From the IMG/VR virus record IMGVR_UViG_2778261031_000008: a stretch of DNA of 23,586 bases; one strand, written 5' to 3'. This document shows, piece by piece, positions 1 through 23,586 of the stretch. This DNA is from a virus. Its lineage: Duplodnaviria; Heunggongvirae; Uroviricota; Caudoviricetes. The translations under genes and the position numbers were made by a program. Position 1 is the stretch's first letter, and each line of letters begins with the position of its first letter. The notes below the pieces were generated by a model, which did not search any database, had not been told where the DNA came from, and saw only the letters and a list, made by a program, of their open reading frames with translations.

Positions 1-528
1 ATGACTATCAAATCAAATACGCCAGCGCACGACAAGGACTGCTGGCAAACGCCGCTTTGGCTTTTTGATGCACTGGATATTGAGTTTGGATTCTGGCTGG
101 ATTCGGCAGCGAGCGACAAAAATGCTCTGTGCGCTCACTGGTTAACTGAGGCCGACGACGCGCTAAATTCTGAGTGGGTAAGTCACGGTGCAATCTGGAA
201 TAACCCACCGTACAGCAATATCAGGCCGTGGGTGGAAAAAGCCGCTGAGCAGTGCATACAACAGCGACAGACGGTAGTGATGCTTGTGCCAGAGGATATG
301 TCTGTCGGATGGTTCAGCAATGCTCTGGAGAGTGTTGACGAAGTTCGTATTATCACTGATGGACGGATTAATTTTATCGAACCATCGACAGGGCTGGAGA
401 AGAAGGGAAACAGCAAAGGCTCAATGCTGCTGATTTGGCGACCGTTCATCAGTCCTCGACGGATGTTTACTACCGTATCCAAAGCGGCATTGATGGCGAT
501 CGGGCAGGGCGTCAGGAGGGCGGCATGA
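1..528 (+). CDS. Phage DNA N6-adenine methyltransferase (Dam-like); may be complete or 5'-truncated at the window edge
   Basis: 175 aa ORF starting with ATG at position 1; contains the NPPY motif typical of N6-adenine methyltransferases (WNNPPYS); sits in a nin-type region upstream of ninE. Confidence 0.8.
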
Positions 529-707
529 GACGACAGCGACGAAGCATCACCGACATAATCTGCGAAAACTGCAAATACCTTCCAACGAAACGCTCCAGAA
601 ATAAACCCAAGCCAATCCCAAAAGAATCTGACGTAAAAACCTTCAATTACACGGCTCACCTGTGGGATATCCGGTGGCTTAGAGAACGTGCGAGGAAAAC
701 AAGGTGA
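525..707 (+). CDS. ninE: NinE protein
   Basis: Translation from the internal ATG at 525 ([23 protein letters not shown]...) is near-identical to lambda NinE as I recall it; ATGA overlap with the stop of the upstream methylase; GGAGG-like RBS at 513-519. The 435 start in the ORF track is an upstream extension. Confidence 0.85.
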
Positions 708-874
708 TTGACCCAAATCGAAGTTACGAACAAGAAAGCGTCGAGCGAGCTTTAACGTGCGCTAACTGCGGTCAGAAGCTGCATGCGCTGGAAGTTCACG
801 TGTGTGAGCACTGCTGCGCAGAACTGATGAGCGATCCGAATAGCTCAATGTACGAGGAAGAAGATGATGAGTGA
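704..874 (+). CDS. ninF: NinF protein (small CxxC-containing protein)
   Basis: GTG start overlapping the ninE stop; translation [56 protein letters not shown] matches lambda NinF from memory; below the 60 aa ORF-track cutoff so hand-translated. Confidence 0.7.
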
Positions 875-1136
875 TTTCTCTGAGCTTATTTCCTTCAAAA
901 AAGACAGAGAAGAAATGCGGACTGAATCTGTCTATTACGTTCAACACCGGAATAAACGCTCGGTGCTTGATCAGGAGTTGGTTATTACCGGAGACCTGGC
1001 ATTCAGAACATATAAGGCCAGCATGGAAATGAAGGATTTCCCTAAATGTGGTTCTGAAAGAGAAGCCGCGTTAAAGCTGGCTGAGTGGATGCAGAGAATG
1101 GCTGCTGCAATTGAGAATTACTGGAGTGAACCATAA
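864..1136 (+). CDS. Hypothetical nin-region protein (90 aa)
   Basis: ORF with tandem ATG start preceded by GAGGAAG; translationally coupled (ATGA-type overlap) to the next gene; family not recognised. Confidence 0.5.
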   Translation: MMSDFSELISFKKDREEMRTESVYYVQHRNKRSVLDQELVITGDLAFRTYKASMEMKDFPKCGSEREAALKLAEWMQRMAAAIENYWSEP

Positions 1137-1426
1137 TGGCTAACCTACGCAAAGAAGCGCGCAACAGAGAATGCCAGGTACGTATTTACGGCGTATGCAA
1201 TGGCAATCCTGAAACTACAGTTCTGGCACATTACCGGATGGCTGGAATTTGCGGAACTGGAATGAAACCTGACGACCTGATCGGTGCATGGGCTTGTAGT
1301 GACTGCCACGCGGAGATCGACCGACGCACAATGATTCTCGACAACAAAGACGCCAGACTTTACCACCTCGAAGGCGTGATCAGGACGCAGGCGGTATTGC
1401 TGAAGGAGGGGAAGATTAAGCCATGA
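1136..1426 (+). CDS. DUF1364 family protein (YbcO-like, prophage nin region)
   Basis: 96 aa; sequence MANLRKEARNRECQVRIYGVCNGNPETTVLAH...CSDCHAEIDRR resembles E. coli DLP12 YbcO; overlaps neighbours by start/stop coupling. Confidence 0.75.
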   Translation: MANLRKEARNRECQVRIYGVCNGNPETTVLAHYRMAGICGTGMKPDDLIGAWACSDCHAEIDRRTMILDNKDARLYHLEGVIRTQAVLLKEGKIKP

Positions 1427-1785
1427 ACGAATATCAGTTTGTGCTTCCATACCCGCCGTCGGTGAATACCTACTGGCGAAGACGGGGAAGCCAATACTAC
1501 ATCAGCGATAAAGGCCAGAAATACCGAAAAGACGTTCAGCAAATCATCCGCCAACTCAAGTTAGACATTTTCACCAAATCACGACTCCGCATCAAAGTCA
1601 TCGCAGACGTTCCAGACTCCCGCCGCCGCGACCTCGATAACATCCTGAAGGGTTTACTCGACTCCCTTATCCACGCCGGATTTGCGGAAGACGACGAGCA
1701 ATTCGATGACATTCGCGTAATTCGTGGTGTGAAAGTACCAGGCGGACGGCTTGGAATAAAAATCACCGAACTGGAGAACGCATGA
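1423..1785 (+). CDS. rusA: Crossover junction endodeoxyribonuclease RusA (Holliday junction resolvase)
   Basis: 120 aa; PYPPSVNTYW...RRRDLDN...D motifs match RusA family; occupies the position of ninG/rap in lambda. Confidence 0.9.
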   Translation: MNEYQFVLPYPPSVNTYWRRRGSQYYISDKGQKYRKDVQQIIRQLKLDIFTKSRLRIKVIADVPDSRRRDLDNILKGLLDSLIHAGFAEDDEQFDDIRVIRGVKVPGGRLGIKITELENA

Positions 1786-1970
1786 ACGCCACAATTCAAA
1801 CGATACCAGAGCTTCTTATCCAGACACGAGGAAATCAGACCGAAGTGGCGAGGATGCTTTCCTGCGCAAGAGGAACAGTGCTCAAGTACAACCGAGACAG
1901 CAAAGGCGAGCGTCACGTAATAGTTAACGGCGTCCTGATGGTCAAACAGGGCAAGAGGGGAAGACGATGA
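1782..1970 (+). CDS. ninH: NinH protein (small HTH-like)
   Basis: 62 aa; IPELLIQTRGNQTEVARMLSCARGTVLKY...HVIVNGVLMV closely parallels lambda NinH. Confidence 0.8.
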   Translation: MNATIQTIPELLIQTRGNQTEVARMLSCARGTVLKYNRDSKGERHVIVNGVLMVKQGKRGRR

Positions 1971-2485
1971 GCATAAGAGAACTAAACCTCACCAAAGAAC
2001 AGCACGATTGGCTGAATGGCTGGCTTGAACTGTGGGGTGCATGGGTTTACTCAGGTCGCCTGGAAAAGCGCATGAGCAGCGTAATAGCGAAGTTCATGGA
2101 GAGCGTAGAGCCGGGAAGAGTTATGACAAGGCCAATGTGTAATGATGATGATGGAATGTTGATTTCTCAGGTCGTCGATTCCGTCATGTACATTGACAAG
2201 AAAGCCTTTGGCATCCTCCTCAGCTACTACGCTCATGGTTCATCTAAGCGAGCAATTGCATCCTACTATCACGCGACTGCAAAGCCACGCAAGATGTGTG
2301 GGCGTGGTGGTGAGGGATGGAGAAAACCTTCACTGGCAACCTGTAGAAATGAAATTGACGACATCCTGAAAGCGTCGTTATTTGTTTTGTACCAACCAAT
2401 GCAAAATGCTTTCAAAATGCGTAAACGTGTTGAGAAAGTTAAGCATGTTGCCGTTAAAAGCCTTGACATGCAATTAGCCATTTAG
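1967..2485 (+). CDS. Q: Late-gene antitermination protein Q (Q-family)
   Basis: 172 aa; position immediately upstream of the late promoter and lysis genes; WGAW...RPMCNDDDGMLI...LLSYY pattern resembles Q antiterminators of lambdoid phages. Confidence 0.75.
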   Translation: MSIRELNLTKEQHDWLNGWLELWGAWVYSGRLEKRMSSVIAKFMESVEPGRVMTRPMCNDDDGMLISQVVDSVMYIDKKAFGILLSYYAHGSSKRAIASYYHATAKPRKMCGRGGEGWRKPSLATCRNEIDDILKASLFVLYQPMQNAFKMRKRVEKVKHVAVKSLDMQLAI

Positions 2486-2492
2486 CCATAAT
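2463..2492 (+). promoter_or_regulatory. PR'-like late promoter (-35 TTGACA 2463-2468, -10 CATAAT 2487-2492, 18 bp spacer) overlapping the 3' end of Q
   Basis: Consensus -35 hexamer and near-consensus -10 read directly; location equivalent to lambda PR' and its qut site. Confidence 0.5.
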
Positions 2493-2502
2493 TAGAGGGT
2501 AA

Positions 2503-2544
2503 GCTGCCGTTAGTGACTCTTAAGTTGCAACGGTGGCTTTTTTT
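2503..2544 (+). terminator. Intrinsic terminator (tR'-like) about 40 nt downstream of the late promoter
   Basis: Stem 2503-2511 pairs with 2529-2537 (GC-rich, two G-U pairs), followed by a 7-T run at 2538-2544. Confidence 0.55.
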
Positions 2545-2548
2545 ATTT

Positions 2549-2623
2549 GGGTCAGTCGTATAAAGGTCATTACGGAAGGCTGTTAACCTTCTTATCGTGG
2601 TTCGAGTCCACGCTGTCCCGCCA
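2549..2623 (+). tRNA. tRNA-like gene, anticodon GUU (Asn) by hand fold; possibly degenerate
   Basis: 75 nt; anticodon stem GAAGG/CCTTC with loop CTGTTAA; T-arm CGTGG-TTCGAGT-CCACG; 3' CCA encoded; acceptor stem has one T-T mismatch and the D-arm is atypical. Confidence 0.45.
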
Positions 2624-2628
2624 AATAT

Positions 2629-2704
2629 GCTGGTTTAGCTCCAATGGTAGAGCGGTCGCCTTGTAAGCGAATGGGTAGCGGTTCAAGTCCGTTAACCAGC
2701 ACCA
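2629..2704 (+). tRNA. tRNA-Thr (anticodon UGU) by hand fold
   Basis: 76 nt; perfect 7 bp acceptor stem GCTGGTT/AACCAGC; D-arm TAGCTCCAATGGTAGAGC; anticodon loop CTTGTAA; T-arm AGCGG-TTCAAGT-CCGTT; discriminator A plus CCA. Confidence 0.7.
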
Positions 2705-2946
2705 TAACTGAGCCGTAGCCACTGGCTATCCTGAATTCATCAGTGATAGTTACGCTGCGGCATTCTACGCATGACCTTCGTGAAAGCGGGTGGCATGAGG
2801 TTGCCCTAACAACCTCCTGCCGTTTTGCCCGTGCATATCGGTCACGAACAAATCTGATTACTAAACACAGTAGCCTGGATTTGTTCTATCAGTAACCGAC
2901 CTTATTCCTAATTAAATAGAGCAAATCCCCTTATTGGGGGTAAGAC

Positions 2947-3270
2947 ATGAAGATGCCAGAAAAAAATGACCTGTTAGCCGCCATTCTCGCGGCAAAGGAA
3001 CAAGGCATCGGGGCAATCCTTGCGTTTGCAATGGCGTACCTTCGCGGCAGATATAATGGCGGTGCGTTTACAAAAACAGTAATCGACGCAACGATGTGCG
3101 CCATTATCGCCTGGTTCATTCGTGATCTTCTCGACCTCGCCGGACTAAGTAGCAATCTCGCTTATATAACGAGCGTGTTCATCGGCTACATCGGTACTGA
3201 CTCGATTGGTTCGCTTATCAAACGCTTCGCTGCTAAAAAAGCCGGAGTAGAAGATGGTGGGAATCAATAA
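2947..3270 (+). CDS. S: Holin S (lambda S107/S105 dual-start holin/antiholin)
   Basis: 107 aa, near-identical to lambda S ([53 protein letters not shown]...); Met1-Lys2-Met3 dual start with upstream CCCCTTATTGGGGG hairpin. Confidence 0.95.
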
Positions 3271-3730
3271 TCAACGTAAGGCGTTCCTCGATATGCTGGC
3301 GTGGTCAGAGGGAACTGATAACGGACGGCAGAAAACCAGAAATCATGGTTATGACGTCATTGTAGGGGGAGAGCTATTTACTGATTACTCCGATCACCCT
3401 CGCAAACTTGTCACGCTAAACCCAAAACTCAAATCAACAGCTGCCGGACGTTATCAGCTTCTTTCACGCTGGTGGGATGCTTACCGTAAGCAGCTTGCTC
3501 TGAAAGACTTCTCTCCGAAAAGCCAGGATGCTGTGGCATTGCAGCAGATTAAGGAGCGTGGCGCTTTACCGATGATTGATCGCGGTGATATTCGTCAGGC
3601 AATTGACCGTTGCAGCAATATCTGGGCTTCACTGCCGGGCGCTGGTTATGGTCAGTTCGAGCATAAGGCTGACAGCCTGATTGCAAAATTCAAAGAAGCA
3701 GGCGGAACGGTCAGAGAGATTGAGGTATGA
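3254..3730 (+). CDS. R: Endolysin R (lytic transglycosylase)
   Basis: 158 aa, near-identical to lambda R ([50 protein letters not shown]...). Confidence 0.95.
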
Positions 3731-4188
3731 GCAGAGTAACCGCGATTATTTCCGCTCTGGTTATCTGCATTATCGTTTGCTTGTCATGGGCTGTTAATCA
3801 TTACCGCGATAACGCCATTACCTACAAAGCCCAGCGCGACAAAAATGCCAGAGAACTGAAGCTGGCGAACTCGACAATTACTGACATGCAGATGCGTCAG
3901 CGTGATGTTGCTGCGCTCGATGCAAAATACACGAAGGAGTTAGCTGATGCGAAAGCTGAAAATGATGTTCTGCGTGATGATGTTGCCGCTGGTCGTCGTC
4001 GGTTGCACATCAAAGCAGTCTGTCAGTCAGTGCGTGAAGCCACCACCGCCTCCGGCGTGGATAATGCAGCCTCCCCCCGACTGGCAGACACCGCTGAACG
4101 GGATTATTTCACCCTCAGAGAGAGGCTGATCACTATGCAAAAACAACTGGAAGGAACCCAGAAGTATATTAATGAGCAGTGCAGATAG
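3727..4188 (+). CDS. Rz: Spanin Rz (inner-membrane i-spanin)
   Basis: 153 aa, near-identical to lambda Rz; N-terminal transmembrane segment. Confidence 0.95.
3947..4129 (+). CDS. Rz1: Spanin Rz1 (outer-membrane lipoprotein o-spanin), fully embedded in Rz in the +1 frame
   Basis: 60 aa; lipobox LVVVGC, proline-rich (PPPPP); matches lambda Rz1. Confidence 0.9.
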
Positions 4189-4219
4189 CGCTGCCCATAT
4201 CGATGGGCAACTCATGCAA

Positions 4220-4513
4220 TTATTGTGAGCAATACACCCGCGCTTCCAGCGGAGTATAAATGCCTAAAGTAATAAAACCGAGCAATCCATTTACGAATGT
4301 TTGCTGGGTTTCTGTTTTAACCACATTTTCTGCGCCGCCACAAATTTTGGCTGCATCAACAGTTTTCTCCTGTCCAATTCCCGAAACGAAGAAATGATGG
4401 GTGATGGTTTCCTTTGGTGTTACTGCTGTCGGTTTGTTTCCAACAGTAAACGTCTGTTGAGCACATCCTGTAATAAGCATTGCCAGAGCGGCAGAAAACA
4501 ACATTTTTTTCAT
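4220..4513 (-). CDS. bor: Bor lipoprotein (lysogenic-conversion serum-resistance protein)
   Basis: Start taken at the internal MKKM (ATG 4513) with an AGGAT RBS; 97 aa near-identical to lambda Bor (lipobox LITGC); the ORF-track 113 aa version is an upstream extension. Confidence 0.9.
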   Translation of the reverse strand: MKKMLFSAALAMLITGCAQQTFTVGNKPTAVTPKETITHHFFVSGIGQEKTVDAAKICGGAENVVKTETQQTFVNGLLGFITLGIYTPLEARVYCSQ

Positions 4514-4696
4514 CTTATTATCCTGCATTGTTAAAAACGGCAGAATCCTATGTGACAACAATTAAACGATAGTTAAATGGATTGATGAAAATTAAAACTA
4601 TATAGGTGTACGGTCAGACTATTGGAGGTAGTCAGGATTTGAATGTCAGTCTGTTGTCGGCATTCTGGCAATGCAATTTGGATAAAGCGGGGATTA

Positions 4697-4816
4697 AAAA
4701 GATAGAGGCGAGCCGGTCAGGTAGAAATGAATCAGGCTCAAAGTGAAGCGGAAAAGGTCTGTGGTACAAGCTGATGCAGCCATAATTACAGCCTGATGAT
4801 TTGTGGAATGAAACAT
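4697..4816 (-). CDS. Candidate small ORF (39 aa), hypothetical
   Basis: ATG at 4816 preceded by a consensus AAGGAGG Shine-Dalgarno at optimal spacing; translation MFHSTNHQAVIMAASACTTDLFRFTLSLIHFYLTGSPLSF; no recognisable family; below the ORF-track cutoff. Confidence 0.25.
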
Positions 4817-4896
4817 GTTGAACCTCCTTAATTGATGTTATTCGAGTGATGAAGGCATTCTGTCCTTCTATAGTGTCCAGTAAATCAAACAGGAAA

Positions 4897-4918
4897 CTTG
4901 TCCAACGTGTTGGACAAG
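4897..4918. repeat. Perfect 22 bp palindrome CTTGTCCAAC-GT-GTTGGACAAG, candidate protein-binding site
   Basis: 10 bp arms are exact reverse complements with a 2 bp spacer; read directly from the sequence. Confidence 0.6.
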
Positions 4919-5038
4919 CCTCTCCATTAGTGAGTTGTATTGATCACAACTCTACAAAGAATTCATTACTGGGTAGATGAAAATAGTTTCACGATGAATG
5001 GAGGAGGCTATGTCGGTGGCTTCTTCATTGGAGTACAT

Positions 5039-5389
5039 ATGCCATCACGAATCCCAAAAGCCTGCCGTGTTCGTGGCTGCCGCCATACCACCACAGACCC
5101 GTCAGGCTATTGTGAAAGCCACAAAAGCGAAGGCTGGAAGCAATACAAACCAGGCCTGTCACGTCATCAGCGCGGTTACGGTTCGAAGTGGGATACCATC
5201 CGTGAACGTGTGCTGAAGCGTGACAAAGGACTGTGTCAGTTATGTCTGCGTGCCGGTGTGGTGCGTGAGGCGAAAACCGTTGACCACATTATCCCTAAGG
5301 CGCATGGCGGCACTGACGCTGACAGTAATCTGCAGAGCCTGTGCTGGCCATGTCATAAGGCGAAGACGGCCCGTGAACGGCTAAAGTGA
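5039..5389 (+). CDS. HNH endonuclease (terminase-associated, HK97-type packaging accessory)
   Basis: Cys pairs CRVRGC and CQLC, DHIIPKAHGG, NLQSLCWPCH HNH motif; start chosen at ATG 5039 with GGAG RBS 5 nt upstream (ORF-track start 4940 is a TTG; ATG 4994 is an alternative). Confidence 0.8.
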   Translation: MPSRIPKACRVRGCRHTTTDPSGYCESHKSEGWKQYKPGLSRHQRGYGSKWDTIRERVLKRDKGLCQLCLRAGVVREAKTVDHIIPKAHGGTDADSNLQSLCWPCHKAKTARERLK

Positions 5390-5415
5390 TAATAATTCTC
5401 AACTGCATGAGGGGA

Positions 5416-5475
5416 GGGGCGGGTCAAATCCCTGCAGCCTGACGTCTTCCGGACTGCCCGCCCCATCGTTTTTTT
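5416..5475 (+). terminator. GC-rich inverted repeat (GGGGCGGG ... CCCGCCCC) followed by a 7-T run; terminator-like or part of a packaging (cos) region
   Basis: 8 bp GC arms at 5416-5423 and 5457-5464 with a large loop, then TTTTTTT at 5469-5475; lies between the HNH and small terminase genes. Confidence 0.4.
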
Positions 5476-5514
5476 ATACCCGCGAAAAATGAAATTTAAC
5501 CTGGAGTGCCGCAT

Positions 5515-6009
5515 ATGGCTGGAACGGCGGGGCGTTCCGGGCGTCGCCCCAAGCCAACGGCGCGCAAGGCGCTGGCCGGAAACCCCGGCAAGCGAGCCCT
5601 GAATAAAGATGAACCTGTTTTTACGCCCATCAAAGGTGTTGAGCCACCGGAGTGGTTCGCTGAAGAAGATCTCCCTCTCGCCACGATCATGTGGCAACTG
5701 ACAACCAAAGAACTCTGCGGTCAGGGCCTGCTGTGCGTGACTGACCTGGCGGTACTTGAGCGGTGGTGTGTGGCCTATGAGTTCTGGCGACGTGCCGTGA
5801 AAAATATTGCCAGACAGGGTAACACCATCACCGGTGCAATGGGTGGCATGGTCAAAAATCCGGAGCTGACCGCCAAAAAAGAACAGGAGTCCGAGATGAG
5901 CAGCACGGGGGCAATGCTCGGACTCGACCCCAGCAGCCGCCAGCGTCTGATTGGCCTGGCGGGGAAGAAGAAAGCCACTAACCCGTTTCTGAAAATCATC
6001 GAATCATGA
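5515..6009 (+). CDS. Terminase small subunit (P27 family)
   Basis: N-terminus [30 protein letters not shown] typical of P27-family TerS; ATG 5515 with GGAG RBS (ORF-track start 5506 is a GTG); ATGA coupling to the large subunit. Confidence 0.85.
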
Positions 6010-7739
6010 GCCGGAAATCTTACCCCAACGTAAATGCTGCCAATCAGTATGCCCGTGATGTCGTGCGGGGAAAGATTGTGGCCTGCCAGTTTGTGATTCA
6101 GGCCTGCCAGCGCCATCTTGATGACCTGATGGCGGAAAAAAGTAAGTCGTTTCGTTACCGCTTCGACAAGGACCTGGCTGAACGGGCCGCCAAATTTATT
6201 CAGCTGTTGCCGCACACCAAGGGTGAGTGGGCATTTAAGAGGATGCCCATCACGCTGGAGCCGTGGCAGCTCTTTGTGATCTGCTGCGCGTTTGGCTGGG
6301 TCAATAAAGGCTCCCGGCTGCGCCGCTTCCGTGAGGTGTATACCGAAATCCCCCGTAAGAACGGCAAATCGGCAATCTCTGCCGGTGTCGCCCTGTATTG
6401 TTTTGCCTGTGATAACGAGTTTGGCGCGGAAGTGTATTCCGGTGCCACGACAGAGAAACAGGCGTGGGAAGTCTTTCGCCCGGCGCGACTGATGTGTAAA
6501 CGCACACCCATGCTGACGGAAGCGTTCGGGATTGAGGTTAACGCCTCAAACATGAACCGTCCGGAGGATGGCGCGCGGTTTGAACCGCTGATCGGTAACC
6601 CCGGTGATGGATCATCACCCCACTGTGCGGTGGTGGATGAATATCACGAGCACGCCACCGATGCGCTTTACACCACGATGCTTACCGGGATGGGGGCGCG
6701 ACGTCAGCCACTGATGTGGGCCATTACTACTGCCGGGTACAACATTGAGGGGCCGTGCTACGACAAACGGCGGGAAGTTATCGAGATGCTCAACGGTTCG
6801 GTACCCAACGATGAACTGTTCGGGATCATCTATACCGTTGATGAAGGCGATGACTGGACCGACCCGCAGGTGCTGGAAAAAGCTAACCCGAATATTGGCG
6901 TGTCGGTTTATCGCGAATTTTTGTTAAGTCAGCAGCAGCGTGCGAAAAATAACGCCCGTCTGGCAAACGTCTTTAAAACAAAACACCTCAATATCTGGGT
7001 GTCGGCACGTTCGGCGTATTTCAACCTGGTGAGCTGGCAGAGCTGCGAGGATAAATCACTGACCCTTGAGCAGTTCGAGGGGCAGCCGTGCATTCTGGCC
7101 TTTGACCTGGCGCGTAAGCTGGATATGAACAGCATGGCGCGACTTTATACCCGCGAGATTGACGGTAAAACGCATTACTACAGTGTGGCCCCGCGTTTCT
7201 GGGTACCGTATGACACGGTGTACAGCGTCGAGAAAAATGAAGATCGACGGACAGCCGAACGCTTTCAGAAATGGGTGGAAATGGGCGTTCTGACCGTTAC
7301 CGATGGTGCGGAGGTGGATTATCGCTACATCCTCGAGGAGGCCAAAGCGGCGAACAAAATCAGCCCGGTCAGTGAGTCACCCATCGACCCCTTCGGGGCG
7401 ACCGGGTTGTCACATGACCTTGCTGATGAAGACCTGAACCCCATCACTATCATTCAGAACTACACCAACATGTCCGACCCGATGAAAGAGCTGGAAGCGG
7501 CAATTGAATCGGGGCGCTTTCATCATGATGGCAATCCCATCATGACCTGGTGTATCGGCAACGTGGTCGGCAAAACCATTCCGGGTAACGATGATGTGGT
7601 GAAACCCGTCAAAGAGCAGGCGGAAAACAAAATCGATGGTGCAGTTGCGCTGATTATGGCGGTTGGCAGAGCCATGCTGTACGAGAAAGAAGATACGTTG
7701 TCTGACCACATTGAGTCCTATGGGATCCGCTCGCTTTAA
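6006..7739 (+). CDS. Terminase large subunit
   Basis: 577 aa; Walker A-like PRKNGKSA; immediately downstream of TerS and upstream of portal. Confidence 0.9.
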
Positions 7740-7750
7740 CTGAGGTAATT

Positions 7751-7933
7751 ATGATCATGCTGATTCTCGCGCCTCTGGTGGGCGTGCTGGGGGCGCTTTT
7801 GCTGGCGTATGGTGCCTGGCTGATTTATCCCCCGGCGGGGTTTGTTGTTGCCGGGGCGTTGTGCCTGTTCTGGTCGTGGCTGGTGGCGCGATATCTCGAC
7901 CGTACACAGATGTCTGTTGGTGGAGGTAAATAG
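7751..7933 (+). CDS. Small hydrophobic protein (60 aa, two predicted transmembrane helices), hypothetical
   Basis: ORF between terminase and portal; sequence strongly hydrophobic ([26 protein letters not shown]...). Confidence 0.45.
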
Positions 7934-17394: not shown

Positions 17395-18771
17395 ATGGAT
17401 TTATCCTCATTTCCCACCCGACCTTCATTACTTTCGTCGTCTTCAGGCTGGCGTGACAGACTTCAGGACGCGTCATTTCGCGGTGTGCCGTTTAAGGTTG
17501 AAGAAGAAAGTGCGGGAACCGGTCGCCGTGTGGAAACACATGAATACCCGAACCGCGACAAGCCCTATACCGAAGATCTGGGAAAAGTCACTTTCCGCCC
17601 GTCCATCACAGCTTATGTGGTGGGAGATGACTGCTTTGACCAGCGCGATCGCCTGATTGAAGCGCTGAATAAACCCGGTCCCGGCACGCTTGTCCACCCG
17701 ACATACGGTGAGCTGAAAGTCTGTGTTGACGGGGAAGTTCGGGTCAGCACATCGAAAAGTGAAGGGCGTATTGTCCGCTTTGACCTGAAGTTTGTCGAAG
17801 CAGGAGAACTCTCTTACCCCACATCAGGTGCGGCGACGGCGCAGACGCTGATGTCATCCTGTTCTGCACTGGATGACTGCATCAGTGACAGCTTCAGCGG
17901 TTTCAGTATCGATGGTGTGGCGGATTTCGTGCAGAACGACGTTATCGGTAATGCCAGCACAATGCTTGGGTATGTTTCTGATGCGATGAAAGTGGTGGAT
18001 TCTGCCGTATCGGATGCCGCCAGGCTGTTGCAGGGGGATATCTCGGTACTTCTGCCGCCGCCATCGTCAGGCAAAAATTTCGTTGAGCAGGTGCAGAAAA
18101 TGTGGCGTACCGGGAAACGCCTTTATGGTAACGCCAGCGACCTGGTCACCATGATCAAAACGCTTTCCGGTGTCAGCCTCGGCAGCGATCTGCAACCGCG
18201 CGGCGTCTGGAAAACGGACAGTAAAACCACCGCCACGGCGACGCAGCAGCGTAACGTGGTTGCCAGCACCCTTCGTACGACCGCAATCAGCGAAGCGGCG
18301 TATGCCGTCACCCGATTGCCTGCGCCAACAACTTCCGCGGTGATGCAGAATTCCGCAGTGGGGCAGGCAACAACACCCGCGCAGAGCACTGGCTGGCCTT
18401 CCGTCACGCATCCGGCACTGAACAATGCACCGGCGGTGAAAAACACGGTTGACCTGCCGACGTGGGAAGAACTGACTGACATCCGCGACACACTGAATAC
18501 GGCAATTGATAAGGAGTTGTCCCGTACAACCAGTGATGCGCTGTTTCTGGCGCTGCGCCGGGTGAAAGCAGATCTGAATGCGGATATCAACACGCGCCTT
18601 GAACAGTCTGCACGGATCATTCAGCGCACACCGGATGAGGTTTTACCCGCGCTGGTGCTGGCGGCGACCTGGTTTGATAACGCGGCGCGTGACGCGGACA
18701 TTATCCGGCGTAATGCCATTACGCATCCCGGCTTTGTGCCGGTGATCCCTCTGAAGGTGCCAGTGCAATGA
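17395..18771 (+). CDS. DNA circulation protein (Mu gpN-like)
   Basis: 458 aa; N-terminal region (GVPFKVEEESAGTGRRVETHEYPNRDKPYTEDLG) typical of the Mu N family. Confidence 0.8.
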   Translation: MDLSSFPTRPSLLSSSSGWRDRLQDASFRGVPFKVEEESAGTGRRVETHEYPNRDKPYTEDLGKVTFRPSITAYVVGDDCFDQRDRLIEALNKPGPGTLVHPTYGELKVCVDGEVRVSTSKSEGRIVRFDLKFVEAGELSYPTSGAATAQTLMSSCSALDDCISDSFSGFSIDGVADFVQNDVIGNASTMLGYVSDAMKVVDSAVSDAARLLQGDISVLLPPPSSGKNFVEQVQKMWRTGKRLYGNASDLVTMIKTLSGVSLGSDLQPRGVWKTDSKTTATATQQRNVVASTLRTTAISEAAYAVTRLPAPTTSAVMQNSAVGQATTPAQSTGWPSVTHPALNNAPAVKNTVDLPTWEELTDIRDTLNTAIDKELSRTTSDALFLALRRVKADLNADINTRLEQSARIIQRTPDEVLPALVLAATWFDNAARDADIIRRNAITHPGFVPVIPLKVPVQ

Positions 18772-19847
18772 ACGACAATGTCACGCTACGGGTAAATGGC
18801 CGGGAGTGGAATGGCTGGACATCGGTGCGCATCGGTGCCGGTATTGAACGGCTGGCGCGGGATTTCAGTGTGGAGATCACTCGCCAGTGGCCGGGAGATG
18901 AGGGTATCACCACGCTTCAGCCGCGCATTAAAAACGGTTCAAAAGTGGAAGTGCTGATTGGTGATGAGCTGGTGATCACCGGCTGGGTGGAGGCGACTCC
19001 CGTTCGTTACGATGCCCGTTCGGTCAGCACCGGTATTGCCGGACGCAGTCTGACCGCTGACCTGATTGACTGTGCAGCCGAACCGACACAGTTTAACGGA
19101 CGATCGCTGGTACAGATTGCGCAGGCGCTTGCTGCGCCTTTCGGCATTGAGGTGGTGAACAGCGGTGCGCCGTCGGGTGTTATTCCTGATGTTCAGCCTG
19201 ATCACGGTGAAACGGTGATTGAGGTAATCAACAAAATACTCGGTCAGCAGCAGGCACTGGCTTACGACGACCCGCACGGCAGGCTGGTGATTGGCGGTAT
19301 TGGCTCAACGCGGGCACATACTGCGCTGGTACTCGGGGAAAACATCCTTTCCTGCGATACGGAGAAGAGTATCCGGGAGCGATTTTCTGTTTACCAGGTG
19401 GCGGGGCAGCGTGCCGGAAACGACGATGATTTCGGTGAGGCCACCACCACCGCGCTGCGGGCCCGCGCAGAGGACGCATTTATTGCCCGTTACCGTCCGA
19501 TGTATATCAGGCAGACAGGGCAGGCTACGGGGGCAGGCTGTATTGCGCGTGCTGACTTTGAAGCCCGGCAACGGGCGGCGCGGACGGATGAAACCACCTA
19601 TGTGGTGCAGGGCTGGCGACAGGGTAACGGTACGCTGTGGCAGCCCAACCAGCGGGTGATTGTCTTTGATCCGGTCTGTGGTTTCGACAATACCGAACTG
19701 CTTGTTTCGGAAGTCACGTTTACTCAGGACCAGAACGGCACCCTGACGGAAATCCGTGTCGGCCCACCTGATGCTTATCTGCCTGAACCCGAAGCCCCCG
19801 GCGCGCGGAAAAAGAAAAAAGCCAGAGTACAGGAGGACCCGTTCTGA
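18768..19847 (+). CDS. Baseplate hub / tail protein (Mu gpP-like)
   Basis: 359 aa; synteny after the N-like gene. Confidence 0.75.
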   Translation: MNDNVTLRVNGREWNGWTSVRIGAGIERLARDFSVEITRQWPGDEGITTLQPRIKNGSKVEVLIGDELVITGWVEATPVRYDARSVSTGIAGRSLTADLIDCAAEPTQFNGRSLVQIAQALAAPFGIEVVNSGAPSGVIPDVQPDHGETVIEVINKILGQQQALAYDDPHGRLVIGGIGSTRAHTALVLGENILSCDTEKSIRERFSVYQVAGQRAGNDDDFGEATTTALRARAEDAFIARYRPMYIRQTGQATGAGCIARADFEARQRAARTDETTYVVQGWRQGNGTLWQPNQRVIVFDPVCGFDNTELLVSEVTFTQDQNGTLTEIRVGPPDAYLPEPEAPGARKKKKARVQEDPF

Positions 19848-20395
19848 TGAGGACGATTGAAGCCATGCAGCGACAACTCCTCGGCCTGATTGGGCGGGCA
19901 GTGGTGAAAAGCATCAGTGCCGCCACGAAATGTCAGACCGTGGATGTGTCCCTGATTGCCGGTGAACCCAAAGCCGGGGTTGAACATCTTGAACCCTACG
20001 GTTTTACCGCAAGGGCAAACAGCGGTGCGGAAGCGGTGGTGTTGTTTCCGGATGGAGACCGTTCTCATGCGGTGGTTGTTACGGTGTCGGACCGGCGCTA
20101 CCGCCTGAAAGGGCTGCAGACGGGTGAGGTGGCTGTCTATGACGATCAGGGGCAGTCCGTGACGCTGACCCGGGAGGGGATCGTGGTGGACGGTGCAGGT
20201 AAAACGATCACGTTTCGCAATTCACCTAAAGCACGTTTTGAAATGGACCTGGAAGTGACAGGACAGGTGAAAGACCTGTGCGACTCCAGCGGCACCACCA
20301 TGTCAGCGATGCGGCTTGCCTATAACGGGCATCGTCACAGAGAGAACGGTCAGGGTAGTAACACCGACAAACCTGATAAAGCGATGGAGGCATGA
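19847..20395 (+). CDS. Baseplate spike protein (gpV / Mu gp45-like)
   Basis: 182 aa; synteny and size. Confidence 0.7.
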   Translation: MRTIEAMQRQLLGLIGRAVVKSISAATKCQTVDVSLIAGEPKAGVEHLEPYGFTARANSGAEAVVLFPDGDRSHAVVVTVSDRRYRLKGLQTGEVAVYDDQGQSVTLTREGIVVDGAGKTITFRNSPKARFEMDLEVTGQVKDLCDSSGTTMSAMRLAYNGHRHRENGQGSNTDKPDKAMEA

Positions 20396-20820
20396 TGGAA
20401 CTGTGGCTGACGGTGAACGGTAAACGCACCTGCGCCAGCGCACCGCTGGATCCGCTGACCCGCGCCGTGGTGATTTCCCTGTTTACCTGGCGGCGGGCGG
20501 AGCCTGATGACAACGCCGACGTCCCGATGGGATGGTGGGGGGATACCTGGCCTGCGGTACAGAATGACCGTTACGGCTCCCGACTGTGGCTGCTTCAGCG
20601 CAGCAAACTGACCAATCAGCTGGTGCAGACGGTAAGGGGGTATATCCGCGAATGCCTGCAATGGATGATTGATGATGGCGTGGTGTCCCGTATTGATCTG
20701 GATATCCGCCGCACCGGGATTAATGAGCTGGGTAACAGTATCACTCTCTGGCGTCGTGACGGACCGGTAATGATTTCTTTTGATGATCTGTGGAGTGCGA
20801 TAACGCATGGCGGACAGTGA
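20392..20820 (+). CDS. Baseplate protein (Mu gp46 / gpW-like)
   Basis: 142 aa; ATGA-type coupling with neighbours. Confidence 0.7.
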   Translation: MMELWLTVNGKRTCASAPLDPLTRAVVISLFTWRRAEPDDNADVPMGWWGDTWPAVQNDRYGSRLWLLQRSKLTNQLVQTVRGYIRECLQWMIDDGVVSRIDLDIRRTGINELGNSITLWRRDGPVMISFDDLWSAITHGGQ

Positions 20821-21865
20821 ATTTCAGCGCCCGACGCTGGCAGAAAATATCAGTATGCTCCGTAACGATTTATTCGCCAGGCTGGACGTCAGCGACACGC
20901 TCCGGCGCATGGATGAAGACGTGCGGGCAAAGGTGTATGCGGCGGCGCTGCATACGGTTTACGGGTACATCGATTATCTGGCAATGAATATGCTGCCTGA
21001 CCTGTGCGATGAGTCCTGGCTGGCGCGACATGCTGCGATGAAACGGTGTCCGCGCAAGGGGGCCACGGCTGCCAGCGGGTATATGTGCTGGGAAGGTGTC
21101 AGCGATGGCCTGAAGGTGACCGCCGGGAGTGTTATTCAGCGCGATGACCTGGTTCAGTACACGGCAACTGCCGATGCAACCAGCTCCGGTGGTGTCCTGC
21201 GCGTGCCGATCGCCTGCTCAAGTGCAGGTGCGGTCGGTAACGCTGACGACGGTACGGCATTAATCCTGGTCACGCCGGTGAATGGTCTGCCGTCTTCCGG
21301 TGTGGCTGACACCCTTACAGGCGGATTTGATACTGAAGAGCTGGAAACGTGGCGCGCCCGCGTCATTGAGCGGTATTACTGGACGCCGCAGGGCGGGGCT
21401 GACGGGGACTATGTCGTCTGGGCTAAAGAAGTGCCCGGCATTACCCGCGCATGGACATACCGTCACTGGATGGGAACGGGGACTGTCGGTGTGATGATTG
21501 CCGGCAGTGACCTGATTAATCCCATTCCGGAAGAATCAACGGAAACGGCGGCAAGACAACACATTGAGCCACTGGCCCCGGTGGCAGGCTCTGATTTGTA
21601 TGTGTTCAGGCCGGTGGCGCATACGGTGGATTTTCATATCCGCGTGACGCCGGACACACCGGAAATACGAGCCGCCATCACTGCTGAGTTGCGTTCGTTC
21701 CTGCTGCGTGATGGTTATCCGCAGGGAGAACTGAAGGTGTCGCGTATCAGTGAAGCGATTTCCGGTGCGAACGGGGAATACAGCCATCAATTGCTTGCAC
21801 CGGCGGACAATATCTCCATTGCAAAAAATGAACTGGCGGTTCTGGGGACGATTTCATGGACGTGA
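20807..21865 (+). CDS. Baseplate J-like protein (Mu gp47-like)
   Basis: 352 aa; synteny and size typical of baseplate wedge J proteins. Confidence 0.8.
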
Positions 21866-22440
21866 CAAACGATGATTACATCTGTCTGTTGTCGGCACTG
21901 CTGCCGCCCGGTCCGGCGTGGTCAGCCAGCGATCCGGCGATTGCCGGTGCGGCACCGTCATTAACTCGTGTTCATCAGCGTGCGGATGCCCTGATGCGGG
22001 AGCTGGATCCGCGCACCACCACCGAACTGATAAATCGCTGGGAGCGTCTGTGCGGCCTGCCGGATGAATGTATTCCCGCAGGGACACAGACCCTTCGCCA
22101 GCGTCAGCAACGACTGGATGCGAAGGTTAACCTGGCGGGCGGCATCAATGAGGATTTTTACCTTGCACAGCTTGCTGCCCTGGGCAGACCAGACGCTACC
22201 ATCACGCGATACGACAAAAGCACGTTCACCTGCTCATCGGCCTGTACTGACGCGGTGAATGCGCCGGAATGGCGGTATTACTGGCAGGTCAACATGCCAG
22301 CCGCCACCAACACCACCTGGATGACATGTGGCGATCCCTGTGATTCCGCACTGCGTATCTGGGGTGACACCGTTGTCGAGTGTGTGCTTAACAAACTCTG
22401 CCCGTCGCATACCTACGTAATTTTTAAATATCCGGAGTAA
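21856..22440 (+). CDS. Tail protein (Mu gp48 / gpI-like, DUF2313-type)
   Basis: 194 aa; immediately upstream of the tail fibre gene. Confidence 0.7.
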
Positions 22441-22443
22441 TCC

Positions 22444-23169
22444 ATGCATCGTATAGACACGAAAACCGCGCAGAAGGATAAGTTCGGCGCGGGTAAGAAC
22501 GGTTTTACCCGTGGTAACCCCCAGACTGGCACTCCTGCCACCGATCTGGATGATGACTACTTTGACATGTTGCAGGAAGAACTCTGCAGCGTGGTGGAGG
22601 CATCCGGTGCCAGCCTGGAGAAAGGGCGGCATGACCAGCTGCTTACCGCACTTCGTGCGCTGCTGTTAAGCCGCAAGAATCCGTTTGGCGATATCAAATC
22701 GGATGGTACTGTGCAAACGGCTCTCGGAAATCTTGGTTTGGGAACAGCAGCAACCAAAAATGTTGGAACCGGATCTGGTCAAATCCCTGACATGTCCAGC
22801 TTTGGTATGTCGCGAAACGGACAAACTATCTGGGATATTCTCCCAAATGGTATGATTCGACAGGCTGGCATTGTGACACTGACACCAGTTGGTAACTTCA
22901 ACGCGCAGGTGCTTGGTGGGGTGACGTACTACACCCATTACTACAGGGTTAATTTCCCCAGAGAATTCCCAAACGCACAATTAGCAACGCTGGCAACACT
23001 AGCGAGTTACGGCTTTTCGGGCCAGTCATCAATGGCTGGAAGATCACTGGCAACGGATCGCGATACTGATTCTGGCACTGACGTATCAAGAACGCGATTC
23101 ACTGTGGCGTATACGACACCCTATATTGGCGAAATACCGACTTTGCACTTTGAAGCAATAGGATACTAA
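22444..23169 (+). CDS. Tail fibre protein with conserved N-terminal anchor and AT-rich, probably exchangeable C-terminal receptor-binding part
   Basis: 241 aa; N-terminus [40 protein letters not shown] typical of phage tail fibres; GGAG RBS; composition becomes AT-richer from about 22700 onward. Confidence 0.8.
22722..22746. other. Candidate invertase crossover site (gix/hix/pix-like core AAATC-TT-GGTTT) at the constant/variable junction of the tail fibre
   Basis: CTCTCGGAAATCTTGGTTTGGGAACA resembles Gin/Hin-family sites (AAACC-NN-GGTTT core) as I recall them, with mismatches; coincides with the compositional break. Confidence 0.3.
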
Positions 23170-23171
23170 AT

Positions 23172-23405
23172 ATGGAAAATATGTATTTCAGCCCAACGAC
23201 CGTTGGTTTTTATGTTTCTGAACAAGAGCGACCTGATGATGCAGTTGAAGTCTCGCCAGAGGTGGAGGCATTTTTGAGGGAGTGTGTTATCTGGGGAGCG
23301 GATACATTTAACGTAGAGCGAGATGCAGCAACGGTGACATATCCAACAGAACTGCTTGAATATGTCACCACCTACAACGCCCCCGTTAAATATCCTGCGG
23401 ATTGA
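23172..23405 (+). CDS. Short tail fibre assembly (Tfa)-like protein, N-terminal-type domain only
   Basis: 77 aa; YFS...GFY...DAVEVSPE pattern like Tfa N-termini; lacks the conserved C-terminal WKKYRVLL motif; 3' end overlaps the convergent minus-strand Tfa fragment. Confidence 0.5.
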   Translation: MENMYFSPTTVGFYVSEQERPDDAVEVSPEVEAFLRECVIWGADTFNVERDAATVTYPTELLEYVTTYNAPVKYPAD

Positions 23406-23586
23406 CAGGCCATACGGGTTTTGCTGTATCAACGCGCATCAGCAGGACCCGGTATTTTTTCCATTCAGATAACGCGTCGGTTTCCTCATCCGTCGCGATA
23501 CCGGCATCAACCGCATCCTGTCGCCAGGCGATTTCAGAGTCCGCTTGAGCCTTTAAGCTTAATTTCCTGTCTTCTGCAATAGCCAT
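23386..23586 (-). CDS. Tail fibre assembly protein, C-terminal fragment (5' end lies beyond the window)
   Basis: C-terminal motif [20 protein letters not shown] matches the conserved Tfa C-terminus (lambda Tfa ...[23 protein letters not shown]); the ATG at the window edge is probably not the true start. Confidence 0.75.
   Translation of the reverse strand: [66 protein letters not shown]

Follow-up and report, generated by a model that had tools for sequence, protein, structure and literature searches.

A phage 21-type tRNA-Asn(GUU)/tRNA-Thr(UGU) cassette in the late leader of an SfI/SfII/SfIV-like prophage, with a probable role in replacing host tRNAs destroyed by nucleases

Two adjacent tRNA genes, one for tRNA-Asn(GUU) and one for tRNA-Thr(UGU), lie directly behind the late terminator of a viral sequence of 23,586 nucleotides (IMGVR_UViG_2778261031_000008; the whole of this stretch is referred to below as the window). 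As judged from its sequence and surroundings, the pair is the phage 21-type two-tRNA cassette known from lambdoid and P22-like phages, and its carrier here is an SfI/SfII/SfIV-like prophage. The reading that we favor, at a probability of roughly 0.7, is that expression of the cassette depends on Q, that its tRNAs are under selection, and that they most likely replace host tRNAs destroyed by nucleases. This replacement role is the best-supported function for the pair; for tRNA-Thr it rests on published experiments with a variant that differs by one base, and for tRNA-Asn it is reached by inference. The feature is confirmed as real, and the interpretation given to it in the original prediction, an earlier reading of the same DNA, is correct and describes something already known.

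Results

ARAGORN finds exactly two tRNAs within the 23.6-kb window, Asn (gtt) at 2549–2623 and Thr (tgt) at 2629–2704, both on the plus strand and separated on that strand by the 5-nt spacer AATAT (2624–2628), which was read from the sequence. With all positions of the Rfam RF00005 model matched (1–71/71), tRNA-Asn scores 55.3 bits (E 1.2e-9) and tRNA-Thr 61.2 bits (E 3e-11), both about twice the gathering score of 29. Two neighboring cloverleaf genes at 2549–2704 were what the original prediction had proposed; tRNA-prediction software, one of the checks that it had proposed, accepts both, with the same coordinates from ARAGORN and agreement from Rfam. The CCA that it had read as encoded in each gene is present in the sequence, and the tgt call of ARAGORN bears out its naming of the second gene as tRNA-Thr (UGU). 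Its description of the first gene as Asn-type with an acceptor mismatch and an odd D-arm is matched by the GUU anticodon and by two non-standard pairs flagged in the Rfam alignment, one in the acceptor stem (U4·U69) and one in the D stem (U13·U22). The further statement that tRNA-Thr folds cleanly does not stand, since the same alignment places at the top of the anticodon stem a G27·A43 mismatch that was missed in the first reading and that is invariant among variants of this tRNA. The identity elements seen in the sequence are the GUU anticodon and G73 in tRNA-Asn, and G1-C72, C2-G71, the UGU anticodon and A73 in tRNA-Thr. Identity elements for AsnRS are G34-U35-U36 and G73, and for ThrRS G1-C72, C2-G71, G35 and U36. 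The sequences indicate that both tRNAs are under selection, and both look chargeable.

The features around the pair, all on the plus strand unless stated otherwise, are those of a late operon controlled by Q. The Q antiterminator gene (1967–2485; Pfam Phage_antitermQ PF06530, E 1.3e-25) is of the phage 21/Sf6 type and is homologous to gene 59 of Sf6, annotated as “similar to phage 21 Q”. The late promoter PR′ (2463–2492) spans the end of the Q gene and runs just beyond it, with a −35 element TTGACA at 2463–2468 and a −10 element CATAAT at 2487–2492, together 11 of 12 matches to the sigma-70 consensus. It aligns with the −35, −10 and start site of pR′ as annotated in the phage 21 record OL657228, and by homology with phage 21 its own start site would be at about 2499. 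Between the −35 and −10 elements, at 2472–2487, there is a direct repeat, AATTAGCC / ATTTAGCC, that is likely to be the Q-binding element. The Q-binding element of phage 21, ATTGAGCA / AATGAGCA, occupies the same position with a different sequence, and because of this difference the repeat suggests that the window Q belongs to the same family as phage 21 Q but has a different DNA specificity; the phage L paper argues likewise for the Q of phage L itself.

The late leader terminator tR′ (2501–2548) consists of a hairpin at 2501–2539 (−20.2 kcal/mol, z −5.4 by RNA folding) and a U-run, UUUUUUUAUUU, that ends at 2548, and this terminator stretch is identical to that of phage 21, where it is annotated with PMID 1704887. 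The tRNA-Asn begins one base past the end of the U-run (2549 versus 2548). At the right-hand junction, 3′ of the pair, a conserved hairpin at 2712–2761 (−28.2 kcal/mol, z −4.8 by RNA folding) has a sequence (AACTGAGCCGTAGCC...GCTGCGGC) that is common to lambda, HK446, phage 21 and the window despite their differing flanks; it may serve in RNA processing or mark a boundary at which modules are exchanged by recombination. The first protein gene of the late transcript is the lambda-type holin/antiholin gene S (2947–3270; Pfam Phage_holin_3_1, E 7e-30), homologous to Sf6 genes 60 and 61, which are annotated as S107 and S105. With the terminator ending at 2548 and S starting at 2947, the tRNAs are located just past the late terminator and between tR′ and the holin, as had been predicted. 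Three further lysis genes follow as open reading frames, the endolysin gene R (3254–3730) and the spanin genes Rz (3727–4188; Pfam PF03245, E 1.5e-54) and Rz1 (3947–4129), for each of which the homologous Sf6 gene is annotated with the same name. Between the lysis genes and an HNH endonuclease/terminase block lies a Bor-family lipoprotein gene on the minus strand (4220–4561; Pfam PF06291, E 1e-30), a placement typical of lambdoid accessory (“moron”) genes. The remainder of the window contains SfI/SfII/SfIV-like virion genes, with about 97–98% identity over 63–72% of the window.

Both tRNAs would most likely be transcribed from PR′, and only at times when Q permits RNA polymerase to pass tR′, because there is no space for a promoter of their own between the U-run of tR′ and tRNA-Asn. 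Host tRNA-processing enzymes would then excise both tRNAs from the 5′ end of the late transcript. We infer this dependence on Q, which the original prediction had also proposed, from the layout together with phage 21 biology. A promoter belonging to the tRNAs was also looked for in a scan of 1800–3300 and is unlikely, as the scan gave only PR′ and a weak 9/12 match inside Q. According to the phage L paper, it is not known whether late-leader tRNAs are cut from the late mRNA. The BTP1 transcriptome paper names the “two tRNA genes” separately where it enumerates the genes highly expressed in lysogen cultures, and the RNA-seq signal of the BTP1 lysogen is apparently high for both tRNA genes; BTP1 induces spontaneously.

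The cassette is widespread. A 551-nt query around the pair matches 180 phage records, and the 156-nt pair itself is 100% identical in SfI and phiv205-1, 99.4% identical in HK446, Kapi1 and mEp506, and 98.7% identical in phage 21, Sf6 and BTP1. It is present in 369 of 5426 complete E. coli genomes (about 7%), where, among the matches listed, it is annotated as tRNA-Thr and tRNA-Asn. The tRNA-Asn is identical at 75 of 75 positions to the copies in phage 21, Sf6, L and JLK-2012. The carriers have different attachment sites, argW for Sf6 and icd for phage 21. In SfI (JX509734) 156 of 156 bases match and there is no meaningful difference within the cassette. For Sf6 (AF547987) the record gives, in the same order as found here, PR′, a phage 21-like qut, tR′, tRNA-Asn (AAC) and tRNA-Thr (ACA) “similar to phage 21”, and then S107/S105, whereas Sf6 as a whole differs from the window in being a P22-like podovirus with other virion genes. 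The phage 21 record OL657228 is annotated with the −35 and −10 of pR′, a Q-binding element, the start site, a pause element, the terminator (PMID 1704887) and two tRNAs, which start one base past the annotated terminator. The pair of phage 21 (39591–39746) has the same order, the same 5-nt spacing and the same place directly after tR′ as that of the window, with which it shares 154 of 156 bases, including the whole of tRNA-Asn and the tRNA-Thr anticodon arm; the differences are one spacer base and nt 26 of tRNA-Thr, which is A in phage 21 and G in the window. Outside the pair, phage 21 differs in the sequences of its promoter and Q-binding element and in having the S21 pinholin downstream rather than a lambda-type S holin. 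These curated phage 21 and Sf6 records, at a homologous locus of 98.7% identity, uphold the prediction of two tRNAs between tR′ and the holin in a Q-controlled late operon. HK446 shares 155 of the 156 bases of the pair and is closely similar from the tRNAs to the start of S, whereas its upstream Q, PR′ and tR′ are of the lambda type.

A comparable arrangement occurs in Stx phages, where the tRNA genes ileZ-argN-argO lie downstream of Q in the leader of a lambdoid late operon and upstream of late cargo. Those tRNAs have other anticodons, for rare Ile and Arg codons, and are without homology to the pair in the window; codon supply is the usual explanation for them. [quoted passage not shown]

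Since the same pair stands behind Q, PR′ and tR′ of the lambda type in HK446 and behind a 21-type terminator in the window and in phage 21, the cassette is, on this comparison, one that moves independently of Q type. Its left junction is the T-run of the terminator and its right junction the conserved hairpin of about 60 nt, present in lambda too. In lambda (locus L013, about 290–450) the place of the tRNAs between the T-run of tR′ and the hairpin is taken by an unrelated sequence of about 160 nt, which lies within the hypothetical orf-64 and has about the same length as the window cassette at 2549–2704.

When IMG/VR was scanned with a pattern for the tRNA-Asn lineage of the window, at least 120 loci were obtained. 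Among the matches listed, Asn-Thr(UGU) was the dominant combination (81 of 120), with Asn-Phe-Thr, with or without Arg and Gly, at 8 loci, Asn alone at 7, Asn-Gly(UCC) at 5, other combinations, mostly large arrays, at 16, and 3 loci lacking an ARAGORN call in the extracted segment; the spacer in these listed homologues was AACAT at 38 loci and AATAT at 36. In phage L the pair is Asn-Leu(UAA) and in JLK-2012 the set is Asn-Thr-Gly. In this slot of the late leader, the alternative cargo found beside the same tRNA-Asn includes Gly(UCC), Phe(GAA)-Thr-Arg(UCU) and, in phage L, Leu(UAA). A tRNA-Asn(GUU) next to or near a tRNA-Thr(UGU) also occurs in P1 (locus L009, 325–478), the N4-like phage 3HA13 (L011, 237–486) and the T5-like phage Cyrano (L008, 673–825). 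These three phages, from unrelated groups of coliphages, share one closely related Asn lineage that begins with GATGGTG and is distinct from the lambdoid lineage, which in the window begins with GGGTCAG. The combination of Asn with Thr(UGU) thus seems, from these separate lineages, to have been assembled more than once.

Variants from the same scan were compared for covariation. Among 21 distinct variants of tRNA-Asn, eight pairs have changed on both sides, and among 19 variants of tRNA-Thr four pairs covary, three of them in the acceptor stem and one in the T-stem; for each tRNA none of 500 shuffles reached the observed value and the slid-partner controls collapsed. The anticodon stem of tRNA-Thr is almost frozen. 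The non-standard pairs have been retained throughout, or nearly so, with U4·U69 unpaired in 20 of 21 and U13·U22 in 21 of 21 variants of tRNA-Asn, and G27·A43 unpaired in 19 of 19 variants of tRNA-Thr. The variants of both tRNAs also keep their anticodons, T-loops, CCA and discriminator base. Because U4·U69, U13·U22 and G27·A43 were kept while other pairs were compensated, they are selected features, and neither tRNA is, by this pattern of substitution, degenerate. The original suggestion that tRNA-Asn might be degenerate has to be given up, given that its mismatches are conserved over 21 variants, eight other pairs are compensated, and GUU and G73 are kept.

Discussion

In the reading that we favor, the tRNA pair would replace host tRNAs destroyed by OLD-family TOPRIM nucleases and would thereby let late proteins be made. 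The tRNA-Thr of the window is identical at 75 of 76 positions to the tRNA-Thr of phage 21 and of HK446, which are identical to each other, and differs only at nt 26 (G versus A), the identity of the tested tRNAThr21 being taken from the phage 21 genome record (OL657228). Govande et al. 2025 (PMC12445682) reported that P2-OLD acts at paired CNG motifs, at nt 28–30 and 40–42, and that cells were rescued by phage tRNA-Thr(UGU) molecules. In the same paper, tRNAThr21 of phage 21 “also protected against P2-OLD” and showed partial cleavage resistance in vitro, attributed to a shortened anticodon stem and a U28-A42 change. The window tRNA-Thr has UCG at 28–30, CGA at 40–42 and a 4-bp stem, whereas host thrU has CUG, CAG and a 5-bp stem; the complete anticodon arms are GUCGC/CUUGUAA/GCGAA in the window and ACUGA/CUUGUAA/UCAGU in thrU. 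The window molecule therefore has the features of the Old-resistant class, namely the UGU anticodon, loss of the 27-43 pair and an altered CNG motif (C28U/G42A).

Resistance to Old and rescue by the window tRNA-Thr, which has G26, are predicted from the tested copies with A26. The cloverleaf energies are −23.0 kcal/mol for G26 and −23.1 kcal/mol for A26, values to be read for this comparison only, as minimum free energy folding reproduces the cloverleaf unreliably. G26 occurs in 12 of about 88 IMG/VR loci among the matches listed, and in addition in the 100%-identical copies in SfI and in E. coli prophages. For the HK446 molecule, the authors of a 2026 preprint (bioRxiv 10.64898/2026.07.10.737580) independently described “strong counter-defense” by tRNA-Thr(UGU) for the Old-sensitive phages HK97, HK542 and Bas34. 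In the same work plasmid-expressed HK446 tRNA-Thr rescued neither lambda nor recB cells from Old toxicity, and the authors doubt that the tRNA is the main anti-Old device, HK446 also encoding the protein inhibitor Oad2. The rescue of cells or Old-sensitive phages by phage 21 and HK446 tRNA-Thr was in each case obtained by expression from plasmids. Timing speaks against counter-defense, in that events early in infection (Gam, replication) set off Old, whereas the tRNAs would be made late.

Two observations on related loci may be recorded. The GenBank record of HK446 annotates neither tRNA, and bioRxiv 10.64898/2026.07.10.737580 mentions “a single” Thr(UGU). Directly upstream of the HK446 tRNA-Thr, a complete gene for tRNA-Asn(GUU) (locus L012, 901–975) has the same sequence as in the window. 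The tRNA-Thr(UGU) of JLK-2012 (L005, 881–956) is a chimera, phage 21-like in its first 25 nt and near host thrU in the rest, and with UCAUC as the 3′ strand its anticodon stem has no more than three pairs. The gene resembles a phage/host recombinant that also has a shortened anticodon stem.

An alternative explanation could be codon supply, with the tRNAs augmenting the host pool for ACA and for AAC/AAU in heavily expressed late genes. This would be in keeping with the ACA frequency of 17.3 in the SfI genome versus 7.1 in its host given in the SfI paper, with the finding in the phage L paper that 24 of 25 Asn codons of the capsid gene are AAC, and with the status of thrU as the only host gene for tRNA-Thr(UGU) (PMC12445682). 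The codon counts in the 24 late genes of the window do not support it, however, and led us to reject codon supply as the main explanation: ACA makes up 12.2% of Thr codons, or 8.7 per 1000 codons, and AAC makes up an unremarkable 59% of Asn codons. This ACA usage is close to the average for E. coli. ACA is avoided in the genes of the most abundant products, being used for none of 27 Thr codons in the capsid gene and for 2 of 49 in the sheath gene. Codon supply also leaves the never-repaired G27·A43 mismatch unexplained, the SfI authors saw no bias that would explain tRNA-Asn, and over-expressed host thrU protected little or not at all against Old, whereas the phage versions did. We consider it unlikely, though the least unlikely of the alternatives.

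It is considerably less probable that the two genes are decaying pseudo-tRNAs, or that they act merely as RNase P/E signals for trimming the leader of the late mRNA. In favor of such a view are the acceptor, D and anticodon stems with their non-standard pairs and the conserved hairpin directly downstream, and direct evidence of aminoacylation was not found. Against it are the Rfam scores at about twice the gathering score and the preservation of all other helices by compensatory substitutions, together with the conserved anticodons, T-loops, CCA and discriminator base; on the grounds of covariation and conserved identity elements, a pseudogene or degenerate tRNA was rejected. Moreover, the tRNA-Thr of phage 21 and HK446 must be charged and used, because it restores decoding of ACA and rescues cells. 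The weakest alternative, that the tRNAs make up for a host tRNA gene that prophage integration has disrupted or are remnants of a former attachment site, was suggested for HK446 by the authors of bioRxiv 10.64898/2026.07.10.737580 and might draw on the integration of SfI-type phages into the threonine tRNA gene thrW (SfI paper), but it is highly improbable, and compensation was rejected on position, anticodon and variety of carriers, since a late-leader site behind a terminator is the wrong one for expression in a lysogen, the cassette occurs beside either of two different late-regulation modules (lambda-type or 21-type), the thrW anticodon is CGU and not UGU, the host gene is rebuilt upon thrW integration (phage L paper, for P22-type sites), and tRNA-Asn has no link to any attachment site.

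Replacement of nuclease-destroyed host tRNAs is the reading to be considered for tRNA-Asn as well. The AriB nuclease of PARIS cuts Lys(UUU) first, Thr(UGU) second and Asn(GUU) third, so that host tRNA-Asn is a secondary, biologically relevant target, and host tRNA-Asn(GUU) is among the tRNAs that P2-OLD cleaves more slowly than thrU. Host asnT has the full paired CNG motif (CGG/CCG) and A37, whereas the window tRNA-Asn has AAG/CUU. All AriB targets share U36-A-A-U39, and a change of U39 to A is sufficient to abolish cleavage of E. coli tRNA-Lys. At position 39, beside the AriB cut site (40|41), the window has C39 in tRNA-Asn and G39 in tRNA-Thr, in place of the U39 of both host tRNAs. Because the motifs that Old and AriB use on host tRNA-Asn are absent, it is plausible that the window tRNA-Asn is a nuclease-resistant replacement with a role matching that of tRNA-Thr. 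The placing of tRNA-Asn outside the top Old targets in bioRxiv 10.64898/2026.07.10.737580 is a counter-indication, as are the lack of a tRNA-Lys in the phage and the CNG motif borne by lineage members of the Klebsiella type. Loss of the CNG motif as a universal trait of this tRNA-Asn lineage was considered and rejected, as Klebsiella-type variants carry CAG/CUG and one variant carries a host-like CGG/CCG.

Of the three T5 tRNAs that together neutralize PARIS AriB, two have counterparts in the window, Thr(UGU) and Asn(GUU), and both window tRNAs are substituted at position 39. The T5 tRNA-Lys is described as required against PARIS AriB, and ARAGORN finds no tRNA-Lys(UUU), the main AriB target, in the window, which consequently does not carry the complete AriB-neutralizing set; T5 differs further in being virulent and in having a large tRNA array. 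A broader possibility, which we put forward tentatively and with the odds somewhat against it, is that Asn(GUU)-Thr(UGU) is a minimal mobile counter-defense cassette against OLD-family TOPRIM tRNases (P2 Old, PARIS AriB-like), in which tRNA-Asn would be the second nuclease-resistant member, its oddities (CNG loss, C39 and perhaps U4·U69) would be adaptive, and other defenses that target tRNAs would be tracked by the alternative cargo, Gly(UCC), Phe, Arg(UCU) and Leu(UAA). In bioRxiv 10.64898/2026.07.10.737580, Gly(UCC) appears among the P2 Old targets; for the Phe(GAA), Arg(UCU) and Leu(UAA) cargo no link to a defense system was found.

In itself the pair adds nothing new: hundreds of E. coli genomes, as well as phage 21, Sf6 and SfI, already have it annotated, and for phage 21 the placement behind tR′ is textbook knowledge. 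Of value is the link to recent work, as the window tRNA-Thr is one base away from a molecule that experimentally defeats P2 Old, to which the classic interference between P2 and lambda is due. The neighboring phage tRNA-Asn has as its host counterpart a tRNA that two TOPRIM nucleases attack as a secondary target. If that tRNA-Asn is also nuclease-resistant, and if the cassette matters from its natural position in the late operon, then this prophage feature, annotated as a matter of routine and contained in about 7% of the complete E. coli genomes, would be a defined anti-defense module.

Follow-up and report, generated by a model that had tools for sequence, protein, structure and literature searches.

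Introduction

The closest described counterparts of the element analysed here are found in the Shigella flexneri serotype-converting phages SfI, SfII, SfIV and SfV, which have been reported to share one identical cos site (PMC3851460). In SfI, the ends of the virion DNA were sequenced directly by run-off, revealing a 10-nt gap with respect to the prophage, 5'-TGCCCGCCCC-3', and it was concluded that this phage packages by a cos mechanism like SfV (PMC3636060). For the phage group as a whole, the cos of SfI was mapped in 2013, that of phiP27 is annotated, and that of SfV was postulated.

A second point of reference is HK97, whose virion DNA carries 10-nt 3' overhangs (PMC11331095; PMC9410871). 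The small terminase subunit (TerS) of this phage recognises a minimal 15-bp site located at +15 to +29 from the cleavage position, where it reads a single C:G pair (position 21) together with the shape of the adjacent A-tract (PMC11331095). Binding of TerS stalls the motor and brings the cut site into the nuclease of the large subunit (TerL), while the HNH protein gp74 stimulates cleavage (PMC11331095; PMC9410871). The cos of lambda (cosQ-cosN-cosB) consists of an upstream element and a downstream terminase-docking region placed around a staggered nick beside the terminase genes (PMC6739421).

We analysed a 23,586-nt stretch of DNA from a tailed phage (IMG/VR record IMGVR_UViG_2778261031_000008; hereafter the window), in which the original prediction had singled out a GC-rich inverted repeat with a T-tract as a transcription terminator, a cos-associated packaging site, or both. 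The element at 5390-5514 is very probably the cos of an SfV/phiP27-type prophage, belonging to the HK97-type, HNH-dependent family, with cut positions that we transfer by homology. The site itself is already known, being a further copy of the published cos of the SfV/SfI/phiP27 group.

Genomic context of the spacer

The interval 5390-5514 is exactly the 125-nt intergenic spacer between an HNH gene and a small terminase gene, as had been predicted. On its left lies the HNH endonuclease gene (5039-5389, plus strand; Pfam HNH PF01844, E 2.3e-16), whose TGA stop codon occupies 5387-5389 and whose product, a packaging accessory nuclease, is the counterpart of HK97 gp74 (36% identity, E 5e-11). An HNH gene is likewise found directly upstream of cos in SfV, SfI, phiP27, and HK97. 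On the right is terS (5515-6009, plus strand; Terminase_4, Pfam PF05119, E 2.3e-21), which starts with an ATG at 5515 preceded by a GGAG ribosome-binding site at 5503-5506, and whose homologues bear the name P27-family TerS. It is followed by the gene for TerL, the cos-cutting enzyme (6006-7739, plus strand; Pfam TerL_ATPase and TerL_nuclease), with 26% identity to HK97 gp2 over 522 alignment columns (E 2e-29).

Further upstream are genes for a holin, Rz, and Bor, and downstream of the HNH/TerS/TerL genes come those for a portal, an S78 prohead protease, and a capsid of the HK97 fold, so that the HK97-type packaging context proposed in the original prediction is recovered. The surrounding genes form a lambdoid late region, with the spacer placed at the junction of the lysis and head modules, and the packaging genes in the window are intact. 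The Shigella flexneri serotype-converting myoviruses SfIV, SfII, SfI, and SfV, as well as related E. coli phages, match the window with 97-98% identity over 5448-22751. Of 5426 complete E. coli genomes, 1129 (about one fifth) contain the 221 bases around the spacer. The prophage of the window is probably still active.

Some local variation was also observed in this region. Position 5502, just before the terS ribosome-binding site, is a T in the window (CCTGGAG), whereas most relatives have an A (CCAGGAG); E. coli E89, whose cos core is 100% identical to that of the window, also has a T. In the same strain (NZ_CP121157.1:1538354-1538638), the segment corresponding to window 5385-5408 carries AGTGATAATAATTCTCAACTGCCT as a 24-bp tandem duplication that directly follows the HNH stop codon; the duplication falls in the variable part of the spacer and is also present in other strains such as CUPF06. 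Finally, the non-coding stretch of ~480 bp between bor and the HNH gene harbours on the minus strand, at 4893-4922, a 13-bp hairpin (GAGGCTTGTCCAAC/GTTGGACAAGTTTC) followed by a T-rich tail, which is the strongest terminator-like site in 4000-7000.

Probable position of the cut

The 10-mer TGCCCGCCCC mapped on SfI virion DNA occurs only once in the window, at 5455-5464, where it comprises the right arm of the inverted repeat (5457-5464) plus two bases. Together with the preceding GGAC it makes up the segment 5451-5464 (plus strand), whose assignment as the cohesive end is drawn from the SfI virion-end gap and from the ends of several phage records. The cos-associated reading of the original prediction is supported here, as the right arm is the very cohesive end determined in SfI, with phiP27, HK97, and Edwardsiella phage EPP-1 in register. 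In particular, the SfI record, linearised by its authors as 'ending with the cos site', ends at the base equivalent to window 5464 and begins at 5465, and the 10-nt misc_feature 'cos-site' of phiP27, CGCCCGCCCC, aligns base for base with 5455-5464. The HK97 record ends with GGGGGGGGGATCAAATC followed by 34 nt (closing with TGACCGCCGCCAAA), and the same spacing is found in the window, where TCAAATC (5424-5430) plus 34 nt leads to 5464. The EPP-1 record likewise ends with GTAAATC followed by 34 nt (closing with GTACTGCCCGCCTC) and starts with CCCCAATTTTTATGACCGCGAAAAATGAAATTT, the homologue of 5465 onward. The EPP-1 assembly was 'corrected using PhageTerm', in a paper that gives neither termini nor packaging mode (PMC11043334); the ends of this record presumably represent measured termini.

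From these correspondences, the nicks would fall at 5464/5465 on the top strand and at 5454/5455 on the bottom strand, leaving 10-nt 3' overhangs. The 3' polarity is suggested by the SfI experiment, because run-off sequencing from both ends leaves a gap only if the 5' ends are recessed, and by the likeness to HK97. The records of relatives start at different places, namely at the equivalents of window 5390 in SfII, 5448 (7 nt before the 10-mer) in SfV and SfIV, 5465 (the true +1) in SfI, and 5500 in ST64B. Since linearisation points differ in this way, record starts alone are misleading as to the cut site. A literature search with the literal sequences TGCCCGCCCC and GGTCAAATC/GATCAAATC returned unrelated papers only.

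We can propose how the site would operate. During late growth, concatemeric DNA would be cut with a 10-bp stagger, after 5464 on the top strand and after 5454 on the bottom strand, and the ends of virion DNA would be complementary 3' overhangs, with TGCCCGCCCC on the right end. The right arm of the inverted repeat would thus be the cohesive end, and the left arm would be part of a separate box at 5411-5430 that is shared with HK97.

Comparison with described cos sites

The cos regions of SfI, SfV, SfII, and SfIV are essentially the same DNA as that of the window, with 98-99% identity across the spacer, the cohesive end TGCCCGCCCC, the same flanking HNH and P27-family TerS genes, and a shared myovirus structural module. 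They differ from it by point changes in the variable part of the spacer (for instance CTGCAG in the window versus CTGTGA in SfV) and at 5502, and in the kind of evidence, the window site being known from prophage sequence and that of SfI from virion DNA.

In the Stx2e phage phiP27 (AJ298298, misc_feature 21806-21815), after which the TerS family of the window is named, the elements follow in the same register: a G-box with TCAAATC, 34 nt, CGCCCGCCCC, an A/T run, and ACCCGCGAAA. However, identity drops to ~78%, with 148 of 221 nt covered, and the two spacers differ in sequence; the 10-mer begins with C in phiP27 versus T in the window, and the two sequences diverge after +20.

The likeness to HK97 lies in arrangement. 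Both have the HNH gene upstream and terS downstream, a G-run and ATCAAATC box from which exactly 34 nt lead to the end of the cohesive end, a GAC(C/T)GCC motif that enters the overhang, a T-rich segment after the cut (GTTTGAATTT at +1 to +10 in HK97), and a GC core with an A-tract around +15 to +29. The two sites also differ: the HK97 cohesive end is CGCCGCCAAA and there is no 8-bp inverted repeat; the distance from the HNH gene to the end is 319 nt in HK97 versus 75 nt in the window; the TerS site is CTAACCCGATTTTTT in HK97 versus a putative CCCGCGAAAAATGAA in the window; and HK97 TerS has no match to Pfam Terminase_4 and is unrelated in sequence to the TerS of the window. Of the defining features of an HK97-type, HNH-dependent cos, the window has at sequence level the gene order, the cohesive-end sequence of the subgroup, the register of related genome termini, and the homology of TerL and HNH to gp2 and gp74, together with a putative TerS docking site.

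Lambda follows the same tripartite logic as the window. Its overhangs are 5' and 12 nt long, its terminase is Nu1/gpA, it has no HNH protein, and its cosN is flanked by IHF and R sites; in contrast, the window has an HNH protein, a P27-family TerS, and a probable 10-nt 3' overhang, and a search of 5380-5530 with the IHF consensus WATCAANNNNTTR gave no site within one mismatch. A lambda-type cos was also considered for the window and rejected, as its TerS belongs to Terminase_4 and not to Nu1, an HNH gene is present, 5380-5530 has no IHF consensus within one mismatch, and the run-off gap of its relatives fits 3' overhangs.

Conserved architecture

To map variation among close relatives we used 46 distinct sequences, taken from loci that were retrieved with the TerS alignment and are 99-100% identical. 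Variable sites are strikingly uneven: 16 of 21 in 5390-5410, 3 of 20 in 5411-5430, 14 of 20 in 5431-5450, 1 of 14 in 5451-5464, and 1 of 37 in 5465-5501. Two conserved blocks flank a variable spacer of fixed length, and the conservation of these blocks is far beyond chance.

The left cos box, delimited by conservation at 5411-5434 (plus strand), consists of the G-run GGGGAGGGGCGGG, followed by TCAAATC (5424-5430) and CCTG, and contains the left arm of the repeat (5416-5423). It is invariant or nearly so in E. coli, Shigella, Salmonella, Klebsiella, and phiP27, and variants of it are recognisable in Gilliamella, Xenorhabdus, Edwardsiella EPP-1, and metagenome contigs. It is followed by the variable spacer (5435-5450), defined by site variation, whose left edge overlaps the PstI site (5432-5437) and which includes an AatII site (5441-5446); the HK97, Klebsiella, and phiP27 lineages have unrelated sequences in its place, but of the same length. 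After the GGAC and the cohesive end comes the T7 run (5469-5475, plus strand), at +5 to +11 from the top-strand nick, in an A/T-rich tract between the nick and the putative TerS site. The position of the T7 run is conserved, but it reads AATTTTT in ST64B, Adana, phiP27, and EPP-1. The putative TerS recognition site, CCCGCGAAAAATGAA (5479-5493, plus strand; +15 to +29), is made of a GC core followed by an A-tract; it belongs to a wider conserved block (5476-5499) and is the most conserved part of the whole spacer.

To follow these parts over larger distances, IMG/VR was scanned for GGNTCAAATC-N21-GACYGCC, which gave 120 loci, of which ~112 are true cos regions, and an unbiased sample was added from the regions upstream of TerS homologues with 65-76% identity. 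The left half of the site, made of a G-run, (T/A)NAAAT(C/A/T), the variable spacer of fixed length, GAC(C/T)GCC, and a C-rich end, is common to the SfV, HK97, Klebsiella, and phiP27 types, which have unrelated right halves and small terminases. The right half of the window type, ATCG-T7-ATACCCGCGAAAAATGAAATTT, travels with the TerS family of the window, and its core CGCGAAAAAT(G/C)AA persists in Gilliamella, Xenorhabdus, and metagenome contigs.

Two IMG/VR loci (L054 and L067) are almost the same in the left half of cos but differ in the right half and in the TerS gene, the switch occurring within a few bases of the cut (window 5460-5470). Such joining of identical left halves to different right halves indicates that cos is a recombination or mosaic joint between HNH-side and terminase-side modules. 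In a Providencia locus (L140; GCA_051695105.1, positions 261-800), a TerS homologue 74% identical to that of the window is preceded by a KilA-N gene in place of the HNH gene, and no cos motif is present directly upstream of this TerS homologue; the cos of that prophage must therefore be elsewhere.

Inverted repeat, terminator and other readings

The sequence elements listed in the original prediction are all present. The arms GGGGCGGG (5416-5423) and CCCGCCCC (5457-5464) are exact 8-nt complements with 33 nt between them, CTGCAG lies at 5432-5437, and the T7 run (5469-5475) begins four bases past the right arm. However, the prediction took the hairpin as the unit, and this part does not hold. 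When the 125-nt spacer was shuffled 1000 times with dinucleotides preserved, 89 of the shuffles (~9%) contained an exact inverted repeat of at least 8 nt, and the repeat thus exceeds chance only weakly. Only the SfV-like clade and phiP27 have all eight pairs; other lineages of the same architecture have 2-7 Watson-Crick pairs in register, and HK97 has 3. The left arm mostly stays GGGGCGGG, and the right arm varies (CCCGCCTC, CCCGCCAA, CCCCCTTA, CCGCCTAA). Pairing was examined in 119 loci and in an in-register alignment of 37 sequences; in the latter, 70.3% of cells are paired, whereas column shuffles give 67.5% and sliding the partner gives 56-65%. Most of the outer pairs are broken. The inverted repeat appears to be mostly a by-product of a G-rich box lying on the same strand as a C-rich cohesive end. 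The PstI palindrome was likewise considered as a functional dyad and rejected: it falls in the variable spacer, where SfV has CTGTGA and SfII CTGCGG, and its presence is incidental. The functional unit is most likely not the hairpin but the succession of the G-run and TCAAATC box, the variable spacer, GGAC with the cut site, the T-run, and the CCCGCGAAAAATGAA block.

Might the repeat nevertheless be functional in itself, as a DNA cruciform, a symmetric protein-binding site, or an RNA hairpin controlling terS translation? Its perfection in the SfV and phiP27 lineages would fit this idea, as would one aligned pair that flips from C-G to G-C between clades (column 13-53: GC in 15, CG in 13), and the Xenorhabdus sequences, where six Watson-Crick pairs and one G-T pair are kept with different bases. 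The observed covariation score is moreover reached by none of 500 shuffles, a control that is inflated by relatedness among the sequences; yet a control alignment slid by +3 gives an equally high value (0.184 vs 0.171). The frequency of such repeats in shuffled spacers, the many lineages in which the left arm is unchanged while the right arm changes, and the mere three complementary positions of HK97, which shares the architecture, all argue against it. In addition, the centre of the dyad (~5440) is off the nick sites, which are centred near 5459-5460, and the hairpin stops 50 nt short of the terS ATG, leaving the ribosome-binding site untouched. We consider a role for the repeat itself very unlikely.

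The transcription terminator offered as an alternative in the original prediction fares slightly better, but remains improbable. According to it, the stem 5416-5423/5457-5464 and the T7 run would act as a Rho-independent terminator of HNH or late-lysis transcription, instead of or besides cos. There is indeed a resemblance to intrinsic terminators, in that a U7 tract comes after an exact 8-bp stem made only of G/C pairs. Additional pairing is possible inside the 33-nt 'loop', an A-A mismatch allows the stem to reach within one base of the U-run, and T-runs follow the cut site in several lineages. A terminator in the cos spacer would also be harmless to the Q-antiterminated late transcript of lambdoid phages. 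However, intrinsic terminators have a short loop and a U-tract that follows immediately (0-2 nt), whereas here the loop is 33 nt and the four bases AUCG separate stem and U-run, and a consensus scan of 4000-7000 found no plus-strand terminator. Folding stability is ordinary, with -25.4 kcal/mol for the RNA 5408-5478 (z = -0.67; 51 of 200 shuffles as stable) and z = +0.74 against shuffles for 5385-5520, and Rfam covariance models gave no match at E<=1 on either strand of 5200-5700. The pairing is not conserved, and nor are the proximal U's: HK97, Klebsiella, and other lineages outside SfV and phiP27 have lost the repeat, and the AATTTTT of relatives replaces stem-proximal T's by A's, which weakens a terminator while keeping the A/T tract. 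Finally, the downstream head genes depend on read-through of the spacer. The scan of 4000-7000 found no sigma-70-like promoter in the spacer either. The site may at most be a weak terminator that is ignored by the Q-modified polymerase.

Least credible of all are headful packaging from a pac site and a defective prophage in which the element would be an inert remnant. The window by itself does not prove that the prophage can be induced, but SfI, and with it SfV, SfII, and SfIV (PMC3851460), package by cos with defined ends, and the TerL of the window belongs to the HK97 cos type. In addition, the window has intact packaging genes, and the site is under strong constraint in many copies and occurs in 1129 E. 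coli genomes. A cos of the SfV/phiP27 type remains by far the best reading of the spacer.

Putative roles of the two blocks

By analogy with HK97, whose left end reads GTTTGAATTTAACGCTAACCCGATTTTTTTAG, the right block of the window would be where TerS docks, and the T-run would belong to the A/T-rich stretch that separates this block from the nick. The T-run at +5 to +11 and CCCGCGAAAAATGAA at +15 to +29 most likely form this docking site together, as in HK97. Comparison of the window TerS with HK97 gp1 gave no sequence similarity, and the Foldseek comparison was not significant.

The left box is located exactly 34 bp before the top-strand nick in HK97, SfV, phiP27, and in Klebsiella, Xenorhabdus, Gilliamella, and Edwardsiella phages, despite their differing small terminases and downstream halves; in HK97 (NC_002167), the G-run and (A/G)TCAAATC box corresponding to window 5411-5430 lies at 39682-39698. 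This independence from the type of TerS points to TerL or HNH as the partner of the box, whose position resembles that of cosQ in lambda. We tentatively suggest that 5411-5430 might be a distinct, TerS-independent sub-site of cos, either a cosQ-like termination signal or a recognition site for HNH/TerL, a possibility that we regard as real but the less probable outcome. The HK97 packaging papers that we examined define only the downstream TerS site and give no description of the left box. A left box at a fixed distance of 34 bp that is shared with HK97 is only a mildly new point, and we do not claim it as new.

Occurrence of the site in satellite-like contigs

Some small IMG/VR contigs without HNH or P27 TerS genes alongside keep only the part of the spacer equivalent to 5411-5494, which delimits the cis-acting unit. 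Four of these (L094, L074, L120, and L048) carry the SfV-type cos core, G-box..TCAAATC..CCCGCCCC|ATCGATTTTTTATACCCGCGAAAAATGAAAA. In L094, a contig of 8354 bp in its entirety with cos at 2047-2084 on the minus strand, we found genes for a D5-type primase-helicase, a ClpP-protease/capsid fusion, a lambda tail-I-like protein, a DUF1441 protein, and a DNA methylase. A further contig (L072, 2128-2165) has a phiP27-type cos, likewise without HNH or P27 TerS alongside. The four contigs resemble phage satellites, with a packaging specificity borrowed from SfV-like helpers, and L072 looks like the same with the phiP27-type cos.

Significance

As a discovery the element carries little weight, the site being known and present in about one fifth of complete E. 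coli genomes. Its recognition has practical consequences, in that the correct linear start of such prophage genomes is window 5465, whereas the GenBank records of SfV, SfIV, SfII, and ST64B begin elsewhere. It also marks the cis element for mobilisation of cos-plasmids or satellites by SfV-like phages, and the arrangement in two blocks, which HK97 shares, could serve as a guide for mutagenesis in the in vitro packaging system of that phage.

Follow-up and report, generated by a model that had tools for sequence, protein, structure and literature searches.

A probable frozen relic of an e14-type invertible tail-fibre segment at the right end of an SfV-like prophage

The window (the whole stretch of 23,586 nucleotides analysed here) is the late region of a prophage that belongs to the lambdoid myoviruses of the SfV/SfIV/SfII/SfI/e14 type; the kinship among these phages has been described before (PMC3636060). 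Its DNA is 97-98% identical to vB_EcoM-720R4, SfIV, SfII, SfI, and SfV across 47-76% of its length; for the four Sf phages the match covers 47-72% of the window and extends from the terminase gene into the constant part of the fibre gene. The baseplate genes upstream of the fibre are Mu-like, with Baseplate_J and Phage_Mu_Gp48/YmfQ as well as Gp45 and Gp46; they carry domains of the Mu Gp45/46/47/48 type. The final constant baseplate gene ahead of the fibre gene is ymfQ, and 'YmfQ family protein' is the annotation of the baseplate wedge gene across all E. coli relatives examined. The features of the locus are collected in Table 1.

Table 1. Features of the tail-fibre locus at the end of the window.
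Feature	Coordinates	Strand	Basis
ymfQ, Mu gp48-like baseplate wedge gene	21856..22440	+	Pfam Phage_Mu_Gp48, E 1e-26
Tail-fibre gene, 241 aa	22444..23169	+	ORF list, PHROG 1396, Pfam PF21882
Putative relic of the left crossover (pix-like) site, degenerate	22721..22748		Position at the constant/variable boundary of the fibre gene
Accessory gene, 77 aa (RefSeq WP_001340317.1-type 'hypothetical protein')	23172..23405	+	ORF list, homologues
3' fragment (C-terminal half) of tfa', the second, inverted assembly gene; 66-aa ORF	23386..23586	-	Pfam Caudo_TAP

The 241-aa protein is identified as a tail fibre by matches at both of its ends: residues 1-101 match PHROG 1396 ('tail fiber protein', E = 7e-65), and residues 133-241 match the Pfam family Gp53-like_C (PF21882, E = 8e-7) with a score that exceeds the gathering score. 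Its N-terminal part (approximately 22444-22732) is constant and common to phages of the SfV/SfIV/e14 type; its C-terminal part, which contains the Gp53-like_C domain, is variable and is the receptor-binding part. Homology to SfIV, SfII, SfI, and SfV ends within the fibre gene at 22743-22753, precisely at the crossover-like sequence, and homology to the fibres of P1-like phage-plasmids begins at 22759-22760; from there to its end (22759-23586) the window is 95% identical to these plasmids.

The two short ORFs that follow the fibre gene converge and overlap by exactly 20 bp (23386-23405). The layout given in the preliminary description (a fibre gene on the plus strand, a short plus-strand ORF, and a minus-strand Tfa C-terminus, with an overlap of about 20 bp) is thus reproduced, in all its coordinates, from the ORF list and the sequence. 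Shortly ahead of the overlap, within the 3' end of the 77-aa ORF, lies a 14-nt inverted repeat (GGTGACATATCCAA / TTGAATATGTCACC, 23333-23369; 13 of 14 positions complementary, with a 9-nt loop).

Homologues of the 77-aa ORF number 34 and come from Escherichia, Citrobacter, Enterobacter, and Phytobacter, with identities of 59-97%. Almost without exception they measure exactly 77 aa, and their alignment contains 22 invariant columns. In every context examined, including the intact segments of Sanji, Res13-Lact-EB12-05, and AR_0119, it occupies the position of the assembly gene after the same fibre tip, and it is a real, conserved small gene. The label 'Tfa-like', under which it had been described, can be kept only tentatively: similarity to PHROG 188 ('tail fiber assembly protein', E = 8e-5) is confined to residues 1-31 and to the N-terminal part of that family, and Foldseek searches of BFVD with its AlphaFold model return marginal matches (best E-values of 0.02-0.04), one of them, at 0.04, to a 60-aa 'tail fiber assembly protein' of Pantoea phage LIMEzero; Pfam yields no match at E <= 1, BLASTP against an intact Tfa' gives an E-value of 0.2, and Foldseek finds no structural relative of the model in the PDB (best E-value of 2). 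The model itself has a pLDDT of 93 and the topology strand-strand-strand-helix-strand-strand-helix. The protein probably serves as a minimal assembly factor for the gp53-like tip. A bolder idea, which is possible but against which we would set the odds, is that it represents an uncharacterised minimal type of tail-fibre assembly or capping protein, replacing the canonical Tfa for gp53-like tips and having a small alpha/beta fold without a solved structural relative; if true, the frozen cassette would constitute a compact, portable two-gene host-range module that moves among SfV-like, lambdoid, P1-like, and other myovirus tails. Either way, this conserved accessory protein is the sole mildly new item at the locus.

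The minus-strand ORF matches the Pfam family Caudo_TAP (PF02413) with an E-value of 1.5e-18, over profile positions 67-131 of 131, which is more than a chance match; it is the C-terminal half of a tail-fibre assembly protein from the Caudo_TAP family. Only part of a family member is present: the full-length profile match that characterises the family is absent here, and the frame upstream of the matching part is unrelated sequence. We also considered whether the 77-aa ORF and this fragment could be the halves of a single Tfa, split by a local inversion. This was rejected, because intact segments hold a 77-aa ORF of the same length beside a complete 136-aa tfa', and because the homologues of the 77-aa protein are all of about this length.

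The putative crossover site at the constant/variable boundary matches the left pix site of the intact segment in HeN100 at 22 of 26 bases. Its last 16 bases (22733-22748, TTGGTTTGGGAACAGC) agree with the 16-bp inverted repeat of e14 (TTGGTTTGGGAGAAGG; PMC12529663) at 13 positions, as compared to 15-16 in E89, HeN100, and SfIV. In a shuffle control, a match with three mismatches arises by chance in 14 of 100 shuffles; the identity of the site is thus based on its position and on the homology of its surroundings, not on its match score. It is the sole crossover-like site across the window and 20.7 kb of the contig described below, in which repeat and mismatch searches found no inverted partner for it. 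At 22726-22800, a patch of about 70 bp (22 residues) diverges from the alleles of E89, Sanji, SfIV, and the P1-like plasmids; it coincides exactly with the crossover site and the bases that follow, which suggests that a different fibre gene donated it through gene conversion. In e14, experiments have established that inversion needs both inverted repeats, the removal of either abolishing it, and that Pin enzymes are able to act in trans (PMC12529663). A single degenerate site, as present here, can thus not support switching.

For the DNA beyond the edge of the window, an exact look-up of the 241-aa protein returned four contigs, one of which (NMJI01000024.1 from GCA_002511505.1, 61 kb; hereafter L003) is 100% identical to the window over positions 20600-23586, at 2,987 of 2,987 bases; window position 23586 corresponds to position 11143 of L003. 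In this contig the frame of tfa' is still open past the edge, but the homology to Tfa runs out at ...PTLEEL, some 10-20 bp past the window and upstream of the window-edge Met, and the translation further on is unrelated sequence. The fragment is followed by about 290 bp of unrelated DNA and then by a hairpin and a P-arm-like sequence (11459-11560), which we take for the sib/tI and attP-arm sequence of lambda. From 11720, only 577 bp past the window end, host genes follow in a row; their domains and lengths point to torT, torR, torC, torA, torD, cbpM, and cbpA. The preliminary description had expected the other half of the segment and the serine invertase just beyond 23586, and had proposed to look there for a second minus-strand tip, an inverted copy of the site, and an invertase of the Gin/Pin/Hin family; L003, identical as it is to the last 2,987 bases of the window, contains none of them, an outcome that the description had itself named as a refutation. 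It has no resolvase-domain gene within 9.6 kb downstream and no second fibre tip downstream, and a tblastn search of the window with PinE gives nothing better than an E-value of 7. A trans-acting invertase or a distant partner site may exist elsewhere in the source genome, outside L003.

The nature of the missing piece can be read from the DNA directly past the point where Tfa homology stops. This stretch (approximately 11155-11280 of L003) is repeated in nearly all E. coli genomes, about twice per genome, and matches DNA that starts 0-28 bp after the stop codons of Pin-type invertase genes or pseudogenes. In PSS-04, the matching DNA sets in at the very stop codon of a pseudogene for a Pin-type invertase, the protein of which ends in ...STLYKRFPVGDK; in E2348/69, an HTH remnant of an invertase precedes it, with about 28 bp between the stop codon of the remnant and the start of the match. 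Both genomes continue with an intS-type integrase gene on the opposite strand, and in L003 the next stretch (11281-11438) matches the 3' end of such a gene. The relic thus retains both flanks of what it has lost: to the left, the 3' half of tfa', and to the right, the post-invertase spacer. Measured against the intact segment of Sanji, tfa' is short of about 190 bp, and the 507-bp fibre tip, the right crossover site, and the 555-bp pin gene are gone altogether; the loss adds up to about 1.3 kb. At the join (marked here by a slash), the tfa' parent reads ...GCTCTTCT/TTCGTTGGAGG, the post-pin parent ...TTTGTCT/AATGTTGGAAGCC, and the product ...GCTCTTCTAATGTTGGAAGCC; the parents have a 3-bp TCT microhomology in common, with GTTGGA nearby, which would fit illegitimate recombination. 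The identical junction is found in four complete E. coli genomes (E89, 19KM1863, 23CRST010, and strain 600) and is thus inherited, not an error of assembly.

The right end of the prophage shows some further peculiarities. The 3' fragment of the intS-type gene lies between the post-invertase spacer and the att arm, as a second recombination scar at the prophage end. In E89, the prophage ends in a lambda-type attR (GCTTTTTTATACTAA) adjoining ybhB-bioA, and near-identical prophages are thereby seen at two attachment sites: at torT (L003 11459-11720) and at the lambda attB core GCTTTTTTATACTAA next to ybhB-bioA (E89, record L001, 8800-9020). Both have a lambda-like P arm and a sib/tI-like hairpin in common.

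Intact counterparts of the locus occur in close relatives. E. coli Sanji and Res13-Lact-EB12-05 contain the YmfQ gene of the window, a fibre of the 241-aa type, and the 77-aa ORF, followed by a full tfa' (136 aa, minus strand), a second gp53-like tip (minus strand), and pinE (plus strand); in five more complete genomes, the match to the window stops where it does in these two, as judged by the extent of the match only. AR_0119 carries the same pair of cassettes and a recombinase behind a different myovirus baseplate. E. coli HeN100 shares this architecture but has different cassettes, and its pix sites are clear. Its order is ymfQ, fibre, tfa (plus strand), tfa' (minus strand), gp53-like tip (minus strand), and pinE (plus strand), with inverted crossover sites CTCTCGAAAACCTTGGTTTGGGAGAA and TTCTCCCAAACCAACGTTTATGAAAA. 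In the Sanji (L010, 4724-4749) and AR_0119 (L008, 5063-5088) records, the left crossover site reads ...AAACCTTCAATTGGGAGAA in place of ...AAACCTTGGTTTGGGAGAA; the invertases of both are intact. In three further complete genomes, EC7 among them, the constant fibre part continues in frame into what is the silent tip B of the Sanji-type segment, which would be consistent with inversion, though no proof of it. The layout can therefore rightly be read as the left half of an invertible segment, in that the locus is homologous and syntenic to intact e14-type (Pin) segments.

These considerations suggest, with a probability that we put at roughly 0.87, that the locus is the frozen relic of an invertible tail-fibre segment of the e14 P-segment type (Pin/Gin/Cin family), located at the right end of the prophage. 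Its ancestral layout would have comprised the constant fibre part, the left crossover site, tip A with the 77-aa gene on the plus strand, tfa' with tip B on the minus strand, the right site, and pin. A deletion of about 1.3 kb would then have run from within tfa' through tip B and the right crossover site to the end of the invertase gene, removing the 5' half of tfa' and the invertase gene in full, so that the remaining 3' half of tfa' would adjoin DNA usually found immediately past the invertase stop codon; that the junction arose in a single deletion is what we infer, the TCT microhomology lying at the join. As a result, the late operon would read from ymfQ through the 241-aa fibre gene to the 77-aa gene, and only one fibre would be expressed, the 241-aa protein with its gp53-like tip, together with the 77-aa accessory protein; host-range alternation by inversion would no longer be possible. 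Of the features by which Din-family switches are recognised, homology and synteny with intact segments is present, through Sanji and Res13-Lact-EB12-05 with their pinE and AR_0119 with its recombinase. Of two opposed fibre cassettes, each with an assembly gene, cassette A alone is complete, cassette B being reduced to the last 66-72 codons of tfa'; of two inverted flanking crossover sites, one is left, in degenerate form; and an adjacent serine invertase of the Pin/Gin/Cin type (about 185-190 aa, with resolvase and HTH domains) is missing. The description of the locus as a switch cut by the window edge thus holds for its ancestry, but not for a working state at present: it is a fossil, which gives way to host genes shortly past the edge.

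That the switch nevertheless works, with its second half and invertase just outside the window, would explain why the layout equals the left half of the intact segments in close relatives and why a crossover-like site sits at the constant/variable boundary of the fibre gene. It is very improbable, however, given that L003 lacks invertase, second tip, and partner site and enters host genes within 577 bp of the window end, that tfa' is truncated, and that the remaining site has three mismatches in 16 positions to the e14 repeat, against none or one in the intact relatives and SfIV. Slightly less credible still is a truncation produced by the assembly of repeats or of an invertible region in mixed orientation. 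Three short-read contigs with the same fibre gene do break 60-110 bp past the window end, in DNA that occurs about twice per E. coli genome; the 61-kb NCBI contig, however, crosses the junction into host genes, and the same junction recurs in the four complete genomes. Somewhat more room, though still little, is left for the notion that the 66-aa ORF is a functional stand-alone mini-chaperone, consisting of the Tfa C-terminal domain only. Its 66 codons are free of internal stops, it has an ATG start with a GAAGAG stretch upstream, the gene caller predicts it as a gene, and domain-only PHROGs of about 78-88 aa exist, of which phrog_3792 and phrog_2341 match that part of an intact Tfa'. It lies, however, antisense to the late operon, with no promoter-like site in the 470 bp upstream (the count for the region being at chance level); its counterpart in the P1-like plasmid pE2-2 has an in-frame TAG, which is absent from the window; and in the E89 copy PGAP calls a truncated tfa pseudogene ('incomplete; missing N-terminus'). 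We infer that the fragment is a pseudogene and is not expressed.

A more serious contender concerns the history of the locus and leaves its present function the same: the tip, the 77-aa gene, and an already truncated tfa' could have been gained by recombination as a ready-made frozen cassette from another phage, for example a P1-like phage-plasmid, without a deletion in this lineage. We consider this unlikely, but by a much smaller measure than the preceding proposals. The 95% identity from 22759 onwards is to P1-like plasmids that themselves have a decayed tfa' and no invertase; past 23535, the tfa' allele is closer to that of the P1-like phage-plasmids than to that of the intact SfV-like relatives; the cassette recurs on tail backbones of four unrelated kinds (SfV-like, DUF2612 myovirus, lambdoid phi458, and P1-like); and the divergent patch over the crossover site points to recombination there. 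The truncation points differ, however, the P1-like plasmids keeping about 30 more codons of tfa' besides the in-frame TAG, and the DNA past the junction is not P1 DNA, but the post-invertase spacer with the intS fragment. An e14-type segment that was frozen by deletion within this lineage remains the preferred reading.

For annotation, a fixed tail-fibre module with a tfa pseudogene is the appropriate entry, and a phase-variable switch is not; where host range or phase variation is predicted for this prophage, only one fibre type should be counted on. The locus adds a further documented case to the decay of invertible fibre segments, beside SfIV, phi458, and the P1-like plasmids, and it shows fibre tips travelling as small cassettes between unrelated tail types. 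Segments of the e14 type, when inverted in trans by PinQ/PinR, can serve as an anti-phage defence (PMC12529663); a copy that has no second repeat can take no part in it.

Among known systems, the closest is the P segment of e14 (stfP-tfaP / tfaE-stfE / pinE in K-12), with which the locus shares ymfQ upstream, the constant N-terminal fibre part, the family of the crossover site and its place in the fibre gene (TTGGTTTGGGAGAAGG in e14, TTGGTTTGGGAACAGC in the window), gp53-like tips, and converging assembly genes; the intact relatives of the prophage are moreover annotated with pinE. Unlike e14, the prophage has no second tip, no 5' half of tfa', no right repeat, and no pinE, and inversion is therefore impossible; its cassette also uses the 77-aa accessory gene, whereas a canonical Tfa has 136-200 aa. 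In the G segment of Mu (S/U, S'/U', gin) and the C segment of P1 (cin), a constant 5' fibre part is joined to either of two tips by site-specific inversion, each tip having its own assembly gene and the two assembly genes converging in mid-segment. The overall logic is that of the ancestral layout proposed here, but in the variable part no sequence relationship to Mu S/U can be detected, and the locus lacks an invertase; the P1-like plasmids that share its cassette likewise have none beside it.

Other decayed copies occur in the same group of tails and beyond it. A literature search on decayed SfV/e14 segments found nothing specific. In SfIV, as here, the convergent tfa pair has lost the tip and the invertase that would follow it; their place is taken by an IS element (in the SfIV record, L014, 612-3336, the convergent tfa genes are followed by an ISEhe3-type IS). 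The fibre tip and the accessory gene differ from those of SfIV, SfII, SfI, and SfV, and, in contrast to the Shigella Sf phages, the prophage has no gtr genes at the corresponding position and is located beside torT, not thrW (PMC3636060). The P1-like plasmid pE2-2 and phi458 share with the window the tip, the 77-aa gene, and the 3' end of tfa', at 93-95% identity and with the same 20-bp overlap, but both are disrupted independently: pE2-2 has kept about 100 codons of tfa', with the in-frame stop and a truncation point of its own, and in phi458 a complete tfa' precedes IS1 and a partial invertase. In the pE2-2 record (L002, 2776-6909), fibre tip, 77-aa gene, and the longer tfa' remnant are followed directly by holin genes, with no cin-like invertase, making this an independent frozen copy; in the phi458 record (L009, 4920-8717), the IS1 lies between tfa' and the partial invertase gene. 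The locus described here is thus a system of an already known kind, a decayed member of a long-known family.

Follow-up and report, generated by a model that had tools for sequence, protein, structure and literature searches.

The tail fibre gene at the end of the DNA analysed here, a stretch of 23,586 nucleotides from IMG/VR record IMGVR_UViG_2778261031_000008 (referred to below as the window), very probably belongs to a locked fossil of an invertible segment of the e14 P type, in which an orphan pixL site has been left at the seam between the constant part of the fibre and its receptor-binding cassette. The site is orthologous to the crossover site of e14, it coincides with a mosaic boundary, the cassette that follows it is shared with other elements in both orientations, and both a partner site and an invertase gene are absent in cis.

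The prophage and its tail fibre region

There was no mismatch between the window and NCBI contig NMJI01000024.1 (assembly GCA_002511505.1) over 11,143 overlapping bases. The host flank, with torT-torR-torC about 0.6 kb beyond the window end, is 100% identical to E. coli. The window corresponds to the late region of a prophage of E. coli that belongs to the e14/SfV type and combines lambdoid regulation and lysis genes with an HK97-like head and a Mu-like contractile tail. In the order of the window, the genes for Dam, RusA, the antiterminator Q, the Rz lysis protein and an HNH endonuclease come first; they are followed by those for the small and large terminase subunits, the portal protein and an HK97-type capsid protein and, after the head, by Mu-like tail and baseplate genes (sheath, tube, tape measure, DNA circularisation protein and gp44-, gp45-, gp46-, gp47- and gp48-like proteins). 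The HNH endonuclease gene lies directly 5′ of the gene for the small terminase subunit, at 4940–5389; this neighbourhood is the usual layout in HK97-like cos phages. Over the baseplate and fibre genes, identity is 96% with SfV as well as with the cryptic prophage e14.

The tail fibre gene, the orthologue of e14 stfP, occupies positions 22444–23169 of the plus strand, an ORF of 241 codons in which a constant N-terminal part continues, without change of frame, into a single variable cassette for receptor binding. The constant part, taken to include the left half of the crossover site, extends over 22444–22732 on the plus strand (GC 0.55, third-position GC 0.61). Residues 133–241 (22840–23166, plus strand) belong to the Gp53-like C-terminal domain family, Pfam PF21882, with a score of 29.9 bits against a cut-off of 24.9, and presumably form the receptor-binding tip of the fibre. 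Next comes a 77-codon ORF (23172–23405, plus strand), which has the position of a tail fibre assembly (chaperone) gene and travels with the cassette. Finally, the C-terminal 66 codons of a tfa′ gene (23386–23586, Pfam Caudo_TAP) lie in reverse orientation on the minus strand and run to the end of the window.

A pix-type crossover site within the fibre gene

The motif CTCTCGGAAATCTTGGTTTGGGAACA occurs only once in the window, at 22721–22746, inside the tail fibre ORF. Its minus-strand sequence is TGTTCCCAAACC AA GATTTCCGAGAG, the core dinucleotide occupying 22733–22734, and it keeps the AA/TT core of the Din-family format, i.e. two 12-bp half-sites around a 2-bp core. With G7, T11, A24 and C25, it departs in four bases from canonical pixL, published as TTCTCCCAAACCAAGGTTTTCGAGAG, i.e. 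TTCTCCCAAACC AA GGTTTTCGAGAG, in a table of Din-family sites that gives pixR as TTCTCCCAAACC AA CGTTTATGAAAA (PMC3241671, Table 3). Among 13 published Din-family sites, pixL was the best match with 22 of 26 bases, as compared with 18/26 for pixR and 14–17/26 for hix, gix, cix, mix and bix. An imperfect site of the Gin/Hin/Cin/Pin type had been proposed at this junction by an earlier note on this DNA, made from the letters alone, and the alignment with the known sites confirms it; the term gix-like used there is right in so far as this is a Din-family crossover site, but the site is specifically a pix site. None of 30 shuffles contained a match at four or fewer mismatches to the published sites. 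The dyad symmetry of the half-sites, counted by eye, is 6/12 in the window site versus 9/12 in canonical pixL.

The canonical pixL of K-12 e14, CTCTCGAAAACC TT GGTTTGGGAGAA on the plus strand, is at the identical position and at the same codon positions in stfP, and the K-12 pixR is located 80 nt upstream of pinE. Inversion of the e14 segment has been shown experimentally (PMC4272514; PMC12529663). As judged from its sequence and location, the window motif is a mutated pixL, the positional orthologue by descent of the e14 site. No second 26-mer with seven or fewer mismatches to any of the 13 published sites was detected on either strand of the window or of a 577-nt extension of it, and a scan for half-sites gave only chance-level matches elsewhere.

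The exact variant 26-mer had no match in IMG/VR, and a 21-mer of the variant had a single match in the JGI metagenomes, in the unrelated AT-rich contig Ga0307488_10018603 (2301–2321 of locus L131). The 21-mer is located there inside a 1055-codon ORF and encodes GGNLGLGT; we rejected this match as evidence of an invertase, the contig being unrelated and the encoded peptide the same. Since an identical 21-mer encodes GGNLGLGT in that contig, tail fibre-like proteins with no known link to an invertase may repeatedly contain the NLGLG peptide and, with it, a pix-like string of DNA. We also rejected the T at position 11 of the half-site as proof of inactivation, because a T beside the core-proximal base is found as well in the right half-site (CAATTG...) of apparently active sites of the P1/P2 type.

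The site coincides with a mosaic boundary

Residues 1–97 of the fibre are identical to K-12 StfP at 96 of 97 positions, PHROG tail fibre families match residues 1–101, and at the DNA level identity to e14 ymfQ-stfP is 96% up to 22753. A megablast search of 5,426 complete E. coli genomes found the left part of the query in about 2,000 of them; the constant part is common to more than 1,900 E. coli genomes and to phages SfI, SfII, SfIV and SfV. Only 9 of the 5,426 genomes had a match over at least 80% of the stretch from ymfQ to tfa′ (21856–23586). We fetched 114 loci encoding the constant part, of which 74 were unique and could be aligned in register to the window. On average they agree with the window at about 0.9 of positions as far as 22740, at 0.56 over 22741–22750 and, beyond that, at about 0.3, the random level. 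When the first 400 nt after the site were clustered at 80% identity, at least 49 cassette clusters were obtained. The window's own cassette follows the constant part in none of the 114 loci fetched in this way; it was found by searching with the cassette alone.

The exchange of the receptor-binding part suggested by the earlier note would have sat badly with homologous fibres running collinearly across this point in phages devoid of an invertase. The comparison with homologues gave the opposite picture: similarity collapses within 10 bp of the right edge of the site, and SfI, SfII, SfIV and SfV are non-collinear with the window, their similarity to it, like that of e14, stopping at 22743–22753.

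The same note had pointed to an AT-richer stretch from about 22700 to the end of the 77-codon ORF. The computed profile agrees and is not flat: GC is 0.549 at 22444–22720 and 0.473 at 22721–23405, while the baseplate genes upstream of the fibre gene have 0.57–0.59 per kb, and the maximum-likelihood change point within 21856–23405 is at 22674 (log-likelihood ratio 7.9). The drop is real but modest, since about 7% of equal-sized stretches elsewhere in the window, mostly in its first 5 kb, are equally low. GC is 0.43–0.50 per kb in window 1–5000, i.e. in the regulatory and lysis region with Dam, RusA, Q and Rz, versus 0.51–0.59 in the structural genes, so that low GC in the window is not confined to the fibre cassette. 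In the family as a whole the cassettes have a mean GC of 0.49 versus 0.55 for the constant part, so that a GC step at the site is typical. Given its small size, the drop might be put down to the amino acids that make up the C-terminal domain, with no foreign origin implied. However, third-codon-position GC falls as well, from 0.61 in the constant part to 0.44 in the variable part and 0.40 in the 77-codon ORF, which argues against an effect of amino-acid composition; moreover, the drop coincides with the collapse of similarity to the 74 related loci, and the cassette is common to unrelated phage backbones. A purely compositional explanation thus seems to us extremely improbable, and the lower GC of the cassette would reflect its separate history.

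The boundary has a fine structure. The window and its sister prophage in E. coli E89 are 93–99% identical on either side of the seam. Identity falls to 85% within the site and to 67% over the 49 nt that follow it (22747–22795, plus strand), so that the cassette begins with a patch of local divergence. A search for the donor of this patch in the 5,426 complete E. coli genomes, in the phage collection and in IMG/VR gave no match above 80%. The inner half-site of the E89 cassette is of the e14 type (GGTTT), and the same cassette has CAATT on P1, P2 and lambdoid backbones. On the strength of these two kinds of inner half-site and of the 49-nt patch, at least some of the exchanges fell to the right of the core; homologous recombination within the conserved linker, rather than the invertase, was probably responsible for them, in line with the known origin of stf mosaics by relaxed homologous recombination (PMC3945230).

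A cassette common to several phage backbones

Downstream of the patch, positions 22796–23169 are 90–94% identical to the C-terminal parts of tail fibres in P1-like, P2-like and lambdoid elements. The cassette, searched for with positions 22760–23405, is present in 148 of the 5,426 E. coli genomes, at 93–95% identity and mostly on other backbones. It is fused to gpS in P1-like phage-plasmids and in phage phi456, and to a gpH-like fibre in P2-like prophages; it is found also in the lambdoid phage phi458. In other P1-like and P2-like elements it is in the silent orientation and adjoins a recombinase gene. Wherever the backbone is that of the window, the cassette was seen in the fused orientation only.

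When the junctions are lined up, the left half-site is TTCTCGCATACC if the cassette is fused and TTTTCATAAACG or TTTTCTTAGACG if it lies beside an invertase; the cassette keeps its TT core and its right half-site, CAATTGGGAGAA, in either case. The left half-site thus varies with the context and the right one travels with the cassette, as predicted by exchange at the TT core. Two P2-like prophages (L125 and L126) share a site-bounded segment of 1551 bp that is 99.4% identical, versus 66–80% for the flanks, which are inverted. To judge by these alignments, the cassette circulates among P1-like, P2-like, lambdoid and e14-like phages and is always bounded by such sites. The horizontally exchanged receptor-binding cassette postulated in the earlier note is thus borne out by the occurrence of one cassette on four phage backbones and by the collapse of similarity at the site.

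All copies of the cassette carry the 77-codon ORF at 98–99% identity, and annotations invariably give its product as a hypothetical protein. It had been called Tfa-like, a description that suits its gene position and a weak N-terminal motif but does not extend to a family-level match. PHROG 188 (tail fibre assembly) matches its residues 1–31 only (E = 8e-5), BLASTP against TfaP gives a weak hit (E = 0.035), and no Pfam match was obtained, the test of membership in Caudo_TAP (PF02413) being negative. We therefore could not place it in the Tfa family.

In the P1-like plasmid pKBN10P04869B (5127–5396 of locus L123) and in phi456 (5630–5940 of locus L007), the cassette fused to gpS is followed by a tfa′ pseudogene with internal stops, and the annotation shows no cin gene ahead of the holin/lyd genes. 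On this other backbone, the same cassette seems to have become locked independently.

Intact relatives and loss of the invertase

An intact arrangement is provided by E. coli HeN100, where the constant part, the site, a cassette with tfa, a reversed tfa′, a gp53-like C-terminus, a second site and pinE follow one another in this order. All of the 23 related loci with a full-length invertase (at most 5 kb away) have the canonical left site, CTCTCGAAAACC TT GGTTT..., and each also has a partner in inverted orientation, TTCTCCCAAACC AA..., about 80 nt ahead of the start codon (ATG) of the invertase. The variant site of the window was found only in loci without an invertase. Variants of the left half are seen in none of the 23 loci with a full-length invertase versus 12 of 50, a contrast that we do not use as a statistical association because the variants probably represent few lineages.

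Many related prophages (IMG/VR loci L043–L122) keep only fragments of pin, e.g. residues 1–44, 1–49, 1–67 or 52–184, which indicates repeated and independent decay of the invertase in this phage family. With so many relatives having a truncated pin or none, loss of the invertase is common in the family.

A deletion that would have locked the segment

The reverse tfa′ remnant matches positions 67–131 of the 131 of the Caudo_TAP profile (E = 1.5e-18), and in the E89 sister prophage tfa′ is annotated as ‘incomplete, missing N-terminus’. About 10–20 nt past the window end, the remnant gives way to DNA whose normal place is behind the invertase gene: positions 11151–11259 of locus L003 are 99% identical to a stretch of an intact relative (L128) that begins 28 nt beyond the stop codon of the invertase. 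The remnant being fused to post-pin DNA, a full inverted cassette and pin must once have been present. At the junction (L003 11140–11260, equivalent to 23583–23703 in window numbering), both parental sequences share TCTnnnGTTGGA, which points to a microhomology event as the putative origin of the deletion. We rejected a site-specific event, given this microhomology and a junction free of any pix-like sequence.

The same junction is found in E. coli E89, where the prophage is located beside ybhB-bioA and not torT. Since the junction is identical at two chromosomal sites, the deletion predates both integrations and the locked phage stayed mobile. Similarity between the two prophages stops about 450 nt past the window end, where different host flanks begin. 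Just before that point, L003 11440–11600 (about 23880–24040 in window numbering) appears to resemble an arm of the lambda attP (...CTGTTACAGGTCACTAATACCATCTAAGTAGTTGATTCATAGTGACTG...); because of this location, the stretch is probably the attR region of the prophage.

No gene for a serine invertase, which would also bring the recombinational enhancer with it, was found between the fibre gene and host torT, either by tblastn or among the called genes, and no partner site in inverted orientation is present on the same molecule in the window and its 577-nt extension. Examined as a potential invertible segment, the region shows one complete cassette and the 66-codon reverse tfa′ remnant in place of two cassettes.

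The following course of events would account for this arrangement. In the ancestor, the constant part would have ended at a Pin-type site and continued into the gp53-like C-terminus and its small companion ORF; in the intact form, these would have been followed by a second cassette in reverse orientation, then by the partner site and the gene for the invertase. By recombining the two sites, the enzyme would have changed which C-terminus was fused to the constant part. A deletion between the short similar sequences TCTnnnGTTGGA would then have taken the N-terminal half of tfa′, the second fibre C-terminus, the partner site and pin. As a result of such a deletion, one cassette would be permanently fused and the left site left as an orphan; with the partner site, the second cassette and the invertase gone, inversion in cis would no longer be possible. 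We infer that this prophage descends from an invertible ancestor and that its orphan site no longer functions.

Two other explanations deserve consideration. One concerns the present state of the site, which could still be active if Pin-family invertases (of the PinE, PinQ or PinR type) from other prophages of the same chromosome acted on it in trans and recombined it with pix sites located elsewhere. Inversion of the one e14 segment by several Pin paralogues has been reported (PMC12529663), the window site has retained the core dinucleotide and 22 of 26 bases, and the E. coli genomes examined often hold two to four places that match the region. If true, trans activity could lead to capture of cassettes or to large chromosomal inversions. 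Yet there is no partner site within 24 kb, the variant site is confined to loci devoid of an invertase, and the same arrangement is found in all four contigs with an identical fibre protein and in the nine E. coli genomes with the whole region. Trans activity would also be at odds with the requirements of inversion of the Hin/Gin type, which is efficient only at short range, with two sites and an enhancer on one supercoiled molecule. We thus consider it unlikely that the site is still in use. No more probable, in our view, is a related and more speculative idea, in which the altered pix site would serve as a landing pad for the invertases of other prophages acting in trans, or else its substitutions would have been selected to shield the fibre gene from these invertases. 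Were the site a landing pad, a ‘locked’ phage could capture new receptor-binding cassettes or drive chromosomal inversions between prophages.

The other explanation concerns the origin of the motif, which could be nothing but a conserved coding linker (ALxNLGLG), the cassette having been imported by homologous or illegitimate recombination into a lineage that never was invertible. The unrelated metagenomic contig with the identical 21-mer, the junction between e14-type and P1/P2-type cassettes to the right of the core, and the stf mosaics made by relaxed homologous recombination (PMC3945230) would all fit such a history. However, it would leave unexplained why the reverse tfa′ remnant is joined to DNA whose usual place is immediately after the invertase gene, and why the site has the same position and almost the same sequence as one at which inversion has been obtained experimentally. 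That the lineage never was invertible therefore appears very unlikely, and a locked e14-type segment is the reading that we retain.

Comparison with known systems

The closest counterpart is the P segment of e14 (stfP/tfaP, tfaE/stfE, pinE, pixL/pixR). In both cases a Mu gp47-like gene and ymfQ precede the fibre gene, the constant part is the same at 96 of 97 residues, the site agrees in position, core and 22 of 26 bases, and a reverse tfa′ is found after the cassette. In contrast to e14, the window lacks a second cassette, pixR and pinE, and its site has four substitutions; the cassette itself differs, being gp53-like with the 77-codon ORF in place of TfaP, and the prophage has a complete late region with head and tail genes. 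The G segment of Mu with Gin, the C segment of P1 with Cin and the Min system of p15B resemble the window in having a constant N-terminus, a 26-bp site with a 2-bp core at the junction and alternative cassettes made of a C-terminus and a chaperone; P1-like C segments even carry the window's cassette, in both ON and OFF orientation. However, gix, cix and hix match the window site at 14–17 of 26 bases only, the backbone of the window is e14/SfV-like and not that of Mu or P1, and the window has no invertase. Phages SfV, SfI, SfII and SfIV have Mu-like baseplate genes and a constant part that is 96% identical up to 22743–22753, but another cassette follows the site. In SfV there is likewise a single fixed cassette, with no invertase annotated downstream of the fibre genes; unlike in the window, no reverse tfa′ remnant is annotated in SfV, the one phage of this group inspected in this respect, and gtr genes follow the fibre genes.

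Significance

Inversion by Din-family enzymes and exchange of fibre tips are well-known phenomena (Haggård-Ljungquist et al. 1992, Sandmeier et al. 1992 and Sandmeier 1994, as cited in PMC3945230; Plasterk and van de Putte 1985, as cited in PMC4272514). The main value of the present analysis is for annotation: it explains the GC break, marks the receptor-binding module of the prophage and identifies the 66-codon ‘tail fibre assembly’ ORF at the window end as a deletion remnant. The site is also a convenient predicted splice point for host-range engineering. For the biology of these phages, the case is a worked example of how Din-family sites act as seams for the exchange of fibre tips between unrelated phages, one cassette being found on four backbones, and it illustrates that invertible fibre segments are often lost, many relatives having a truncated pin or none.

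Follow-up and report, generated by a model that had tools for sequence, protein, structure and literature searches.

A conserved 77-residue partner of a Gp53-like_C tail-fibre tip at the likely remnant of an invertible segment in an SfV-like Escherichia coli prophage

The window analysed here (the whole stretch of 23,586 nucleotides of IMG/VR virus record IMGVR_UViG_2778261031_000008) closes with two convergent reading frames located 3' of a tail-fibre gene, and we consider it likely that these mark the left arm of a frozen invertible tail-fibre segment in which a 77-residue protein is the dedicated partner of the fibre tip. Within this explanation, we count as established the architecture of the locus, the homologies, the selection on the 77-aa gene, its linkage to the tip in a cassette and the occurrence of intact versions of the segment in relatives. 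The architecture as such, in which a once invertible fibre switch has been left frozen, is already textbook knowledge, and the odd convergent pair, read as such a remnant, is explained without a new mechanism. The small 77-aa family is an uncharacterised variant of the tail-fibre assembly protein (Tfa) theme, which replaces the canonical Tfa for one widespread tip and merits annotation.

We propose that the SfV-like E. coli prophage carries here an invertible tail-fibre segment of the Pin/Gin/Cin type and that the window breaks off within the left arm of this segment; the 77-aa gene would be the dedicated partner of a Gp53-like_C tip and would occupy the slot of Mu U, P2 G and e14 TfaP. The minus-strand frame would be the 3' end of tfa', the chaperone gene of the other arm, encoding an ordinary Caudo_TAP protein for the alternative tip Sv'. 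The remainder of that arm (the tfa' N-terminus, Sv', the right crossover site and the invertase) has most likely been deleted in the window lineage, and with that deletion the fibre would be frozen in one orientation.

The 77-residue gene and its fibre tip

The window spans the late genes of an E. coli prophage that is lambdoid and SfV-like. It encodes Dam, RusA, Q, Rz, an HNH endonuclease, terminase, portal and protease and, 3' of these, a contractile tail with baseplate of the Mu type (gp44-48/YmfQ). We note that the frame of the Dam-family N6-adenine methyltransferase opens at the first base of the window (1-528) and that the HNH endonuclease gene (4940-5389) lies immediately 5' of the small terminase gene, as is usual for the HNH-terminase pairing. 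The tail-fibre gene (22444-23169, plus strand) encodes 241 aa and consists of a constant N-terminal part (Sc) fused at a crossover site to a variable tip (Sv). The Sc part is common to SfV-type prophages, and PHROG tail-fibre families match the N-terminal ~100 aa of the fibre. Residues 133-241 (22840-23166, plus strand) form a Gp53-like_C receptor-binding tip domain (Pfam PF21882, E 8.4e-7; 29.9 bits, cut-off 24.9), and the gene stops with TAA at 23167-23169. The first ~30 tip residues in the window are closer to a distant P2-like allele (L003) than those of close relatives are.

The 77-aa gene (23172-23405, plus strand), a conserved partner gene of the Sv tip in the U/gpG "chaperone slot", starts with an ATG 2 nt past the fibre stop, with AGGA located 8 nt 5' of the ATG. 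Its product is without the Caudo_TAP C-terminal domain, and neither Pfam (E <= 1), including Caudo_TAP, nor NCBIfam returned a match. The 34 homologues that we collected from Escherichia, Citrobacter, Enterobacter and Phytobacter are nearly all exactly 77 aa long and 59-97% identical; their alignment contains 21 invariant columns, and the length of the family as a whole is fixed at 75-81 aa. The window ORF has the features of this family, i.e. a length of ~77 aa, the motifs FLR..(I/V).WGA..F and YNAP and a location after a homologous tip. The dN/dS ratio of the gene is 0.08-0.24, with dS reaching ~1.5 and being saturated against the most distant copy. Among 5426 complete E. coli genomes, 146 carry the gene, at 139 chromosomal and 34 plasmid places. 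It is annotated as "hypothetical protein" in every record examined and is unannotated in Klebsiella phage KP12. We conclude that the 77-aa gene is an intact, real gene under purifying selection.

The gene always lies 3' of a tip homologous to window aa 96-241 and, in all of the 10+ loci examined, directly follows the fibre gene on the same strand. The backbones carrying tip and gene comprise SfV-like prophages, P1-like phages (in gpS, 1211 aa), P2-like prophages (in gpH, 419-420 aa), the lambdoid phage phi458 and KP12. The identities of tip and 77-aa protein to the window fall in parallel (84/99, 86/100, 77/85, 76/74 and 56/59%), which suggests that the two travel between phage backbones as one cassette. 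In P2-like prophages, the 77-aa gene is found between gpH and the sheath gene, i.e. in the gpG (Tfa) slot, and no convergent Tfa sequence was found 3' of it at these loci. Further, when the window is compared with E89, CRE1493 and pE2-2, the tip protein is 82-86% identical and the neighbouring 77-aa protein 99-100% identical; evolution or recombination appears to be much faster in the tip than in the 77-aa partner.

Resemblance to tail-fibre assembly proteins and possible role

The original prediction described the 77-aa ORF as resembling Tfa N-termini while stopping short of the conserved Tfa C-terminal motif, and both points were borne out. Residues 1-31 match PHROG 188 ("tail fiber assembly protein") with an E of 8e-5, and hhalign of the 77-aa family against the family of 136-140-aa Tfa proteins gave a probability of 77% and an E of 2e-5 over the N-terminal 35 columns only, the common motif being FS..GFY...P.DAVEVS. 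This likeness to the Tfa N-terminus appears real but modest. The C-terminal motif is lacking, in line with the missing Caudo_TAP match. AlphaFold2, run on the 77-aa protein alone as the prediction had suggested, produced a confident, compact mixed alpha/beta fold (pLDDT 90.7) from only 26 sequences. The modelled elements are strands at 5-7 and 12-14, a short strand at 25-26, a helix at 29-41, strands at 45-48 and 53-56 and a helix at 59-67. In the modelled 138-aa Tfa, strands at 2-5 and 8-10, an extra helix, a strand at 29-31, a helix at 33-39 and strands at 47-51 and 57-61 precede a helical hairpin (67-97 and 103-120). The order of elements (b-b-b-a-b-b) matches between the 77-aa model and that of the Tfa N-domain, and the 77-aa model has one short helix in place of the long helical hairpin that constitutes the Caudo_TAP domain. 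The 77-aa protein shares with Caudo_TAP proteins the gene slot, the N-terminal motif and the order of N-domain secondary structure but is without the helical C-domain that defines the family.

Among solved structures (PDB), the 77-aa model found no fold match, and a sequence-profile search of the PDB returned a chance match only (E 2). The best, weak structural match to the model was the 60-aa "tail fiber assembly protein" of Pantoea phage LIMEzero (BFVD F4N9V0; E 0.05, probability 0.91, 30% identity over 57 columns), for which no significant sequence or fold relationship to the 77-aa protein was established. T4 gp57A is an all-helical general fibre chaperone of 79 aa; it is likewise small and stand-alone, but its all-helical structure differs from the mixed alpha/beta model of the 77-aa protein. 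We also noted the motif FS..GFY...P.DAVE(I/V)S twice in tandem in two chaperone-like proteins, P0045 (192 aa) and P0044 (214 aa). A stretch of ~27 residues is common to these two proteins and the 77-aa family, and P0045 ends in the Pfam domain Phage_tail_APC; the motif is therefore a module common to at least two chaperone families. Separately, a 78-aa member of the 77-aa family from Logan (P0028) ends in YPDEPDIDWPEKPTK, the typical extreme C-terminus of Caudo_TAP proteins (..PDI.WPEKP); judged from its sequence, P0028 could be a product of recombination, or it could point to an origin of the family from a Tfa that lost its helical domain by an internal deletion.

In Mu Tfa (whose complex with the fibre is PDB 5YVQ) and in Pam3 gp25, binding to the fibre tip is the task of the N-domain, which is variable, and trimerisation that of the helical C-domain, which is conserved (PMC9608196). 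Pam3 gp25, the chaperone of the simplified fibre gp24, provides a conceptual model in that its N-terminal beta-sandwich binds the fibre tip (PMC9608196), although, unlike the 77-aa protein, it keeps the helical trimerisation domain. By analogy, we lean towards a role for the 77-aa protein comparable to that of the N-domain with which Tfa binds the fibre: it would attach to the nascent fibre at the C-terminal tip and help the fibre to fold or trimerise, might then remain on it as a cap, and would act without the helical C-domain by which canonical Tfa proteins oligomerise. Against such a function stands the fact that the likeness to Tfa spans ~35 residues and is of moderate significance. A short stand-alone chaperone, which the original prediction had offered as one of two possibilities, is the best current reading of the gene. 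The P1-like phage phi456, which plaques on MC1061 (PMC10967188), encodes gpS and the 77-aa gene, and its only Caudo_TAP match is a dead stump. This hints that the 77-aa gene is sufficient for its tip, although a Tfa acting in trans could come from the host or from another prophage.

The 77-aa protein could also be real and linked to the tip and yet have no part in assembly, being instead a virion-borne adhesin or cap that determines which receptor is recognised, or serving superinfection exclusion by masking the receptor or the fibre. We regard this as the less probable role, with perhaps a minor share of the likelihood. It would accord with the lack of the domain thought to drive fibre oligomerisation, with the observation that Mu Tfa remains on the fibre and adds to host recognition (PMC9608196) and with the ability of e14 P-segment products to block adsorption of other phages (PMC12529663). 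The difference in identity between the tip (84%) and the 77-aa protein (99%) in the comparison of the window with E89 would be odd for a specificity determinant and fits a structural cap. However, the position of the gene, its coupling to the fibre gene and its Tfa-like motif agree just as well with a function in assembly, and the protein could do both.

Returning to the chaperone reading, we see an even chance that the family constitutes an undescribed minimal partner class, in which a module resembling the Tfa N-domain would alone support the assembly or function of one Gp53-like_C tip. If true, the conserved C-terminal oligomerisation domain of Tfa would be dispensable for some fibres. The 77-aa gene and its tip would together make up a plug-in cassette of ~0.65 kb that moves between P1-, P2-, Mu/SfV-like and lambdoid phages. 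Should the 77-aa protein prove a sufficient chaperone or cap, the tip and its partner would make a compact part for host-range engineering, and the family would lend itself to finding out which of the Tfa domains is really required.

Crossover site and invertible segments in relatives

A degenerate pix/gix-type crossover site of 26 bp, CTCTCGGAAATCTTGGTTTGGGAACA, is located at 22721-22746, where the window aligns with both the left and the right crossover sites of relatives that carry pinE; it represents the left site, and a right site would be located past the end of the window. A search of the window for the 19-mer pix consensus with <= 3 mismatches found no copy, and the left site was recovered by alignment only; the 12-mer AAATCTTGGTTT is present at 22728. 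At the corresponding position, E89 has the e14-type sequence AAACCTTGGTTTGGGAGAA on the plus strand (the search match being its reverse complement, with 1 mismatch to the pattern). The inverted repeat of the e14 P segment is TTGGTTTGGGAGAAGG (PMC12529663); compared with it, the left site of the window is changed at 3 of 16 positions and the E89 copy is perfect. The mosaic boundary between Sc and Sv coincides with the crossover site: the matches to backbone relatives (dozens of prophages, 97-98% identical) end at window positions 22743-22772, and from ~22759 on the best matches include P1-like phage-plasmids of ~90 kb. On these alignments, the crossover site appears to be a hot spot of cassette exchange as well.

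A variant left half-site, CTTCAATTGGGAGAA in place of CTTGGTTTGGGAGAA, occurs in CRE1493 (L010 4721-4746), in Res13-Lact-EB12-05 (hereafter Res13; L011) and in a P1-like plasmid (L002), and its counterpart in CRE1493 is a right site of the standard form beside pinE. Inverted-repeat scans of CRE1493 did not recover the crossover sites because the left half-site differs (CTTCAATTGG).

The intact form of the segment is found in relatives, among them the chromosomes of three E. coli strains (CRE1493, Res13 and HeN100). CRE1493 and Res13 contain, in order, the fibre gene (241 aa), the 77-aa gene (99% aa identity), a convergent gene for a 136-aa Tfa, a convergent gp53-like Sv' and pinE. Their 136-aa Tfa is complete (Caudo_TAP, E 2.4e-31) and has its own, different N-domain. 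The alternative tip Sv' is also of the Gp53-like_C type and is served by this ordinary Caudo_TAP chaperone, so the Gp53-like_C class as such does not dispense with one. E. coli HeN100 has a classic two-Tfa segment with pinE and 19-nt inverted repeats (AAACCTTGGTTTGGGAGAA) that match those of the e14 P segment. Phage KP12 (OM835952.1) has a complete segment with a DNA invertase and 28-nt inverted repeats, in which the off arm carries a tip and an 80-aa homologue (49% identity) that is convergent with the gene of a 200-aa Tfa; we note that the gene of this homologue (L015 1118-1360) is intact and has no GenBank annotation. Overall, a serine invertase is present in CRE1493, Res13, HeN100 and KP12 and truncated in phi458; none was found at the E89, pE2-2 and phi456 loci or within the window. 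In phi458 (L013 4322-5805), an IS1 element lies between the 136-aa Tfa gene and the truncated Pin invertase gene, and there is no alternative tip. Here the switch has been frozen by a different route, in a phage that still plaques on MC1061.

The homologous segments in known phages are the e14 P segment of E. coli K-12 (stfP-tfaP / tfaE-stfE, pinE), the Mu G segment (S-U / U'-S', gin) and the P1 C segment (S-U / U'-S', cin). As in these systems, a constant fibre N-terminus is joined at a 26-bp site to one of two variable tips, and, in the full form seen in relatives, each tip has its own small partner gene, the partners are convergent and a serine invertase gene adjoins. Further, the crossover sequence in relatives of the window is the e14 repeat. 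Unlike e14, Mu and P1, the window shows the left arm and only the last 66 codons of the right-arm Tfa, its left site has drifted, and its closest relatives have lost the invertase and the second tip; moreover, the partner in the left arm is the 77-aa protein and not a Caudo_TAP Tfa.

One further locus deserves mention. In a Logan contig (ERR4503871_625; L009 5548-6355), the N-terminus of a P2-like fibre lies on the minus strand and ends past the crossover site in a short tail, the product having 217 aa; the tip and the 77-aa gene are inverted, together with a Tfa stump of 22 codons, and hybrid sites flank them, in a stretch without an invertase. From its sequence, the locus resembles a minimal invertible segment with one cassette in the OFF state, although a misassembly is possible since the gene order of the contig is also not P2-like.

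The convergent minus-strand frame

The minus-strand frame (23386-23586) corresponds to the C-terminal 66 codons of an alternative tail-fibre assembly gene (tfa'/U') and runs to the edge of the window. Pfam assigned it to Caudo_TAP (PF02413, the family of lambda Tfa, Mu gp50/U and P2 gpG) with an E of 1.5e-18 and 67.6 bits (cut-off 22.1), the match covering model positions 67-131 of 131 and thus only the C-terminal half. The earlier proposal that the conserved Tfa C-terminal motif resides on this strand was therefore correct: the frame is a bona fide Caudo_TAP C-terminal half, and it aligns to the full 136-aa Tfa of CRE1493. From the ORF coordinates, the two convergent 3' ends overlap by 20 nt (23386-23405). 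The same 20-nt overlap is seen in L001, L002, L010, L013 and L014, and the overlap in KP12 is 29 nt.

The ATG of the frame (23584-23586) takes up the last three positions of the window, so that how far the frame really reaches in the 5' direction is not visible there. Only E89, 23CRST010, P1-like plasmids (including pE2-2) and phi456 gave matches that reach the last base of the window; the tfa' of CRE1493 is a different allele that diverges from 23535 on. In E89, the tfa' remnant comprises ~72 codons, is annotated as "missing N-terminus" and loses homology 18 nt past the end of the window. In pE2-2 and phi456, the stump of ~94 codons contains an in-frame stop and further damaging changes, and in the Enterobacter loci L008 and L009 only 22 codons of tfa' are left. 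The 66 codons of the stump can still be read without interruption from the ATG in both the window and E89. By analogy with E89, pE2-2 and phi456, which match to the end of the window, the tfa' of the window is itself probably truncated. The stump appears to be a decaying remnant that hitch-hikes with the 77-aa gene because the two overlap by 20 nt.

The original prediction had read the convergent pair as a possible single Tfa split between the strands, with one ancestral gene cut by inversion or recombination so that its N-terminal half now lies on the plus strand and its C-terminal half on the minus strand. The 77-aa ORF does have a Tfa-like N-terminal motif and no C-domain, the minus ORF represents only the C-domain in the window, and the ends of the two ORFs abut with the overlap described above. 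We nevertheless find this reading most improbable. CRE1493, Res13 and phi458 each have the 77-aa gene and, convergent with it, the full-length gene of a 136-aa Tfa, and in relatives in which the 77-aa protein is 99% identical the N-domain of that Tfa is a different one, so the 77-aa ORF is not its missing half. The length of the family and its C-terminus (YNAP..YP) are kept in P2-like loci with no Tfa downstream, and intact homologues of 75-81 aa directly follow fibre genes in P2-like and P1-like phages, phi456, phi458 and KP12, which is the finding that the original prediction had named as refuting the split. Further, a profile search of 1.84 billion representatives returned twelve proteins at E < 1e-10, all of them <= 96 aa, and no long protein with the whole 77-aa module; the few longer hits were weak (E 5.7e-7 to 4.6e-4) and had a short stretch in common at most. 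Of the inversion or recombination breakpoint within Tfa that had been suggested, what stands is the inversion-shaped locus together with a Tfa deletion breakpoint or pseudogene in E89, pE2-2 and phi456; the split of one Tfa does not.

A two-piece chaperone, in which the 77-aa protein would bind the fibre and a Tfa C-fragment translated from the ATG at 23586 would provide oligomerisation in trans, has very little probability, and we rejected it because the stump decays step by step among relatives (from E89 to pE2-2 and phi456, to L008 and L009 and to P2-like loci). The open 66-codon frame with its ATG in the window and E89 would permit it, and the stump and the 77-aa gene travel together into P1-like plasmids, which is explained by their 20-nt overlap. 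Against it, the stump is broken in pE2-2 and phi456, L008 and L009 retain only 22 codons of it, and P2-like loci lack it altogether while still conserving the 77-aa gene. Moreover, a promoter and terminator scan of 22300-23586 found nothing above the shuffle expectation and no promoter-like site on the minus strand. Finally, that the 77-aa ORF is a dead fragment or chance ORF beside a tip needing no dedicated partner is scarcely credible, for although it belongs to no Pfam or NCBIfam family and is "hypothetical" or, in KP12, unannotated, its dN/dS, invariant length and invariant columns, its confident model and its start tightly coupled to the fibre stop with AGGA upstream all speak against this. 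The preferred reading remains that of the left arm of a probably frozen segment with a dedicated 77-aa tip partner.

In E89, a lambda-type att core (GCTTTTTTATACTAA) lies beside ybhB/bioA ~400 bp past the tfa' remnant, which places an SfV-type morphogenesis module at the lambda attachment site. We note that in this region of E89 (L001 6590-7050) the SfV-like prophage ends ~400 bp past the Tfa stump, where a lambda-like P-arm lies.
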